DNA from: a virus
Virus record (IMG/VR): IMGVR_UViG_3300014656_000002
Coordinates: 2,771-66,770 of that record
DNA: 64,000 nucleotides
Direction: 5' to 3' (one strand)
Shown here: positions 1-64,000 of the stretch, one piece after another
Numbering within the stretch: the stretch's first letter is position 1
How the letters are laid out: every line of letters begins with the position of its first letter
Notes under the pieces: generated by a model
The model's database searches: none
What the model was told of the DNA's origin: nothing
The model's input: only the letters and a program-made list of their open reading frames with translations
Program-made: the position numbers and the translations under genes

Positions 1-9
1 TGTGGCCTC

Positions 10-252
10 CTAGTAGGGGATGTCGTCAATATCACGCATCACGTAGTCGTCATACTCATAATCGACCGCCGTGGTGCCCGGTGCGGGCCAGTAGGTGGCT
101 TCGCGATAGGGAGGACGGGTTAACGCCAGCCGTTCGGCTAGCGGGACTGCCTCAAATTCACCGGCATGGCGTGAATTCTCATAGGCCGCCCAGTACGACT
201 CTTCATCGTAATCTTCCCAGTAGGTGGCTTCGTTGTAGGTGTGTTCGTTCAT
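10..252 (-). CDS. small acidic/aromatic protein ending in SSB-tail-like DIDDIPY
   Basis: ATG at 252 after a purine-rich RBS; 80 aa, very D/E/Y-rich; internal repeat Y(N/R)EATYW. Confidence 0.6.
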   Translation of the reverse strand: MNEHTYNEATYWEDYDEESYWAAYENSRHAGEFEAVPLAERLALTRPPYREATYWPAPGTTAVDYEYDDYVMRDIDDIPY

Positions 253-263
253 ATTCCCACCCC

Positions 264-701
264 TTACAGTGCACCGCGCGCCAGGACCGTGCCTTGCGTC
301 GGCGTGCCCAGCGCGTAGCGGTTGACATGCCCGCTCTCCGTTGCGAAGTCGATATGCGGTGGCAACGCAAGCGCACCGCGATACACCAGCGGGTCCTTGC
401 TTGCCAGGAGCCATGCCAGCGCGCGCACGCAGTCGCGCCAGCCGTACCAGTGGCGATACCCGCCCCCGTAGCGCACGGAGAGCGTCACATCGTCGCCGCC
501 TGCCGTGACCAGGACTTGCAGGCCGTCGATATAGCCATAAGTCCACTTACCCAGCACCGGAACGCGGCGCGCCTTGCGCCAGAACTTCCACAGTTCACGG
601 TAGGCCCGGCGCGTGCGCTCTTCCAGGGGCGGCGGAGCCTTGATAACCAGCGTGCCAGAACTGAGGTGATACGCGATTGAGTGTTGTGCCTTGATAGCCA
701 T
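264..701 (-). CDS. hypothetical protein
   Basis: 145-aa ORF, AGAAAGGA RBS, packs with neighbours. Confidence 0.6.
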   Translation of the reverse strand: MAIKAQHSIAYHLSSGTLVIKAPPPLEERTRRAYRELWKFWRKARRVPVLGKWTYGYIDGLQVLVTAGGDDVTLSVRYGGGYRHWYGWRDCVRALAWLLASKDPLVYRGALALPPHIDFATESGHVNRYALGTPTQGTVLARGAL

Positions 702-788
702 GTGTGATATCCTTTCTATGGTGATGGTTAACCCCTGTCGCCAAGACGCCCCCGGATGCGAAATGCTCCGGGGGCGTCCGTGTGCCCG

Positions 789-1232
789 CTAGCTGTCCGC
801 GAGCATGGTTTCCCATGCGGCATCAATAGCCTTGCTATCGATGAACTTCTGGCGGTCACGCACAACCGCTTCAGGCAACGGATCGCCGTCAACGCTGGTC
901 AGGGCGTACACCGGGCCAAAGACGCCCATTGTGCTAATGGTTTCCGGCGTGTGTTCGACCGCCCCAAGGCGTTCAAGCATCCGGTCGTATTCCCCGCCGT
1001 AACCACTTCCGCTTCCCCAGCAGTTCCACGAACCCCACGGGGTCCACAGCTTGCCAGGAATGCCGTAGTACATTTCGAGGAAGACGCCCGACTCGGTCTG
1101 GTTGTAGTAGGGATTAACCCGCTCCCCACGCCGATCTTCCAGCCAGGGTTCTCCGCCAACGTCGGCGGACGCGTACTCATACGCCATATCCGCAATCTTG
1201 CGAATGGCCGCGAACAGTTCCTTATCGGTCAT
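789..1232 (-). CDS. hypothetical protein
   Basis: 147-aa ORF with GGGAGAG RBS. Confidence 0.7.
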   Translation of the reverse strand: MTDKELFAAIRKIADMAYEYASADVGGEPWLEDRRGERVNPYYNQTESGVFLEMYYGIPGKLWTPWGSWNCWGSGSGYGGEYDRMLERLGAVEHTPETISTMGVFGPVYALTSVDGDPLPEAVVRDRQKFIDSKAIDAAWETMLADS

Positions 1233-1260
1233 TGCTATCTCTCCCTGCTAGTCCTCGAAT

Positions 1261-1284
1261 GAAAAACCCCCGTTGCCGGGGGCT
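1261..1284 (-). terminator. intrinsic terminator
   Basis: minus strand GCCCCCG-GCAA-CGGGGGT followed by a T-run. Confidence 0.6.
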
Positions 1285-1430
1285 ACTGCGTGCCCGTCTC
1301 ACTCGCGGGGCTTGCGGGTGGCGTCCCGCTTACACGCCCATCCCTGGACGTGCGGCCATGTCGCCATTGCCACGCGCCGCCGTGCTTTGGGCCGTGCGGC
1401 GTGTTTGTACCCGCGTGTGGGGTGGGGCGG

Positions 1431-1643
1431 TCAGACCCGCGCCTGCAACTTCTCGACGCGGAACGCCCGCGACTCGTCCTCCGTGAGTTCCACGATGGGC
1501 GGGTACGGGCGGGCGTAACTCTTCTCCATCAGCCAGTCGGCACATGCGCCCGTAAAGCGCCGCCAACCGGCGACCGGGTACATGCTGCGCCCCGTGACGA
1601 TGTGCAGCGCCATGCTGCGGGTGTTGATCGCATATCTCTGCAT
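1431..1643 (-). CDS. hypothetical protein
   Basis: AGGAGG RBS before ATG at 1643; 70 aa. Confidence 0.6.
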   Translation of the reverse strand: MQRYAINTRSMALHIVTGRSMYPVAGWRRFTGACADWLMEKSYARPYPPIVELTEDESRAFRVEKLQARV

Positions 1644-1661
1644 GATGCCTCCTGTTGAACG

Positions 1662-1694
1662 CAAAAAGGGCCACTGCTGAAGCACAGTGGCCCT
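1662..1694 (-). terminator. intrinsic terminator
   Basis: AGGGCCACTG...CAGTGGCCCT stem followed by a T-run on the minus strand. Confidence 0.7.
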
Positions 1695-1699
1695 AACCC

Positions 1700-2430
1700 T
1701 GAAACACTAGCGGTGTCTTCCGTCCCACCGCCACGAACAGCCAGCAAGCGCAACAAGGACGCCGTTGGGCACAGCGTAATTAAACGGTTGCTGGCTGTTC
1801 GTGAGGGGGGAGGGTGGGGCGACGCCCTGCTCTTTATGGGGCAGGCCCTCGGCGCTAGTGGCGCGTCGCCCATGTTGGATAAGTCCGGCCCTGTCGCCCG
1901 GAGCACACCGGGCCGTGCAGCCGCAATCAGGGCGTCCTACATATGTTATTGGGCTTGCGGAAACCCTCACTCACAACATTCACACACAATTTTGCCGGGC
2001 CGGATTGCCCGTACCGCACGAGGCGGTTAGTTATCCCGCCAGCGCTGCCTCCAATCGCACCCATCTAGGCCGTCAGGCGAGCGCTCGCGGGGTGTTGCAA
2101 ATGGACGCGCTGGGAACCGCCCCCAGGTCTCCCGCCGCGCTTGCGCGTCTTACGCGAGATCGAATTCTGTTCGCGCCCAGGTACTACAGTTGGCGCGGAC
2201 GGTGCTGCCCCGCCCCCGCTGGCCTGTCCGGCCAGTGCCCCGCTGGGGGCCGCGCGCCATGGGTTAGTCGATGTGCTGCATTTAGCAACGCTTCAGCGCT
2301 GCTCGGAGCCAGCCAGCACGTCTCAGCGGTTCGCTGGCCTTCACTAGCTAACGCGGCCTGCCGTCACAGGTGGCTCCGAGCAATGCTGAAACTAGAGGCC
2401 AGCGCCCCGCTGGGGGACGCGCGCCATGGG
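1700..2430. ncRNA. candidate large structured non-coding RNA region
   Basis: no credible ORF; perfect 16-bp stem 1732-1747/1788-1803, multibranch near 1817-1871, stem 2035-2046/2080-2091, 20-bp stem 2292-2311/2371-2390. Confidence 0.4.
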
Positions 2431-2444
2431 TTAGTCGATGTGCT
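2230..2444. repeat. 48-bp direct repeat (2230-2277 and 2397-2444, 2 mismatches)
   Basis: GGCCAGyGCCCCGCTGGGGGmCGCGCGCCATGGGTTAGTCGATGTGCT occurs twice; second copy includes the end of the HNH gene. Confidence 0.9.
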
Positions 2445-2940
2445 TATACGTCTGTCTTTTGATACACGCCTCGGCTGTGCTATAAGACACCCCATAGCGG
2501 GCCGCCATTTCGGTATATGAATATCGACCAGTGGCCCATTCCGCCCGCAGAGCGCGCACTTGCTGCTCAGTCAAACGGGCGCGCACTCCATTGGTTAATC
2601 CAAGAAAGTCGGTTGCCCTGTTTACGTTCTCGAACTGCGTGATAAACTGGAGGTTTTCTAAGCGGTTATCGTGCTTCTTATGGTTGATATGATCGACGAT
2701 CATGTCTTCAGGACAGGGGCCTACAAAGACCTCCATGATCAAAACATGCAATGATACATGCCGTTGTTTGCCGCAATTTGATAATGCTATATCTTGATAC
2801 TGGTCGGGAATTGGCCCAGACAGAATACGTGTCTGCGGTACATAGGGCCGCTTCAGGCTTTTGACCCGTCCCTGATCGCTTACCTCATACAGCCCCTCAT
2901 AACCAGGGACAGCGCGCCATTCTTCTGTGCTATAATCCAT
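2431..2940 (-). CDS. NUMOD4-HNH homing endonuclease with C-terminal HTH
   Basis: EEWRAVPGYEGLYEVSDQGRVKS (NUMOD4); VDHINHKKHDNRLENL (HNH); LTEQQVRALR...MAARYGVS. Confidence 0.9.
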   Translation of the reverse strand: MDYSTEEWRAVPGYEGLYEVSDQGRVKSLKRPYVPQTRILSGPIPDQYQDIALSNCGKQRHVSLHVLIMEVFVGPCPEDMIVDHINHKKHDNRLENLQFITQFENVNRATDFLGLTNGVRARLTEQQVRALRAEWATGRYSYTEMAARYGVSYSTAEACIKRQTYKHID

Positions 2941-3003
2941 TTTGTCAGTCCTCCATCGACTGGCCGCGCCCCGGACGTTACAGCGTCGCGGGGCTGCCTC
3001 TTG

Positions 3004-3264
3004 TCAAAGCCCCACACCCCATTGGTGAACCATCCACCGTGCGAGTGGGGTGGGGCGGAACAGGGGCGGCACGAAAACCAGGCGACCGTTAAAACTCATG
3101 CGCCGCACGCGCCCCTGTTCCTCTAAGATTTTGACATCGCCATATACAGTTCCGATCCCCGCGCCAACGGCGGCGGCGATCTCTTTGTACGTAGGCGAGA
3201 TGTAAACATAAGTATGTCGATTTATGAAACTTGCGACCGCCTCATGGCGTTCTGTTTTAGTCAT
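3004..3264 (-). CDS. LexA-DNA-binding-like winged-helix protein
   Basis: SPTYKEIAAAVG...TVYGDVKILEEQGRVRR resembles the LexA N-terminal domain; no peptidase domain. Confidence 0.65.
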   Translation of the reverse strand: MTKTERHEAVASFINRHTYVYISPTYKEIAAAVGAGIGTVYGDVKILEEQGRVRRMSFNGRLVFVPPLFRPTPLARWMVHQWGVGL

Positions 3265-3724
3265 TGGTTCCCCCAACAAAGGAAGTCTAACAGGACACAC
3301 GGCGATCTTATGGTGGTCAGCCACGTACTCGCCTCCGATCCTGCCCGCCCGTCCTGCCTGCCTTGCGGCGTGTTGCGCAGTTCTCCGGGACTTCCAGCTT
3401 GCGCTGGCAATAGTAGGGGGGTCACGATCACGCCTCTGCTCAATCGCTATGATTGAACCCCGGCAAGTTTTCAGCTTACCAGCGCCTTCCGTTTAGGGGT
3501 ACTCATGCCATGTGTGGGCATTCATGGCTTGTGGGCTTAGGCTGTCTCGCGACAGTCTTGACCATTCCTGGTGCGCCCCTCCGCGCTAGACCAAAGCGGT
3601 TCGGTTAAGGCGCTCGCCCTCGTTCCCCCGTCCGGCTCCCGGCCCGTGCTATTCGCTTCCACTGTGCGAACCGCTCCCGGAGGCGTTCGGATTCCCTTTT
3701 GACGATACCGATCTACCTGCATAC

Positions 3725-3752
3725 TTGACACCACTCATGCGCGTGGTAAACT
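3725..3752 (+). promoter_or_regulatory. sigma70-type promoter facing into non-coding DNA
   Basis: TTGACA-16-TAAACT with TG extension. Confidence 0.55.
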
Positions 3753-3955
3753 GTATTCGGGGAGAGTTGAACGTCTTTTCACACTCGTGAACTTAAAAGC
3801 GCGCGCTCTTTCCCCTGTCTCACACCTGTGCATGGAAGCTGGCAAGCAAAACCTTGCATTGGTGGTCGGTCTGCAAGGCGGCTGGGTCGTCTGGGGAGAT
3901 GAGCAGCCGCCTTGGCTCGTCTATTCACTTTTTAAGGTGTTGTCCATCTAAGAAC

Positions 3956-3984
3956 ATTGTAGCACGGTTGTTGTTCAAGCGCAA
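3956..3984 (-). promoter_or_regulatory. sigma70-type promoter, convergent with the one at 3725
   Basis: TTGCGC-17-TACAAT with TG extension. Confidence 0.5.
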
Positions 3985-4005
3985 CAATTTGCTACGTTAC
4001 AGTCT

Positions 4006-4218
4006 TCAAACTTTTGAGGGTCCGCCGGGGTCAGGTTCCCAGCTTTTGAGCGAGTCGCGGTAGATCAGCCATTCGCGGCCCACTTTTTCAGCCCTAAGTC
4101 TATTCTTATATATGTGGCGTTTGATTGTCTCGACATGCACGCCCTTGATTTCAGCAGCAAACGAGGCGCGCACAAACACGCCCCGCATCTCTTCTGGCAG
4201 CTCCATATCAACTGGCAT
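4006..4218 (-). CDS. excisionase-like HTH_17 DNA-binding protein
   Basis: AAEIKGVHVETIKRHIYKNRLRAEKVGREWLI. Confidence 0.75.
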   Translation of the reverse strand: MPVDMELPEEMRGVFVRASFAAEIKGVHVETIKRHIYKNRLRAEKVGREWLIYRDSLKSWEPDPGGPSKV

Positions 4219-4519
4219 CCCCTGTCCCCCCATCCCGCCGCTCCCCCCTACGCGCCGCGCGCCCGCCTGGACGCCCGCCCCGATCACCGCACGCCCCCAA
4301 CGGAGCGCACGCCACCGCCCGCAGGCGGCGTTGTCGTATTGTACCATGAGGTTGTGGGGAAGTGGGCTACAGATTTCGCCGTGTTGGCGAGCATGGGGAT
4401 CGCTAGGTCCCGCGCGTCGGCGGGATAGGGGGCTGCGGTGAAGGGTGCGATGGTGCTTGAGTTGGCCGTGCTTTTACCGATCATACCACGATTCCAATTA
4501 CTAGCGCAATACGCTGTGC

Positions 4520-5002
4520 TTATTTTTGTAATGAGTTTGTATGCAACCATCCGAATGATGGCATTACAAATCCGTTTGGAATATCATGCAACCGCTTAGC
4601 TCTGATTTCGTGGCCCGTGACGGTCGCTGGCTTTTTGTAATCCTGCCCTAAAAAGAACCGCCTATCTGATCCGTGCTTTACATTCTCCGTATGTGTCGTA
4701 TATTCAAGATTGGAGAAGTGGTTATTTAGCGTGTCACCGTCCAAGTGATTGACAACCATACCTGGAGGGCAGGGGCCTATAAATGCAAAAGCAACAAGGC
4801 GGTGGGCACCATAAGTCTTGGTGACCCCACTTTTGCTCAGCCCATACAATATGTATCCATTTGTGGATTGTTTGCTGCGCAACATCCTAGTGGTTTTGAA
4901 GCGCCCCTTAGGGTAACTTAGGACTTCGCCGAATTCACTAACGCTATAAAGCCCTTCATAGCCAGGGATTGCGCGCCACTCTGCATTTATGTTATGCTTC
5001 AT
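4520..5002 (-). CDS. NUMOD4-HNH homing endonuclease
   Basis: EWRAIPGYEGLYSVSEFGEV; AHRLVAFAFIGPCP..VVNHLDGDTLNNHFSNLEY. Confidence 0.9.
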   Translation of the reverse strand: MKHNINAEWRAIPGYEGLYSVSEFGEVLSYPKGRFKTTRMLRSKQSTNGYILYGLSKSGVTKTYGAHRLVAFAFIGPCPPGMVVNHLDGDTLNNHFSNLEYTTHTENVKHGSDRRFFLGQDYKKPATVTGHEIRAKRLHDIPNGFVMPSFGWLHTNSLQK

Positions 5003-5084
5003 TTGTCAGCTACCTCCGATAGCTGGCCGCGCCTCCCGGTGTTCATAGCGCTGGGGGGCGCTTCCTATAATAGGCCCTCGCACG

Positions 5085-5315
5085 TCACTCGCTGGCCGCG
5101 TCCGGGCGGCGGTCGCCGTTGCGGGCGGGCAGCAGGTCCGGGTTGCCCACGCGGATCGTCATGTCGATATGATAGCCGTGCTGGGCCAGAAACGCGCCCA
5201 GCGCCTCCCTATATATCTGGCTGTCATTCATGCCGCGTTGCTTGGCTAGGGCGGTGAATGCTTTGGTGGCCTCGCATGGCAATACCAGTTGCTTTCTAGT
5301 TGTCTCGGGTTTCAT
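5085..5315 (-). CDS. ribbon-helix-helix (CopG-like) regulator
   Basis: RKQLVLP...LAKQRGMNDSQIYREAL; GGAGG RBS. Confidence 0.65.
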   Translation of the reverse strand: MKPETTRKQLVLPCEATKAFTALAKQRGMNDSQIYREALGAFLAQHGYHIDMTIRVGNPDLLPARNGDRRPDAASE

Positions 5316-5332
5316 AGGTCCTCCATGCCCTC

Positions 5333-5411
5333 ATTATAAGCGATCTTTTTCCCATTTGCAATTATCAATTTTCAAGTTGCCTATTGACACGCGGCTCAAT
5401 CGTAGTATAAT
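5333..5411. promoter_or_regulatory. divergent promoter pair
   Basis: plus: TTGACA(5384)-16-TATAAT(5406); minus: TTGCAA(5361-5356)-17-TATAAT(5338-5333); lies at the strand switch. Confidence 0.75.
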
Positions 5412-5450
5412 TAGAGCATAGAACGAGAGCAGCCAATCGGGAGCCACCAA

Positions 5451-5654
5451 ATGACCTACACCAAGAACGGCCACACCTACACCAGCGAAGATGGCAAGTA
5501 CCAGATTATCGGTGAGAGCGGCTCCTGGGACGTTCAGGAAGTCGGCGGGCGGTTCATCGGTGTAGCGCATACCCTCAAGTATGCCAAGCAGATGGTCGAA
5601 GAGAGCAAGACGCACGCAGCCAATGACCATGTATATTGGGGTTCATACAGCTAG
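5451..5654 (+). CDS. hypothetical early protein
   Basis: first ORF after the promoter; GGGAG RBS. Confidence 0.7.
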   Translation: MTYTKNGHTYTSEDGKYQIIGESGSWDVQEVGGRFIGVAHTLKYAKQMVEESKTHAANDHVYWGSYS

Positions 5655-5749
5655 GCACGGCCCGCCCTGCCTTCCGGCCACTGGCAACAGCGACCGGAGG
5701 GCAGCGCAGGACAGACAGCGCGGGAGACCGCTAGACAGGGGAGCAAATC

Positions 5750-5947
5750 ATGGAGCGCGAATGGTGGGTTTTGGTTCGGTACGATAAGGAAGACAAGCCA
5801 ATTGAATACTGGACCCGCAATTCACAGTACATGCCGGAACCCGATCCAGTCAGCCGGGTTGAGGTCTTCGATGGCCCGTATGCCTCAGGCAAGACGGCCG
5901 CGCAGGTTGCATTCGGAAAGAATGACGAGATCGTGGCGTCCCGCTAG
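5750..5947 (+). CDS. hypothetical protein, paralog of 6093-6287
   Basis: WWVLVRYDKEDKPIEY...SQYMPE...EVFDGPY. Confidence 0.7.
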   Translation: MEREWWVLVRYDKEDKPIEYWTRNSQYMPEPDPVSRVEVFDGPYASGKTAAQVAFGKNDEIVASR

Positions 5948-6092
5948 CCCGCTCCGCCTTATGCCCCCGGTGTTCGCACCAGGGGCACAGGGCAGCGCAG
6001 GACGCGCCGCCCACACGCCACTGGCCGCAACGCCAGGGTCGGGGGGCAAGGGACGCAGGGATCGCGGGGCGACCCGCAGAGGGAGCAAGGTC

Positions 6093-6287
6093 ATGTGGTG
6101 GGTAACGGTTCAGTACAACAGCGAAGACGAGCCAACGGGATACAGCGTGGTCAAGAGTGCGTACATGCCTGAGTATCCCTACGAGAACCGCGAGGTTTAC
6201 GCCGGGCCATTCGACACCTACGGCGACGCGATTGACGAGCGCGACAGCGCCAACTTCTTTATCAGCGTGCGAGTGCGCGCCAGCTAG
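6093..6287 (+). CDS. hypothetical protein, paralog of 5750-5947
   Basis: WWVTVQYNSEDEPTGY...SAYMPE...EVYAGPF; GGGAG RBS. Confidence 0.7.
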   Translation: MWWVTVQYNSEDEPTGYSVVKSAYMPEYPYENREVYAGPFDTYGDAIDERDSANFFISVRVRAS

Positions 6288-6327
6288 CCCCCAGGGGCGT
6301 GCGGCGATGCCGCAGGAGGTAGGGCGC

Positions 6328-6567
6328 ATGGACAAAGACGAACGCGTATCATTCAGTCCAACCGCCGATGTGGCGGCCAGCGTCGCAGCGATTGAGATGG
6401 CGATGCTACGCAAAGAGTGCGTGGCGCTCAGGGATAGCAACCGGAAACTCGCGGGCAGCCTGCAATTCCTGATCGACATCGAGCCGCGTGAAATCAAGAC
6501 AGTCGAGAACGCAATCAAGTTGTATCGTGAATGGGCCGCAATTCTCATGGAGGGTTGCAGCCAGTAG
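6328..6567 (+). CDS. hypothetical coiled-coil protein
   Basis: AGGAGG RBS. Confidence 0.6.
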   Translation: MDKDERVSFSPTADVAASVAAIEMAMLRKECVALRDSNRKLAGSLQFLIDIEPREIKTVENAIKLYREWAAILMEGCSQ

Positions 6568-6620
6568 CACACCCGAAACCAGCGGCACGCCAGCGCCGCC
6601 CAGACCGACGAGAGGCCAAC

Positions 6621-6815
6621 ATGACCACACCCACACGCACGACCGTTCCCGCCCCCACCGCCACCTACGAGAGCACGGCTGCGCGCCAGCGTCGGCAGGA
6701 CGCCGAGGCCATCCAGCGCGCCAAGATCGCGGCGTTGTTGCGGGCGGGCAAGCTGCCGTATGAGATCAGCGCCATCATGGGCTGGGATAACGAGGAGGAG
6801 ACGCAGGATGGCTAA
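6621..6815 (+). CDS. hypothetical protein, possible short HTH
   Basis: GAGAGG RBS; IAALLRAGKLPYEISAIMG. Confidence 0.55.
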   Translation: MTTPTRTTVPAPTATYESTAARQRRQDAEAIQRAKIAALLRAGKLPYEISAIMGWDNEEETQDG

Positions 6816-7038
6816 GCTGAACGATGCCATGTACGAGGCGTTGTGCCGCATCTATTCCGAGACGGTGACGCATGGGCAGAAGTGGGCCTACAGTGTCCAC
6901 AACGGGAGCGCCAACGCGCTTGTGCGGCGCGGGCTAGCCGAGGTCGAGTATTGGGGCTTCGGCATCGAGAAGCGTGGGGCCTACCGCCTGACAGACGCCG
7001 GGCGCGCGGCGCTGGCCGAGGCAGGGGAGGGGGAGTGA
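6808..7038 (+). CDS. small winged-helix-like protein
   Basis: ALVRRGLAE...YRLTDAGRAAL. Confidence 0.65.
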   Translation: MAKLNDAMYEALCRIYSETVTHGQKWAYSVHNGSANALVRRGLAEVEYWGFGIEKRGAYRLTDAGRAALAEAGEGE

Positions 7039-7424
7039 TGGACCGCTCAATCTATGAGGCGCTGAATGAGCTTGTATTGGCGGGGAAATTGGGGCTGACA
7101 CCGGCACCCGACATGCCAATGGCTGCGGCGATGGCGCGGTGCGCCGAACTTGGCTTAGCGCGCGGGTTCAACTCCTCATCTAATTGGACCACCTACGTAA
7201 TCACCGGCGCGGGCCGCGCCGCCCTGGCCGCAGAGGACGCGCGGCTGCGCAAGGTGACGGAAAGCGCCCAGGAGCTTGCCGAGATCGCAATGGGCATGGC
7301 CGACGACTACGATCCCGAACTGGTAGAGGACTTGTGTGGTGCGGCGATTGATGTACTAGCCGACATCATTGCTGCCGAGGACGCCGCCCCCGGCGAGGGG
7401 CAGGGGGTGGACGATGGCGAGTGA
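7038..7424 (+). CDS. winged-helix-like protein, paralog of 6808-7038
   Basis: IYEAL...ELGLAR...YVITGAGRAAL; TGATG coupling. Confidence 0.65.
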   Translation: MDRSIYEALNELVLAGKLGLTPAPDMPMAAAMARCAELGLARGFNSSSNWTTYVITGAGRAALAAEDARLRKVTESAQELAEIAMGMADDYDPELVEDLCGAAIDVLADIIAAEDAAPGEGQGVDDGE

Positions 7425-7845
7425 AACGCGGCGGGAGATTGCGGAGATGCGGGGGTATCGCATGGTGCAGCAGGCGGGATTCTGGAACCTTGCCAAGCCC
7501 GGCGATCCTTATGGATATGTGTGGATCAGCCGCGATGAACTCTCAGACCTGGATGATGCGTGGCAAGACGCCTTCGAGGCGGGCGCGCTGCCCGACTGGC
7601 CGCATGACCCCGCTGCCGCGATTGGGCTGCTGGCGGACTTCGTGTACGCCGTGCATATCCAGATCGACCCTACTGGCGGGCGCGTTATGGTATGGCCGGA
7701 CGATCTCAGTGAATGGAAACCGCCGCGTGATGGTGGTTACGCCACCTTTGATAAGCCAGAGGACTTGCCCGCCGCGTTCGCCGCCGCCGCGTGCGGAGCC
7801 TGGATCGCGTGGCGCAAGGGGCAGGGCGCGGAAGGGGAAGGGTGA
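7414..7845 (+). CDS. phage ABA-sandwich-like hypothetical protein
   Basis: REIAEMRGY...PDWPHDPAAAIGLL...AAACGAW pattern. Confidence 0.5.
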   Translation: MASETRREIAEMRGYRMVQQAGFWNLAKPGDPYGYVWISRDELSDLDDAWQDAFEAGALPDWPHDPAAAIGLLADFVYAVHIQIDPTGGRVMVWPDDLSEWKPPRDGGYATFDKPEDLPAAFAAAACGAWIAWRKGQGAEGEG

Positions 7846-7850
7846 GGGCG

Positions 7851-8012
7851 ATGACTCGAAACGTGCTGTATGTCGCGCTCGTTGTCGCAATTGTAGGGTG
7901 GGCGCTGTCTATGTTTATCAGCGGTGATCTCACCGACATGGGGCAGGCCATACAGTGGCTTGTTATCGTGGCACTCGCTATCCGAATATCTGAGCTGGAG
8001 CGCCGTCTATAG
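7851..8012 (+). CDS. small two-TM membrane protein
   Basis: two hydrophobic segments. Confidence 0.6.
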   Translation: MTRNVLYVALVVAIVGWALSMFISGDLTDMGQAIQWLVIVALAIRISELERRL

Positions 8013-8072
8013 TCGGGGCACGGTACGTCAAAATGGCCTTAAATTACTCTCGCTTCTCGAAAGGGCGACAAA

Positions 8073-8354
8073 ATGAAGATCGACATTCACAACCGCAAAG
8101 ACGGTGGACACGAGATTTACTTCGAGCTATTCGTCAAGGACCCGGAAGTCGTCAAGGGGCCATGCTACACGCTGCGCGGAATCGACCATGACGCAAGCGT
8201 GGGCGTCAAGGAACACTCGACCCACATTCAGGGCGATCCGCTTTCATGGTTCGGCTTCATCCTGGGCATTGTGGATAACCCCGCCGTTGTCCAGGCCATT
8301 CGCAATCAGTATGAAGCGTACCTAGCAGAAGCCGCAATGGACAACGACGCCTAG
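8073..8354 (+). CDS. hypothetical protein
   Basis: 93-aa ORF in operon context. Confidence 0.65.
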   Translation: MKIDIHNRKDGGHEIYFELFVKDPEVVKGPCYTLRGIDHDASVGVKEHSTHIQGDPLSWFGFILGIVDNPAVVQAIRNQYEAYLAEAAMDNDA

Positions 8355-8390
8355 CCCCGCCCGACGCCCCCAGGGGCAGATTGGAGATGT

Positions 8391-8762
8391 GTGATGATTG
8401 ACACGTTCGGTTCGTATGTACGTAGGATGCGCGAGAAAGCGCAGATGACCCAATCGGAGCTTGCGGCATGGGTCGATGTTGACATGACCTACATCAGCAA
8501 AATCGAGAACAATGCCCTGCGCAGGCCGCCCAGCGAGAAATTGCTGATCAACATGGCGCGGGTTTTGGGGCTGGATACCCACGAATATCTGGCCGTCCTG
8601 GCCGGGCAATTCGACCTGATTGGCCTCAAGACACGCGCGCAGGAGTCTATTGTGACCGCCTCCGTGCTACGCGCCATTGCCAAAGGGGACGTCACAGATG
8701 ACATGCTTCGTGAGGCATTCCCCGGCGCGATCTGGTATCAGGTGGAGTATCCCGATGCTTAA
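8391..8762 (+). CDS. XRE-family HTH transcriptional regulator
   Basis: FGSYVRRMREKAQMTQSELAAWVDVDMTYISKIENN..RPPS. Confidence 0.9.
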   Translation: MMIDTFGSYVRRMREKAQMTQSELAAWVDVDMTYISKIENNALRRPPSEKLLINMARVLGLDTHEYLAVLAGQFDLIGLKTRAQESIVTASVLRAIAKGDVTDDMLREAFPGAIWYQVEYPDA

Positions 8763-8937
8763 ATGGCTGGGCAATATCTGTCGCGGCATAGCGTTGTGGT
8801 TGGTGGTAGTTAGCCCGTTCCGCTTCGGTCGGTTTGCGCCGACGCTATTCAACTATGGACTGGGTGCTCCGTGGCGTCGCATCGAAGACGACGAAGATGA
8901 CGTCGTGTTGGGGTTACAGGACGATCCCGATGCCTAG
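8755..8937 (+). CDS. small hypothetical protein
   Basis: overlapping start/stop coupling with both neighbours. Confidence 0.5.
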   Translation: MLKWLGNICRGIALWLVVVSPFRFGRFAPTLFNYGLGAPWRRIEDDEDDVVLGLQDDPDA

Positions 8938-9304
8938 CCCGACGCTCCCCGCCCCGGCCCCCGTCGTCACCCCGCCGCACGCGGACGGCCCGCGACTCGT
9001 CACAGTGGCGCGGTTGAAGGAGTTGCTGCGCCCGGAGGAGGTGCGTTACCGGCGCGGCGTCACCGAGTGGACGTTGCCGGAGCCTGGGTTGCGCAAGGGC
9101 CAGCCCGCGCGGCGAATGATGGTCGGGCTGCGGTTGACCCACGCGGACTTCGTGGTCAGGTATCGCGGCGAGAGGCTGTGGGGGTTTATGATCACGGGCT
9201 GGGGGAACTACTGGTGTCAATATGATCGTCATTCGCTGGACCTTGGCGGCGACTTTGCCGACGGGGACTCAGCGCTAGAGATAGTGGGGTGGCGAGATGG
9301 CTAA
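8930..9304 (+). CDS. hypothetical protein
   Basis: coupled ORF. Confidence 0.55.
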   Translation: MPSPTLPAPAPVVTPPHADGPRLVTVARLKELLRPEEVRYRRGVTEWTLPEPGLRKGQPARRMMVGLRLTHADFVVRYRGERLWGFMITGWGNYWCQYDRHSLDLGGDFADGDSALEIVGWRDG

Positions 9305-9596
9305 ACGTTATTACCTCGTGCGATTCAAATTGTATCACTACAACAGCGGGTCCGCCGATAACGGCGTCTATGAGCACACAATCAAGACCATGCGCCTTAG
9401 CCGAGCCAAGAAACTGGCATCTGAAATCGAGCAGCTGTCCTATCCGCGTATCCCTTACATTACATTAGAAGACGTAAGTGGTCAGTTGCATTTTATGGCG
9501 TCGTCCAATTTTGCGGGCAAGTTCTGTTGGGATGGCTACATTAAAGGCCTGGTCGGGGTTTACGAAGTTAGACCGCTAGAGATCGAAAACTGGTAA
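9297..9596 (+). CDS. hypothetical protein (lower GC)
   Basis: coupled ORF, 99 aa. Confidence 0.6.
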   Translation: MAKRYYLVRFKLYHYNSGSADNGVYEHTIKTMRLSRAKKLASEIEQLSYPRIPYITLEDVSGQLHFMASSNFAGKFCWDGYIKGLVGVYEVRPLEIENW

Positions 9597-9640
9597 CTTC
9601 GTGAAATGAGCTTTCTACGAAATAAAAGAGGGGGTAGGAA

Positions 9641-9847
9641 ATGAACAGAAGAAATGCCAAGATGCGCGCTCTAGACCTCGTTATCTCAATGATAGATCAG
9701 GAACTCAGAAGCCCAACCGGGTTGACTCTTGGCAGCGATGATATGGACATTCCGACGCCGGATAATTTGCAGGACTTCAAGAAGGTCCAAGATGAGTTAG
9801 AAGGGATAATGCGTCAACTTGAAGTCAAACTAGAGCGCTTCCGATGA
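9641..9847 (+). CDS. hypothetical protein
   Basis: purine-rich RBS, 68 aa. Confidence 0.6.
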   Translation: MNRRNAKMRALDLVISMIDQELRSPTGLTLGSDDMDIPTPDNLQDFKKVQDELEGIMRQLEVKLERFR

Positions 9848-9904
9848 GAAGGGCTTATTAGTAGATATATAGGCCCCTCAGAAGGGGTCGCACAGAAGGG
9901 GTAA

Positions 9905-10438
9905 ATGATGTCAGAACTGGAATTGCTGCGAGTAGTTGCGGAGGCCGCCAAGGTACTGCTGCGCGCCGTGGATGTTGAGGGCGAGTACGGCTATCGCATC
10001 ATCCCACTCTGGGCTGAGGAAGATTTGACCGCCGCCCTGGACGCGCTAGACGATGCCGCCCCGCCCACGCCGGACGCGCCCCCTGCGTACCGTGTGGGCC
10101 AGCGGGTGGTGTTGGGCGCCGACGTGAGTGTCGTTGGCGTCGTCACAGATTGGGGAAATTCCGAGTTTATGGTGCGGTGGGTGGGCGGCAGGGAAATCTG
10201 CTACCCCGCTGCGGCATGGCAAGATGGCATATATCCAAAGGGTGGCACATGGATTGGGCGAGGCTGCCCGGCCTGTGGCAAGGGATGGACTTATGAAGCA
10301 CATGAGGCGGTAGTGTGTCCACATTGTGGGTGGACAGACTCTTCCGCCCCCACCGATCCCGCCGCCCCATCGACACAGCCGAGTCCGAATAGCCATCGGC
10401 ACGGTCGCAATCGAGGACCGCGTGCCGGGGAGGAGTGA
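9905..10438 (+). CDS. hypothetical protein with SH3/KOW-like and Zn-ribbon motifs
   Basis: YRVGQRVV; CPACG...CPHCG. Confidence 0.6.
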   Translation: MMSELELLRVVAEAAKVLLRAVDVEGEYGYRIIPLWAEEDLTAALDALDDAAPPTPDAPPAYRVGQRVVLGADVSVVGVVTDWGNSEFMVRWVGGREICYPAAAWQDGIYPKGGTWIGRGCPACGKGWTYEAHEAVVCPHCGWTDSSAPTDPAAPSTQPSPNSHRHGRNRGPRAGEE

Positions 10439-10441
10439 GTG

Positions 10442-10687
10442 ATGAAGACATTGAGTGAGCAAATTGCCGAGGCTATGAAGCGGTACATGAAAGAGCGACC
10501 GCCAGTTGATACGGGGCGACTTGCACCAAGGTACCAGGTTAAGGTACATCTGGGCAGCGACGAACTGCGCGGCATGTTTCCGCTGGCAACGTGGCCGCCG
10601 CTTTACCTAATCGGGCCATTATTCACACATTACCGCCCCGCCCCGCCCGCCCAGCCGCGCCCCGCGCAGGAGGATGGCGATGCCTGA
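10442..10687 (+). CDS. hypothetical protein with HK97-gp10-like PVDTGRL motif
   Basis: AMKRYMKERPPVDTGRL; GAGGAG RBS. Confidence 0.5.
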   Translation: MKTLSEQIAEAMKRYMKERPPVDTGRLAPRYQVKVHLGSDELRGMFPLATWPPLYLIGPLFTHYRPAPPAQPRPAQEDGDA

Positions 10688-10880
10688 CTCGCCCGCCCCC
10701 AACGCCCGCTGCCGCTGGTGCTTCCAGTGGTTCACGCTACCCGTGCAATACGGCACGGAACGCGGCGCGCACTATCAGTTGAAGAGCGGCGCGTGCCCCC
10801 ACTGTGGAGCGCCCTACTTCGAGGGGCGTTATGGCTGCGTGATTGCGCCCGTGATTGAGGAGAATGAACCTAATGTCTGA
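10680..10880 (+). CDS. small Zn-finger protein
   Basis: CRWC...CPHC; AGGAGG RBS. Confidence 0.6.
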   Translation: MPDSPAPNARCRWCFQWFTLPVQYGTERGAHYQLKSGACPHCGAPYFEGRYGCVIAPVIEENEPNV

Positions 10881-11085
10881 TGATCACCGCTATCAAGTCG
10901 GACGTCTGCCCGATGGCAGCGTGCAGCTATCCATCATCCGCCCGGACAGCTTCCCAGGCCTGCCGATCATTTCCGAAATGCCGCCCGCCGTGGCGATAAA
11001 GCTGGCCGCCGCCTTGTTGGACAGCGCCGTACCAGACATCTCCGTGAACCGGGTTGCACCAGAACAGGAGGCCCCCGATGCCTGA
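10873..11085 (+). CDS. hypothetical protein
   Basis: coupled ORF, GAGGAG RBS. Confidence 0.55.
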   Translation: MSDDHRYQVGRLPDGSVQLSIIRPDSFPGLPIISEMPPAVAIKLAAALLDSAVPDISVNRVAPEQEAPDA

Positions 11086-11275
11086 CACGTATGTGCTGAC
11101 CGACGCCGAACTGGCGCGGATGGAACTTGCTGCTGTATTTGGGATGCCGGTGGAAGAGGTAAAGCGGCTGACCGCCGCCCTACGCGCCGCCCGCCGTGAG
11201 CGCGACGAGGCGCGGGCGCACGTCGCTAGATTGGAGGCGCTGCTAAAGCCTGTTTGGGGAAATGATGATGAGTAA
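11078..11275 (+). CDS. hypothetical coiled-coil protein
   Basis: AGGAGG RBS. Confidence 0.55.
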   Translation: MPDTYVLTDAELARMELAAVFGMPVEEVKRLTAALRAARRERDEARAHVARLEALLKPVWGNDDE

Positions 11276-11534
11276 AATAACCGACGCCGAACTGGACACG
11301 ATTGAGGACACCTGGAAGGCAGCGCTGGCCCACGACATGCGGCATGGCTCCGTGTCGGGCATTCCGCCGAACTTAGACGGGCACAACGCGGTGATGCGCC
11401 TGCTGGCTGAGGTGCGCGAGGCGCGGGCGCTGGTGGCGGGGCTGGCTCAAACACACAACAACGTAGAGGCGGTACGAGAAGCCCGCAAGACGCTGGTCGC
11501 GTGGCGCGGGGAGGAAGGCAGCGATGCGAGTTAA
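11262..11534 (+). CDS. hypothetical protein (Ead/Ea22-like pattern)
   Basis: ITDAELDTIE...RLLAEVREAR. Confidence 0.55.
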   Translation: MMMSKITDAELDTIEDTWKAALAHDMRHGSVSGIPPNLDGHNAVMRLLAEVREARALVAGLAQTHNNVEAVREARKTLVAWRGEEGSDAS

Positions 11535-11847
11535 CCTATTGCTGCGCTTGCAGGACATCGAAGACGAATACGGAGACGATGATATTGTGCTGACGCGCCC
11601 CTTCGATCTGCCATTCGCCCCCTTCCCCGGACTGTATCTGGAATGGGGCGACGTTCGGCAGTTGTGTATCAGGCAGGTGCTCTACGACACCACCGATGGC
11701 GCGTTCACCTGCTACCCCACAACCACGGGGCAACCTAGCAGTCTGATTGAATATTACCGGGACGGGTGGGGAGTTTCCAAGGTGCTTACATCTGAGGCGG
11801 GGCTAGCCAGGGCGGCTAGGCTTTTGAGGGAGGATGACGATGACTAA
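11524..11847 (+). CDS. hypothetical protein
   Basis: coupled ORF. Confidence 0.6.
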   Translation: MRVNLLLRLQDIEDEYGDDDIVLTRPFDLPFAPFPGLYLEWGDVRQLCIRQVLYDTTDGAFTCYPTTTGQPSSLIEYYRDGWGVSKVLTSEAGLARAARLLREDDDD

Positions 11848-12493
11848 CCCGATTCTCTCCCCCAAGCCCGGCTCTCTGTGGCGTACAGTCCGCCGCATGG
11901 CTGCGCGGTTGCGCTGGCGGGCGTTGTGGCGTTGCGGGATGCGCGTGCCCTATGATGGGCGCGGGCTTGTTCTGGATAACTTCGGCATCAAGGTCCCGCG
12001 CCATATGCGCGTCACCCTGGATAACCTGTGCCGCGCCATGCTGGCCGATGCTGATGCCGTGGCGTTGGCGCTGTACCGTCATAGCTCGGCGCTGGCTGAC
12101 AACGCCGGGCTGCGAGTGTACACCCTTGGCGACCTCATCCATGATGTTAAAGAGCGCCCAGGGCCAGCCGCAAAACTGGCGCGGCGATACTTCCCCCTGC
12201 GATTAACATGGGGATACTTTGATGATATGCGCTGGCCTAAGAATGGGCTGATCGTGCCGCTGTTGGAGTCGCCCGATGATGCCAAGCGTTGGGCATGGCA
12301 GACGGTGAGCAGCGAGTATCTGATTCCGTGGGATGCGTCCGATCTGGTCAACGCCGCCCGCGCCGCTGGCCCGACGCCGACCGCCGAGGACATTGAAGAG
12401 TGGGCGCGTATGGCGGCAGAGAGTCGCCAGCAAACCATTGATGCCACGTTTAGCCTATTTGATATCGAGGATGATTTCCTGAACGACGACTAA
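11834..12493 (+). CDS. hypothetical protein
   Basis: 219 aa, GGAGG RBS, last gene before the terminator. Confidence 0.65.
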   Translation: MTMTNPILSPKPGSLWRTVRRMAARLRWRALWRCGMRVPYDGRGLVLDNFGIKVPRHMRVTLDNLCRAMLADADAVALALYRHSSALADNAGLRVYTLGDLIHDVKERPGPAAKLARRYFPLRLTWGYFDDMRWPKNGLIVPLLESPDDAKRWAWQTVSSEYLIPWDASDLVNAARAAGPTPTAEDIEEWARMAAESRQQTIDATFSLFDIEDDFLNDD

Positions 12494-12501
12494 CGGCCTC
12501 A

Positions 12502-12540
12502 GGAGGCCCCGCGCTGGCGCGTTGAGGGGCCTCCGTTTTG
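12502..12540 (+). terminator. terminator at the early/late convergence point
   Basis: GGAGGCCCC...GGGGCCTCC followed by GTTTT. Confidence 0.6.
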
Positions 12541-12544
12541 TGCG

Positions 12545-13699
12545 CTAGCCGCCCAACCGCGCGGCGTTCTCAGCCATGATCGCCAGCGGGAACGGGTATT
12601 CCTGGCCCACTAGTGTATAACTCTCCAGCGCCTTTTGCACGGCGGGCAGTTCTGCGCCCAGGCCAAACCAACCCGGCACAGCCACATAGCCCACCCACGT
12701 TGTACCGCCCGAACCATCTACGAACTTCGAGAAACGGCCATTCGGTTGCAGCGCCCGCACAAACGTCTGATAGAAATAAGCGGGCGCGTCCGGCCAGTAC
12801 GCCGGATTGAGGCGGTTGAGTTTCAGCGCGGCATCCACGTCAAACTGGCCGTGCGAAACGTCCTCCAGGGTGTATTCCGTGCCCCACAGCCAATAGTTGT
12901 AGGCCGCGTCCGGGTACTTGGCAAAGTGCGCCCGCAGGGTGGCCGAGATCGTCTTTTCGGCATCCGCCAGCCAGGGCAGCGTAACACCTTCTAGGACGCG
13001 TAGGAACGCCACCATACGCAGCGAGTGGCTGGCAATATGAGACACGCGGCGGATCACGTCGCCATGCGTGGCGGAGCGCTTCCACCATTTGTCAGCCAGC
13101 ATCACGGCGAAATCGCGCAGCGCCGTCCAGCGCTTGGCGTAGCGTTCGTCGGTGTGTAACCCGCGCTCCTGCATTTCCCACAGCAGCCACGCCACCGATC
13201 CCGCCCAGAATATCTCTTGATGGTTGTATTCGGCGCGTGTGCCGTCTTTCGCCGTCAGCCACCAGCCGCGCCCGTCCTGGGTCGGAACGGACAGATCGAC
13301 ACGTGCCTCAGCGGCGCGCAAGCCTTCCACGAGCCACACGTGATCATACGGATCCGCCAGCCATGCCGCGCCGTGAGCATCCACGCAGTAGGAGTTGTGA
13401 TAGGTCCACATATCCTCAGCGCCGCCGTAATACATGCGCTGAATCTTGCTGTCCGGGAGCGCCCACTGGCGATCCCACTCAGCACGGTACAGCGCCAGCC
13501 AATGCGCGGCTGACTTGAGTTCGGATGGCTCCGGCTCCTGCGGCTGCGTGGCGGCATCCAGCGCCGCTTGCAGGGCGTCGTTCTGGTCGGCCAGCGTCGC
13601 GATCTTCGCCAACAGGGCGTCGGTGCCCAGCATGTCCAGCCCGCCCTGCCCTGCCAAGGCGCGGGCGATGGTGATCAGAATGTCGGACTGGTCAGTCAT
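12545..13699 (-). CDS. putative alpha-helical toroid glycan-active enzyme with N-terminal coiled coil
   Basis: Trp/Tyr-rich helical domain with SHIASH and EDVSHG motifs after a PQEPEP linker; fold is inferred. Confidence 0.45.
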   Translation of the reverse strand: MTDQSDILITIARALAGQGGLDMLGTDALLAKIATLADQNDALQAALDAATQPQEPEPSELKSAAHWLALYRAEWDRQWALPDSKIQRMYYGGAEDMWTYHNSYCVDAHGAAWLADPYDHVWLVEGLRAAEARVDLSVPTQDGRGWWLTAKDGTRAEYNHQEIFWAGSVAWLLWEMQERGLHTDERYAKRWTALRDFAVMLADKWWKRSATHGDVIRRVSHIASHSLRMVAFLRVLEGVTLPWLADAEKTISATLRAHFAKYPDAAYNYWLWGTEYTLEDVSHGQFDVDAALKLNRLNPAYWPDAPAYFYQTFVRALQPNGRFSKFVDGSGGTTWVGYVAVPGWFGLGAELPAVQKALESYTLVGQEYPFPLAIMAENAARLGG

Positions 13700-15033
13700 G
13701 CGGGCACCTCGTCTTTCACACGCTCGGCCTCAGCCAACGCTTCGGCTTGCAGTTCTAGCGCCGTCTTCTGTTCCTGGCACACGTCCACAAAGTGCGAGAT
13801 CACCGCATTCACGCGGTCGTGGAAATTGGTCTGCCCTGTTTCTAGATCGTTGAATACGTCTTGCAATCCCTCGCCAAGGTCTGACATGGCCCCATACAGC
13901 ACGGCCAGATGGGCTTGCCACGGCACGTCGGGCAGCGGTTCCGGGCCGGGCGTGGGTTCCGGTTCCGGCTCAGGTTCGGGCGCTGGCGCGTCACTCACCT
14001 CGGATAGCACCGTGCCAGATTTCAGGTTGCGCAGCGCCACATAGCCCTCTTTGCCGTCGCCGCGCCAATTGAGCCAGCGCCAGTCGCCCCCGTCCACCTC
14101 GCCTGCGCACTGCCCGGCATACGCGCCCGGCTTGAGTGTGCCCACTACCGCCGCGTTCGTGTTGGCAGCGGCGCGCACATTCAGGTTGCCGTCTGATTTC
14201 ACGGTTAGAATACAGTCAGCCCATATCATCGGATCGCCCTCCCCTACTACCGCCGCCAGCGCATCAATCGCGGGCAGCACATTAAACTCCCAGCCCTGGC
14301 CGTTTTGCCATGGGCCAGCGCAGAACAAGAACACGACTTCGATCCCGGCTGGACGGTACACGCCCTCAAGGCAGCGGCGCACTTCGTCCGCAAAGGCCTC
14401 GGCTGACAGTCCCAGGCTTTGCCATGAGCCGGTGAGGTCCATGCCCGTCTCAGTAATCCAGACCTGCGCCTGCGTATAGCCCAGCGCAGCGCACGCGTCC
14501 AGCGCGTATTGGAATCGGCCAATGTGCCACGGAACGCTTACCGCATAATCCGCGCAGACGTATTCGTGCAAGCCGAGCACATGCCAGCCGTCCTGCAAAG
14601 CCTCTAGAACGGGTTCTAACACGTCCCGCCAGTCGAGATGGTCTGGCGTACCGGTAGAGAGGTTAAGGACCACACAGCGCCGTCCCAGGGCCTTAGCCAG
14701 GGCCATTACTTCGACAGTCCAATACGCCAGCAAATCGAAGTCCGTAGTCGGCTCGTTTATGACGTGCCAATACACATCCGGGTGTAGCCCGAACCCTTGC
14801 ATATGCGCCACGAATTCGGCGGGCGTGCAATGCAGATGGGCATCATCATCCCCGCGTTGCGGGTCGGGCCAGAACGACCGGAACACGACCGTATAGCCCG
14901 CCGCCGCCATTTCATCGGCGCGCCCTACATCATCTTGTACCAGCACGTAGCGGCTGCCAAGTTTACCTAGGGCGGCGGTGAGTTCTGGCGTGCTGATACC
15001 CTGTTGGCGGGCGTTGAGTGAAAGGTCGGTCAT
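13696..15033 (-). CDS. putative endolysin: clan-A-like glycoside hydrolase + SH3b + helical tail
   Basis: VINEP, LHEY, WITETG; SH3b pattern LNVRAAANTNAAVVGTL...W...GYVA. Confidence 0.6.
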   Translation of the reverse strand: MTDLSLNARQQGISTPELTAALGKLGSRYVLVQDDVGRADEMAAAGYTVVFRSFWPDPQRGDDDAHLHCTPAEFVAHMQGFGLHPDVYWHVINEPTTDFDLLAYWTVEVMALAKALGRRCVVLNLSTGTPDHLDWRDVLEPVLEALQDGWHVLGLHEYVCADYAVSVPWHIGRFQYALDACAALGYTQAQVWITETGMDLTGSWQSLGLSAEAFADEVRRCLEGVYRPAGIEVVFLFCAGPWQNGQGWEFNVLPAIDALAAVVGEGDPMIWADCILTVKSDGNLNVRAAANTNAAVVGTLKPGAYAGQCAGEVDGGDWRWLNWRGDGKEGYVALRNLKSGTVLSEVSDAPAPEPEPEPEPTPGPEPLPDVPWQAHLAVLYGAMSDLGEGLQDVFNDLETGQTNFHDRVNAVISHFVDVCQEQKTALELQAEALAEAERVKDEVPA

Positions 15034-16133
15034 GCGGCCACCGCCTGCGTCTCTTCCTCTGCGCACAGCATGGCCTCAGTTACGGGCGCTTCCATACCAA
15101 CAGCCCGCCAGGGCGTCATACGCGGATCGGGCGTCCACAATTCGGCCCATCCGTCCAGCAAGGTCACAAAGCCCTGATTCATCTCGCGCCGGGTGCTCGT
15201 TTTCAATTGGACATAGCCGAAGCGGTACGGATTGAACATGCCGCCGCTGTCAATGACTACGTACCGATTGAACAGGTCCGGCCCTTTCCCGCTGATGTGC
15301 TGGTGCGGGATAATCATGTTGGTTTGATACTTCTGGGCCAGCAGGCTGTCGACCTTTAGCGTGTCCTTGCTATAGCTGGACTGATGCGGCACGGTCCATG
15401 ACTCGCCTGCGTTAATCACCGTCACCCGGTCATAGTTCGTCACCCGAAAGCGCTTGCGCACCGCATCACTGTCTACCAGCATTTTGGCGGCGTCGGTAAA
15501 CTCAATCTGCCCGCCATTGTTGAAAATGAACCAATCATCGTGATTGCCCGGCTCAAGCACAATATCAAACGACTGCGCCAGCCACGCTAGGCACTCCCTG
15601 CCCATCTCTACCTCTTTGCTAAACGGGTATGGGCTTTTCTTCTTTGGGTGCCTTGAGACGCCATCCCCATTAAAAAAGTCACCCGCAATAAGGCACTTTT
15701 TAATGCCGAGGTATTTGGCAACTTCGACCGCGCGCTCTAGCCAAGGCGGGTCAATCGCCGGGATATGCAAGTCATTCAGAACAAGGTAATCGCCTTCGAG
15801 AACCAGCCGCCCGTTAAAGATCGGCACGGCGTTCTCGTCGTTGGGCTGGACGCCGTAGCGGTAGGTGGATGCCCACTGCGAGGGCGGGCGCGGGGTAACA
15901 ATCGGATCATGGGGAAGGTCAACAAAGGGATTACCCCCCTGCCCTTCCCAGTCCGAGCGCAAAGATTCTAGCTTGCGGAATATTTGTAAATGCCGGTCTA
16001 TGGTCTTACGTTTGGCCCCAAGGCTATGGGCCAGCAACTCGCGCTCGTCGGGGCTTGTATCCTGCCACGCGTCGGCCAGGATGCTCATCTGCCCATAGTT
16101 CAGCTTGCTAAACGTCGTCTCGCCGTCCTGCAT
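15030..16133 (-). CDS. calcineurin-like metallophosphoesterase
   Basis: DLH, GDFFN, GNHD, PH, HQH motifs. Confidence 0.85.
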   Translation of the reverse strand: MQDGETTFSKLNYGQMSILADAWQDTSPDERELLAHSLGAKRKTIDRHLQIFRKLESLRSDWEGQGGNPFVDLPHDPIVTPRPPSQWASTYRYGVQPNDENAVPIFNGRLVLEGDYLVLNDLHIPAIDPPWLERAVEVAKYLGIKKCLIAGDFFNGDGVSRHPKKKSPYPFSKEVEMGRECLAWLAQSFDIVLEPGNHDDWFIFNNGGQIEFTDAAKMLVDSDAVRKRFRVTNYDRVTVINAGESWTVPHQSSYSKDTLKVDSLLAQKYQTNMIIPHQHISGKGPDLFNRYVVIDSGGMFNPYRFGYVQLKTSTRREMNQGFVTLLDGWAELWTPDPRMTPWRAVGMEAPVTEAMLCAEEETQAVAA

Positions 16134-16317
16134 TCTTTCCCCCTGTCACCTCAGCGGGGCCACACCGCTGGCATGGCGCGGCCCCTGTGTCGGTCTGCGT
16201 TGCTCCGAACTAGAACTTGTTTTCTGTTACCGGCGGTGGTATAATTAGGGGTATGTATAAAGGCCCAGCGGCGCTTGAGACGCCCTGAGCCATGACTAGC
16301 CTGTTGAGGAGGCCAGC

Positions 16318-16872
16318 ATGACCGATCATACCCCAAACTATCCCCCGATTCAAGATACAACTGAAGAATGGCGCGATATACCCGGCTACGAAGGCTATTA
16401 CCAGATCAGCTCTCTTGGCAGAGTCAAAAGCCTGTTCAGATACAAAAGAACAGGGGCGCCAGTTAAAGAGCGTATCCTTAAACAGCGGGTTGATCGCGGC
16501 GGCTACCTGATCGTAAACCTTCGGATAAACGGTGTTGTAAAAACCTTCAACACCCACAGGTTAGTAGCAATCGTCTTTTTGCCACCCATTGATGGAATGC
16601 CAGAAGTTAATCATAAAGATGGGTGCCGCATAAACAACCGGATCGAAAACCTGTATTGGGTATCACATCGCGGTAACGCCCTGCACGCACTCGCAACCGG
16701 CCTTATTGGTCACGGCGGGCGAAAAGGGACGCTTACCCCGCCTAAAGTAAAGCAAATCCGGGCGTATCTCCGGTTTGGGCTATCGCAAGACAAGATCGCG
16801 GCCCTCTTTGGTGTTTCCCAAGCAACCATAAGCAACATTCATCGTGGAAAAACGTGGAGTAATGTTGCCTAG
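16318..16872 (+). CDS. NUMOD4-HNH homing endonuclease with C-terminal HTH, inserted against the late operon
   Basis: EEWRDIPGYEGYYQISSLGRVKS; VNHKDGCRINNRIENLYW; own promoter (TGGTATAAT 16237-16245) and terminator. Confidence 0.9.
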   Translation: MTDHTPNYPPIQDTTEEWRDIPGYEGYYQISSLGRVKSLFRYKRTGAPVKERILKQRVDRGGYLIVNLRINGVVKTFNTHRLVAIVFLPPIDGMPEVNHKDGCRINNRIENLYWVSHRGNALHALATGLIGHGGRKGTLTPPKVKQIRAYLRFGLSQDKIAALFGVSQATISNIHRGKTWSNVA

Positions 16873-16879
16873 CTCCTCG

Positions 16880-16909
16880 GTGGGGGCCGGTTATCTGGCC
16901 CCCACTTTT
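16880..16909 (+). terminator. intrinsic terminator of the HNH cassette
   Basis: GTGGGGGCCGG-TTAT-CTGGCCCCCAC-TTTT. Confidence 0.75.
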
Positions 16910-16989
16910 GGGAGAGAGTGCGGCGGACAGCAAAGCGCGGTTGACTGCCCACCTCGTGCCAACGCGGGACCGCGCCCCGCGCCAGCACT

Positions 16990-17313
16990 CTAGCGGAGCT
17001 TGCGCGCGTCCCAAGCCGCAGCGTTCAGGCTGGGCGGTTCCTGCTGGAAGCTCGCCACAAGCTGGGCAATCGCGCGGAACAGCCCGATGAAAAAGGTGAT
17101 AGCCACAGCGGCCTGTCCAACAGCGGCGGCAATCTGAGCAGCCAGGGCGTTAGCCTCCGGCACATCCACCCCGCCGAAGTCAGCCACGAACAGCGGCAGA
17201 ATCACGTTAACCATGAGGATGATCGCCACCACCAACCCGGCAGCGGTCACGGCGAAGCGCTGGCTCGTCAGGACGCCCAAGAGCTTCTCGATAAACACAA
17301 AGATGGCTTCCAT
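16990..17313 (-). CDS. holin-like two-TM protein
   Basis: LTSQRFAVTAAGLVV... plus a second TM; basic C-terminus; lysis-module position. Confidence 0.6.
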   Translation of the reverse strand: MEAIFVFIEKLLGVLTSQRFAVTAAGLVVAIILMVNVILPLFVADFGGVDVPEANALAAQIAAAVGQAAVAITFFIGLFRAIAQLVASFQQEPPSLNAAAWDARKLR

Positions 17314-17448
17314 TTTCCTATTCCTCTCCCCCTTTTTGGGGATATACATTGTCGATACAACTCGCTCACCGCCCCAAGCCGCCCACCGTGGCGCATAACG
17401 ACAGGGGGACGCCGCCCGCACTACGGTGAGCGGCGGGGGGCGGGGATA

Positions 17449-17973
17449 CTAGGCGGGCGCAACGGGGATCGCCTTCAGCCCCGCGTTCTCGTCTGCCAGA
17501 TCGGCCTTCTCTTTGCGCAGCACGGCCAACTCGCCTTCCAGGTTTGCGATCCTGGCTAGCATGACCTTGCCCTGGTCGATAAGGTCCTGTCGCAACGCCG
17601 CGATCACCTTGTCCTGATTGGCAACCTGATCCTCCAGGTCTGTGATCTTTCGCCGCTGCGCATGGGCCTTCTCTTCTTCTTCGATGTTCTCGCGACGCTT
17701 CAACGTCTGGAGTTCAAATAGCTCAGTGCGCGTTGTGGTGAGCCTGTCCTGTATGGCGACGTTTTGCAACGTGGCGCGCTGGACGGATGCCACCAGATCA
17801 TCCATGATTGCCTGCGATTGCTGGAATGACTGATCGACCCTGTTAACGGTTGTATCAGTCTGTTGCTTGGCGGCGGCCAGCTTCGTCGTGCGAACAGCGG
17901 CATAGCCAGCAATCAGAGCTGTAAGCAAGCCTATCGCCAGATTGATAAGGATTGCGGCAGCTTCCACGTTCAT
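17449..17973 (-). CDS. membrane-anchored coiled-coil protein (lysis accessory)
   Basis: N-terminal TM then long heptad region. Confidence 0.6.
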   Translation of the reverse strand: MNVEAAAILINLAIGLLTALIAGYAAVRTTKLAAAKQQTDTTVNRVDQSFQQSQAIMDDLVASVQRATLQNVAIQDRLTTTRTELFELQTLKRRENIEEEEKAHAQRRKITDLEDQVANQDKVIAALRQDLIDQGKVMLARIANLEGELAVLRKEKADLADENAGLKAIPVAPA

Positions 17974-17975
17974 TG

Positions 17976-18587
17976 CTAGCTGTCCTTAGCCTCGCGCACA
18001 TGCTCTGTGTTACCGTTGTCACTGGCAGGTGTCGCGCTAACGCTGTCCCGAATGGCCCGCAGTTCGGCCACCAGTTCGCCAAAACGGGCCTCGATGGTGG
18101 TCGCCAGCACGCGCGCCCGTTCGGCGGCGTTATCTTCATGGGCGGCGAATTGGTCCATAAACTGCTGTACCGTGTCCTGCATGAGCGCGTTCAAAATGTC
18201 GAGACGGTCAATCGTCACCGTCTGACGAACCACGGCTTTATTCGCCTCGTCGTGCAGCTCGCTCAAGACTTCCTTGTGCCGCATCGCCAGCAGCGCAGTG
18301 GCGTCCGTGATCGCCTTGGCGGCATCTAGCGAGGCCTGCTGAGACTGCTCGATAGCCTGCCTTGAGAGCTTGACGTTAGCCGCGATGTCCTGATTGGTTT
18401 CACCCATGATCTTAATCAGACCATTCGCCAGATCGCTGCCGTTCTGTTTGCTATCCCGACGCCACACAATATAGACCAGCGCGATAGGCGTCACCGCCCA
18501 CACCAAGAGGATGATGAGCGCCAGAATCCCGGCGGGAGTCTGCGCCATCCCGGCAAATATGCGTTCTACAACGTTTAACACGTCCAC
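17976..18587 (-). CDS. membrane-anchored coiled-coil protein
   Basis: TM at about residues 19-41 then helical region. Confidence 0.6.
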   Translation of the reverse strand: MDVLNVVERIFAGMAQTPAGILALIILLVWAVTPIALVYIVWRRDSKQNGSDLANGLIKIMGETNQDIAANVKLSRQAIEQSQQASLDAAKAITDATALLAMRHKEVLSELHDEANKAVVRQTVTIDRLDILNALMQDTVQQFMDQFAAHEDNAAERARVLATTIEARFGELVAELRAIRDSVSATPASDNGNTEHVREAKDS

Positions 18588-18643
18588 TTATTTCCCCCTG
18601 TCACCTTCCCTGACTAAGTTTCCCGGACTGCAAGCCCCCTGCC

Positions 18644-19057
18644 CTAGAAACGCCAATGTCGAATCATGTACGCCATAACGGCCAACATCTTTTCGATGAT
18701 CGCCGTGTCACGTTTCAGGATGGCGATCTGCGCGGGCGTGCCCAGTGTTTCCCAGGCGAACAGCGCGGCTTGAAGCGCGGCGCGTTGGGTGGCAATCTCG
18801 CCTAGGAGATCGGCCACGTCGACCGCGCCCACTGCGTCTGCCTCCTGGTTGGGCGTCAACGCGGCGGGGTCGTGGCCTGCTACTATGGCTTCGGCTTCGG
18901 CCTGCTGAGCGGGTTCGGGTGCCCCATTCAGATATAAAGTCACCGAACCATCATCAAGAGACACGCTAGCTATCAGCCCCGGAAAAGCCGCGAACAGCTC
19001 TCCCAACAGCGCAGCCGCGTTATAAGCGTCCTTATGCAGCACAAGTGTCGTGGTCAT
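18644..19057 (-). CDS. tail-associated hypothetical protein
   Basis: follows the tail-tip genes; IVAGHDP motif. Confidence 0.55.
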   Translation of the reverse strand: MTTTLVLHKDAYNAAALLGELFAAFPGLIASVSLDDGSVTLYLNGAPEPAQQAEAEAIVAGHDPAALTPNQEADAVGAVDVADLLGEIATQRAALQAALFAWETLGTPAQIAILKRDTAIIEKMLAVMAYMIRHWRF

Positions 19058-19059
19058 GG

Positions 19060-19521
19060 TTAGACCTCGATTGCCGCAAAGTTGGCGATGCCCGTCACTT
19101 GGGCGGTGGCATTTGTACCGCGTGCGCGCCATTGCGTTGACAAAGTATGTGCGCCGGAGGCCAGCCCGGTCACAATTCGAGTAAAACCAGCGCCATCGAT
19201 ATTGCCCAGGACCTTTTGAATCAGGCCCGTTCCCTGTGACTGGCTGGCCCCGTCAACTGACAGATCAAATTGACACCCGGCGAACCCAGTTACATTACAA
19301 GAGAACATCACTAACAGCGGGCCGCCATGCCCAGTTACCACTGCGCTGGCCCCGGCTAGATTGACAAAGGAAGAGGTTGTGATGCTCACAAACGTGTTGC
19401 TGTCTGTCGTCTGGAAATTGGGATTGAGTAGGTAATCCGCGTTGTTGCGGATTCCGTCGATCCACGCCTCAGTTACCAGATCGCCCGTGGTCAGGTCGGG
19501 CAGTGCCGTATAGCTTGCCAT
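19060..19521 (-). CDS. minor tail / receptor-binding protein
   Basis: TGDLVTEAW..GIRNN N-terminal motif then beta-rich domain. Confidence 0.65.
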   Translation of the reverse strand: MASYTALPDLTTGDLVTEAWIDGIRNNADYLLNPNFQTTDSNTFVSITTSSFVNLAGASAVVTGHGGPLLVMFSCNVTGFAGCQFDLSVDGASQSQGTGLIQKVLGNIDGAGFTRIVTGLASGAHTLSTQWRARGTNATAQVTGIANFAAIEV

Positions 19522-19534
19522 GTTCTTCTCTCCG

Positions 19535-22027
19535 CTAGTACACTAAATAGGTTTGCTCGCCCAACTCGCCCCGTCCTGCCGTCTCTAAGCGCCAGCCTTT
19601 GATGGCATCCTCGGCCCTGAGTACCCAGGACACTGAATGCCTAGGCTGACTGATACCATTCACCAGGGGTGCGCCGATGAACGCGTGGCTTTCACCCACG
19701 ATGATGTAATAGGAATCGTGGGAGGTGTAGCTATCCGTAACCCGGATACGGTCCCCAATCGTCCGCGTCAACCCGTGGGTGATAAGGGCCGACACGTCGC
19801 TGGCGTCGATAGTGATCGCAGCCATGCGCGGGGCTGGCGTCGAGTACCGGGACACCTTGTGATGTGCGTAGCTGTTGGCCTCGCTCTCAGTCGGGATCAT
19901 GCGTATCGTCAGGGTCTTACGGCGGTAATCGTATAGATAGGCGCTGTCCGCGTCGCGGGCCATCACCGACTGGATGCCGCTGCTCACAATAGGCGTGCCG
20001 CGTAATTGCAGCGTGGTCAGGTAGCAATCCCCGATGCCAGGATTGCGCAGCGTGATCTCCGCCGCTCCGCCCGTAGGTTGGAAGTGGACATAAATCCCAC
20101 CGGTCACATTCTGGCCGGAGCCGTCCGAGATCGTGTTAGCTACGTAGTCCAGGCCCGCCTGCGCCGGTTGAATGTCTTGCCCACCCACCCGCGCATACTC
20201 ATTGTTAGGGTCGCTGTACTGGGCCTGGACAGTCTTTACCTCGCCATTCTTGAGCGCCAGCGGAAGATTAGGCTGAGTCCACAGAGTGCTGTTTGTCGCC
20301 CCGATTTCGCGCGGCTCAAACTGGACCGTGACCTCATTCAACAGGTCCTCTTGCACGCGGTAGTCTGCGGTCTGTACGTGTGCCTCGGTAAACGTGCCGC
20401 TATTGGCGCTCGTTAGATAATCATGGTGGCGATTGTGGAGCATCATCTTAGTAGTGCGCACGTCCCACCATAACCGGCCATCTTCCGCCGCTAGCAAGTC
20501 ACTCAGCAACATGGTCGGTGATACACCTGCCCCCTGGTCGGTGTTGTCCCCGATGAAGGGGAACAATGTCGCCCCGGTTTCAAGATTGATAAACGCTTCA
20601 TAATCCAGCAGGTAGGTGGTCTGTTCTAGTTCACTGGCCCCGGCCACGCCCAGCATCCAGTACACCGCCGGATAGGGATAGGCCACGCGGATACGCTCAA
20701 ACAACGTCGAGATCGCAGCATCGGCGGTGGCATTGGTTTGCAGCGGTGGCCGATAATCCGCATCTAGCAGGTCCAGCATCGGGTCTTCACACGTCAGCGT
20801 AAGCTCGCGACTGGTAAACGCGCCCGGTTTTGGCTGAAGCCGGGACACCTTGAGTTTGCACAACTGGTACAACTGATTGTCGGCTGGGTCCGCCGCCAGG
20901 ATACGCACCAGCGTTCCGCGTACTAGCTTGCCGTAATAGGCTGCTCCACTATTATCCTGGCCGAAATCACCGCTTGAGTTATTCAGTTGCATCGTCAGGC
21001 GGGCGGGCGGCGCAAGGTTCTGATCGCTTTCCGCCATGCCATTGTTCCACGAGCCGCCTAGCACGTAATCGGTGATGTCATCAATTGCGTTATCAAACGT
21101 GTCGTCGCGGTCGCTATCGATCTGGATTGCCCAGCCCGCAATATCCAACGCATCCGCCAACAACGTGTAACTTACCGTGGGCTGTGACGGGTCGTTGGTG
21201 TCCATCGTAAGCGTAGCACTCAGGTGCCCGGTTGCGGTGGGCGCGCAGCGGATCGTGATGTCCTGGCTTGCACCTCCATCGGCAATCGTAAACGGAAACG
21301 AGGGCGACTCTACGCTGAACTTGGCAGCGTCCGCGCCGCTCAAGGCCGGGTTAGACACTGCAAGCTGCGTGGTTCCTGTCTCGCTCACCGTGATAGTCTT
21401 GTCGAGGGTCGTGTTGATATTGATCGGGCCGAAGTCCAGCTTCTTGCCCACGCGCGGCTGGCTGACATACCCCGGATCATAGGCATATGAGGCCGTGATA
21501 TAGGCAGGCTGTGTTCCCGGCCCGAAGTCGTAGGAGGTGAACGTGACCGCCTTCACGCTGGCCGTCACCGTCGCGATGAACAGTAGCACAATATAGTTAC
21601 CGGACACCCAGCCGGGCCGGTTCACAATCTCTTGGACTACGGCGCTTAGATCAGGTGACGCCTTGTAGCCTATTGGGGCGCTAAACGTATCGTCCCAAGG
21701 AATGCTGGCAGTCGTGCGCGGACGATTCGCGGTCGAGATAATGTGGGCGTTGGTGCTAAAGTCGCCCGCATTGTCCGCCGCGTGGGCATAGATCGTCAGG
21801 TCGGGACCGGTGTCCGCGTCCCAGTAAAGATATGCGTTGGCTGCACTAACCTCTGCCCTGTAGGGGATGTTGAGTTGCACCCGGATGCCAAAACAATAGT
21901 ACGCGGCATCCGTGGCGCTGGCGTTGGTCAACGCCACCAGGGAGTTATCCGCCGCCGAAAAGGTCCCATCGCCCTGTTCTGTGGCATCATCCGCCGAAGC
22001 TAGCACATAAGAAGTGATGTCTGTCAT
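19535..22027 (-). CDS. tail tip/hub protein with N-terminal carbohydrate-binding-like and Ig-like domains
   Basis: follows tape measure; SPDLSAVVQEIVNRPGWVSGN; Ig-like LDFG...TNDP; C-terminal IGDRIRVTD. Confidence 0.7.
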   Translation of the reverse strand: MTDITSYVLASADDATEQGDGTFSAADNSLVALTNASATDAAYYCFGIRVQLNIPYRAEVSAANAYLYWDADTGPDLTIYAHAADNAGDFSTNAHIISTANRPRTTASIPWDDTFSAPIGYKASPDLSAVVQEIVNRPGWVSGNYIVLLFIATVTASVKAVTFTSYDFGPGTQPAYITASYAYDPGYVSQPRVGKKLDFGPININTTLDKTITVSETGTTQLAVSNPALSGADAAKFSVESPSFPFTIADGGASQDITIRCAPTATGHLSATLTMDTNDPSQPTVSYTLLADALDIAGWAIQIDSDRDDTFDNAIDDITDYVLGGSWNNGMAESDQNLAPPARLTMQLNNSSGDFGQDNSGAAYYGKLVRGTLVRILAADPADNQLYQLCKLKVSRLQPKPGAFTSRELTLTCEDPMLDLLDADYRPPLQTNATADAAISTLFERIRVAYPYPAVYWMLGVAGASELEQTTYLLDYEAFINLETGATLFPFIGDNTDQGAGVSPTMLLSDLLAAEDGRLWWDVRTTKMMLHNRHHDYLTSANSGTFTEAHVQTADYRVQEDLLNEVTVQFEPREIGATNSTLWTQPNLPLALKNGEVKTVQAQYSDPNNEYARVGGQDIQPAQAGLDYVANTISDGSGQNVTGGIYVHFQPTGGAAEITLRNPGIGDCYLTTLQLRGTPIVSSGIQSVMARDADSAYLYDYRRKTLTIRMIPTESEANSYAHHKVSRYSTPAPRMAAITIDASDVSALITHGLTRTIGDRIRVTDSYTSHDSYYIIVGESHAFIGAPLVNGISQPRHSVSWVLRAEDAIKGWRLETAGRGELGEQTYLVY

Positions 22028-24690
22028 AGTCCGTGTGGCCCTACCACGCGCGGATCAACTCCCGGCGGCGTACCGTAGTTATCGCGCGTCGTGGCCGCCA
22101 TCGTCGCCTTAGCCGCGCCGCCCGCGTCGGCAGTTACACCCACGCTGGCCTCAAGATCGCCGTTTAACAACGCCTTGAGCATTTCGATATCACCTGTCAG
22201 GTTGACCGACACTTCGACCTGTTGCACGTTGCTGGTCAGGATGGCGAGGTTGTCAGTCACCTCTTGAACGTCGGAATTAATGAGGGCCTGGGCGGCGCGC
22301 CACGACTCGGCATAGCCCAGCGTGGTAGAGATCGCCGCCGAGGTGGTTTCTGCGTCCGTCGCGATGCTGTTGTAATCATCGCTGATCTCCCCGGTGCTGG
22401 TCGCCATCTGGCTATAGTCCGCATAGCCGCCCATCCCGCCCGCCTGCTCAGACGAAGGAATGCCGATTCCCCGCTGAGTTCTCATATACTGATCCATTGC
22501 CACGCGCTGATCATATTGGGATTGGCTGGCTATGCCTGCCGCTTCTGTCGGCCCGTATGGCATAGCATAACCTGGAAGGTAGGCTCCTTGAGGCGCGGGT
22601 GTAAAATTCTGTGCCCCGCCGACCAGCCCAGCTTGCCCACCAGAAAAGTTGTAACCGAGCGCCCCATTTGCGCCATAGGTTCCCGGCTGTAATAAACGTG
22701 GGTTGGTGATGCCAGCCGCCGCCATGATTTGATCTTGGGTCATGCCTAATTGCGCGGCCAGCCCAGAAACCGTGTCGCCAGGGCGCACGTTAAACTGACG
22801 CCCGCCGCTTCCCGTTCCGGTGCCTAATTCCAACCCCGCCCCGGTAAGCGCGGCCATCATCCCGGCCGTCGTGGGTGTCTCGCCACCCAGGGCGCTGGAT
22901 TGCAGGTAGTTGGTCACGGCCTCGGTGAGTGCCGCGCCAACTTCCGGCCCAAGCTCGGTCGCCGCTCGCGCCAACAGGGGCGCGATCTGCTCGCTGAAAC
23001 CGAGGCTTGCCTGGGTTTCCTGCCCGCTAGCGAGCGCGCCGGTACGCTGGAACGCGGCGATCTGTTCGGGCGTGGCCCCAGCCGCTTGCATTTGATTGAT
23101 CACGGCCTGATTAATCTCACCCTGCATGCCACCACCACCCTGACCGAATGCCTCCGGCAAGGTCATGTTAGCGAAAGCGTCCGCGCCAGCCTGAGCGGCG
23201 GCGGCCAGAGATTCCACCTGATCTTTGGCGTCGCGGATGCGCCCAAGCTCGCCTTCACTCACCAGTTCGTTCTGTCCGGCTAGCTCGAACAGGCGACCCA
23301 TCTCATCCGCCATCGCGCGGAGTTGGTCAGCCTGGGATTGGGTGTTATATGCCCCAAGAGAAGACGAGAGTGCCTGCGCGTTGGCTAGCCCACCCATAGC
23401 GTCTGAGGTGTAACGGGGGCGCATGCTGCCCGTGATACGCGCTCGTGACTCTTCGGCCGCCTGAATCTGGCGGCTGAGCGTATCTGCCCGCTGCTGGTCA
23501 CTGGAAAACTGACGTTCGCTGGCAATAAACGCTGCCTCATAACCCGCCTGTTGAGTCTTGGCGATCTCTTGCTCGACCTGGAGGCGGCGATCCGTTGCCT
23601 CACCGATGTTGCTACTGATTTCCTCAATCAACGCGAGCTGGTCAGCCGTGGCGCGTGTGCCGCCGTTCATGCGGGCGGCGGCGTCGGCGGCGTCCTCCAG
23701 GTTCGTGAACCGGCCCGATTGCAAGTTGTTCAGGGCGTCCACAAAGAACTGGACTTCTGAGATGTTGAAGACTTCTCCCGGACGGGATGCCATCATTGCA
23801 TCCCAAACATCAGACAGCCGCGTATACGCATCTTCGGCTTGCTGGACGGCCTCGTCGGCGGCGTCCTCCTGCGATTTGTTGGCCAGGTCTATGATAGAGG
23901 TTACAAAGTAAGCAAAGCCCTCGACCCCGGCTGCTACATTGCTGGAGGCCTTCTGGTAGGTATTCTCTATTATGGTTCCTAGGCGCTCGGTGGCCGTGCC
24001 CGCAACCACGGCGCTGTCGCCCAGCCGCCCAATCGCCAGCCGCGATTCCTCGATGGTGGCCTGCACAAATGCCTGCTCGCGTGACAGACCCTCGGTTGCC
24101 GCCATGAGGGCGGTGATGCGGTCCTTGACGCGGGCGGAACTTAGACCAAAGTTGTCGAGTAATCTGATCGACTGATTCCGGAGAAGTTGCGAGAATTTTT
24201 CAACCGCCCCACCCGCATCCTCGCCCATCGCGCGACCCAGCGTCACGGCAATCCCGGTCAGGTCCGCCGCCTGCTCGTTGGTGGACGCCAACCCCTGCAA
24301 TAGCAGCGCGTTGGCCGACTTCATCAGGTCAAGGTCAGCCACCGTGCCATGCGTGGCCGTGCGTAGTTGCTCTAACGTACTGGCGGCTTCCCCCACCCCG
24401 CCCGTCAATTGATCGAACACGGAGCGAGCGCTGTTGACCTTTGCGCCAAGCTGTTGCATCTCGCTGCCAAGCTGGATTACCTTAGTCAGCCCGATGCCCA
24501 TGATGCCCGCGCCGAACAGGGTATTGAACGAGCTGTTAAGCTGGTCAATACCCCCCTTCAGCCCGCCGGAGTCCTGGCCGAGCTTCTTGGTGGCAGTGCC
24601 AGCTTGACCCATGGCCTGCTGGTACTTGCCTATTACCGAACTGAAATTATCTCGCGCGGTAATAGTAACGGTAACAGCCCTGTCAGCCAT
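22024..24690 (-). CDS. tape measure protein with LysM domain
   Basis: VTITARDNFS start, A/Q-rich helices; LysM FNVRPGDTVSGLAAQLGMT...ITNPRLLQPG. Confidence 0.85.
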   Translation of the reverse strand: MADRAVTVTITARDNFSSVIGKYQQAMGQAGTATKKLGQDSGGLKGGIDQLNSSFNTLFGAGIMGIGLTKVIQLGSEMQQLGAKVNSARSVFDQLTGGVGEAASTLEQLRTATHGTVADLDLMKSANALLLQGLASTNEQAADLTGIAVTLGRAMGEDAGGAVEKFSQLLRNQSIRLLDNFGLSSARVKDRITALMAATEGLSREQAFVQATIEESRLAIGRLGDSAVVAGTATERLGTIIENTYQKASSNVAAGVEGFAYFVTSIIDLANKSQEDAADEAVQQAEDAYTRLSDVWDAMMASRPGEVFNISEVQFFVDALNNLQSGRFTNLEDAADAAARMNGGTRATADQLALIEEISSNIGEATDRRLQVEQEIAKTQQAGYEAAFIASERQFSSDQQRADTLSRQIQAAEESRARITGSMRPRYTSDAMGGLANAQALSSSLGAYNTQSQADQLRAMADEMGRLFELAGQNELVSEGELGRIRDAKDQVESLAAAAQAGADAFANMTLPEAFGQGGGGMQGEINQAVINQMQAAGATPEQIAAFQRTGALASGQETQASLGFSEQIAPLLARAATELGPEVGAALTEAVTNYLQSSALGGETPTTAGMMAALTGAGLELGTGTGSGGRQFNVRPGDTVSGLAAQLGMTQDQIMAAAGITNPRLLQPGTYGANGALGYNFSGGQAGLVGGAQNFTPAPQGAYLPGYAMPYGPTEAAGIASQSQYDQRVAMDQYMRTQRGIGIPSSEQAGGMGGYADYSQMATSTGEISDDYNSIATDAETTSAAISTTLGYAESWRAAQALINSDVQEVTDNLAILTSNVQQVEVSVNLTGDIEMLKALLNGDLEASVGVTADAGGAAKATMAATTRDNYGTPPGVDPRVVGPHGL

Positions 24691-24693
24691 CAG

Positions 24694-25773
24694 CTATCCT
24701 TGCTGCGCAAACTTCCGCTGTTCTCTGACCCATGTGAAATACCGCTCAACCCTATCCATTATTACCTTTGCCTTGCGTGTACCAAACGTGTCTTGGAGCC
24801 ATTCATTCGGCATCCTATTAGATTTTGAGTTATTACACCCCCCGTCCCCATCGCGGGATGCATGACACATTGGAATTACATTCTCGGCAACTGTTCCCGG
24901 ATTATTTTCCAAATCACACGATATCGGTATCCAATGATCTTGGGCAATGGAATGCCAAAGTCCATTGGGCTTCCCACAAATGGCACAGCGCCCTCCCCAA
25001 TACCCAAGGGCGGCTCGCCATTCTTCTGAGGTTAAGGTATTGGGTAATTCACGCTTCCTAGCCCGCCTACGAGCAGCTGATACTACTGCAACCTCTGGGT
25101 GTTCAATATAGTATTTTCTGTTGCTTGCCCGCCTTTTCTGTCTAAAATCTGGGTCTTGAATAAGTTCGACCCAAATCTTTTTGTGTTTGGGTTTCGTACA
25201 CTGCTTACATTCCGGATACAATCCGTCTTTGCGGTTACGCGCTCTGTTAAAATGCTCCGCTGTAGCTGGAAACCACTGTTCGCAGCAACTACATTGTTTC
25301 TTTCCGTCCTTACGTCGCTGAACCTGCGGCTTGCCCCCGTTGGCGTAGTAATACTCGCGCCCCTTTTGTTTATTGCACTCAATACAGGTTCCGGTTAAAC
25401 CGCTTCCATCACGCTTCTCATAGAAGAATTCCGTATTCGCCGGTAGATACTCATGACAAGTAGCACAGCGACGCTTGTCATCCTTGTCTTTCGGCTCTCT
25501 AAGTTCTTTGCCTAGGCGCTTCCTGCTCTCGACGTAGTGCTCACGCAATTTGTCCCGGTTAGCTTCGCGCCACTCACTTTCCTTGCGGCGGGCGTGTTCA
25601 GGATCGCGTTCGCGCCAAGCCTTGACATGTGCCTTGACACATTCCTTGCAATGATATGCCAAGCCGTCCTTGGTCTTTTTATCGTTATAGAAAAACTCAT
25701 GCGTCGCAGGCTTGCGCTGGCCGCACTTGGTGCACGTCTTGTATTCTGGCTGGGGCGTGGTATCATTACTCAT
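24694..25773 (-). CDS. HNH endonuclease with three N-terminal CxxC..CxxC repeats
   Basis: CTKC/CKEC, CATC/CIEC, CSCC/CKQC; CAICG...DHWIPI...CH...CNNSK. Confidence 0.85.
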   Translation of the reverse strand: MSNDTTPQPEYKTCTKCGQRKPATHEFFYNDKKTKDGLAYHCKECVKAHVKAWRERDPEHARRKESEWREANRDKLREHYVESRKRLGKELREPKDKDDKRRCATCHEYLPANTEFFYEKRDGSGLTGTCIECNKQKGREYYYANGGKPQVQRRKDGKKQCSCCEQWFPATAEHFNRARNRKDGLYPECKQCTKPKHKKIWVELIQDPDFRQKRRASNRKYYIEHPEVAVVSAARRRARKRELPNTLTSEEWRAALGYWGGRCAICGKPNGLWHSIAQDHWIPISCDLENNPGTVAENVIPMCHASRDGDGGCNNSKSNRMPNEWLQDTFGTRKAKVIMDRVERYFTWVREQRKFAQQG

Positions 25774-25887
25774 GAGTGGCCTCTCCTGTAGGCTGCTCCA
25801 CGCACCGGGGCGCGACAACGCCGCCGGTGCATGGTCTTGTGGGGTACTAACTAACCCCATGATTATACCACATTTCGCACACCTGTG

Positions 25888-26146
25888 CTAGTCACCCTTG
25901 CCAGTTCTTAGGTAGAGTTCTTTTTGAATGGTCGCCATAACCTCTGGCGTCCAAACCCAGGCCTTGCCCTTGTCATTCCGATTTCCTAAGATGGTGTCTC
26001 TCAGGCTTTCGATGCGCGCCCGTTCCCACTGCACCTTGGCTATCCGTAACTCTTGCTCCCAGGCGGGTAGCGCGCCAAACTGTGTCAGAGTCAGCCCGCC
26101 ACGCTCACTTGCGCCGAGAACGTCTATTGCCGTCTGGCTGAAAGTT
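25888..26146 (-). CDS. tail assembly chaperone extension (gpGT-like), reached by frameshift
   Basis: open +1 frame 26193-25888 lacking an early start codon; overlaps the TAC end at AAC TTT CAG. Confidence 0.55.
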
Positions 26147-26605
26147 TTCGGCGTGGCTTGCCACGCGCGCCTTTCCTTCGGCGTGCATGTCGCTCAGCAC
26201 GGCCCGCAGCGTCTTGGTGATGCGCGATCCGAGCTTGTGCAGCGAGGCCATTTGTTCCTCGCGCGTTTCACCAGGAATCTCGATCTGGATGCTCTTGAGT
26301 ATGCGAGAGTACGTGCGGTTGGCCTCGCACTCTGCCGACGCCTTGATGTACCCGTGATCTGCTGTGTTAAACAACGGCAAGCCGCTGTTAGGGTTGATTC
26401 CCATCGCAGGCGGGGTCGGCCAGGGATATTCAAACTCAGCCTCGATCCACTCCGCGTAAGAGAGTTCTTTCATCGGTAGCACAATCGGCGTACCGCCCTC
26501 GCGCTCGATCTCGAAGTTGACCACCAACCGCTCTTCCAGGTCGGCCCACGTCGCCAGCACCGGCCCGGCAGCTTTCTCCTCGGCGTTCTCGTTTTCCTTG
26601 TTCAT
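26105..26605 (-). CDS. tail assembly chaperone
   Basis: lies between tail tube and tape measure genes; GGGGAGAG RBS. Confidence 0.7.
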   Translation of the reverse strand: MNKENENAEEKAAGPVLATWADLEERLVVNFEIEREGGTPIVLPMKELSYAEWIEAEFEYPWPTPPAMGINPNSGLPLFNTADHGYIKASAECEANRTYSRILKSIQIEIPGETREEQMASLHKLGSRITKTLRAVLSDMHAEGKARVASHAENFQPDGNRRSRRK

Positions 26606-26625
26606 GCATGCTCTCTCCCCGAAAG

Positions 26626-27030
26626 CTAGTAAGCGCTCCACGCGTTGGCGTGGTACGTCAAGCCAAACCCCATCAACCCTCCCTCTTGACCGGGCATGTT
26701 GAGGCTGTCAATCCGACCGGAGTAGAAGATCACCCCGGCGCTTCCGTTCACTCCGACATGATGAATCTGGATATGCACCGCCGTTGCACTGGCGGCGATT
26801 TGCTCTAGCGTGCGATCATGGGTCAGTCCCATCTCAGTGGACAGTGTGGCATACAGGCCCGTCAAATGATCGGTATACGTGCCGCCAATAGACGGTCCTA
26901 CATTCTGCCAGCCATACACCCGCTGCCCGCGCACGTTCTGCACATAGGCGGCGGTGTAGGGGTTGGCGGAGCCTGTCCATACCAATAGGACGCCTTCTCG
27001 AAAGCTATAAACCTCTGCGGACTGACCCAT
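26626..27030 (-). CDS. tail-tube-like protein 2
   Basis: beta-rich, similar layout to the upstream gene. Confidence 0.5.
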   Translation of the reverse strand: MGQSAEVYSFREGVLLVWTGSANPYTAAYVQNVRGQRVYGWQNVGPSIGGTYTDHLTGLYATLSTEMGLTHDRTLEQIAASATAVHIQIHHVGVNGSAGVIFYSGRIDSLNMPGQEGGLMGFGLTYHANAWSAY

Positions 27031-27048
27031 GCCAACCCCCCTGCCCTT

Positions 27049-27507
27049 TTAAGAGATGTACCCGCTGCCGGTCGGCCCCTGCATGTTCAGCGCGTCCCAC
27101 GTCAACTGCACCTGTGAGGGCGCACCCTCGGTGAATTGCACGTTGTCGAACGAGACGCCCATGAACTGCATATAGATGCCCGTATTGCCGTTCTCCGGCG
27201 CTTTGGCCTTGTATTCCATATGGTACATGGGTAGACTCGCCCCGCTGCCGGATACCGCGCTGGGCAAGATGCCCGTCCAGTAAAAGGTCGCGTTGCCGTT
27301 GATCGGGCCTTCGCTGATCAACTTCTTGTGATTGGGCACGCCACGCTCTGACACCTGCATCGTGGTCTGAGCGCTGGTGTACGTAAAAGACTGGACGAAC
27401 CCTAGCAGCCCGCTCGCTGGCGCGCTGGCCGTGGCCCACGTCCGGCCCGACCCACTGGCTCGCACCCACCACAGCGAACCCTCGACATTCGTTCTTGTTT
27501 CAGCCAT
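27049..27507 (-). CDS. major tail tube protein
   Basis: position after terminator-like gene; beta-strand pattern GFVQSFTY... Confidence 0.6.
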   Translation of the reverse strand: MAETRTNVEGSLWWVRASGSGRTWATASAPASGLLGFVQSFTYTSAQTTMQVSERGVPNHKKLISEGPINGNATFYWTGILPSAVSGSGASLPMYHMEYKAKAPENGNTGIYMQFMGVSFDNVQFTEGAPSQVQLTWDALNMQGPTGSGYIS

Positions 27508-27522
27508 CGTCTATTTCCTCCG

Positions 27523-28041
27523 CTAACTCCGATAAACCCACTCGTATGTCACCAACATTCGCCGCCGTTCGATGTCCGGGTTGGGATCGGGCGCGGTTGC
27601 GACTGCGCGTGTATCCCGCAAGCGGACCAGATAGGAGGTGGTCGAGGGCGACGATTGGTTGGCGGCGTAGTCACTGATTGCCACCTCGGTCGTGTTCGCC
27701 AGGACCGTCATCACCATGTCTTCCATCGTTCGCAGTTGCGCCAACCAATTCTTGTTGGCGCGTGTTACCCATGCGTCCACCTCCATAATTCCCCGGTTCC
27801 ACAGCCCCTTGCCCCCCGCGCTAGAGACGATGCGCCCTTGCCAGTCCCCCCGCGAGTCGACCGGAATATGAAAGATGCTGAAGGCGGGTAGGCTGGGGGC
27901 CTTTTCCGGCGTATCGGTGATGATGCCCGGCAGCGCGGGAAACCACGCCGGGCGCGTAACCGCCGTCAACTGCGTGCGCAGCCACGCGTTCAGGCTGGTC
28001 TCAACGTTATAGGTGCTGGTCTGGGCTATCGTCGTTGGCAT
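27523..28041 (-). CDS. tail terminator/completion protein
   Basis: position; LPAFSI...MEVDAW pattern. Confidence 0.6.
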   Translation of the reverse strand: MPTTIAQTSTYNVETSLNAWLRTQLTAVTRPAWFPALPGIITDTPEKAPSLPAFSIFHIPVDSRGDWQGRIVSSAGGKGLWNRGIMEVDAWVTRANKNWLAQLRTMEDMVMTVLANTTEVAISDYAANQSSPSTTSYLVRLRDTRAVATAPDPNPDIERRRMLVTYEWVYRS

Positions 28042-28443
28042 TTACGCCCCCCATACGGACAGGACAAGCTCGCCAAGTTCTTTGTCTAACTTATCCACCG
28101 CTGCCTCTTCCTCAGCATCGATAAACCCGGCAGGCGCTTGGCTGCTGTGGCCTTCATTCAGATCTTCAACATAGGGCACCTTGCTACCCTGGATAATCGT
28201 GAACCCGTTGTTCTTGACTTCCCAAATGCCCTCGTCAACAAAAGCGGGCGGCGCGGCGGGAACGTTACCCCATGAACTTTTCGCGCGTCCAGTTCTAACG
28301 GGCATCCGCAGTTGGATGTTGCGCTTGGCTTCTAGCGAAACCGCCCGGACGCCTTGCTTGATAACATTCCCTACCTGTTGAATGTCGCGCCCGACCTTGC
28401 GCGACTCTAGTTCAAACTGGCTACCGTCAACCGTGATCTGCAT
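28042..28443 (-). CDS. HK97-gp10-like neck protein
   Basis: MPVRTGRAKSSW...VPYVEDLNEGHSSQAPAGF. Confidence 0.85.
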   Translation of the reverse strand: MQITVDGSQFELESRKVGRDIQQVGNVIKQGVRAVSLEAKRNIQLRMPVRTGRAKSSWGNVPAAPPAFVDEGIWEVKNNGFTIIQGSKVPYVEDLNEGHSSQAPAGFIDAEEEAAVDKLDKELGELVLSVWGA

Positions 28444-29149
28444 CCTTCACCGCCCGCAATTGGGTATAGAACTCGTAAACTACATTGACCCGCGTCATCA
28501 GCGCCTCTCCGAACCGGCGCTGCTTATCGGCCATCTCTTCCGGCGTGTCCCCCTCGGCGGGCATGAGGTGGTAGAACAACTCCATCGGGCGGTATACCAT
28601 GGGCGCGGCCTCTTCCCAGTTGCAGCCCAGCGAGTACGAGAACGTCGAGCGTTCATCCGGCCGCAGATACCCGAACGTATGGGGCATCACGTAGCGGGTG
28701 TGGGTCGGGTCGGCCAGCGCCCCGTCCGAGTGGCCGTGCGGGCAGAGGATGTGGGCCACGGCGTCCGGCTCTAGCACGCGCCACAGCTCACTGAAGAAGG
28801 CAAACCAGCCGTCTTGCAGGCCAGCAAGGAATTCGCAACGATCACCCCATGCGTCACGGGGCTGTTTATCCCACCAACCATCAATCTCGTAGGCAGATCG
28901 TGCTTGACCATGCGGGATGTGCTCGACCAGATGGCTAAGCAGCGCGCCGCTAAACGAATTATCCGCCCACGGCCACGGGTAGGTGAACAGGTCCACCGTC
29001 TCGTCAACACCCTCGGCGGCGTTGCGGTCCACGTTGTGCCAGTGCGGGTAATCGTAGATCGCCGGGTCCACAAGGCCGTGATGCCAGGGCTGCGCGCCGG
29101 GCAGAATGACGTGCCCGCATCCCAGGTTTAGTTTGGGCTTGTTAGTCAT
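28427..29149 (-). CDS. class I SAM-dependent methyltransferase
   Basis: KLNLGCG, WPWADNS, SHLVEHI, ELWRVLEP, DPTH. Confidence 0.85.
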   Translation of the reverse strand: MTNKPKLNLGCGHVILPGAQPWHHGLVDPAIYDYPHWHNVDRNAAEGVDETVDLFTYPWPWADNSFSGALLSHLVEHIPHGQARSAYEIDGWWDKQPRDAWGDRCEFLAGLQDGWFAFFSELWRVLEPDAVAHILCPHGHSDGALADPTHTRYVMPHTFGYLRPDERSTFSYSLGCNWEEAAPMVYRPMELFYHLMPAEGDTPEEMADKQRRFGEALMTRVNVVYEFYTQLRAVKDADHG

Positions 29150-29306
29150 AATCAGCCCTCAGTTCCTTAAGCGCCGCTAGAAACCATGCCATCAAGCTAA
29201 GCACCAGAAAACCCACAAACCCAGGAGCCTGGAATATGGCCAAAGCCAACCCAGCGCCCATTCCACCCAAAAAAAGACCCAAACAGAAATCAGAAATTCT
29301 CTCCAT
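29142..29306 (-). CDS. small two-TM protein (not in ORF track)
   Basis: MERISDFCLGLFLVGMGAGLALAIFQAPGFVGFLVLSLMAWFLAALKELRADYD; GGGGAGAG RBS. Confidence 0.6.
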   Translation of the reverse strand: MERISDFCLGLFLGGMGAGLALAIFQAPGFVGFLVLSLMAWFLAALKELRADYD

Positions 29307-29329
29307 TGTTTCGCTCTCTCCCCAGAGAA

Positions 29330-29524
29330 CTAATCGTCTTTCGTGTTGTCTATCGCCTCGATGTCATCTTGCCCGGCCCACAACCGATCCGACCCCTTGC
29401 TGGTGAGCACGTACCGATACTGGCCGGGGTTAAGCTCAAGCACCGCTGTCACCAGGTGCTCCGTCGCCGTCGCCTTCAGGCGCACCCGCGTTCCGATCCG
29501 AATCCACGCCATCGGTCGCTGCAT
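29330..29524 (-). CDS. small SH3-fold-like hypothetical protein
   Basis: IGTRVRLK...YRYVL; overlaps the tail of the GT gene. Confidence 0.45.
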   Translation of the reverse strand: MQRPMAWIRIGTRVRLKATATEHLVTAVLELNPGQYRYVLTSKGSDRLWAGQDDIEAIDNTKDD

Positions 29525-30443
29525 CTGCCTTCCCCTTACGCCCGCCCTTCGGCTTGGGCGCATACTCACCCTGCCACCAGTCAACGATGCGCTGGGCGCG
29601 GGCGTCCCAGGTGTGGTGGATAGCCCACCGCTGGCCCTCAAGCGCCATCTTTTGCCCGGCACCATCCGCTAACAATGCCTGCGCGATCTTGACCGCGCCG
29701 TCCGCGTCCTCATATTCCGCATACACCGCCCCGGACTTGCGGTCGGCCACTGTGCCGATGGTTCGCATGTCAGGTAACGGGTCGCTAAGAATTGCGCACC
29801 CCATCGTCGCCGTCTCGAAGACGCGCTGCGCCACGTCATGGTTAGCGCTCACACACAGACTGATCCGCGCGTTCTGGTACACGTCCCGGTACTGGTCATA
29901 CAGCGCGCCCATGCCTGCCGCGACCTTCAACCCGGCGGCGCTTAGCGCATTCAAAAGTTCCACGCGGCGCGGGTACAACACCCCTATCATTGCCACGTCA
30001 TACTCACGCTCATCCCACGGAATCATGCTGGGCGTGAACCACACGGGATCGAAGCCGCACGGTAGCCATTCGCAATCGTCCTCGAAGGGTTGGATCGACA
30101 CCGCCTTATGCGCCAGAAAGTATCGGGTAATTCCATACTGGCGGTAATTGCGAACGTGCGAGTCAACGCCGTAGACTGCGTGCGGCACATCCGGGTAGTA
30201 CGGGTGATGAAAAGCAAACGCACTGTCCATGACCAACACGAGGTCCGGCGTCCAGTCGGGCCAGCGGGTGGTAATGTCGCCATCGCTGGCGTGCGCGTAC
30301 TTGGCGTCAACCTGAATGCCCCACACCTGATTGCCCGTGCTATCGCCAATGTGGCGCACATCGTGGCCCTGACGCTGGAAGGCGTCCGTCATGTAGCGGC
30401 CCGATGAGACAGGATAATGTGTATACACTGCCAGAATGCGCAT
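29436..30443 (-). CDS. glycosyltransferase (CgeB/Glyco_trans_1_2-like)
   Basis: WLPCGFDP, YDVAMIG..YPRRVELL, QRVFE...G, HTWDARA. Confidence 0.85.
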   Translation of the reverse strand: MRILAVYTHYPVSSGRYMTDAFQRQGHDVRHIGDSTGNQVWGIQVDAKYAHASDGDITTRWPDWTPDLVLVMDSAFAFHHPYYPDVPHAVYGVDSHVRNYRQYGITRYFLAHKAVSIQPFEDDCEWLPCGFDPVWFTPSMIPWDEREYDVAMIGVLYPRRVELLNALSAAGLKVAAGMGALYDQYRDVYQNARISLCVSANHDVAQRVFETATMGCAILSDPLPDMRTIGTVADRKSGAVYAEYEDADGAVKIAQALLADGAGQKMALEGQRWAIHHTWDARAQRIVDWWQGEYAPKPKGGRKGKADAATDGVDSDRNAGAPEGDGDGAPGDSGA

Positions 30444-30445
30444 GG

Positions 30446-30811
30446 TTATAGGTCCTCTTTGCGAAAAGATGGTGCTGACAGGCCGGTGATGTATCCTGTT
30501 GACGGTAGGTTAAACTGCTCACGAAGTCCGCGCACCCATTCCTCGCGTTCCTCTTGGGTGGTTTCTACCATGCGTTCTTGGCGGACCACGTGAAAGGCTC
30601 CGTCACTTGTTTTCCATCCAAACTTATTCACATAGCCACCGTCGAAGTTTTCAGATTCATAGTGCCACTCGGCTACCCACTCACCAGTTTCGATGTCACG
30701 GATAACCGCCCATTCGTTGTCATCGAGATCGCAAAGCAGGGCCCCGTCTACCGTCTCCCACGATCCCACCCAAGGGCCGTCTTCACGCTCTACAAAGTAT
30801 CGTTTTGTCAT
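30446..30811 (-). CDS. hypothetical protein
   Basis: GGGAGAG RBS before ATG at 30811. Confidence 0.65.
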   Translation of the reverse strand: MTKRYFVEREDGPWVGSWETVDGALLCDLDDNEWAVIRDIETGEWVAEWHYESENFDGGYVNKFGWKTSDGAFHVVRQERMVETTQEEREEWVRGLREQFNLPSTGYITGLSAPSFRKEDL

Positions 30812-30851
30812 TGTCACTCTCTCCCAAGAGCTAGGGCTTACGCCCAGAACC

Positions 30852-31544
30852 TCACCTAATCCATTCAAAGTAGGCTTGAACCTTACGCATCAGGCGTTTA
30901 GCTTTTCGCCCTCCGTACATCTGTGTCAGCCATTCTTTGGGCAATTTATCGGCCTTACTGTTGTTACAGCCACCCAGCCCATGACACAGCGGAATTACGT
31001 TGGTTGCAACCGTCCCCGGATTGTCATCACCATCGTAATTGATCGGTATCCAATGATCCTGAGCCAGTGTATGCCAAAGTCCCTGTGGCCTTCCGCATAT
31101 GGCACACCGATAACCGAAATACTCAAGTGCCTGTATCCACTGATCCCCGGTCAAACTCGCTGGCAGACCGCGACGCTTGGCCCGACGCCTGTGACCAATA
31201 GACTTGGTTTCGGCTGGATGCTTTTCCCGCCACGACTTGTTGGTCGCTAGCTTGCGGTCTGGATCGGCATCGTATCTTTTCTTGGTTCGTTCTAAGTGCG
31301 CCTGGCGGTTGTCTTGATACCATATGCTTTGATATTCAGGGTTTTCTTTTCGCCATTCCTCGGCACGCGCAGGATGCGCTTCTCTCCATCTTCTGGTACG
31401 TTCGCGCGCACAATCCTTACAAGTTCTGCTAAACCCAATTGGTCTTGATTCGTCACGATGGAAATACTCAGCCGTTCTAGGCTTACTAATTCCACATACT
31501 GGGCACGTCTTGTATTCTGGCTGGGATGTGGTATGATCTGACAT
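30852..31544 (-). CDS. HNH endonuclease with one N-terminal CxxC..CxxC repeat, paralog of 24694-25773
   Basis: CPVC/CKDC; CAICGRPQGLWHTLAQDHWIPI...CNNSK. Confidence 0.85.
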   Translation of the reverse strand: MSDHTTSQPEYKTCPVCGISKPRTAEYFHRDESRPIGFSRTCKDCARERTRRWREAHPARAEEWRKENPEYQSIWYQDNRQAHLERTKKRYDADPDRKLATNKSWREKHPAETKSIGHRRRAKRRGLPASLTGDQWIQALEYFGYRCAICGRPQGLWHTLAQDHWIPINYDGDDNPGTVATNVIPLCHGLGGCNNSKADKLPKEWLTQMYGGRKAKRLMRKVQAYFEWIR

Positions 31545-31653
31545 GAGTAGCCTCCTTCTAGGCTCTCCACGCACCAGGGCGTTTGCGCGCCGCTGGTGCA
31601 TGTTCGTTTGGGGAGTTACTTCCCCTTAGTATACCACATTTCGCGCATATGTT

Positions 31654-32436
31654 CTATGCCCAATAGTGAACCATCACGTTTGGAACATCAGCAATAGCCT
31701 TCTTAGTGTCGGCCCATCTTTGCTTCCACAACATCGCGTTCCGCATAAAGAATTCCGGGTTACCGCCAGTGCTGCCCACAGAGTGGACAAGCGTAATTGC
31801 GGGTTCATACCAGACCCTCCAACCTTTTTCGCGCGCCTTGAAACACAGGTCGGCGTCCTCCCAATAACCACGACGGTACTCAGGATCGAACCCAACCACC
31901 GCTTGCCATGCTTCCCGGCGAACGGCAATCGCCGCGCCCGTCACCCACTGGCACTCGCGGCTGGTCGCCACTTCCGGGTGATTGACATCCGCCCACCCCA
32001 AGCACGGGTGGTAGGGCTGCCCGGCTCCGTCTATATTTCCGCCAGCACTCTGTACCGTGCCGTTCGGGAACAGCAGGCGCGCCCCGATCACGCCGATCTG
32101 CGGGTCTGCCTCGAAGGCCGCGCGCAGGGCGGCATCCCAACCGTGCGATACCTGCGGCACGGCGTACACATCTTGATTGACCGCGAAGTAAATATCTCCG
32201 GTTGCCCTCTGAACCCCACGATTTACGTTAGGCGCAAATCCGAGGTTCTTCTCGTTGCGCTCCACCCTGGCGATCTCCTGCGGGATCAGCGCCGGGTAGA
32301 GCACGTTGGGGCTGGCATCGTCCTGCACAAGGTACTCAATGCGGGTGTTATCCAACGCCAGCGCGCGCAGGCTGTTGACGCACGTCAGCACGGCCTCTAG
32401 GTTGTCATAGGCGGGGATGATAATGCTGATCTTCAT
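31654..32436 (-). CDS. GT2-family glycosyltransferase
   Basis: ISIIIPAY, DDAS, NLGFAPNVNRG, NQD, EDADLC. Confidence 0.9.
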   Translation of the reverse strand: MKISIIIPAYDNLEAVLTCVNSLRALALDNTRIEYLVQDDASPNVLYPALIPQEIARVERNEKNLGFAPNVNRGVQRATGDIYFAVNQDVYAVPQVSHGWDAALRAAFEADPQIGVIGARLLFPNGTVQSAGGNIDGAGQPYHPCLGWADVNHPEVATSRECQWVTGAAIAVRREAWQAVVGFDPEYRRGYWEDADLCFKAREKGWRVWYEPAITLVHSVGSTGGNPEFFMRNAMLWKQRWADTKKAIADVPNVMVHYWA

Positions 32437-33725
32437 GCCGCCCCCTCCACCAACTCCACCGCTTCGCCCCCTGGCACAACCTGCTGGCCGTCCGGGTTAG
32501 GCGTGACCATCGGCATCGCCAGTGCAGGCGGCGGCGCTTCCGGGGCTGGCGGCTGGCCTGCGATCCACGCCTTGCGGCGCGAGTTGGCCTGTTCTAACAC
32601 GGAGATGGTCGCGTCTGCCGCCTTGTCCCACGTCTGCTCACGCGCCCAGGTCATGCCCCGCTCGGCCATCGCGGCGCGCTCGGCGGGATTGTCATGCAGC
32701 CATTGAAGCTGGCGGATATAGTCGGTTTTGTCGGGGAACAAGTCCCGCGCTCCGCCCCACGTGCCAATGACGCTATAGTCGATGGGCTTAATCAGGCAGC
32801 CGCGCCCATCGCCCACAATCTCCGTGCCACTGCAATAGTCCATCGCCATACTCACCACGCCGCAGGCCATGGCCTCCACCAGCGGCAGACCGTAGCCCTC
32901 ACGGTGGGCCAGGACCACGTGCGCGTCAAGCGCATTGTAGCGGTCGCGCAGGTCAGTAATCCCGGCACGCACGGCGTCATTGCGAAAGATGAGTTTCGTG
33001 GCGTCCCACCCGTTAGCGCGGACTATGTTTGGAATGTGCCAGCCTGCCGGGCTGACCTCATCCATGTCCAGCAGGTAGCGCGCGTGGGGCTTGTCTTTCG
33101 CCCACGCCATGAACGCTTCGAGCATGATGCTGATCGCCTTGCGGCCCTGGTTCTGCGCCATCGTGCCCAACACGAAATGCTGATCCGTCAGGCCGAGCTT
33201 GGCGCGTGTTTCGCGGCGTTGCTCTGGCGTCACTCGGAAAAACTTATCCGAGTTGATCCCCGGTCGACACAAGCCCACCCGATAGCCCGCATCCGCGAAC
33301 GCCTTGACGCCGAACTCAGAGATCGTCATGGCCCCGTCCAGGTGCGGCATCAAGTCCAACCAGCCCGACTCGATGGGCGTGCCGTCCACGGGCGTGATCA
33401 TCACCCGCGCAATCCGGCTCCAATCAATGCCCGGATGCAAGAACAGTTGCACCGCATAGGGGAAGTCCTGGCACGATACCACCACCTCCGGCTGGAACGC
33501 CGCGATCACCTTGGCGATTTCACCCACCTGATCCGGCTTGCCCGCCAGCACGGCCACATGATATGGCAGCGGCGTGCCATCAAACTGCGGCGGCAGCAGG
33601 CCGTCGTAGTAGTAGGACGTAGCAAGCACCTGCTGCCCGCGCTTGACCAGTCTGATCCCAATCTCATCGATGATGCGCCCAAAACCCGTAGGCACGGCGC
33701 TGTCTGAAACAAGTAGAACGCGCAC
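32433..33725 (-). CDS. GT4-family glycosyltransferase
   Basis: PTGFG, NQGRK, EGYGLPLVEAMACG. Confidence 0.9.
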   Translation of the reverse strand: MRVLLVSDSAVPTGFGRIIDEIGIRLVKRGQQVLATSYYYDGLLPPQFDGTPLPYHVAVLAGKPDQVGEIAKVIAAFQPEVVVSCQDFPYAVQLFLHPGIDWSRIARVMITPVDGTPIESGWLDLMPHLDGAMTISEFGVKAFADAGYRVGLCRPGINSDKFFRVTPEQRRETRAKLGLTDQHFVLGTMAQNQGRKAISIMLEAFMAWAKDKPHARYLLDMDEVSPAGWHIPNIVRANGWDATKLIFRNDAVRAGITDLRDRYNALDAHVVLAHREGYGLPLVEAMACGVVSMAMDYCSGTEIVGDGRGCLIKPIDYSVIGTWGGARDLFPDKTDYIRQLQWLHDNPAERAAMAERGMTWAREQTWDKAADATISVLEQANSRRKAWIAGQPPAPEAPPPALAMPMVTPNPDGQQVVPGGEAVELVEGAA

Positions 33726-33726
33726 G

Positions 33727-33894
33727 CTATGCCTCCCCGCCCCGGCGATCCAGATACACCGCGCCTAACATGGCAACCGCCGCCAGTGTTGCGATCTGCG
33801 TGCCCAGGATAGCGGGCTGCGACACGCTCCATATCGCCAGCACGAGGGCCGCAATAAAGAAGATGCCGCCCATAAACTCGCTAAAGCCCTTCAT
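33727..33894 (-). CDS. small two-TM protein (not in ORF track)
   Basis: MKGFSEFMGGIFFIAALVLAIWSVSQPAILGTQIATLAAVAMLGAVYLDRRGGEA; ATGA coupling. Confidence 0.6.
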   Translation of the reverse strand: MKGFSEFMGGIFFIAALVLAIWSVSQPAILGTQIATLAAVAMLGAVYLDRRGGEA

Positions 33895-34310
33895 CGAAGC
33901 TCTCCCCGGTTCAGCTTTTCAAGTTGCCCTTTTTGCCACTCAAGCCGCTCGATCGTTTGTTCAATCCCGGCCTGAGAAATCGACGCCTCCGGGGGACTGC
34001 TCCCCTTGAAGACTTCGATCATGACATCATATAGCCCCAGATCGAAAGGTTCAGGTTCAGGATATGGATCGGTTTCTAACCATAGACTTAGACTCTTTTC
34101 GGACACCAGGCCCGTGGCCTTTTTTCCAAAGGCGTCCAAAAGACGAACCATATAATGCATGCCATCCTGGCGTAGCTGGCCGCCAGTAATGGTTGCCATT
34201 GTGCCCTTAGCTACTGGCGTAAACTCAGGCGGATCGTCCTCGGTTCTCCGAAAGCCACCCTTACGCAAAAGATGCTGTGTGGTATAAACCTCGTCGCCAA
34301 CCTTGAACAT
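33891..34310 (-). CDS. hypothetical protein (SH3-like FKVGDEV start)
   Basis: GGGGAGAG RBS. Confidence 0.65.
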   Translation of the reverse strand: MFKVGDEVYTTQHLLRKGGFRRTEDDPPEFTPVAKGTMATITGGQLRQDGMHYMVRLLDAFGKKATGLVSEKSLSLWLETDPYPEPEPFDLGLYDVMIEVFKGSSPPEASISQAGIEQTIERLEWQKGQLEKLNRGELR

Positions 34311-34327
34311 TACTCTCTCCCCAGAGA

Positions 34328-34630
34328 CTACAGGATCGGATCGCCGTCGTAGTTAACTCCGCCGGATAGTACAATCCCGCTCCACCAAGACGCATATGCT
34401 CCGTGTGGCCCTAAACCGCTTGGGCCTGTTGGCACATCTTGCTCCCAGTCGCCCAAGTGGCGAACAACATCTCCTGTGTCTGTGTCTACAATGTATCCGG
34501 CCCGACCTGCTGGCAGCGCCCCGATAGCTTCAAGTTCTGTGTTGTGACTTGAGTGTTGCAACCACACAAACAACTGGTCGCTTTTGACATATAGCAGAAA
34601 CCGCCGGATTTCAATCGGTTTTTCTTCCAT
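34328..34630 (-). CDS. hypothetical protein
   Basis: GGGGAGAG RBS. Confidence 0.6.
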   Translation of the reverse strand: MEEKPIEIRRFLLYVKSDQLFVWLQHSSHNTELEAIGALPAGRAGYIVDTDTGDVVRHLGDWEQDVPTGPSGLGPHGAYASWWSGIVLSGGVNYDGDPIL

Positions 34631-34651
34631 GTTTGCTCTCTCCCCAGAGAA

Positions 34652-35140
34652 CTAGTCGTACATCACGCCAAACGTGAACGTGATCGCGCTCGCCAGCGCC
34701 CCCGGCGTCGGCGTGCCTGGGGTCTGGATTTGCCCCCACACCGTGCGATTACCGGCCAGCGAGTATAGCGGCAAGGTCGGGTTAACACGCACTGAGGCCA
34801 TGTTGGCCGTCGCACCCGCTGAAACCCAATCACTCGGTAGTACGTCCGCATAACCCAGGTAGTTGGCAAAGTCACTACCCTTCATTGTCCAGGGCGTGCC
34901 GTCCGGGCTGGCGCTGAAACCCGTAGTGAAGAAGTGAAAGCGCAGCCATGCGTTGGCCGTTCCACGGTCAAACGCGTTGATCTGCATAAGCCAGCTTCCC
35001 GCGCGCCCCGCCGCGTATTCCGCAGACCACTGCCCACCAAACGCGTCATAGGCGCTGTATGCGCTGGCGGTTGCTACGCCCGGCGCGGTCACGGCGGGTG
35101 TGTGCCCTGCATATCCATTGGCGTTCTCTGTTGCCATCAT
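34652..35140 (-). CDS. putative virion structural protein
   Basis: A/G/T/S-rich beta protein next to the head-closure gene. Confidence 0.6.
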   Translation of the reverse strand: MMATENANGYAGHTPAVTAPGVATASAYSAYDAFGGQWSAEYAAGRAGSWLMQINAFDRGTANAWLRFHFFTTGFSASPDGTPWTMKGSDFANYLGYADVLPSDWVSAGATANMASVRVNPTLPLYSLAGNRTVWGQIQTPGTPTPGALASAITFTFGVMYD

Positions 35141-35514
35141 TCACCTCGCTTTAGTTGCGTTACCCAGCCCGTGACCATCTGCCCCGGCACAGGGTCGCTT
35201 TCCACCCGATACGTTACCCCGCGCCAGATAAGCTCATCCTGCCTACCCAGCGGCTCACGTGTCACGGCGTAGATGTCCGCCGCCACCAACAGCCCCACCG
35301 CCTGCTGGCGCTCACGAAGGTCAGGCGTGCGGTTCATGCCAAACAGGGCGGTGATGATGGACTCGCTGTAATACTGAGCATCCCCCATGCCCGCGTCCGG
35401 GTTGCCCGCGCTGGCGCTGGCATAACGCCGCCACGTGGCCGTGTAGCCCGCCTGGGCATAGACTTGTGCCATCTGATTGACGCGGCGCGCCGGGATGTTG
35501 CCACGGTAGGGCAT
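35137..35514 (-). CDS. head closure/stopper protein
   Basis: DELIWRGVTYRV pattern; position. Confidence 0.7.
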   Translation of the reverse strand: MPYRGNIPARRVNQMAQVYAQAGYTATWRRYASASAGNPDAGMGDAQYYSESIITALFGMNRTPDLRERQQAVGLLVAADIYAVTREPLGRQDELIWRGVTYRVESDPVPGQMVTGWVTQLKRGE

Positions 35515-35516
35515 GA

Positions 35517-36032
35517 TCAATAGTTCTCCTGCTCGGTACTCCAACTCCAGAAACCGCCGTTCGTGAGTGCCGCTTCAGCGCGCTCGGCAATCAGGCGGTC
35601 GTAGATGTCATTCAGCATCCGCATGGCGGCGGTGTCATCATAGCTGGCCCCGTCCGGCGAGGTCCAGCGCGCCCGCTTCAAGCCGTCAAACATTAGCGTG
35701 CTCACAGCCTCCAACGCTGCGCCGTTCACGTCGCCCCCCACTGCGGTGAAGTGCCCGATCTCTTCATCCGAGAACGTGCTGTGGACGTAGTGCACGCGGA
35801 ACGCGGACCCCGCACTCACCAGCCCGCTGAGGGTGACAAAGCCGGTGGGGTCGAAATTGGCCCCGGTGGCCGTCCACACACCCGTGTTTTGCACATAGGC
35901 CGAGGCGCTGGTGATGTTGCGGTGGGGCAGCGCGTAGGCGCTCGCCGTCCCGTCGCTGACTAGAAGTTCATCAGCAATGAGCGGCTGATCCTGAATGCGC
36001 AAGCGAACGGCCTGCGCGGTCGAGAGCGTCAT
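35517..36032 (-). CDS. head-tail adaptor
   Basis: VRLRIQD...FSDEEI...AALEA. Confidence 0.7.
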   Translation of the reverse strand: MTLSTAQAVRLRIQDQPLIADELLVSDGTASAYALPHRNITSASAYVQNTGVWTATGANFDPTGFVTLSGLVSAGSAFRVHYVHSTFSDEEIGHFTAVGGDVNGAALEAVSTLMFDGLKRARWTSPDGASYDDTAAMRMLNDIYDRLIAERAEAALTNGGFWSWSTEQENY

Positions 36033-36047
36033 AGCTACCCCTCCCCG

Positions 36048-36677
36048 TTAACTTTTGGAGTCAGCGTCGGCGTCCGCCTCGGCCCCGTCACCCTGCTCGG
36101 CGTCCGCTTCTTCTTCAGCCTGCTCGGTTTCAGCGTCCGCGTCCTGCTCGGCTTCAGCCTCGGCCTCGGCCTCAACTACCTTGGCCTTGCGCCCGCGCTT
36201 GGGCTTGACTTCTTCAACCGGCGCGGCTTCTTCGACCGGCTCTGTTTCTTCGGCCTGTTCTGTCTCGTCCACAGCCGGGGCATCCTTAGCGGCCAGCGCC
36301 TCGGTCAGCACGCGCACCTGCTCGCGCAGCGCTTCCAGCTTTTCGGCCAGGGCGCTGGTGGTCTGGGCGTTCTCATTGATCGCCGCCACGCGTTCGGCTT
36401 CCTGCGCTTCCAGCCCCTCGAAGTACAGCATGTCACGGTGCGCTGCCATGGCTGAGGACTTATTCTCGGCAAACCACTGCTCAGGCGTCACGCCAAAGCC
36501 CTTGCCGCCGCCCTTGTACGCATGCAGGTAATAGCTGCCCACGTGCCCGCTCAGGCTGTTGATTTTGGCGAGGTCGTTGGTCTTGTCGGCCTCTACGAAG
36601 ATCGATTCCATCCACGCCTTGACCTTCAAGCCCTCCGGCGTGAGATAGCCTTCCTGTACGAACTGCGGTGTATCCAT
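36048..36677 (-). CDS. acidic hypothetical head-associated protein
   Basis: E/A-rich tail with KPKRGRK; follows the capsid gene. Confidence 0.6.
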   Translation of the reverse strand: MDTPQFVQEGYLTPEGLKVKAWMESIFVEADKTNDLAKINSLSGHVGSYYLHAYKGGGKGFGVTPEQWFAENKSSAMAAHRDMLYFEGLEAQEAERVAAINENAQTTSALAEKLEALREQVRVLTEALAAKDAPAVDETEQAEETEPVEEAAPVEEVKPKRGRKAKVVEAEAEAEAEQDADAETEQAEEEADAEQGDGAEADADADSKS

Positions 36678-36742
36678 AATCACCCTTTCTGGTCAGGGTA
36701 GGAGGCCGAGGCCCCCTACCCCATGCTTACACGACGCCCCGC

Positions 36743-37831
36743 TTAGTCGGGCGTGTAGGTCGTGGTGCTATTGCTGTAGTACCAAGCCCGGTCGTCAACG
36801 AAACCGACGCCGAAGGTGCCACGCACCAGATACTCGATCACATCCAGATTCAGCCACGCGTTGTTGTCAGGGATGGCCGTCTGCTGGTACACATTGAACG
36901 GCTCGACTTCCTGGTACACGAGACTCATAACGCGGCTATCGCACAGCGCCCACTGGAAGCTTGCCCCGAACCACGGGCTGACCACGATCTTGGTGATCAT
37001 GCCCTGGTAAGGATTGTACGTGCCGCCGCCGCGCTCTTCCGCCGTGTTATTGGCCGAGGCGCGCTGGAGGTCGTTGCTCAGGAAGAACTGCTTCGCACCG
37101 GGCATCAGGCGCGGGCCACAGATGAAGGTGTCCGCGTTGTAACCCAGGTACGCACCGCTCTTGCGGTCCTTGGCGGTCGCAATCGTGGTCAGCGCAGTGT
37201 CCAGCCCGGTCGGGCCAAACGTGGTCGTACCATAATTCGCACCAATGTCGTTGTCGTTGGTCGTGCTGTTGCGCGTGAAGTTGCCCGTGGTGGTGATGTA
37301 GCTGTACACCGCGTTCTCTTCGGTCATACGCGCGGAACGACCCATCTCATCCGCCAACTGGCGAATCTTGCCGATCTGGTCGTAGCGGATCATATCGCCC
37401 GTAATCTCAGCCACGTAGCGCTTGAGATCGTTCTTGATGATCGCCCCGCCCTCAAAGCTGGAGGTGGCGCGAGGGGCAGGCGTTCCGCTAGGCGCGTTCG
37501 GAATCACGCCGATGCCAGCCGCGCGCAGGTACTCTTCCTGCTCGCGGGTGCTGTTCATCATCGTGACAAAGCTCTCGAACGTCCGGGCGTTGTTCGCATA
37601 GGCGCTAAACGCCAGATAGCGCACGTCGCGCCGGAAGATTTCAGCCGAGTCCGGGTTGGTCAGCACGGCCTCGTGCAGTGGCAGCGACGCCTTCTTGCCG
37701 CCCACGAGTTCGACTTCACACAGTTCCTTGAATGCGTCCTGAGGTGCAATGGTGTTCTCTTCAATCCGCGTTTCCTTGTGATTGACGAGTTCGCCCCGGT
37801 CGTTCCGCTGGAGGTCGATCACTGTAGTCAT
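36743..37831 (-). CDS. major capsid protein (Mu gpT-like HK97 fold)
   Basis: MIRYDQIG..RQLADEMGRSARMTEE; NPYQG..IVVSPW; FGVGFVDDR. Confidence 0.85.
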   Translation of the reverse strand: MTTVIDLQRNDRGELVNHKETRIEENTIAPQDAFKELCEVELVGGKKASLPLHEAVLTNPDSAEIFRRDVRYLAFSAYANNARTFESFVTMMNSTREQEEYLRAAGIGVIPNAPSGTPAPRATSSFEGGAIIKNDLKRYVAEITGDMIRYDQIGKIRQLADEMGRSARMTEENAVYSYITTTGNFTRNSTTNDNDIGANYGTTTFGPTGLDTALTTIATAKDRKSGAYLGYNADTFICGPRLMPGAKQFFLSNDLQRASANNTAEERGGGTYNPYQGMITKIVVSPWFGASFQWALCDSRVMSLVYQEVEPFNVYQQTAIPDNNAWLNLDVIEYLVRGTFGVGFVDDRAWYYSNSTTTYTPD

Positions 37832-37843
37832 TGGTATCGCCCC

Positions 37844-38374
37844 TTAACCGTAGTACCCGTTGAGGGTAGCCGGTGCCAGCAGCACGTCATACTGCGCGGT
37901 CTGTCCGCCTGCCATATGAACACCGACGATCTTGCCAACCGGCGAGGCAACCGTGCCCGTCGGGTTAGCCGAGATGGCGGCGGGTTCAATCGCGGACCAC
38001 GTTGCGCCCAGCCCGGTCAGGCCGGTCGGCGCAGCCACGCCGCTGCCCGTGGTCAGGGGAAACACCGGGAGGCCCAACTGCGCCGACCCAGAGATCGCCC
38101 CGCTCACACGGATGATGCCCTGCGTTAGAATCTTGAGGCCAGTGTTAATGGCCGTGCGTCCTGCCTGGTCGTAGATCGGGCTGGATTCGAGCGCGACGCC
38201 CGCCCCAGAGGCTTTCCACCATGCGGAGAAGCCACTGTAGGACGCGCAAACGCGGTGCCCCGAATACATAACCCAGTCACCCACATTCACCACGCCAGTT
38301 GCCTGGGCGGTGATAATGGAGATGTCCGACTTAAAAAGCAGGTCCGGCACAGCGCTAACGGCTGTCACAGACAT
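37844..38374 (-). CDS. capsid decoration/cement protein
   Basis: between scaffold and MCP; VGDWV...GVALE...VG pattern. Confidence 0.65.
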   Translation of the reverse strand: MSVTAVSAVPDLLFKSDISIITAQATGVVNVGDWVMYSGHRVCASYSGFSAWWKASGAGVALESSPIYDQAGRTAINTGLKILTQGIIRVSGAISGSAQLGLPVFPLTTGSGVAAPTGLTGLGATWSAIEPAAISANPTGTVASPVGKIVGVHMAGGQTAQYDVLLAPATLNGYYG

Positions 38375-38377
38375 GAG

Positions 38378-39550
38378 TTATCTCCTGTTTCGTTCTTGCC
38401 AAGCCTTCACGTCCTCATCATCGCGCGGGCGCACATCGGCTACCTCAGGCAGCGCGGGCGGTAATTTCACCGCTGGCATCTGCTGAGGCTCCGTGCCGCC
38501 CACGCGCTCAACGACGCGCGACTTGGTCACGTCTCTAGACTTAGAAATCTCGTCTTCCAGAATGCCGTCCCACTGTGTCAGGTCGGCCTCCGTTAGACGT
38601 TTGCGCAGACTGGTTTCCCACTTGGAAGGCAGGTTGGCCTTCCGCAGCATCTGCTCTATTCCAAGATTACGCCTTGCCTCGAATAACGCAGCGTTCGCCT
38701 CATCGGCCACCCGCTGCGCTTCCGCCAGCAGACTCGCGTCCTGGTCAGCATGTGCAGTCAACTTAGTCTGTGCTTCCTCTAGCGCTTGTTCCGCGCTCTT
38801 AAGCGCCTCGCGTAGCTGGTCAGCCTCGGCTTCCGCCGCCTTAACCGCTTCCGTTTGGCGCACAACCTGCCATTCTTTCTTGAGTTGTTCCACATACCCT
38901 GGCTGAGCCTCGCGCCACTCGTCAAACGAGAGCGCGCCCAACAGCCCCGCCGTCAATTCATCCCCCGCGCTGGCCGCCAGATACATACCCCCGGCGGCGG
39001 GCGTGGTCACATCATCCACGCTGATCGCGGCGGTGATGCTCTCGACTTCAAGCGCCTCGCCATCGTCATAGGCTTTCTTGGAGCCGACACCCGCCGCGCG
39101 AATGGACAGCCCGGCCAGTGACTTGGGCGCACGCCCGGTCACAATGTCTTCGGCCAGCGCCCACACGTCCTGCCCGGCTTGGGTGCGCGAGAACACACGA
39201 TCTCCGCGTAGCGCCCCCTCGGCATAGTGGACGTTCTCATACCAGCCCGTAAGATCGCGCACGCTGCGCTCTGGCATATTCTTGCTGTCCGTCTTGCCAG
39301 GATGATCCGCGTAGGCTTTCGCGCCCTCGAAGATCGTTTGCGCATCTTGCAACACCTTGTCCGAGTAGAAGCGCCGATTAGCGCTCATCCCCGCACGAAT
39401 AAGCACCACGCCCCGAATCACGCGGGCTTCGGTGTCGGCAACGGCCTCGCTCAGGTCCAGCGCTTCGGCAAACACGAGCGCGTGACCCACGGGCGCGGCA
39501 ATCTCGGTCACTTCCTGCTTAGTTCCAGAATTCGGCGTCTGTTTCTTCAT
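38378..39550 (-). CDS. prohead protease-scaffold fusion
   Basis: SANRRFY, YADHP, GLSI, SVDDVTTPAAGG, then coiled coil. Confidence 0.85.
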   Translation of the reverse strand: MKKQTPNSGTKQEVTEIAAPVGHALVFAEALDLSEAVADTEARVIRGVVLIRAGMSANRRFYSDKVLQDAQTIFEGAKAYADHPGKTDSKNMPERSVRDLTGWYENVHYAEGALRGDRVFSRTQAGQDVWALAEDIVTGRAPKSLAGLSIRAAGVGSKKAYDDGEALEVESITAAISVDDVTTPAAGGMYLAASAGDELTAGLLGALSFDEWREAQPGYVEQLKKEWQVVRQTEAVKAAEAEADQLREALKSAEQALEEAQTKLTAHADQDASLLAEAQRVADEANAALFEARRNLGIEQMLRKANLPSKWETSLRKRLTEADLTQWDGILEDEISKSRDVTKSRVVERVGGTEPQQMPAVKLPPALPEVADVRPRDDEDVKAWQERNRR

Positions 39551-41675
39551 CCCACCACCAATCGCTTTCCGTGCCTACCGCTATAGCCGTTCCCGTTTCA
39601 AATTGGCTCAAGAGTTGCAATACACCCAGCGCCCCGGCGAAATCCCAAAACGTCTCGCGCGGGCCACTGTCCCTCGATAAGGCCGGTAAATCATAAAGGT
39701 CCTTCACCCACGGGATCAACGCACATCGGCAGTTCTTGACAATAACACCATTGCAGGTGTATAATTGATAGGGTTCAACTTGGAGGTCATACACATGTCC
39801 ACTGAAATCGAAATCCCTAACCTGAACGATCTCATCACTCGTTATGAGTCCGGCGAATCGCTCCCCAAACTGGCGCGCGAGGCTGGCGTCGATTACAAGG
39901 TTCTGTGGAGACGCCTTCGCGCCCTCGGTGTGGAAATCAGAGACAGGCGCATTGATATCCCGGACATTGACGCCCTGATTGTTCGCTACCTTGCCGGAGA
40001 GTCCGAGCAATCCATCGCCAAAGATGCTGGCATAGGACGGGGCGTATTTCGTCGTCGCCTTCTCGAACAAGGGATTCAGCCCAGAAACATATCTGACAGC
40101 ATGTATATCCGCTGGCAAAACGCTACCCCCGAACAAGGTTCCAAGATGCTTGAAGCTGCCCACGAGGCTTGCCGGGGCCGCGTTCGCTCCCTCGAAGAAC
40201 TCGCCAAGGCCGCTCTCAGCCGCGAGGCCAAGTGCCTGCATGCCTCCCCTGTCGAGCGCCGACTTGCCCGCTGGCTCCGTAAACGCGGGGTAGATGTCGT
40301 CCAGCAAAAGGCCGTCCACATTTACAACCTCGACATCGCCGTCAATGAACCGCCCATCGCCATAGAAATCTTCGGCGGAAACTTTCACTCGTCCGGGAAC
40401 CACCGCGCTAGATTCCACAAACGCACTAAATACCTCCTCGATCATGGCTGGTCGGTACTTATCATCTGGGTTGACGGCAGAAACTACCCGCTCGACATCA
40501 ATGGCGCGAAGCACGTGCTGTCCTACATTCAAGAGCTTCGCGAAAACCCACCCACCCGGAGTCAGTATCGGGTGATTCGGGGTAACGGTGATCTTGCGCC
40601 CATCAGCAAAACTAATTTCAACAGCAGGGCCGACATAAAGCGACTTGGTTGCTCCAACTAACTTGCCGGGAAGCCCGACCTCGTTGCCCGGAAGAATACA
40701 ATTCGGGTGGGTATCCACCACCGGGCGCGGGATCATCATGTCATCAATCGCCCACTGCTGCCCGTCCAGCGCCCGGCACTCAGGGCACGCGCCCACCCTG
40801 GACGCGCTCCACTCGACCCCCTGCAACACGTCCGCATTGTTGCGGTACAACTCCAAGGCCCCGGCGTTGCTGGCCTCGACAATGTAGGAACGCGTGAGCG
40901 TCTGCACCTTGTTGAAATTGGCCCGATAGCTGCCCGCCCGTGGTCCCGGTGTACCCATGCGCGCCACGCGCCCCTGATAGGCCGTCAGGCGGCGGTCCGT
41001 TGTAACCCCCAACACACTGGCCACCCCGCGCATGGCTTGCGGGATGCTATGCCCCTGGGCCAGCGAGGCGTTCAGGCTGCGCATGATGCCGCTTACGACC
41101 GCCGTCTGTTGGTTGCCATACTCCGCCTGCCATTGTTTGCCCAGTAGGTCGTACACCATCTGCCACTGTTGCTGTTCACGCGGGCCGCCCTCTTTGAGCG
41201 TTGGGATCGTCACCTGTTCGGCGGCGCGTTCCGGGTCCGGCGTCGGCACGCTGATCGGGGCCTCCGGCGCGCTGGCTTCGTTGACTACCCAGGCTCGCCC
41301 GTAATACCCCACGTGATAGGCCAGCATGGCCGAGCGAAACGCTTGCTCCGCCAGGGCGTCGTACATTCGCGGCGTGTCCTGGGAGACTGCCGCCACAAGC
41401 GCACGCTGCCAGCGCACGCCTGCCCCCGTGGGTTCTAGCTTGCCTACCCCGTAATGTGTCGCCAACGAGGCCGCGTGCTGGTTCAGGCGCTTGTACAGGG
41501 CGCGAAACACCTGATACTGAACCCCAACCGCCCGATCTTCCCAGTCGTATAACCGCCGCTGGATGAACGTCTCCGCCACCAGGGGCGGTTGCTTGCCCCC
41601 GAACGTGTTGGCAGGCAACAACGGCTTGCCGTCTACATTCAGGATGCGGGCGATCTGGCGCTTGGTGTAGGTCAC
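39519..41675 (-). CDS. Mu gpF/SPP1 gp7-like head morphogenesis protein interrupted by an intein
   Basis: CPECRALDG...THPN[intein]CRC; lies between portal and protease. Confidence 0.9.
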   Translation of the reverse strand: MTYTKRQIARILNVDGKPLLPANTFGGKQPPLVAETFIQRRLYDWEDRAVGVQYQVFRALYKRLNQHAASLATHYGVGKLEPTGAGVRWQRALVAAVSQDTPRMYDALAEQAFRSAMLAYHVGYYGRAWVVNEASAPEAPISVPTPDPERAAEQVTIPTLKEGGPREQQQWQMVYDLLGKQWQAEYGNQQTAVVSGIMRSLNASLAQGHSIPQAMRGVASVLGVTTDRRLTAYQGRVARMGTPGPRAGSYRANFNKVQTLTRSYIVEASNAGALELYRNNADVLQGVEWSASRVGACPECRALDGQQWAIDDMMIPRPVVDTHPNCILPGNEVGLPGKLVGATKSLYVGPAVEISFADGRKITVTPNHPILTPGGWVFAKLLNVGQHVLRAIDVERVVSAVNPDDKYRPAMIEEVFSAFVESSAVVPGRVKVSAEDFYGDGRFIDGDVEVVNVDGLLLDDIYPAFTEPAGKSALDRGGMQALGLAAESGLGEFFEGANAAPASLVGSFKHLGTLFGGSVLPADIHAVRYVSGLNPLFEKATTKYAPSYASIFGDGLLGLSGKVANNQGVNVRDINAPVSDFHTEGAKASPQNLVIDASLARQFGERFAGLITSDEIVQVRDFDFSGHVYDLQVEPYQLYTCNGVIVKNCRCALIPWVKDLYDLPALSRDSGPRETFWDFAGALGVLQLLSQFETGTAIAVGTESDWWWDEETDAEFWN
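39736..39797 (+). promoter_or_regulatory. consensus sigma70 promoter, RBS and start codon inside the intein 3' end
   Basis: TTGACA 39736-41, 18-nt spacer, TATAAT 39760-65, GGAGGT 39782-87, ATG 39795. Confidence 0.85.
39795..40661 (+). CDS. HTH-repeat + Vsr/DUF559-like endonuclease nested antisense within the intein
   Basis: two HTH repeats (RYESGESLPKLAREAGV / RYLAGESEQSIAKDAGI); SPVERRL...YNLDIA...IAIEIFGGNFH...L...GWSVLIIW. Confidence 0.88.
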   Translation: MSTEIEIPNLNDLITRYESGESLPKLAREAGVDYKVLWRRLRALGVEIRDRRIDIPDIDALIVRYLAGESEQSIAKDAGIGRGVFRRRLLEQGIQPRNISDSMYIRWQNATPEQGSKMLEAAHEACRGRVRSLEELAKAALSREAKCLHASPVERRLARWLRKRGVDVVQQKAVHIYNLDIAVNEPPIAIEIFGGNFHSSGNHRARFHKRTKYLLDHGWSVLIIWVDGRNYPLDINGAKHVLSYIQELRENPPTRSQYRVIRGNGDLAPISKTNFNSRADIKRLGCSN

Positions 41676-43330
41676 TGCGCGTTCCGCTCCCGCCGCAACT
41701 GCTGCTGGGCTTGCGCCAGCTCAGGAGGCGTCACGTCCGGCGCGCTGTCCGCCTGCCCGTTGCCATTGTCCTGGGCGGGCAACCCCTCCGGTCGTTGGGT
41801 GGGTGGCGGTGGCAAAGTGCCATCGCGCACGTCGTTGGCAATAGCCTGTTCCTCCATCGCCATAAGCCGCTGCTCTTTCTGGTAGTCGTACCCACGTTCG
41901 GCGGCCGCCGTCTGGCGGCTCACAAGCTCATTCGCCAAGTCCATCGTGATGGCGTTAGCAATATTCACCGGGTCGCTGGATGACAGCGGCTCGTAGCTCA
42001 CCTCGAAGGCTTTACTAGCCTCCACCGTGCGCGGCTGCTGTTTGTAGTCCTGCATTACCTCGCCGTCGCTGTCGTGCATGGGCAACTCGCTCGCCAGCAG
42101 CCCGTCTTCCACCAGCGCCTCAATCACGCGCTTAAAGAGCGGCGTCAACACGCGTTCGATCATGATCTGCTGGAAGTCCTGGAACTTGGTTAGCGCCGGG
42201 AGTTCCTGCGACGTGCTAGAGGCCAGGTTGGCGTTCGCCCCGTCCGCAAAGAAATACTCAGGCAGGCGCAGCCCGGCGGCAATCGCCAGCTTCATCTGCC
42301 GCCCGTCTTCGCCCGCGTCGCTGCCGTTGACGCTGTTCTGAACCGCGTTGATCTCTTCCTTGTCCGAGCCGACGTAGATCGATCCCGGCGTGGGCGGCTT
42401 CTTCCAGCGCGCAGCAATCGTGGTTAGCGCCGCCGCGCTGGTCGTCACGACCTTGACCCACCACAGTAACGCCCCGCGCCAATAGTTCTGCCGGGCGCGG
42501 TCTTCCAGCCACTCGCGCCACGCCCGCAGCCAGGGCAGCACCACGAACAACTCAGGCCGTCCGCGCAATTCATACGCGTGTTTGTTGATCGGCACAAACA
42601 GGATGTCTTCGGCGGCGATGTCCTCTGCCTCGGCCATCATCCCGCCGTCTTGATTGCGGAACTTGAAACAGAACTTGACCGGCCTGCCATTCTCGGTTTC
42701 GATCTTCTCAAGCTCCCACGGGCGCAGGGGCAACACCGCCATGTCCGCCCCCTGCCCTTCCAGCCGCGCCACGATCTCGCCGTCCACCTGCAAGTCTTTC
42801 AGCCAACTCTTCTCAAGCTGGCGCAGGTCGCTGTTTTCGATGAATGCCTCAAGCGCCGCTTCCACGGCCTTGTTGTGGAACGTGACATTGAACCCGTCGC
42901 CCACCACAAAGCCCACCGTGTAATCCACGGCCGCCTTGGCAAGCGGGTGGCGCTGGTAGGCCGCGTGACAATTGGAAAGCACCTGCTCGCGGGTGGCGTT
43001 GTTCCACTCGCACAGAGGATCGTCGGCGGCGGGCGGGATCGCCATGTCCCAGGCCGACCGGTTGGGCGCGTCGAACTGGAAGCGCATCGTGGTGCGCGCG
43101 TCCACCTCGGCCAGATATTTAGTCACCTGATCTTCGGACATCTCGGCGCGCATGTACCCAGGCAGCAACACGGGCATGTCATACCACGCCCCGTCGCGAA
43201 TGCCGCGCGGGTTAGCGTCAGCCACGAGGTGTCCCTGTGGCACCACGTCCTGCGCCCCACGCATAGCCCAGGTTAGGAGCGCGCGTTGCGCCCGGTTGAC
43301 CTGTCGCTTAACGTAACCAGTAAGTCCCAT
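41672..43330 (-). CDS. portal protein
   Basis: HPLAKAAVDY..FVVGDG, DGEI, RGRPEL, GLRLPEYF...ANLAS; follows terminase. Confidence 0.85.
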   Translation of the reverse strand: MGLTGYVKRQVNRAQRALLTWAMRGAQDVVPQGHLVADANPRGIRDGAWYDMPVLLPGYMRAEMSEDQVTKYLAEVDARTTMRFQFDAPNRSAWDMAIPPAADDPLCEWNNATREQVLSNCHAAYQRHPLAKAAVDYTVGFVVGDGFNVTFHNKAVEAALEAFIENSDLRQLEKSWLKDLQVDGEIVARLEGQGADMAVLPLRPWELEKIETENGRPVKFCFKFRNQDGGMMAEAEDIAAEDILFVPINKHAYELRGRPELFVVLPWLRAWREWLEDRARQNYWRGALLWWVKVVTTSAAALTTIAARWKKPPTPGSIYVGSDKEEINAVQNSVNGSDAGEDGRQMKLAIAAGLRLPEYFFADGANANLASSTSQELPALTKFQDFQQIMIERVLTPLFKRVIEALVEDGLLASELPMHDSDGEVMQDYKQQPRTVEASKAFEVSYEPLSSSDPVNIANAITMDLANELVSRQTAAAERGYDYQKEQRLMAMEEQAIANDVRDGTLPPPPTQRPEGLPAQDNGNGQADSAPDVTPPELAQAQQQLRRERNAQ

Positions 43331-43533
43331 CCTGCCGTCTGATCCTTGATAAAGTCGGGTCGTTTGTCCCAGTCGCCTACGTCATACCCGCCGCCGTCCG
43401 GTATCTGGCGTCGGTCCCGGTCGCCGTCGTACATCATCACGCCGGGCGCAATATCCACCCCAACGCCCGCATCGTCCGCCTCACGTTGCAACAGCGCCAG
43501 CAGGCGCAGGGCCGCTTTACTCAGTGCTTGCAT
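43273..43533 (-). CDS. hypothetical protein
   Basis: TAATG coupling to terL; fills the gap to the portal gene. Confidence 0.45.
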   Translation of the reverse strand: MQALSKAALRLLALLQREADDAGVGVDIAPGVMMYDGDRDRRQIPDGGGYDVGDWDKRPDFIKDQTAGWDLLVTLSDRSTGRNARS

Positions 43534-44978
43534 TAGTACGCCCCCACCAGCGCGCCCACGTTGCTGGCCTCGACCATGCCGCCCGCCAGCACAATACCCT
43601 CATCTAACATTGCATAACCCCCGCTGGACGAGTCCACCCAGTCATCGTCACTAGAATTGGGCTTGAATGCGGCGTGCTGGTCAATCCAGGGCCATGTCCA
43701 AGGGCCTTCCAATACGTCTACCTGCTTGGCTCCCACCCGCGCCGCAAAAGGCAGCGCACGGGTAAACTTGTCTGTCTCAGCGGGATAGCCAAAAACTGCG
43801 AAATGATGCATGCGCGGGTCTTTCAAGAGTTCCTGAATTGCCCGTGACATGTAGCCCTGTTTTTCAATACCAATCAAAACTTCAGGCCCGTCTTCTATCG
43901 CCGTCTCAATGAGATATTCCGGCACATCGTCCCATTCAAGCTGGGCACGTCTAGCCTCACAAATCTTAATCCGGCCATCCCCGCCCATCCCCATGAGCGT
44001 GCTCGCCGTAAAGTCGGCGTGTGTCTTGCTGCTCATGGCAAGGTCCCAATAACGCACCTTCTGTTTGATCGCTCCGAGTAAAGGTGTAATGTTAAAGTTG
44101 TCTCGCTTGAACAGCCCGCCCTCTGAGGGTGTTGGGTTCTGCTGATATAGCGCCGACCATACATATTTCCCGACCGTTTCCGCAATCTTCCGTAAGACCT
44201 TCAGAGGATAACGGAAAGTCCACAGCGCCTCGCCAATCTTGCGCCCTAGCAGATCGCCTTCCTCCGCAATGGCTGGCATCCGCAGCCGAACCCATTCGCC
44301 GGGTTCGCGGGCCAATAAACGCCCTATTAAGTCGTCCTGATGCCAGCGAGTCATCGTCACGACAATCGCCCCGCCCGGCTCTAGGCGGGTATACAGGTCA
44401 TTGATAAAGGCTTCCCAGATATTTTCGCGGTACGTGTCGCTTTCAGCCTCGGCCCGATTCTTGATAGGGTCATCAATAATCAAGACATGCGCGCCCTTGC
44501 CCGTTGCGCCGCCAGTGATACCCATCGCATCACAGCCGCCCTCGTGATCCGCGATGTCCCAGGCGTCAGCCGCGGCGCTGTCCTCGGAGAGTGTCAGGCC
44601 AAAGGTGGCCCGGTAACGCGGAGCGCGCATCAAGTTGCGCGCCATGCGGCTGTTCTTGTGCGCCAGGGTCGCCCCATAGCTGACCAGCATCACGCGATGC
44701 TCCGGGTTGCGCCCCAGATGCCACGTTGGAAACAGGCGGCTAACTGTAAGCGTCTTGCCGTGTCTCGGCGGCATCTCTACGATGAGCCGCCCGATGCCTT
44801 CCGCGCCGCCTGTTTCTACGTAGCGCGTTACCTGTTGCAGCGCCTCGTCTAGCACGGCCAGATGCGGCCCGTGTTCGTAGCGCTTGTACATCATCCGCTT
44901 GTATGCAGTGAAGTCCTCACGCGTGCGCCTGCGCAACAGTTCCTCGGCCGCAAGACGCTGGGTGGGCGTGTACGTCAT
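43533..44978 (-). CDS. terL: terminase large subunit
   Basis: MPPRHGKT Walker A, LIIDDP Walker B, TRWH, YQQNP, WDLA, DDWVDS. Confidence 0.95.
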   Translation of the reverse strand: MTYTPTQRLAAEELLRRRTREDFTAYKRMMYKRYEHGPHLAVLDEALQQVTRYVETGGAEGIGRLIVEMPPRHGKTLTVSRLFPTWHLGRNPEHRVMLVSYGATLAHKNSRMARNLMRAPRYRATFGLTLSEDSAAADAWDIADHEGGCDAMGITGGATGKGAHVLIIDDPIKNRAEAESDTYRENIWEAFINDLYTRLEPGGAIVVTMTRWHQDDLIGRLLAREPGEWVRLRMPAIAEEGDLLGRKIGEALWTFRYPLKVLRKIAETVGKYVWSALYQQNPTPSEGGLFKRDNFNITPLLGAIKQKVRYWDLAMSSKTHADFTASTLMGMGGDGRIKICEARRAQLEWDDVPEYLIETAIEDGPEVLIGIEKQGYMSRAIQELLKDPRMHHFAVFGYPAETDKFTRALPFAARVGAKQVDVLEGPWTWPWIDQHAAFKPNSSDDDWVDSSSGGYAMLDEGIVLAGGMVEASNVGALVGAY

Positions 44979-45433
44979 TGCAGCAACCGCTCCAACTCGC
45001 CGTCACTCATATCCGTGAAGCGGTGCGTCACCTCTTGCTGAATCGGCCCCCCGTCCGCGCCCGTGACCTCGGCCTTCGACGGCGAGTCCGTGCCCATCAT
45101 GGCCCGAATATCACTAATGCACCGCCGCACGAGTTCCAGGTTCTTGGCGTTCCACGCCGCCAGCTTCAATTCCTCAAGCTCGGCCAGCGCCTTGCTCTTG
45201 TACGCGATGGTCTTCTTTTGCGCCGAACGCTTCCAGCGCGCATTGAGCGCCTTGATGTCCGCGTTGACCGTACCCAGGCTCCAAGGCTCCCCCGTCTCCG
45301 GGTTGCGAAAGCCTTTATCCGGGCTAGAGAGTGCCACGACGATCTGGCGCTGGGTCAGCCCGCGCAGGCGCATCGAAGCCACCAACTCGCGTCGGCGGTC
45401 AATGATGTCCTGCTGACTGTTGTTCAGCGCCAT
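44975..45433 (-). CDS. terS: terminase small subunit
   Basis: N-terminal HTH; EVTGADGGPI; DMSDGEL; directly upstream of terL. Confidence 0.8.
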   Translation of the reverse strand: MALNNSQQDIIDRRRELVASMRLRGLTQRQIVVALSSPDKGFRNPETGEPWSLGTVNADIKALNARWKRSAQKKTIAYKSKALAELEELKLAAWNAKNLELVRRCISDIRAMMGTDSPSKAEVTGADGGPIQQEVTHRFTDMSDGELERLLQ

Positions 45434-45438
45434 AATGT

Positions 45439-46743
45439 TCAGCCTACCTCACTCACGTTAGCATCCCCCGCCCGGTCGCCCTCGATGAGCGCGGGGGTGA
45501 GGCCGAGGCCCGCCAATCTTTCGAGGCAGACCGCCACATATGCGGGCGATATTTCCATCCCGTAGCCGATGCGTCCGGTCTGCTCACAGGCGACGAGGGT
45601 TGTGCCAGAACCAAGGAAGGGGTCGTATACATCACCTTCGACTGAGTTCTCAAGAATATAAGCAATTAGATCGGCTGGCTTTTCAGTCGGATGATCGTCG
45701 TTGGGCGCGCGTTCAAAATGGAGCACGTTCCCGCGCTTTCCGTCCATCATCTGCGAGGGTGTACGCTTAGCAAACAACACTAATTCGTGCGTGCTACGCC
45801 AAGGAAAGCCCATCCCCATCTGCCCCTTATCCCAAATCAGCATATTCCTGACTGGGTAGTTAGACCTTTCGGCAATATCATAAGTCCAGCACCACATGCG
45901 CCAGTCGGTAAATAGATAAAGTGTATCAGCGGGCACAATTGCTAACACTTCTGACATGAGGGACAGGTATCCCCGCGTGCTTAGCTGATCGGCGGCAATC
46001 TGGACGTTCTGGCGATTGCCAATGCTTCCCGCTTTGCGACCAGCCTCTTGGAATCCGCCCGACGAATATGGAGGGTCGGACAATATCACGTCAACACGTT
46101 CAACCCCTAGCCCTGTTACCTCTGTGGCGACGCTCGCGTCGCCGCACATCACCCGGTGACTGCGCCCCGGCACGCTCAGGCTCGGCACTTCCCATAGCTG
46201 GCCGCGAGAAGTTTGCCACTTCTCCTGAAGCTCAGCCGCCCTGTCCAGGTCAGCGCCAGGGTCTTCCGCCCCGCCACCGTTGCCATTCGCGCTCTCCAAC
46301 AGCAGCGCCAGATTCGCCGCGTCGTTGTTCAGGTCCGCCAGCAGCGCGGCATCCATGCCCCAATCCATCAGGGCCGCCGGGTCGAACGCTCCAGCCAGCA
46401 CATCCCAGTCCCAATCACCAGCGCCCAGGTTTGCGGCGATGTTGGCCTCTTCGCACTGCTCTGGCGTCCAGCGCACAGCCCGGTATGCGTAGCGTTCCCC
46501 GCCAACCAGGAAGTGCCCCTCGGCCACCGTACCGCTAGGCGTCGGCTCATCATACTCGGCGGTCACGGTTGGCTCGGCATCCAACAGGCCCAACGCCTCG
46601 GCCCGCTGGTTGCCGCCGATAATCTGGCCGCTGTTCAGGTCGTGAACGATGCCGGACAGATCGCCCAGGCGTGCCAGCGTGTCCTTCAGGCGGGCGAACC
46701 GCTTGACGCTGATCTGGCGCGGATTGTGCTCGAAGTGTTTCAT
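45439..46743 (-). CDS. ParB-like domain + N6A/N4C DNA methyltransferase (beta class)
   Basis: NPRQI...GGNQR; DPPY, HPTEKP, DPFLGSGTT. Confidence 0.9.
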   Translation of the reverse strand: MKHFEHNPRQISVKRFARLKDTLARLGDLSGIVHDLNSGQIIGGNQRAEALGLLDAEPTVTAEYDEPTPSGTVAEGHFLVGGERYAYRAVRWTPEQCEEANIAANLGAGDWDWDVLAGAFDPAALMDWGMDAALLADLNNDAANLALLLESANGNGGGAEDPGADLDRAAELQEKWQTSRGQLWEVPSLSVPGRSHRVMCGDASVATEVTGLGVERVDVILSDPPYSSGGFQEAGRKAGSIGNRQNVQIAADQLSTRGYLSLMSEVLAIVPADTLYLFTDWRMWCWTYDIAERSNYPVRNMLIWDKGQMGMGFPWRSTHELVLFAKRTPSQMMDGKRGNVLHFERAPNDDHPTEKPADLIAYILENSVEGDVYDPFLGSGTTLVACEQTGRIGYGMEISPAYVAVCLERLAGLGLTPALIEGDRAGDANVSEVG

Positions 46744-46749
46744 ATCCCC

Positions 46750-46932
46750 CTACCCCTCACCCCCCGCGTCCCGCTCATCCCGCACCGCATCCCGCGCCGC
46801 ATCCCGCGCCCTGCCCCGCCGTTCGTGCGCGCGGGCCATGTGCCACGCTTCCAGGGCCGCCGCGCTTATCAGCGCCAGCAGGCACAGTAGACACAGCCAC
46901 TCGGCGGGCGTGGTCGGGGTGGCGAGGGTCAC
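46750..46932 (-). CDS. small membrane protein
   Basis: one hydrophobic segment; GTGA coupling. Confidence 0.45.
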   Translation of the reverse strand: MTLATPTTPAEWLCLLCLLALISAAALEAWHMARAHERRGRARDAARDAVRDERDAGGEG

Positions 46933-47990
46933 GGCGTCACCACCTGCACATGCGTCTCTACGCCGTCCGCGCCGATACCCTCACGCCAGAGCGTGTCTTC
47001 CGCGCCGAAGCAATAGTCTACCGCTGCCACCATATTCAAAATGCGCCCTTCGCCGGGGGCATACGGGAGCACATGCCCGCCCGGCAACCGGACCTCGCAC
47101 GACCCCGTTTGCTGCCGGATGAAGCTGACCCGTGCGGCGTAAGCGCTGGCGTCCAGGAACACCGTGGGCGAATGCGATTGGAAGATGTGCTCGAAAGCCA
47201 CGTCCCACGAGCGCTGGTCGGTTTCCCCGTCCGGCGGGTCGCCTGTCACCACAAACATTGGCACATCGTCCACGATCCCGTTGCGCTCCAGCCATCCGCC
47301 TCTGAATGTCACGGTATGCACCTGCCGCAAGCGGGCCACATGCCCCGCGTTGTTCTCGAAGAGACAGTTATCGAATTGCCAGGACCGTGCCCGGAAGGCA
47401 TCAATCGCGGCGTCGGTCGATAACTGGAAGCGGCACGAGTCGAAATGCCAGTTGTGCCCGAACACCGTGACCTTGACCCCGTTGGGCGCGCTCCTGAAAT
47501 AACAGTCTGTCGCCCGCACGTTGTACGTGCCCGTCTCGGTTAGCACATTCGCCGTCGTCTGCCCGGTGAAGAATACCCGGTCCAGCGTCAGGTCCGTTTC
47601 GCCGCCGGGCAGGATGTGCAGCCCGGCCGCCCCACCCTCGATACTCAGGTCCGAGAGCTTGAACTGGTGCCCGTAGCGCGCCGCCTCGACCTGGAGGCCA
47701 TCCGTGTCTGCCGCCGGGCGGATGATCGTCCTGAATGGCCCCGCGCCCTTGATGTGCAGCCCTTCCGGGTGCACGACCTTGGGCGAAACATCGTTGACCC
47801 ACACTCCCGGTCCCAGGCGCACCGTGCCGTTACCCGTGCTCACCACTTGCGCCGCGTCAATGGCCGCCTGAATGCTGCCGCCAGCCGCCACTTGCGCCGC
47901 CCGGTCGTAGACCCTGTGCAACGCCTTGTGATCCGCGATGTGTTCCGCGCGGGTCCGGGTAGCGTCGAAGTCAAGCGGTAGGGCCATCAA
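46929..47990 (-). CDS. right-handed beta-helix (pectate-lyase-like) protein
   Basis: SIQAAIDAA...GTVRLGPG...IKGAG; repeated FDxCxF turns. Confidence 0.8.
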   Translation of the reverse strand: MMALPLDFDATRTRAEHIADHKALHRVYDRAAQVAAGGSIQAAIDAAQVVSTGNGTVRLGPGVWVNDVSPKVVHPEGLHIKGAGPFRTIIRPAADTDGLQVEAARYGHQFKLSDLSIEGGAAGLHILPGGETDLTLDRVFFTGQTTANVLTETGTYNVRATDCYFRSAPNGVKVTVFGHNWHFDSCRFQLSTDAAIDAFRARSWQFDNCLFENNAGHVARLRQVHTVTFRGGWLERNGIVDDVPMFVVTGDPPDGETDQRSWDVAFEHIFQSHSPTVFLDASAYAARVSFIRQQTGSCEVRLPGGHVLPYAPGEGRILNMVAAVDYCFGAEDTLWREGIGADGVETHVQVVTP

Positions 47991-48033
47991 TACCCCTCAG
48001 CATAGCCGGGATAGCCCGGCTCACCGGGCGCAA

Positions 48034-48771
48034 TCAAGAAGGGACGCCGTGCTCTCGCAGTACGAACGCTTGCAGGTTGGCGACTTCCGGCGCGGTGATG
48101 GCCCGGTTTAGGAACATCGTGAGCGACATCGCGTTGGGCCACAATTGCGACACCGTGCCGCCCAGGATCAGTCCGCCGATCAGCACGCGATCCACTGTCA
48201 TCTGCCCCACGTCATAGGCCGCCGCGTTGATTATCTTGTTGCCGTTGACCCATACAGACAAGGCGGTTCCCGTGAACACCTCGATGATGCTGTACCAAAT
48301 ATCAGCCCCGGAAAAAACGGAGATGATATGACTTTGCACCAGCGTTGCAGCATCGTCGCGCCTGAAATAATCAAAGGCGTCAGCCGCCCGCCGGGCCGCG
48401 ACAAATGGATTCGCTCCGACCTGCTTTCCAGTGGCCCAAGTGCCAAAGTTCCCGACGGTGCTGTTTGCACGCACAACCTGAGCCACGGTATACGGCTGGT
48501 CGGACCCGGAAAAGATGGGGGCGACTGAGTTGACAAAGAAATAATCCGTGGAGCCATCGAACAGGATCGCGGGGTGCCCGTTGGGCGTGGTCACTGTTGT
48601 ATAGTCCGGCGTGCCCGCTGTGGTCACGGCGTTGCCATTGCCCGACGTGTCCACCCACGGCACGCCCGCCAGCGCCGGGAGGTACGCGCCCAGGCCGCCG
48701 CCAGCGAAGAGCTTATTGGGCGACCATTTGCCGCCCTGTAGCACCGCCATCTTCTGCTGTGTCGTCGGCAT
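48034..48771 (-). CDS. LamG/concanavalin-like virion protein
   Basis: WVDTSGNGN, NGHPAILFDG, VWVNG, NRAITAPEV. Confidence 0.75.
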   Translation of the reverse strand: MPTTQQKMAVLQGGKWSPNKLFAGGGLGAYLPALAGVPWVDTSGNGNAVTTAGTPDYTTVTTPNGHPAILFDGSTDYFFVNSVAPIFSGSDQPYTVAQVVRANSTVGNFGTWATGKQVGANPFVAARRAADAFDYFRRDDAATLVQSHIISVFSGADIWYSIIEVFTGTALSVWVNGNKIINAAAYDVGQMTVDRVLIGGLILGGTVSQLWPNAMSLTMFLNRAITAPEVANLQAFVLREHGVPS

Positions 48772-48960
48772 ACCGCCCCCGTGTCACGCGTGTCCAAATC
48801 GATCCCACTGCCCTCCCCCACGGCGGCCCCGGTGCGCCCGCGTAACGGGCGGCATGCCCCGCCAGGGAGGGTCGTGCCGCATCACCGCCAACCGGGATAC
48901 CCCGGCGCACTAACGTGTCCTGTTGCGAGTGACTTGGCACATACAGCAATAGGCCGGAAT

Positions 48961-49014
48961 CAAAAAATGACCCGACCATACTGATACCATTTCAGTATAG
49001 TCGGGTATTGTCAA
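48961..49014 (-). terminator. 15-bp hairpin plus T-run at the middle/late boundary
   Basis: stem 48970-48984/48992-49006, T6 tail; TTGACA at 49014-49009 immediately upstream. Confidence 0.65.
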
Positions 49015-49038
49015 GCGGTGTTTCTAGTTTGTTTCATT

Positions 49039-49389
49039 CTACGCGCTAAGCATTGCGTTAGCCGCCAATGCAAAACGCGCCTTCTGGCTCAGTCGCCAGC
49101 CCAGCACGCGCCGGGCGTTGCGCTTTTGCGAGGTAATGGGTTCTATCCATCCCCGCCGCACGAGGTCGGGCATGCGCCGCCATGCGGTCGTCTTGGACAC
49201 ATAAAGCCGCCTGGATAGCGGCAGGACGCTGATCCGCCCGCTGTCCCGCTGCACCGCATACAGCGCGCTCAATAACTCAAGATCGGGTTGGTCATCCACA
49301 TAAAGGGTGTGGATGGCGGCTTGTACAGCCGCCTCGATTTCGGATCGGACGATGCGCCGGATTTCCGCCTCGGTTAGCGCCTCACTCAT
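49039..49389 (-). CDS. winged-helix regulator (possible late-gene activator)
   Basis: LSRRLYVSKTTAWRRMPDLVRRGWI; last gene before the late operon. Confidence 0.7.
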   Translation of the reverse strand: MSEALTEAEIRRIVRSEIEAAVQAAIHTLYVDDQPDLELLSALYAVQRDSGRISVLPLSRRLYVSKTTAWRRMPDLVRRGWIEPITSQKRNARRVLGWRLSQKARFALAANAMLSA

Positions 49390-49616
49390 GCCGCCACCGC
49401 CAATCGCTCAAGCGTCCACGGATACACGGGCCGCTCCAACTCACCCAACGTCAGCCAGCCGCCTGGCTTGCACTCGACCGCCCTGCCCTGCCCCGGCGGC
49501 CAGCCCCGCCCCACCGCCAACTGGGCGCGGTAAGTCGGGGGCCAGCCCTGCGTCCACCGCACGCCCACCGTGAACACGCAGGCGGGGGTTTTGTAGCCCA
49601 AGCTAATGCCAGCCAT
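49386..49616 (-). CDS. hypothetical protein
   Basis: coupled ORF. Confidence 0.45.
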   Translation of the reverse strand: MAGISLGYKTPACVFTVGVRWTQGWPPTYRAQLAVGRGWPPGQGRAVECKPGGWLTLGELERPVYPWTLERLAVAA

Positions 49617-49797
49617 AGTATCGTCTCCGAATATGCCGCATCGCAGCCCGCATCGCTTCCAGCGCCCCGCTGGCGTCTTCGTAGGGCACGACCCACCACA
49701 GCCCGCCTTCCGCCACCAAGCACGGCGGCCCGGCACGCCCTGGTACCTCCGCAATCGCGCACAACATCCCGCGTATGGCGGGCACCGTCGCGTTCAT
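49603..49797 (-). CDS. hypothetical protein
   Basis: coupled ORF. Confidence 0.45.
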   Translation of the reverse strand: MNATVPAIRGMLCAIAEVPGRAGPPCLVAEGGLWWVVPYEDASGALEAMRAAMRHIRRRYYGWH

Positions 49798-50035
49798 TGC
49801 CCGCCCCCCTGGCAGCGCAGCCGCCGCCCAACCCAGCAGCCCAGCGGCACTTGCACACCCAGCCATGCCACCACGAGCGGCCAGCCGCCTACCACGAACA
49901 CGACCGCCAGCGCGCACGCCAGCACCGTCGCCAAACCCGCAACCTCGAATGCGCGTGTCATTCCCCCTGCCACCCTCTCTCTAGAATCGAACGGCGGCCC
50001 CGATGTTCTGAGGCCGCCGCGTGCGTGCGTGTGTT

Positions 50036-50368
50036 TCAGTCTTTCAGCGCATCCCGCGCCATCTTGCGAAACCGCCGCGCCGTGTCGTCAACCCCGTTGT
50101 TGTAGGCCGCGCCGTCCGCCTCGCTTGTGCCAGGACTCCAGCCCGCGATATAGCCCAGCACGGCGGTCAACTCCGCCAACCGCGCCGCCAGCGCGCCGCG
50201 CTCGGCCACGAGGGCGGCAATCTGCCCCTGATAATCCTCGGCCTGCATTGCCCATCGCTCGTGTTCGTCTTTTAGGCGCTCTTCCCACCGCTGGTTAATC
50301 GCCGCCGTTTGGGTGCGCAACACCTGCAACAGCGGCGTGTCGCCAAGTGGATCCGCTTTATCACCCAT
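50036..50368 (-). CDS. coiled-coil hypothetical protein
   Basis: GGGGAGAG upstream; heptad pattern. Confidence 0.55.
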   Translation of the reverse strand: MGDKADPLGDTPLLQVLRTQTAAINQRWEERLKDEHERWAMQAEDYQGQIAALVAERGALAARLAELTAVLGYIAGWSPGTSEADGAAYNNGVDDTARRFRKMARDALKD

Positions 50369-50588
50369 CCCCACACTCTCCCCGCGCCAGCAAGGCGCGC
50401 ATCTCATCCCCCCACCGCTTCGCGTCCAGCGGCATCAGGGGGTCGTTCTCAAGCGTGCCGTCCGCGTGCTCGATCAGGTAGCCCCCCACCCCGCGCTTGG
50501 CGTCCCACCACGCCCGCAGCGTGGCACGCGTGCCGTCCGCGAGGGTGACGGGGGTTGTGTACTCGGCTCCGTTGGGCGCGCGGGTCAT
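50361..50588 (-). CDS. hypothetical protein
   Basis: coupled ORF. Confidence 0.55.
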   Translation of the reverse strand: MTRAPNGAEYTTPVTLADGTRATLRAWWDAKRGVGGYLIEHADGTLENDPLMPLDAKRWGDEMRALLARGECGDG

Positions 50589-50962
50589 GGCTGGGCCTCT
50601 TTCTCTAGTTCACCAACGCTTTGTTCCATAAGCCGCTTGGCGTACACGGACGTGTAGGGTTTCATAACCTCAAGAAGCATCTGCCATTGGTCGTCCTCAA
50701 GGCTGTCAAGCCACAATAGGCTCCCAAGCGTGCGACGCAAATGCATGATATATTCTTCGCGGCGGAATGGCTCAGGCGTGGACCGCCACAACTCAAACTG
50801 GATACGGTCTTTCTTGCGCTCTATCCACCCTAGCGTGACAGCCGTTAGCGCCCCGCCCAACCAGCGCCGCGCGTAGGGCAGCGCCAGAGTGCCAATGCCG
50901 ACTCCGCAAAGCACACAAAGCGCGATGACCAGCCCGGTAAGAACGCCGTCCGCGTAAGTCAT
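50585..50962 (-). CDS. membrane protein
   Basis: N-terminal TM. Confidence 0.55.
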   Translation of the reverse strand: MTYADGVLTGLVIALCVLCGVGIGTLALPYARRWLGGALTAVTLGWIERKKDRIQFELWRSTPEPFRREEYIMHLRRTLGSLLWLDSLEDDQWQMLLEVMKPYTSVYAKRLMEQSVGELEKEAQP

Positions 50963-51168
50963 GGCTCGTCCGCCTTCCAACCGAGCAGCGTTCGCCACGC
51001 TCCCTCTTCAGTCCACCCCCGGGCACGCTTGCGTTTTTGGGCGTCCTGGATAACCCAGTGCGGGCCTTTAATAGTCAACCCAGGCACTCGCATATCCTTG
51101 GCGGCATAGCCGTCCTGTCGCAAGCGCTCTATCATGCGCGCCAGTGCTACCGTGCTAGTCTTCTCCAT
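50959..51168 (-). CDS. hypothetical protein
   Basis: coupled ORF. Confidence 0.45.
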   Translation of the reverse strand: MEKTSTVALARMIERLRQDGYAAKDMRVPGLTIKGPHWVIQDAQKRKRARGWTEEGAWRTLLGWKADEP

Positions 51169-51482
51169 CACACACCCTCTCCCTTGCTCATCGGCCTGCG
51201 CGGTCCCTGGTCTTCGTCCCACACGTCGCCATCAATGCCCAGTCCCGTCTCAGGCATCACCGTGAACAGCACGTACTCGCGGGCTTCCGTCGCCACGTGT
51301 AGCTCCCACGAGGTGCGCGCATTGTGGGCCAACCGCAGGGCGGCGGCGGACTTCGTAAGCGTGCGCTCCAACAGCGCCACGCGGGCGCGCAACTCGTCAC
51401 GCTCGACCTCGATCTCGTAGCAGAGGTTATCGCGCGGCGTAACGGGCGATATGTGGCCCTGCGTAATGCGGAACTTTGCCAT
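51168..51482 (-). CDS. hypothetical coiled-coil protein
   Basis: GAGAGG RBS. Confidence 0.55.
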   Translation of the reverse strand: MAKFRITQGHISPVTPRDNLCYEIEVERDELRARVALLERTLTKSAAALRLAHNARTSWELHVATEAREYVLFTVMPETGLGIDGDVWDEDQGPRRPMSKGEGV

Positions 51483-51513
51483 CGTGCATCCTCTCCCCCC
51501 GCGCCGTGGCGGG

Positions 51514-51840
51514 CTAGTCGGCGTCGTCCACAACACGATCTAATGTCCACCGCAGGAAGGCATCACCCTGCGCCGCGTAGATGCGGCCATCACTGGCGCG
51601 CTTCGGCGGGGGCATGGGCGTCAAGCCCGCGTCCGCTATGAACGCGCGCACTGCCGCGTCCTCCGGCGTGCCGGGCCAATACCCCGTCCAGAACGCCTTG
51701 GAGGAATCGTGCCCCTCGCAGTCGCAACTTAGCCGCTGCCCGCCACAAACAGTACAGTACTCCGTGTCGCAGCCCTCGAAGTGCACTTGCCCGGCGCGGG
51801 CGTTGCAGTCGTGGCACGTCGGTCGGAACTCGTCCATCAC
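51514..51840 (-). CDS. Cys-rich Zn-binding phage protein
   Basis: CHDC..GQVHFEGCD.E.CTVCGGQRLSCDC...WTGYWPG. Confidence 0.75.
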   Translation of the reverse strand: MMDEFRPTCHDCNARAGQVHFEGCDTEYCTVCGGQRLSCDCEGHDSSKAFWTGYWPGTPEDAAVRAFIADAGLTPMPPPKRASDGRIYAAQGDAFLRWTLDRVVDDAD

Positions 51841-51856
51841 TCACTCTCCCATCTGC

Positions 51857-52420
51857 TCAATCCGGGTAGGCCGCGCGGATTTCTTCCACGTCGGCGGGCG
51901 ATAGGGCGAACCATTCACCACGAACGCGCTTGTCTGCATACTGGCGGTGCAACTCGGTTTCAAGGGCTACGCAGTCATCGGACTGGATGCACGCTAGAAC
52001 CCGCGCCCTGAATGGCAGTTTTACTCCGAAGTCCCGCATCCGACGGCGCGGCGAAACCGCGCGCCCGATCTTGACGAGACGTGTAATCTCAATATCTTCC
52101 AGCAGATAGACATAGCCGGGGCCGTGCCCCCAGCGCGCCTCTAGCTGTCCCGGTGGCACAGGCTCACCCACATGCCAGACACGCCGCCGCATAGCCAAGC
52201 GGTCGCGTTCTTCCATTGCCCTTGCCAACGAGCGCATATGAACATCAACGCGTCCCTCCGCCCGCAATAACTCATTTTTCAGTCGCGCGTTCTCTGTTTG
52301 AAGTTCTTGGCCCTTGTTATATTCCCGCCAGAACAGCGCGCCAACCACAAACACCAACATCCACGACACGAAGATCGCCGTAACCATAAACGCAAAAGTA
52401 AACAGCACCGCAGCCTCCAT
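51857..52420 (-). CDS. TM + coiled-coil + GIY-YIG (T5orf172/MUG113-like) protein
   Basis: GYVYLL...VKIGRA..PRRR...LETELH..Y...RVRGEWF; hydrophobic N-terminus. Confidence 0.8.
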   Translation of the reverse strand: MEAAVLFTFAFMVTAIFVSWMLVFVVGALFWREYNKGQELQTENARLKNELLRAEGRVDVHMRSLARAMEERDRLAMRRRVWHVGEPVPPGQLEARWGHGPGYVYLLEDIEITRLVKIGRAVSPRRRMRDFGVKLPFRARVLACIQSDDCVALETELHRQYADKRVRGEWFALSPADVEEIRAAYPD

Positions 52421-52556
52421 AGAAAACGGCGCGCCCTTGTAAGGAGCGCGCCGCCTGTGGTATCATGGCTGCCAGCGCACTCTGCCTACATCAGAGTCGC
52501 GTTAGTCGCTGGCGGATGTGCAACCATCCTCCGGCGACGTTCTTTGTATAGCTAGA

Positions 52557-52585
52557 ATTGTAGCACTAACACGCCGCAATTGCAA
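52557..52585 (-). promoter_or_regulatory. sigma70-type promoter upstream of a structured leader
   Basis: TTGCAA-17-TACAAT with TG extension. Confidence 0.6.
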
Positions 52586-52732
52586 GCCCCAAAGGCTACG
52601 GAACCGCCACCTTTTCCGCCGTGTGTGTCCTTACGCGACAGGCGTCGGAACAGTATTTCCGGCGACGCGTTGCGTTAGCTGGTAGCGGGTTATTGCAGTC
52701 AGGCGCAGCGCAGAAACGTTGCGAGATCGTCT

Positions 52733-53413
52733 TTAGTGGTTTGTTCCGTTTCCGTTGCTGTGGCCGTTTCCGTTGTGCCCGTTCCCCTGGAGTTGCGTCG
52801 CCCCTATCACCGGGGCCAGCCCCGCTTTGGTCTGCGCGGGTTTCGGTGCTTTTCCCTCCGGCTCCGTAAGCATGATCGGCGTTGGTTCCGTAAGCACCGG
52901 GGCATTCATAACCACGGATTTCTTCTCGTGTTGCGTAACCTTTTCGTGATCTTCCGAATGGCTGAACGTATACAGAACCGTTGCCAACGGAAGTAGGGCG
53001 GGAAGCACCCAGATCGCGGCGTCTTTGATTACGGTAACTACGCCAATCCAGTCCGCCCGGATGCCCTCGCCTAACGGTAACTTAGGGATATGGTGGGCAA
53101 GATAGAGCCATTGGAGGTAGTACGTCGCCGCCGCCAATACGAAAAAGGTGAGGTACTTTGTCTTGGCCCGGTTTCCGTTGCGTATCTCGGCGCTTGTCGC
53201 GATCTGTCCAACGTCAACCGCAAACGCAATCAGCGCGGCAGGCACTACGAAAAAGCACCACTGAACTACGGAAAGCCAGTCGCTAATTGCGGGGGCCGTT
53301 CCGCTAAACGTTACGGAAAGTGACCATGTTGAATGCACGAAAGCCGCCGCGCCCGTTGTGGCAATAAACGGCTCCTCTTTGATTTTCTGCCAGAGTTTGC
53401 GTAATGTCTCCAT
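52733..53413 (-). CDS. four-TM membrane protein
   Basis: four hydrophobic segments; low-complexity NGH tail. Confidence 0.75.
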   Translation of the reverse strand: METLRKLWQKIKEEPFIATTGAAAFVHSTWSLSVTFSGTAPAISDWLSVVQWCFFVVPAALIAFAVDVGQIATSAEIRNGNRAKTKYLTFFVLAAATYYLQWLYLAHHIPKLPLGEGIRADWIGVVTVIKDAAIWVLPALLPLATVLYTFSHSEDHEKVTQHEKKSVVMNAPVLTEPTPIMLTEPEGKAPKPAQTKAGLAPVIGATQLQGNGHNGNGHSNGNGTNH

Positions 53414-53570
53414 GCTTGCCTATCCCCTCGATTTAGGTATACTTTCGATGGCGCGGTGACCTATCCCCACCGTGCCGGCCCCGGTCAACTCCGGGGCTTT
53501 CCATTCGCTCCCAATCCTACACCCACCAGGGGGGCGATCACAACCCGTCCCCCAGCGCCCCCCGCGCGGC

Positions 53571-54023
53571 CTACGCCGCCGCTCCCAGCGCCCCCGCGTC
53601 CCAATGCGGCGGTTGCAGCGCCCACACGTCGCCCGCGCCGAACACCTGGGCGTCCGGGATGCGGGGCAGGCTGCCCGCATAGCCAGCGGGCGCGGGCCAC
53701 AGGGTCACGGTGATCGGCTGGCCGGGCTTCCAGGTGGCGTCGTCAATCCCGGCCACCACGTACTCATCCACGTCCTTATCCAGCGCACCGTGCACCCGCA
53801 TGCAGATAGACGTGTTACCGATCCGCGTCCACACTATCGCCGTGACGTGTCCCAGCGGAAGTTCCGCAACACTCACGAATGACGCGGGCCTGCCCGTCGG
53901 TGCGCACTCCGCTTCCGCCGCATCCGGTACAGATTCGGCCATGGTGCCAGCGGGTTCCGTGGCACAGGAGGCAGGGGCCATTGTTCCCGGCCCCAACAAC
54001 AGCATCGTTCCGGTCGTTTCCAT
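53571..54023 (-). CDS. hypothetical protein
   Basis: GAGGTG RBS; CATE..C pattern. Confidence 0.5.
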   Translation of the reverse strand: METTGTMLLLGPGTMAPASCATEPAGTMAESVPDAAEAECAPTGRPASFVSVAELPLGHVTAIVWTRIGNTSICMRVHGALDKDVDEYVVAGIDDATWKPGQPITVTLWPAPAGYAGSLPRIPDAQVFGAGDVWALQPPHWDAGALGAAA

Positions 54024-54035
54024 TGTCAGTCACCT

Positions 54036-54263
54036 CTATGATCCTTTCCATTTGCGCCGCTGATTGCAGCACTTTTTGCACACGTAATGAAAGCCAAGCG
54101 GTCGCCGCCTGTGGCGCTGGTAATGCTTCTCGTCCAGGGGCAGCCAGTCCCCGCACATCGAGCACCGCCGCTGGCGCACGCCGTCGATCAGGCGCACGAG
54201 CGGGGCGTAACGCTGGTTGGGCGCGGGGTCACACCACAGTCGCATTCCTTGCGGGTTCGCCAT
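54036..54263 (-). CDS. Zn-finger protein resembling the HNH N-terminal repeats
   Basis: RRCSMCGDWLP...GFHYVCKKC. Confidence 0.6.
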   Translation of the reverse strand: MANPQGMRLWCDPAPNQRYAPLVRLIDGVRQRRCSMCGDWLPLDEKHYQRHRRRPLGFHYVCKKCCNQRRKWKGS

Positions 54264-54475
54264 CACGCCACCGCCCACACGTGCCGCGTTTTGCGCCGCG
54301 GGCGCGGTTGGGCAGGGAGGGGGGCTATCGTCGCTCTAGCACCCCTTCCAGGGGCAGGGCGGGCATATTTCAGCGCCCAGACGCCATACCACAGCGGGTA
54401 GCCCGTGTCCAGCACGCCCACGCGGTCGCTGGGCTGGACTGCGGCGGGGGCGGGGCTTGCGTTTGTCATGCTCAT
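54263..54475 (-). CDS. hypothetical protein
   Basis: GGAGG RBS; TGATG coupling. Confidence 0.45.
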   Translation of the reverse strand: MSMTNASPAPAAVQPSDRVGVLDTGYPLWYGVWALKYARPAPGRGARATIAPLPAQPRPRRKTRHVWAVA

Positions 54476-54693
54476 CCTCCAAATGAAAACGCCCAGCGCG
54501 AGGCCGGGCGTTGCGTGCGGGGTGGGGGGGGCTAGGTACTTTCCATATCCATCGCCACGAGGTAGGCCAGGACAGCCATCCCCATACCAAAGCTGGCGAC
54601 TCCCTCGCCTCCGGCCATAAAAGCGACCAGACTAACCGCCGCAATCAGGGCGGAAACTCCGCGCATAAGCAGGTCTTTATCCATGTTCTCCCC

Positions 54694-55080
54694 CTAGAAA
54701 GGAATCTGGCTCATGTTGTCAGGCTCGGCGGCAGGCCCTTGCCCGCCCGCGTCGGCGCTCTCGTCGCGGCTGTCCAGCAAGTCGATATAGCTGGCCGTAA
54801 TTTCGAGCGTGGCCTGCGGCGCGCCGTTCTCTGGCGTCCAGATGTCTATCCCGGTCACGCGCCCGTCAATCGTCACCTTGGAGCCTTTCTTCAGCCACTC
54901 GTTATAGCGCTCCGCCTGATCTCCCCAGGCGGTCACACGCGCCTTGGTGTCCTTGGCATTCTCACCGCGCCCGTCCTTCAAGTAGCAGATGACCGAGCCG
55001 ACCGCCTTCCCCGCCGGGGTAAAGCGCAACTCAAAGTCAGTCGCCAAATACACGTTAGCCGTGATGCGTTGCCAGTTCAT
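54694..55080 (-). CDS. ssb: single-stranded DNA-binding protein
   Basis: ELRFTPAGKAV, VTAWGDQAE...LKKGSKV.IDGR; C-terminal IPF. Confidence 0.92.
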   Translation of the reverse strand: MNWQRITANVYLATDFELRFTPAGKAVGSVICYLKDGRGENAKDTKARVTAWGDQAERYNEWLKKGSKVTIDGRVTGIDIWTPENGAPQATLEITASYIDLLDSRDESADAGGQGPAAEPDNMSQIPF

Positions 55081-55090
55081 ATCACTCTCC

Positions 55091-55447
55091 CTACCGCTCT
55101 ACGACTTCAAAGCACAGTTGTGGATACTTGAACCTGAATAGCTTGGCCTTCAGTTTAAACACGGCCGTCTGCGTTCCCCGTCCCCCTTTAACGTCTTCGA
55201 CCACCGTCCGCCACACAATCTCGCTGCGGTCCTGATACTCGAAGTCCGCCTCGTAGGTGATCGCCCTCTGGCGCTTTCCGCTGGCGTCGGTGAACGCGGG
55301 CTGCAACTCGTAGCGCGGGTGGACCTTGAGCATCCCGATCTCCCCCGCCGCTTCCAGCAGGCAAAGCTCCTGGTAGCGGGCTGCCTCAGCAAGACTATCG
55401 AAGGTGTAGCCGTCCACCTCTTTCTTGCGGTTGCCGTATTTACTCAC
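55091..55447 (-). CDS. DUF1064 PD-(D/E)XK nuclease
   Basis: SKYGN...DGYTFDSLAEA.RY...YEADF.Y...VVEDVKG. Confidence 0.9.
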   Translation of the reverse strand: MSKYGNRKKEVDGYTFDSLAEAARYQELCLLEAAGEIGMLKVHPRYELQPAFTDASGKRQRAITYEADFEYQDRSEIVWRTVVEDVKGGRGTQTAVFKLKAKLFRFKYPQLCFEVVER

Positions 55448-56172
55448 GCCGCCTCCGTCTCATACACCACATCCACGCGTACTCGGTACGACTTCACCCG
55501 CCCACGCGTCCGCGCCTGTCGCATCACCTTATCGACCAACGCGCCCGCTTCCTCCGGGTCCACCGTAGAATCATAGCTCTCATCCGCCAGTGATTCGCGC
55601 TTGCCCGGAAGTTCCAGCGTTTCCACGTACTGGCGCAGTCCCTTGGCAGACAGCCCATAGTCCACCGCCAGCTTAAGCGCGGCGCGAGGGTCTGAGGTCC
55701 GGCATGCCATGAGGTGGACCGCTAACGACAACTCAGGATTCCAGTCCTCCGGTGGCATCATGCCCAGCCGGGCGCGGCGACGGATCGTGCGTTTGCTGGT
55801 GTGCAACGTCTCTGCCAGCTTGCCCAGCACTGCGGCGCGGCCGTCTCGACTGCCCGCCCCGTAAAACATGCGCGCGCAAAGCATAGCCTGCGCTCGCGAC
55901 GCTTCTCGCCTGATATCCTCTGTGATCAACGTCCGCGTTAGCTGTTCCTCGAAGTTGTTGATCTTGAAGTCCAACAGGTGGGCGGGCAAAGCCACCGCGC
56001 CCTCCGGCTCCGGTGCATCGTCCACAAACTCCAGGAACGGTAACGTTGGCGCTGGCGGCGGGGTGGGGGGATCGACCGCGCCCACGTCCTCCGCGTCGCC
56101 TGCGCGGTTGGCGCGGCTGTACGCGCGGGCCAGCGTGGCGGCGCGGTCGGTGTAGGTGAGGGGGGCGATCAT
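55444..56172 (-). CDS. hypothetical DNA-binding protein
   Basis: LAETLHTSKRTIRRR HTH-like; coupled. Confidence 0.55.
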   Translation of the reverse strand: MIAPLTYTDRAATLARAYSRANRAGDAEDVGAVDPPTPPPAPTLPFLEFVDDAPEPEGAVALPAHLLDFKINNFEEQLTRTLITEDIRREASRAQAMLCARMFYGAGSRDGRAAVLGKLAETLHTSKRTIRRRARLGMMPPEDWNPELSLAVHLMACRTSDPRAALKLAVDYGLSAKGLRQYVETLELPGKRESLADESYDSTVDPEEAGALVDKVMRQARTRGRVKSYRVRVDVVYETEAA

Positions 56173-56963
56173 GCGGGCACCTCCACTGGCAGCGCAAGGT
56201 TGCCGGGGTACTGGTGCCACTGCCAGCGCGTGCCGTCCTCATTCACGAGGTAGGGCGCGACGCCCGACTTGAAGGCGGACCCTTGCTTGAAAAAGTAAGC
56301 GATGCCGTGTTGCAGGCAGTAGTCCCGCGTAGCACGCGCCCAGGCCATGTCGAAGGGGCGGCGGTTGGCTCCGCTTTCCGCGCCCACGATGATCTGTGAG
56401 ATGATGCCAGACCATTCGGGCAGCCACTCAATCGGGCCAAGAGCAGGCTCGTAACTCACGAAGGTCGGGTTGCCATTGGCTTGCGCAGCATCAAGAAACG
56501 GCACGCGCCACAACGCGCGTTCATTATCTTCTGCGCTAACACCAAACCATACATTCTGCGGTTTTAGCATGAACGACTCAACAAACCGCGCCATTCTTTG
56601 AGCGCGCTTGGTGAGCACCTGAAACGTGTGCTGTGGATTCTCGTACATCGTCACAAAGACGCGCTCAATAAACGACGCTGGCACGTCCTCGTGAAACAGG
56701 TCGCTCATGCTGTTCACAAATACCATCCGAGGCTTACGCCACTTGTAAGGCTGTTCGAGCGCCTTTTCGTCCAGCACAATCTTGCCCGTCCAGACTGTGC
56801 GCCCGTTGACCTTGTGCGTAGTGCCCGCGTATTTCTCCTGGCCCATCGCCTCCAACCGCGCCGCCATTCGCATGGCATAGCAGTTTTTGCAGCCGGGCGA
56901 AACGATCATGCAGCCCGCCAGTGGATTCCAAGTAGCGTCGGTCCAGCTAATGCTTGTCGCCAT
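56169..56963 (-). CDS. DUF5131 (gp37/gp68-like) protein
   Basis: ISWTDATWNP..GC..VSPGCKNCYA; FVNSMSDLFH; LTKR; SYEP; FFKQ. Confidence 0.92.
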   Translation of the reverse strand: MATSISWTDATWNPLAGCMIVSPGCKNCYAMRMAARLEAMGQEKYAGTTHKVNGRTVWTGKIVLDEKALEQPYKWRKPRMVFVNSMSDLFHEDVPASFIERVFVTMYENPQHTFQVLTKRAQRMARFVESFMLKPQNVWFGVSAEDNERALWRVPFLDAAQANGNPTFVSYEPALGPIEWLPEWSGIISQIIVGAESGANRRPFDMAWARATRDYCLQHGIAYFFKQGSAFKSGVAPYLVNEDGTRWQWHQYPGNLALPVEVPA

Positions 56964-57147
56964 CCTCACCCTCTCCCGCCGCGTTGACCTCGGCCAACGC
57001 CGCCTCTAGTTCTCTGCGAATGTACGCCCGATCCCGCATCATCTGTTCGGCTGTGTAATTGGTGAGCGCGTTGACCAGGACTTGCACGCTGCACATGGCC
57101 TGATACACGCGCCACTCGCTGGCGGTCAACTGCCTAACGTGCATCAC
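56947..57147 (-). CDS. hypothetical protein
   Basis: GGAGG RBS; coupled. Confidence 0.5.
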   Translation of the reverse strand: MMHVRQLTASEWRVYQAMCSVQVLVNALTNYTAEQMMRDRAYIRRELEAALAEVNAAGEGEDGDKH

Positions 57148-57433
57148 GCGCCTCCGAGTCTAAAAGCGCCTGCCTCAGCAAGCGCTCCAATTCGTCCACC
57201 ATGCAGACGTGCCCGTACCACACCCAATACCGCCAGCCCGGCCAACTGCGCGCGGTTGGCGCGTCCAGGGCGATCCAGCCCGCCCACTCGTGCCAGATGT
57301 TGCGCTCGTTCGTCACCGGGTCGAGCCACCAGCGCCAGCCGTCGTGCGTCACGGGCGGCATAAGGATCGGCTGGCGCGTGTCGGGGCCGCTGTCCAGCGT
57401 GGGCGTGATGTCGAAGAACATAGGCTCAGCCAT
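57134..57433 (-). CDS. Trp-rich hypothetical protein
   Basis: TGATG coupling. Confidence 0.5.
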   Translation of the reverse strand: MAEPMFFDITPTLDSGPDTRQPILMPPVTHDGWRWWLDPVTNERNIWHEWAGWIALDAPTARSWPGWRYWVWYGHVCMVDELERLLRQALLDSEARDAR

Positions 57434-58020
57434 CACGCTGTCTCCCCGAATAGCGGCACCTGAATGGGCAACACAACCGACCACTGTACGGCCATCGCCT
57501 GGGCCACGCCTTCCAGCGTCCGGCTGCGTTCCGCCCAGCGGTCAGGGCCGGGAGCCATGAAATGCACGCGCGGCTCGCGCCCCTCCACGATCTCGGCGGG
57601 CCGTAACAGTGGCAGGTTCTTTAGCCACAGACAGGTCGCCTTGGTTTCGCCGTGCCCGAACCACCACGGCTGTATCACCTGGTCGGGCTGGCGGTACGCG
57701 CTGGACATGATGCCCACGGGGTTCTCGATAGCGATGCGGGGGATCGGCGCGTTGATCAGCGCCATGAAGAAGGCGATAGCCTCTGCCTGCTCGGCCCGTT
57801 TGTCAGGCCACCAGCGCGCACCCGACCGGGCAAGGTGCGTACAGGGCGGATGACACACTGCCAGGTCCCAGCCAGCGCCCAGCACGTCCAACACGTCGCC
57901 CTGGATATGCTGGCCCGGCCTCTCGGTGGGCAGCAGGTCGCATGACCAGGCATCGTGTCCCAGCGCGGCGAACGCAGAGCGCACCACGCCGCTGAACTCA
58001 CAGGCTACCAGGACTTTCAT
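57433..58020 (-). CDS. short phage DNA cytosine methyltransferase
   Basis: VLVACEFSG, WSCDL, HPPCT, IENP, KATCLW, RSRT. Confidence 0.85.
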   Translation of the reverse strand: MKVLVACEFSGVVRSAFAALGHDAWSCDLLPTERPGQHIQGDVLDVLGAGWDLAVCHPPCTHLARSGARWWPDKRAEQAEAIAFFMALINAPIPRIAIENPVGIMSSAYRQPDQVIQPWWFGHGETKATCLWLKNLPLLRPAEIVEGREPRVHFMAPGPDRWAERSRTLEGVAQAMAVQWSVVLPIQVPLFGETA

Positions 58021-58262
58021 ACCGCCACCTCCCGCGTCGCCAGGGCCGCCACGTCGATCCCGGCGCGGGTGAACACCGCCAGCAGCGCGTGGGCCGTGGT
58101 GCCATCGATGCGCGCCAGCGTGCCATCCACGAGGCGCACCCAGACGTGCGTCCGGTAAGCCACCGGGTCGGGCAGGTACTCGAAGCGCGAGGCGAGATCG
58201 GCCACCATCTTGGCGGCGTCATCGTCCACCCAGCGCGAGTTGATTCCGTGTGTCATGGTCAT
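58017..58262 (-). CDS. hypothetical protein
   Basis: coupled ORF. Confidence 0.5.
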   Translation of the reverse strand: MTMTHGINSRWVDDDAAKMVADLASRFEYLPDPVAYRTHVWVRLVDGTLARIDGTTAHALLAVFTRAGIDVAALATREVAV

Positions 58263-58268
58263 CCCCTG

Positions 58269-59252
58269 TCACTCAATTGCCGCCCGCGCCGCGTAGGCAT
58301 GCAGGATGCCGCTGGGCAGGTTGGGCGTGCTCGGTTCATAACGATACGCGCTCTCGATGGCTTGGTTGGCTTCGTCCTCAGTCAGCCCGTCAGCCAGGGC
58401 GCGCGGTAGCAGGTCGCGCAAGGCGATCTCAATTGGAAAGCGGTTGTCGTTGTAGTGCCGGGCGCATACAAACAGGCGGTTGTTGCGGTCGCCCTGGGGC
58501 GCACCCTCTTTTAGATACGCCAGCACACTCTTGGGCAAGCGCCCGCGTAAGTCGGGCGGCAGGTCCGCCAGCAACACGTCCCGCCGCGCCCGGATGCCAG
58601 CCGTCTCAAAGCGGGCGAACGTTTCAACCGGATAGGCGGCCTCGCTATACGAAAGAACCTCGCACGTCGCGCCGCCGCGTTCCGGCTTGGTGTTCACGAA
58701 CCCTGGCAGGCGCATGATCCGCGATGGGTTGCAAACCTTCCGATCACTGTCCAGCGCCAGCGCCATGCCGCGCACCATCGCCCGCACGCTCTCCGCGTCC
58801 TGGTCGTTCGCCAGAAAGAATGGTTCATCAAACAGCCAGTAGGCATGCAACCCGCCGCCGCTATCGATCACCATTGACGGGCGCGGGTTGATCCCTTGCA
58901 ACTGTTCGGCGGCCTCAGTCTTCACCGCCGCGTTTCCGCCCAGGTCCAGGTCTGCCCAGATGCCCGGCACACAAGAAACCGTGTCATCCTTGGGGCGGGT
59001 GTTATGCCCGTCCACCTGGGCAGGCTTAAGGCCGTGCAACCCAACGCCGTAGTAGATGCCGAAGCCCTCAGCGTTGCGTGCCTCGAAGCGGATATAGTCC
59101 TCCGCATCGGGCAGGTTGTCAGGCAGGCTAAAGTAGGTCGTGCGAATGTGGGGGCCTTGCAGGGGGGGCAACTCACGGGGCCGGATGCCAGTGATCTCAA
59201 GGTAGCCAATGCCGCCCCGGAACCACCAAGCCAGGAACTCGCTCGCGTTCAT
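58269..59252 (-). CDS. RepB-like AEP primase with PriCT-like domain
   Basis: WADLD, SGGGLHAYW, RIMRLPG..NTK, GDRNNRLF. Confidence 0.88.
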   Translation of the reverse strand: MNASEFLAWWFRGGIGYLEITGIRPRELPPLQGPHIRTTYFSLPDNLPDAEDYIRFEARNAEGFGIYYGVGLHGLKPAQVDGHNTRPKDDTVSCVPGIWADLDLGGNAAVKTEAAEQLQGINPRPSMVIDSGGGLHAYWLFDEPFFLANDQDAESVRAMVRGMALALDSDRKVCNPSRIMRLPGFVNTKPERGGATCEVLSYSEAAYPVETFARFETAGIRARRDVLLADLPPDLRGRLPKSVLAYLKEGAPQGDRNNRLFVCARHYNDNRFPIEIALRDLLPRALADGLTEDEANQAIESAYRYEPSTPNLPSGILHAYAARAAIE

Positions 59253-60685
59253 ACGTCAGTCACCCCTTTCAGGCTCTTGTCCACCTCGCCCATGATCAGC
59301 CCGCTCGTGCGGTTGACCTTGACAGTCGTCTCGTCAGCCGCCTCAAAGCGACTGAAGAACAGCGTGAGTTTCATCAGGGCGTCCGGCTTATTACTGGCTC
59401 TGGCCTCGTTGTAGCTTTCGATGTCGTTGCTCACCGTCAGGAACACGTCCGCGCTGCTGGGCAAGTCGCCGCCGCCTTTGATGCCAGCGCCTAGCGTAAA
59501 GTCGCCGTCGGCCTCGTTATTCCGGGCCTCATTCAATTGCACCAGCCCCAACAGACTCACGGGTAATTCCTGGGTGATGTCCTGCGATACCAGCGCCACC
59601 TCGCGCATCACGTCAAATAACTTGCCCTCGCTCGTGAACCGCTGGGCATAGTCATAGCTGGCGTGTTGCACGCCCTGACGTGTATCCAGACGCAAGTACC
59701 GCCGCACGTCCTGAATGGTGTGGACGCCGCCGTGGTTTGGCTCCGCCGTGTAAATACGGAACAGCCCTTTGGCCTTCCACTCGCCCAGTACCTTGCGGGC
59801 CTTCTCTACCGCGTCCACCTGGAGCGGGTTCAGTCGCCTTTTCCAGTCGTTGCCCAGCCGCCGGAACAACCGCCCCGACAGGTTGGCGAGTTCAGGCTTG
59901 TTGGTTGCCAGGATGTACTTGGTTGCCAACAGCGCCACCATGTCCAGCGCGTAGGGCGTATACGTGCCCTCTAGCGCAAAGTGATCGCACTTCACCCCGG
60001 CTAGCAACAGCGCCAGCGTGATGTGCCGCTGGGTCCTGGTCTTGCCGCCCTTGTACCGTCCACCTAGCAGCCAGTTTTCATGCAGGAGGATGCCGCCCGT
60101 CACCGCGTCCAGCCATGCGATCCCGGTGGACATGCCGATCTCCGGCGGGTTATTGAACACGGCATCCACCGCGCCCACCATGTCGTGATCGATCTCCTGC
60201 CCATATTCCAGCGTGGCGTTGCTCAGCACGCGCTCATCTACCACCGCCAGCGTTTCGCCACCGTCCAGACTGGCCGCCGCGTCGCGCAGTTGCCGCGCCC
60301 GGTCGGCAGCCCGCGCCGCCTCGATCACCGCCTGGGCGGTTTCCCCGGCAAGCTCGATCTCGCGTGGGAAGCCGCCATTGGCTAGGCACTCGTGCAGGAA
60401 GTCGCCCGTCACGGCCTCGCCACAGTAGGGCAGCAACTCGCTCACGGCCAGCGCCCCGTCCGGTAGATCGCCCGCCGTCAGGCGCTTCTCGACCGCCGTC
60501 CAGCCCGCCTTGAGTTGCGGCGTGGGCAAATGGGCGGGCGTCACCCGCGCCACCCAGTCATTCAAGCCCAGCAGCGCCGGGCGCGCAATCACCGCGCCTA
60601 GCAACCGCCCGGCTAGCTCTCTATGCATAGATGCCAAGGATCGCGAGGCTGTCCCGTTCGCGCTGGGCATAGACTTCCCTTTCAT
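59249..60685 (-). CDS. DnaB-like (SF4) replicative helicase, divergent
   Basis: TGIAWLD..TGG, GRYKGGKT, ALE, YDYAQ, VQLN, GGGDL...AD. Confidence 0.8.
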   Translation of the reverse strand: MKGKSMPSANGTASRSLASMHRELAGRLLGAVIARPALLGLNDWVARVTPAHLPTPQLKAGWTAVEKRLTAGDLPDGALAVSELLPYCGEAVTGDFLHECLANGGFPREIELAGETAQAVIEAARAADRARQLRDAAASLDGGETLAVVDERVLSNATLEYGQEIDHDMVGAVDAVFNNPPEIGMSTGIAWLDAVTGGILLHENWLLGGRYKGGKTRTQRHITLALLLAGVKCDHFALEGTYTPYALDMVALLATKYILATNKPELANLSGRLFRRLGNDWKRRLNPLQVDAVEKARKVLGEWKAKGLFRIYTAEPNHGGVHTIQDVRRYLRLDTRQGVQHASYDYAQRFTSEGKLFDVMREVALVSQDITQELPVSLLGLVQLNEARNNEADGDFTLGAGIKGGGDLPSSADVFLTVSNDIESYNEARASNKPDALMKLTLFFSRFEAADETTVKVNRTSGLIMGEVDKSLKGVTDV

Positions 60686-61616
60686 GTGCGCTAATCTCGG
60701 CCAGTAGTTTCTGGTGGGTTGTCAGTGGGGCAGGGGGATCATTGGAAGGGCGTGGGTTGGCCGCCAGCCATTCAGGTGCATACTTAGCCAGGGCCATCGG
60801 AGTAAACCCATTCCAGCCCTGTGCTTTGGACCGCTTCTTTACATAGGCATAAATCGCCGGGATGTCATCGGGGAAGAACGCGGCCTCTACCAACTCCTTA
60901 GCCGCCCCAAAGCAGACATCGCGCGCTTTCTTGGTGAGGTGCTTCTCATCATACCCGTGTGCATCCATAATGGCCTTTGCCATTAGATACGTTGGGGTAG
61001 GCGTTTTTTCAGGGCTGTTTGGTAATACTTGCTTTCCTGTTGCTTTCCCGTTGCTTTCTATGGGTACGACTGCGCTACCACTACTGGTAGGACTGTCGTA
61101 CTCTTCCTGGTACGACAGTCGTACTTCTTCAGGGGGTACGACAACCGTACTATCATCTGGCTTGCGGCGCTTGTCCGCGCTGGCCTTAGCTGCCTTCGCT
61201 ATCCGCTCCGCGCCCTTCTCCGCTGCCGCCGCCTGCCGGGTAGCCAAGCCGTCGAAATCAATCTTTGTGTCGTCGGTTTCTAGCTTCCACACACGTCCGT
61301 TCTTAGTAGACCGTCCACGCCTCATAATGCGGAATTTCACCAAGACACCTAGCGCGGCGGAAATCTTAGGGCGCGAAAGCCCGCAGCCATGGGCTAACAG
61401 GATCAACTCACCAGTTTCTTGATCGGCAATGGAAACCCCGGCCTCAAATGTAGATAGACTGATGGTTGCAGATGTGCTATCGCGGCCCTTTTCAAACCCC
61501 AGGATGCGGCGCACCGCGTAGGAAAGCACTTTCCATTCATCTGAGGTAAGTAGCCACTCCAACTCGTCATAGTAGAAGTTTGGCGTTGGTGTGCTGTTCG
61601 GTACAATCTTGCTCAT
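60621..61616 (-). CDS. replication initiator (lambda O-like)
   Basis: TPTPNFYYDE...LTSDEWKVL....RRILGF; internal iterons. Confidence 0.8.
   Translation of the reverse strand: MSKIVPNSTPTPNFYYDELEWLLTSDEWKVLSYAVRRILGFEKGRDSTSATISLSTFEAGVSIADQETGELILLAHGCGLSRPKISAALGVLVKFRIMRRGRSTKNGRVWKLETDDTKIDFDGLATRQAAAAEKGAERIAKAAKASADKRRKPDDSTVVVPPEEVRLSYQEEYDSPTSSGSAVVPIESNGKATGKQVLPNSPEKTPTPTYLMAKAIMDAHGYDEKHLTKKARDVCFGAAKELVEAAFFPDDIPAIYAYVKKRSKAQGWNGFTPMALAKYAPEWLAANPRPSNDPPAPLTTHQKLLAEISAHEREVYAQRERDSLAILGIYA
61029..61151. repeat. replication origin: four iterons plus three 11-bp-period AT-rich repeats
   Basis: GGTACGAC-type repeats at 61063, 61086, 61109, 61135; TTGCTTTC at 61029, 61040, 61051. 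Confidence 0.75.
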
Positions 61617-61656
61617 TGCCGGGCCTCTCTGTCGGTCTATTGCCTGCTGGCGTAGG

Positions 61657-62454
61657 CTAAAACTGTGGTGTTTGTCCGTACTCAAAGCGCGCCCCTCGTG
61701 CCTTGTTATAGGCATCGACAAGCCGCCAGTGTCTGCTATCATTCTCGCCACGCTTGCTGTTTAGCTTGCGTGTATACAGAACCCCCTCCCCGGTCATTGC
61801 CCACACAAGACCAGGGCATGCAATACCATAGAGCCACTCCGGATGTGCCATGCCAGTTTCTTGTCTGAAGCGCTCGCACTCAAATGCAACGAAGCGCATA
61901 AAGCCCCCTGGGGTGGTCCGCAAAAACTCATCGGTAAACCACTCAGGCTCTTTTTGGACCTCGTGCATTATGGCAATCTCTAATTCTTCCAGCCGGTCGA
62001 ATAAAGGCTCATCGACCACAAGGAATGGGTGGCGCATCATGCTACTAGGCAAGGGCGCTACATCCACGCACAAATTGTGGGGAAGGAAAGCCAATATAGA
62101 GTAGGGGGGCGGTTCTTTGATTGTCTGGTAGCCGTAGAAGGATGGAAGTTCGCCGGGTTGCCCGCTAATGATAAGCGCGGGGTGGTGTGTGTGCGTAACA
62201 AGCTGGTGGGCTTTTTGCTTTTCACCTGGGCTTGGCTCAGGCCCTTTGATCTCAATCCATAGTTGGAGAGACGGTAGCCAGAAGTCTGGCAGGTAAAACG
62301 CCCCGTCGCCAAAGTCGAAGCCCTCAGTCTCGTATTCGTATCTCAGGCCAAGCGCCTTGAAGAATACGGCCCATCTGGCTTCTGTGCGGCTTCTGAAGCG
62401 GTAGCCATCGTACAGCGTTTCGATAGCCTTGTACTGCGGGGAATCGTTGCTCAT
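61657..62454 (-). CDS. PD-(D/E)XK-family phage nuclease
   Basis: KAIETLYDGYRFRSRTEARWAVFF...YLPDFWL...IEIK. Confidence 0.85.
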   Translation of the reverse strand: MSNDSPQYKAIETLYDGYRFRSRTEARWAVFFKALGLRYEYETEGFDFGDGAFYLPDFWLPSLQLWIEIKGPEPSPGEKQKAHQLVTHTHHPALIISGQPGELPSFYGYQTIKEPPPYSILAFLPHNLCVDVAPLPSSMMRHPFLVVDEPLFDRLEELEIAIMHEVQKEPEWFTDEFLRTTPGGFMRFVAFECERFRQETGMAHPEWLYGIACPGLVWAMTGEGVLYTRKLNSKRGENDSRHWRLVDAYNKARGARFEYGQTPQF

Positions 62455-62455
62455 G

Positions 62456-62702
62456 TCCCTGGTGTCCGTTCTGGCGGAAATGCAAGCCGCCTATGGGTGG
62501 ACACCAGGGAAGGTGGCCCATAGGCGGCGGCGTGGTTGTGCCTAAATTCTACACGGCTTTGGCTTGTTTGCCAAGAGCCTATTTTCCCTGGTGTCCAACT
62601 CTGCTATAAGTTCTCCACCTGCGCCTAGCAACCACGCCGCGCAGATGGTGGTCCAACAGCAGCGCGTCCCCGTCGGGCCACGCTACCCTCTCAGTATAGC
62701 AT
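62456..62702 (-). promoter_or_regulatory. structured leader with mutually exclusive pairings over the RBS
   Basis: 62498-62511 is complementary to both 62584-62597 and 62456-62467; TG-C-TATACT at 62701-62693. Confidence 0.7.
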
Positions 62703-62732
62703 AGAACGGGCGTCCTGTGTGTTACAGTTTTG

Positions 62733-63230
62733 TTATACTTCGGCGGTAGGCACGGTTGGCGAGTCGCTTGCCACGGCATCGGCCAGCGTGTATGCGGTGC
62801 CAAAGCGGTCGTTGTACCAGTCCAGCAATTCGGCCCACACAACGCCCACACCCTCAGCAACGAAGCGCCAGAACAGATCGTCGCCGCCCGTGCTGGTGCC
62901 GTCATAGTAGCAGTGCCCGTCTTGCACGTAGGGGCAGTCGTCAGCGATTTCAAGCTGATCCTCATACAGGGGCTTGGGGCTGTGATAGCCCACGTCAACG
63001 CCCATCGGTGCCCAGACGTGCCCGGCGTGGGCATCCCCATCACGCATCCGGGCGTAAAACTCCTCGTGGACATTCTGAAGCATCCAGCCGGAGAACAGAA
63101 GGAATTGGGTTGCGCCCTCGTCTCCCATGAGCACAAACCGCACGCTTACCCCGTGGATGCCGTAATTCTTGGCGGGGTCTGCGTGGCGCTTGTCGTAGGC
63201 CGGTTCAAACTCGATGATCTTCTTAAGCAT
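62733..63230 (-). CDS. conserved-looking phage hypothetical protein
   Basis: AYDKR...NYGIHG; DVGYHSPKP; CPY...CYYDG. Confidence 0.7.
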   Translation of the reverse strand: MLKKIIEFEPAYDKRHADPAKNYGIHGVSVRFVLMGDEGATQFLLFSGWMLQNVHEEFYARMRDGDAHAGHVWAPMGVDVGYHSPKPLYEDQLEIADDCPYVQDGHCYYDGTSTGGDDLFWRFVAEGVGVVWAELLDWYNDRFGTAYTLADAVASDSPTVPTAEV

Positions 63231-63334
63231 CGCTTTCTCTCCCTGACTTGTCGTGATAGTAATTGATAGGTATTGGGCGCGCAAGCCCCCCCCCTCACGC
63301 CCTCCCCGCGAACAGCGGCCCCAGGTCGGGGGCG

Positions 63335-63583
63335 TCACAGCGGCAGCGCCATCTGGCGCATGGCCTCCAGCGGCCCCGCCGGTTGCAGCCAGTCGTCACG
63401 GAACGAGTACCCGGCGGACAGCTCGTGCATGCGATACCAGAACCCGCCGCCCTTGGGCTGGCTGGGGTTGTGTTCCACGACGCGCACGGTGTACACACGC
63501 GTAGGGTCGGGGGCTATGTGGTGGCGGCTGTCGTCAACGATGTGCACGCGGTCGCCTACGTGGAAGCGCTGGCACGCGCTCAC
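63335..63583 (-). CDS. small SH3/KOW-like protein
   Basis: FHVGDRVHIV. Confidence 0.55.
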   Translation of the reverse strand: MSACQRFHVGDRVHIVDDSRHHIAPDPTRVYTVRVVEHNPSQPKGGGFWYRMHELSAGYSFRDDWLQPAGPLEAMRQMALPL

Positions 63584-63789
63584 GCCTCACGCTCCCCCGC
63601 GTCCAGCCGCTCGAAGAAGTCCGGCGGCAGGCCGTAGAGATCGGGGCGCTCGTCAGCTTGCGGCGGGGTGGGGCGCTCGGAGCGCCAGCCGGGCGGTTGC
63701 ACGTAGCGGGCCGGACGCACGCGGCGGGCCAGCGCCAGCAGGGACAGCAGCCACGCGGGCGCGCAGCCGTTCGGGTCGGTGGATTTCAT
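63580..63789 (-). CDS. hypothetical protein
   Basis: coupled ORF. Confidence 0.4.
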   Translation of the reverse strand: MKSTDPNGCAPAWLLSLLALARRVRPARYVQPPGWRSERPTPPQADERPDLYGLPPDFFERLDAGEREA

Positions 63790-64000
63790 AACCTTGGCTC
63801 CCTGGCGGACGACGCGAGATCATCCGCCAACCACGCCAGCAGAACACCCGCCCCCAAAAACGCCAGCGCGGCGCGATCTATTTGGCCTGAGAGAAGCGAT
63901 GACACACCGAGATATAGAAAACCGAGCATAAACACAATTACGATGCACACGGGGTCCTCCTAGAAGGGGATTCCTGGCTCAAGGTCGGACGCGTGAATGC

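What the first reader, a model, noticed from the sequence alone, without database searches (positions are those of the whole stretch)
39732..40700. Intein whose homing endonuclease is a separate gene encoded antisense inside the intein
Seen: the gpF-like gene is split in its conserved HPN|CRC motif by a 323-aa intein with blocks A, B, F and G. The roughly 200-aa central region has no LAGLIDADG or HNH motif and reads like shadow translation. The opposite strand carries a 288-aa ORF (39795-40661) lying wholly inside the intein, codon-for-codon in register, and overlapping even block B. It encodes two HTH repeats plus a Vsr/DUF559-like nuclease. Established: canonical inteins carry the endonuclease in frame between blocks B and F, and Vsr-like EDxHD nucleases are a known homing endonuclease class. 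Inference: this is a two-strand selfish element in which one strand splices out to keep the host protein functional and the other independently makes the homing nuclease. I cannot confirm novelty without a literature search.
Basis: partly seen in the sequence, partly recalled or inferred. Interest (0 to 1): 0.95.

Follow-up and report, generated by a model that had tools for sequence, protein, structure and literature searches.

The report
Intein with antisense homing-endonuclease gene
A self-splicing protein insert (intein) in this phage's head-assembly gene carries the gene for its DNA-cutting mobility enzyme on the opposite DNA strand, codon against codon; this is real and under selection, but a 2025 preprint already described the layout.

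Summary
The minus-strand ORF 39519-41675 is a MuF-like head-morphogenesis gene. A 323-aa class-1 intein (39732-40700) interrupts it at HPN|CRC. Six intein-less homologues, up to 73% identical, have the motif contiguous.

The plus-strand ORF 39795-40661 (288 aa) lies inside the intein in exact antisense codon register. It encodes two HTH repeats and a Vsr/EDxHD-type nuclease core (Z 11.5 to Vsr, 9.6 to I-Bth0305I).

In 132 of 132 related loci the intein frame stays open across the whole nuclease gene. In the same loci, 126 of 609 control windows do. Selection switches strand along the element: minus in the exteins and blocks A and G, plus in the centre (dN/dS 0.12-0.22 against 0.5-1.1), and both over the Hint N-lobe.

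A perfect sigma-70 promoter, a GGAGG and the ATG are written antisense in intein blocks F and G. Synonymous-codon shuffles show these signals are selected across the family.

The architecture is not new. Gosselin, Arsenault and Gogarten (bioRxiv 2025) report antisense VSR-like endonucleases in full inteins of actinophage minor capsid proteins, and this scan has met it many times on other DNA.

Verdict: real, and a new member of a known kind. Splicing, expression and cleavage remain inferred.

The parts
39519..41675 (-). MuF-like head-morphogenesis (minor capsid) gene, 718-aa precursor including the intein
   Evidence: ORF. Pfam Phage_Mu_F E 0.0026 and PHROG head or minor head proteins. Six intein-less homologues were found, five carrying PF04233. 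The portal-like ORF lies upstream and the scaffold- and capsid-like ORFs downstream on the same strand (those names are my reading of the translations, not tested).
39732..40700 (-). Class-1 intein, 323 aa: Cys1, block B T40/H43, block F G301-H302-V303-Y304-D-L306, Lys322-Asn323, followed by Cys+1
   Evidence: Pfam Intein_splicing. Invariant C1, H43 and N323 in 105 aligned inteins. AF2 pLDDT is 85-98 for residues 1-130 and 89-98 for 270-323. Z 12.8 to the Mtu RecA intein splicing domain. Intein-less alleles have HPxCRC contiguous.
40701..41675 (-). N-extein (325 aa), ending in ...DTHPN
   Evidence: The closest relative, P0100, is 73% identical and lacks the intein.
39519..39731 (-). C-extein (70 aa plus stop), starting with CRCALIPWV
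39795..40661 (+). Homing-endonuclease gene, 288 aa plus stop, wholly inside the intein and in antisense codon register (nuclease residue n shares its codon with intein residue 303-n)
   Evidence: 99 homologues in the protein database, some named very-short-patch-repair endonuclease by JGI. AF2 mean pLDDT 87. Plus-frame dN/dS 0.03-0.32 over the catalytic core.
39822..40067 (+). Two helix-turn-helix repeats (nuclease residues about 10-43 and 58-91), the presumed DNA-recognition part
   Evidence: Pfam HTH_58 at aa 22-61. Helices in the AF2 model. The profile matches the tandem-HTH protein 2lvs at E 2.6e-6 over positions 10-94.
40236..40631 (+). Vsr/EDxHD-type nuclease core (nuclease residues 148-279), with family-invariant Y177, N178, D180, E191, R210 and near-invariant G194, G195, H198, Y213
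   Evidence: invariant columns; 1cw0_A Z 11.5, rmsd 2.4 A, 116 aligned; 3hrl Z 10.0; 3r3p_A Z 9.6; 3r3p 1.8e-5, 3hrl 4e-5. Pfam MTES_1575 and DUF559.
39736..39765 (+). Sigma-70 consensus promoter TTGACA-18 nt-TATAAT (12 of 12), written antisense in the intein block G codons I-V-K and Q-L-Y
   Evidence: It is one of only two sites scoring 11 of 12 or better on either strand of the 64-kb window. Promoter-like sites sit at the same position in 57 of 103 loci, against 7.4% in synonymous shuffles.
39782..39797 (+). Shine-Dalgarno GGAGG (39782-39786), 8-nt spacer, ATG (39795-39797). This is antisense to the block F codons D-L-Q and to His302.
   Evidence: sequence. SD plus start is present in 81 of 103 loci, against 23% in synonymous shuffles. 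The Leu codon is CTC in 79 of 88 (background 23%). The His codon is CAT in 66 and CAC in 14.
40560..40601 (-). Intein block B (GRKITVTPNHPILT, residues 34-47), antisense to the conserved nuclease motif QYRVIxGxG
   Evidence: for the intein consensus, for the nuclease consensus. Both frames have dN/dS below 1 here.
39915..40304 (-). Central intein linker (residues 133-262). It is only the shadow translation of the nuclease gene, kept free of stops.
   Evidence: AF2 pLDDT 36-50. Minus-frame dN/dS 0.49-1.11 against plus-frame 0.12-0.22 in 5 of 6 pairs with a defined value. Amino-acid diversity is 0.82 on minus against 0.66 on plus.

Best explanation
This is a mobile intein whose two functions are divided between the two DNA strands.

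The minus strand. The late MuF-like head gene is translated straight through a 323-aa class-1 intein inserted at the conserved HPN|CRC motif. The Hint domain is made of residues 1 to about 105 plus 270-323. It should splice itself out and restore a head protein of about 395 aa. The roughly 130 residues between the two Hint parts are a disordered linker. The only requirement on that linker is that it contains no stop codon.

The plus strand. The same DNA, in exact antisense codon register, is a separate gene with its own signals: a sigma-70 promoter (TTGACA at 39736, TATAAT at 39760), GGAGG at 39782 and ATG at 39795. It encodes a 288-aa endonuclease with two HTH repeats, a helical linker and a Vsr/EDxHD-type catalytic core.

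Inferred mechanism. In a mixed infection the nuclease cuts the intein-less MuF allele near the HPN|CRC codons. Repair from the intein-bearing genome then copies intein and nuclease gene together.

What is shown here: both folds, the insertion site, open frames on both strands across the family, strand-specific purifying selection, and nucleotide-level selection for the expression signals.

What is inferred: splicing, transcription and translation of the plus gene, cleavage specificity, homing, and early host-polymerase expression of the nuclease set against late expression of the head gene.
For: Family and fold
- Pfam hits on both frames.
- Nuclease model with pLDDT 87. Vsr Z 11.5, 3hrl Z 10.0, I-Bth0305I Z 9.6. 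Profile hits to 3r3p at 1.8e-5.
- Intein model: Hint parts have pLDDT 85-98 and the centre is below 50. Z 12.8 to the Mtu RecA intein, and all 50 listed rows are inteins or Hint domains.

Insertion site
- Six of six intein-less homologues have HPxCRC contiguous.
- 114 of 118 distinct loci have Cys1, and 115 of 118 have the terminal Asn plus Cys+1.

Conservation of the architecture
- 132 of 132 loci keep the intein frame open across the nuclease, against 126 of 609 control windows.
- In 4 of 4 annotated phage records inspected (Gordonia Vivi2, Salmonella PK2, Pseudomonas BR313c, Aaphi23) the match lies antisense to the MuF gene.
- 132 phage records hold a relative of the nuclease.

Selection
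- Per-position diversity switches from minus position 3 (exteins, blocks A and G) to plus position 3 (intein 101-285).
- NG86 dN/dS in the centre: plus 0.12-0.22 in 5 of 6 pairs with a defined value, minus 0.49-1.11.
- Catalytic core: plus 0.03-0.32, minus 0.66-2.98.
- Hint N-lobe overlap: both below 1.

Expression signals
- Perfect promoter, one of two in the window.
- SD plus start in 81 of 103 loci against 23% in shuffles. Promoter in 57 of 103 against 7.4%. Leu codon CTC in 79 of 88 against a 23% background.

Foreign origin
- GC falls to 0.52-0.60 in the element, against 0.63-0.67 in the flanks.
Against: - No experiment or RNA data bears on this phage. The five public runs that hold it are all DNA, from groundwater metagenomes.
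- No empty allele was seen in the four runs laid on the region, so mobility of this particular copy is not shown.
- The penultimate intein residue is Lys, not the canonical His. That can slow Asn cyclisation in some inteins (recalled, not tested).
- The Foldseek E-values for both models are weak: 0.003-0.03. The fold calls rest on VIA-align Z-scores and on sequence profiles.
- One of the six pairs with a defined value (L009-L016) shows plus-frame dN/dS of 0.84 in the centre.
- The loci are related by descent. The counts are therefore not independent events, and no P-values are claimed.
- 33 of 56 loci with a penultimate His have no sigma-70-like promoter at this place. How those copies are transcribed is unknown.
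Confidence: 0.88

Rival explanations
1. The plus-strand ORF is a shadow ORF. It would be a by-product of the intein's codon usage in a GC-rich genome and would make no protein.
For: The antisense register with plus position 1 opposite minus position 3 is the one most often open by chance. 126 of 609 control windows were open. The window has 60% GC.
Against: The plus frame matches three Pfam families. It folds confidently into HTH repeats plus a Vsr core. It has 99 database homologues. It is the frame under purifying selection in the centre. It is intact in loci with GC as low as 0.34. It has a selected SD, start codon and promoter.
Confidence: 0.02
2. This is a fractured gene in the sense of Dassa et al. 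2009. The head gene would be expressed as two polypeptides with split-intein halves that trans-splice, and the open minus frame across the nuclease gene would be incidental.
For: Vsr-like endonuclease genes were first described between split-intein halves in phage-like metagenome loci (PMC2677866, passages read). The central 130 intein residues are predicted to be disordered.
Against: The minus frame is uninterrupted in 132 of 132 loci, including low-GC ones. That needs selection. [quoted passage not shown] No internal stop and restart signals for a C-terminal half were seen.
Confidence: 0.02
3. The element is real, but the nuclease no longer drives homing. It could be a domesticated or decaying gene. 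It might be kept for phage-phage exclusion, for regulation through its HTH domains, or for an antisense-RNA effect on the head gene. It might also be kept only because changes in it are constrained by the intein.
For: No empty allele or joint was seen in the four metagenome runs. The closest intein (L027, nuclease 54% identical) also has the closest intein-bearing extein tail (43%), which fits vertical descent. The preprint reports mostly vertical patterns for VSR-like cases (section 15).
Against: Plus-frame dN/dS is 0.03-0.32 in the catalytic core, where the minus frame is unconstrained (0.66-2.98). So the nuclease protein itself is selected. All family-invariant residues are present in the window's copy. 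An intein-less allele with a 73% identical extein exists. The element's GC differs from that of its flanks.
Confidence: 0.15
4. The intein centre encodes an unrecognised in-frame endonuclease or DNA-binding domain on the minus strand, and the plus ORF is secondary.
For: The intein-frame consensus has a conserved EDFHGD string. AF2 gives pLDDT 85-91 to intein residues 106-130.
Against: EDFHGD is the codon-for-codon antisense of the nuclease motif IAVEIF (read). Minus-frame dN/dS over residues 106-132 is 0.66-2.98. Residues 133-262 have pLDDT below 50. Pfam finds no domain in the centre. The confident stretch at 106-130 may reflect covariation imposed by the other strand.
Confidence: 0.02

Closest known systems
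Antisense VSR-like homing endonucleases in full inteins of actinobacteriophage minor capsid proteins (Gosselin, Arsenault and Gogarten, bioRxiv 10.1101/2025.01.02.630785, version of Oct 2025; abstract, sections 8 and 15 and passages read)
   Same: A contiguous intein in a minor capsid (MuF) gene, with a VSR-like endonuclease ORF on the antisense strand. The in-frame centre has no recognisable structure. Their model matches 1CW0 at Z 10.6 over residues 144-267; here it is Z 11.5 over 148-279. They found 3R3P by HHpred; here the profile E is 1.8e-5. Gordonia phages of their database appear among my hits.
   Different: The window is an uncultured groundwater phage of unknown host with 60% GC. Relatives here also lie in Salmonella, Pseudomonas, Klebsiella, Vibrio and Aggregatibacter phages, and in genomes or MAGs labelled with many phyla. 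[quoted passage not shown] Here about 100 codons are shared with the Hint N-lobe and 33 with block F. Its main text does not contain the word promoter (0 occurrences). The signals in blocks F and G, the strand switch of selection and the stop-codon control are additions made here. Its supplements could not be seen.
Fractured genes: split inteins with a free-standing Vsr-like or GIY-YIG endonuclease gene between the halves (Dassa et al. 2009, PMC2677866; passages read)
   Same: The same endonuclease superfamily, a phage context, and a separate endonuclease gene with its own control elements sitting inside an intein.
   Different: There the host gene is broken into two ORFs. [quoted passage not shown] Here the host ORF is continuous and the endonuclease gene is antisense and fully overlapped.
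I-Bth0305I, the EDxHD / Vsr-like homing endonuclease of a group I intron in recA of Bacillus phage 0305phi8-36 (PDB 3R3P; Taylor et al. 2011, PMC3239194; search listing and abstract start only)
   Same: Catalytic-core fold (Z 9.6, rmsd 2.9 A, 96 aligned) and a profile match (E 1.8e-5). Both are carried by a self-splicing element in a phage gene.
   Different: The carrier is an intron, not an intein. In the alignment the family-invariant D180 here is opposite an Ala in 3R3P, so the active sites may differ. The N-terminal DNA-binding part here is two HTH repeats.
Antisense LAGLIDADG endonucleases in inteins (Synechocystis DnaX; Chloroflexus SpoVR-like). Known to me only as cited by the preprint (Gorbalenya 1998; Gogarten et al. 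2002); the original papers were not seen.
   Same: A homing-endonuclease ORF on the strand opposite to the intein.
   Different: A different nuclease family and different host genes. I could not read the originals (one search did not find them).
Canonical bifunctional inteins with an in-frame LAGLIDADG or HNH domain (for example PI-PfuI 1dq3 and the TliVMA intein 7qss, which appear)
   Same: Hint fold, insertion at a conserved site, and the endonuclease placed between blocks B and F in the DNA.
   Different: The endonuclease here is not part of the intein polypeptide.

Membership tests
Intein (class 1, Hint fold) | Nucleophile (Cys/Ser/Thr) at intein position 1 | tested here: met
   Cys1 in the window. 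114 of 118 distinct loci have it; the misses are at contig ends. Invariant in 105 aligned inteins.
Intein (class 1, Hint fold) | Block B Thr-x-x-His | tested here: met
   T40-P-N-H43. H43 is invariant, and T40 and N42 are conserved in 90% or more.
Intein (class 1, Hint fold) | C-terminal Asn followed by Cys/Ser/Thr at +1 | tested here: met
   Asn323 followed by Cys. 115 of 118 loci.
Intein (class 1, Hint fold) | Penultimate His in block G | tested here: not met
   Lys322 in the window. Across the family it is His in 59, Ser in 31 and Lys in 23 of 118. That known active inteins also lack this His is recalled, not tested.
Intein (class 1, Hint fold) | Hint fold | tested here: met
   AF2 model against 2in0: Z 12.8, rmsd 1.5 A, 108 aligned. 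All 50 listed rows are inteins or Hint domains.
Intein (class 1, Hint fold) | In-frame insertion at a conserved site, with intein-less homologues contiguous across it | tested here: met
   Six of six intein-less homologues read HPxCRC.
Intein (class 1, Hint fold) | Protein splicing | not testable with these tools
   Needs expression of the precursor.
Vsr-like / EDxHD homing endonucleases | Vsr-type catalytic core fold | tested here: met
   1cw0_A Z 11.5 (rmsd 2.4 A, 116 aligned), 1vsr Z 11.1, 3hrl Z 10.0, 3r3p_A Z 9.6. Foldseek probability 1.00 but E 0.01-0.03.
Vsr-like / EDxHD homing endonucleases | Sequence-profile relation to a characterised member | tested here: met
   Profile A1 against 3r3p_A E 1.8e-5 and 3hrl_A 4e-5. 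Pfam MTES_1575 is just above its cut-off (38.6 against 38.2 bits) and DUF559 likewise (20.8 against 20.6).
Vsr-like / EDxHD homing endonucleases | Equivalent catalytic residues | tested here: inconclusive
   D180, E191 and H198 are invariant or nearly so. E191 aligns with Glu in 3R3P, but D180 aligns with Ala. Mapping to Vsr Asp51/His69 was not done residue by residue.
Vsr-like / EDxHD homing endonucleases | Site-specific cleavage of the element-free allele | not testable with these tools
   Needs purified protein and a substrate.
Antisense VSR-like HEN inteins (Gosselin et al. 2025) | Contiguous intein with a VSR-like ORF on the antisense strand, in a minor capsid protein | tested here: met
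   The exteins of 66 of 101 loci match Phage_Mu_F, 9 match Phage_min_cap2 and 4 match VG15 at E up to 0.01.
Antisense VSR-like HEN inteins (Gosselin et al. 2025) | Actinobacteriophage host | not testable with these tools
   The window is an IMG/VR record with direct terminal repeats. The runs that hold it are groundwater metagenomes. The host is unknown.
Fractured gene with split intein (Dassa et al. 2009) | Host gene broken into two ORFs carrying the intein halves | tested here: not met
   One continuous ORF in the window and in 132 of 132 loci.

The most novel reading that the evidence does not exclude
The overlap is an integrated two-strand design rather than a tolerated accident.

First, intein splicing blocks F and G double as the promoter, ribosome-binding site and start codon of the endonuclease gene. 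His302 (CAT) gives the ATG, D-L-Q (GAC CTC CAA) gives GGAGG, and I-V-K and Q-L-Y give TTGACA and TATAAT. The need for a -35 box would explain why the canonical penultimate His is replaced: Lys goes with a full promoter in 20 of 21 loci, and His in 3 of 56.

Second, about 100 codons specify two folded domains at once, the Hint N-lobe and the Vsr core.

Third, the element is a pan-bacterial phage parasite of one site in MuF rather than an actinophage curiosity.

A consensus host-type promoter facing a late head gene would also give early nuclease expression and late intein expression from the same DNA.
Probability: 0.5. Interest if true: 0.55.

Novelty: new member of a known kind. Interest (0 to 1): 0.35.

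Why it matters
It is a clean natural case of long antisense dual coding. About 870 bases are read on both strands, and about 130 of those codons lie in confidently predicted folded parts of both proteins.

It shows how a free-standing endonuclease gene can live inside an intein without being fused to it. That bears on how inteins acquired their endonucleases.

It also has a practical side. The nuclease gene goes unannotated in most of the phage genomes inspected, because gene callers keep only the longer MuF ORF. In the four records inspected, only Salmonella phage PK2 annotates a hypothetical protein there.

The kind is already in a preprint. What this window adds is breadth beyond actinophages, the strand-switch selection test, and the expression signals written into the splicing motifs.

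Tried and rejected
- Close relatives of the N-extein in IMG/VR: none matched the peptide patterns. I used the protein database instead.
- RNA evidence: no RNA holder is listed among the five runs that hold the stretch.
- Laying Logan contigs of four groundwater runs on 38500-42500 gave no joint across the intein and no differing letters. This says nothing about expression and does not exclude empty alleles elsewhere.
- Foldseek against the PDB gave no match at E up to 0.001 for either model. I relied on VIA-align re-scoring of Foldseek's own lists and on sequence profiles.
- Literature searches that found nothing relevant: intein + homing endonuclease + opposite strand (the one promising paper, PMC8966425, uses the phrase for a cleavage site); intein/antisense/endonuclease/MuF; intein + MupF (0 papers; the name MupF was recalled); non-canonical inteins / Gorbalenya (original not held).
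- The antisense architecture was found in print only in the bioRxiv preprint.
The preprint's Supplemental Table 1 and Supplemental Figures 1-2 list and depict its VSR-like cases. They may already show the register, the overlap with splicing blocks or the expression signals, and I could not check.
- Considered and rejected: shadow ORF, split intein, in-frame endonuclease (see the rival explanations).
- Not done: an intein-first, unbiased survey of decayed plus-strand ORFs; a phylogenetically corrected test of the codon biases; residue-by-residue mapping of the active site onto Vsr; a search of the 1.84-billion representative library; a complex prediction.
- Rows dropped:
  - skipped L002, which was fetched in the other orientation. 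One of the 134 sequences (133 loci plus the window) had no tblastn match at 1e-5.
  - onward used 118 loci distinct in the matched DNA.
  - Searches used the 106 with complete Cys1...Asn inteins. L001-L004 were excluded from that set and so from the structure job, and L073 and L132 were left out of the alignment, which gave 105 rows with the window.
  - One search used 103 of 107; four had fewer than 100 extein codons.
  - One search dropped 6 of 106 because their N-extein tails were shorter than 70 aa.
  - evaluated 7 of 8 listed pairs, because L019 had been removed as a duplicate. L077 enters three of those pairs and L078 two, so the pairs are not independent.

Full report
WHAT IS THERE. The window belongs to a 66,770-bp IMG/VR virus record with direct terminal repeats, estimated 100% complete. 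Public runs that hold it are groundwater metagenomes. On the minus strand a head module runs through the region. It contains a 552-aa portal-like ORF, then the 718-aa ORF 39519-41675, then scaffold-like and capsid-like ORFs (those three names are my reading of the translations and were not tested).

The 718-aa protein matches Pfam Intein_splicing (E 3.6e-10, aa 347-648) and Phage_Mu_F (E 0.0026, aa 256-326, profile positions 35-107 of 112). It also matches PHROG head and minor head protein families. It reads ...DTHPN|CILPGNEV...NGVIVKN|CRCALIP, which gives an intein of 323 aa at 39732-40700.

The plus strand holds an ORF at 39765-40661. Its ATG at 39795 gives 288 aa. Plus codon position 1 lies opposite minus codon position 3, so nuclease residue n shares its codon with intein residue 303-n. 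The plus protein matches REase_MTES_1575 (1.1e-9), HTH_58 (1.2e-5) and DUF559 (3.5e-4) in Pfam, and a PHROG homing-endonuclease family (8.5e-4).

THE INTEIN. Six intein-less homologues of the N-extein were found (342-386 aa, up to 73% identical; five of the six carry PF04233). All six read HPxCRC without interruption where the window has HPN-intein-CRC.

Among 118 distinct related loci, 114 have Cys1 and 115 have a terminal Asn followed by Cys. The exceptions are cut by contig ends. In an alignment of 105 inteins, C1, G24, H43, G50, V303 and N323 are invariant, and T40, N42, G301, Y304 and L306 are nearly so.

The AlphaFold2 model built on that alignment has pLDDT 85-98 for residues 1-130 and 89-98 for residues 270-323. 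For residues 133-262 it is 36-50. VIA-align gives Z 12.8 (rmsd 1.5 A, 108 residues) to the Mtu RecA intein splicing domain. All 50 listed rows are inteins or Hint domains. Foldseek's own E-values were weak (6e-3).

The penultimate residue is Lys rather than His. Across the family it is His in 59, Ser in 31 and Lys in 23.

THE NUCLEASE. The protein database holds 99 homologues at E up to 1e-5, and JGI names several of them very-short-patch-repair endonuclease. In 24 aligned members Y177, N178, D180, E191, R210 and G218 are invariant, and G194, G195, H198 and Y213 are nearly so. The motif is YNxDIA...IAVEIFGGxWH.

The AF2 model has mean pLDDT 87. It shows two three-helix HTH units (residues 10-43 and 58-91), a helical linker and an alpha/beta core from about residue 148. 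VIA-align gives Vsr 1cw0_A Z 11.5 (rmsd 2.4 A, 116 aligned), 1vsr Z 11.1, the DUF559-like 3hrl Z 10.0 and the homing endonuclease I-Bth0305I 3r3p_A Z 9.6. Foldseek gave probability 1.00 but E 0.01-0.03 for these.

A profile of the family hits the tandem-HTH protein 2lvs (2.6e-6), 3r3p (1.8e-5) and 3hrl (4e-5) in PDB sequences. In that alignment E191 matches a Glu of I-Bth0305I but D180 lies opposite an Ala. I therefore leave the equivalence of the active sites open.

IS THE ARRANGEMENT CONSERVED? A tblastn search with the nuclease finds 132 phage records: Salmonella 64, Gordonia 15, Pseudomonas 15, Klebsiella 8 and others. In the 30 rows shown, the feature under the match is a MuF-like, minor capsid or head gene, or a hypothetical protein. 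In four of four records inspected the match is antisense to that gene. Only Salmonella phage PK2 annotates the antisense ORF, as a hypothetical protein.

A pattern search with the nuclease alignment gave 557 confirmed relatives among 585 candidate stretches in IMG/VR. It also gave 47 loci in species-representative genomes. Their record titles name Actinomycetota, Chloroflexota, Gemmatimonadota, Pseudomonadota, Bacteroidales, candidate phyla and others.

In 132 of 132 loci with a match, the antisense frame in this one register is open across the entire nuclease match. The other two antisense frames never are. As a control I took 609 windows of 230 codons from other long ORFs of the same loci. 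Of these, 126 (21%) lack TTA, CTA and TCA, against 130 of 130 nuclease matches. Locus GC spans 0.34-0.72. The control includes shadow ORFs, which makes it conservative.

The loci were chosen by likeness of the nuclease, not by continuity of the intein, so the continuity is a genuine observation. It also rules out a split-intein reading. All inteins sit at the same H-P-x|C-x-C site. The N-extein tails of 66 of 101 loci match Phage_Mu_F, 9 match Phage_min_cap2 and 4 match VG15 at E up to 0.01.

WHICH STRAND IS SELECTED WHERE? I measured per-column nucleotide diversity on a codon alignment of 118 loci.
- Exteins: diversity is highest at minus position 3 (0.68-0.69, against 0.56-0.57 at minus position 1).
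- Block A: 0.71 against 0.51.
- Block G: 0.61 against 0.42.
- Intein residues 101-160: the order reverses, with plus position 3 at 0.59 against 0.45.
- Intein residues 161-285: 0.69 against 0.55. Amino-acid diversity is also lower in the plus frame in these two regions (0.55 and 0.66) than in the minus frame (0.70 and 0.82).
- Residues 14-100 and 286-302: the two outer positions are about equal.

I then computed Nei-Gojobori dN/dS on seven moderately diverged pairs, which are not all independent.
- Centre (intein 133-262): plus 0.12-0.22 in five of six pairs with a defined value (the sixth is 0.84). Minus is 0.49-1.11.
- Nuclease catalytic core opposite intein 106-132: plus 0.03-0.32, minus 0.66-2.98.
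- Hint N-lobe overlap (intein 15-105, nuclease 198-288): plus 0.16-0.64, minus 0.36-0.84. Apparent dS is lowered in both frames, as expected when both proteins are constrained.

Two apparent motifs are shadows of the other strand. The intein-frame EDFHGD is the antisense of the nuclease's IAVEIF. The nuclease's YRVIxGxG is the antisense of intein block B TPNH (read). The confident AF2 stretch at intein 106-130 is not backed by selection on the minus frame. It may be an artefact of covariation imposed by the nuclease.

EXPRESSION SIGNALS. On the plus strand, TTGACA (39736-39741), an 18-nt spacer and TATAAT (39760-39765) form a 12-of-12 sigma-70 consensus. GGAGG lies at 39782-39786 and the ATG at 39795. 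Only two sites in the whole window, on either strand, score 11 of 12 or better. The other, at 5384, lies in an AT-rich stretch ahead of rightward ORFs.

All of these signals are inside intein blocks F and G, read backwards:
- I-V-K gives the -35 box.
- Q-L-Y gives the -10 box.
- D-L-Q gives the SD.
- His302 (CAT) gives the ATG.

I tested it across the family. An SD followed by a start codon is present in 81 of 103 loci. It is present in 23% of shuffles that keep the intein's amino acids and draw synonymous codons from each locus's extein usage. A promoter of at least 10 of 12, or an extended -10 box, is present in 57 of 103 loci against 7.4% in shuffles. The Leu of V-Y-D-L is CTC in 79 of 88 loci, against 23% of extein Leu codons. 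The codon opposite the start is CAT in 66 and CAC in 14.

The penultimate intein residue goes with the promoter type. Lys goes with a full promoter in 20 of 21 loci. Ser does in 13 of 29. His does in 3 of 56, with an extended -10 box in 20 and none recognised in 33; those 33 are mostly higher-GC loci. A consensus -35 at this offset needs a codon beginning AA at the penultimate position, which His cannot supply. These counts share ancestry, so I claim effect sizes and not probabilities.

MOBILITY. The element is lower in GC (0.52-0.60) than its flanks (0.63-0.67). The closest extein homologue lacks the intein.

The same phage sequence, with the intein and with no differences, occurs in runs of three studies. 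No contig bridges an empty site. Short contigs from other organisms in the same runs match block B, the nuclease motif and the promoter region, which suggests that other family members co-occur there. Homing of this copy is therefore plausible but not shown.

COMPARISON WITH WHAT IS KNOWN. Dassa et al. 2009 (PMC2677866, passages read) described Vsr-like endonuclease genes as free-standing inserts between split-intein halves. [quoted passage not shown]

Gosselin, Arsenault and Gogarten (bioRxiv 10.1101/2025.01.02.630785; abstract, sections 8 and 15 and passages read) report 63 actinophage inteins with non-canonical endonucleases. These include antisense VSR-like ones in full inteins. In their set the minor capsid protein inteins were exclusively non-canonical. 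Their VSR-like model matches 1CW0 at Z 10.6 and 3R3P by HHpred. They cite Gorbalenya 1998 and Gogarten 2002 for antisense LAGLIDADG endonucleases in inteins; I could not read those papers.

The architecture is therefore already described. This scan has also met it repeatedly on other DNA: 164 notes in at least 123 genomes hold the search words, and all eight follow-ups shown confirm it, several naming the same preprint.

What I did not find in the preprint's main text:
- the spread far beyond actinophages;
- the invariant register with a stop-codon control;
- the strand switch of selection;
- the expression signals (the word promoter does not occur).

VERDICT. It is a new member of a known kind, with incremental additions. 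Splicing, expression, cleavage and homing all remain to be shown at the bench.

Noticed in passing
window 4520-5002 (-) and 5384-5413 (+): A 160-aa ORF reads like a free-standing NUMOD4/HNH-type endonuclease (my reading of the translation, not tested). The only other perfect TTGACA-N16-TATAAT in the window sits at 5384, in an AT-rich stretch ahead of rightward ORFs. It may be an early promoter.
   Followed up: partly
window 40557-40603, 40323-40379, 39727-39765 (tables 7-8): Short contigs with unrelated flanks in the same groundwater runs match only block B, the nuclease catalytic motif or the promoter/block G stretch. This suggests that other members of this intein family, in other phages, co-occur in those samples.
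   Followed up: no
N-extein tails of related loci (alignment A4): A few N-extein tails themselves match Hint or intein models (Intein_splicing 2, PT-HINT 1, Hint_2 1, Vint 1 of 101). Some MuF genes may carry a second intein upstream. Two tails match TniQ weakly.
   Followed up: no
alignment A1 and loci L005-L133: The nucleases come in length classes of about 240 aa and about 290 aa. Many tblastn matches start near query residue 51, which fits one HTH repeat fewer. Inteins are correspondingly about 274 or about 323 aa. One homologue (P0047, 464 aa) has extra N-terminal repeats.
   Followed up: partly
intein residues 106-130 = window 40311-40385 (-): AF2 gives pLDDT 85-91 to a stretch whose minus-frame dN/dS is about 1 or higher. 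This may be a case of structure-prediction confidence inflated by covariation that comes from the gene on the other strand.
   Followed up: partly
L002 (Salmonella phage PK2, PV446483.1) 1696-2505 (-): Of the four annotated phage records inspected, this is the only one in which annotators called the antisense ORF, as a hypothetical protein. A second, nested 402-nt hypothetical ORF is called on the same strand.
   Followed up: no
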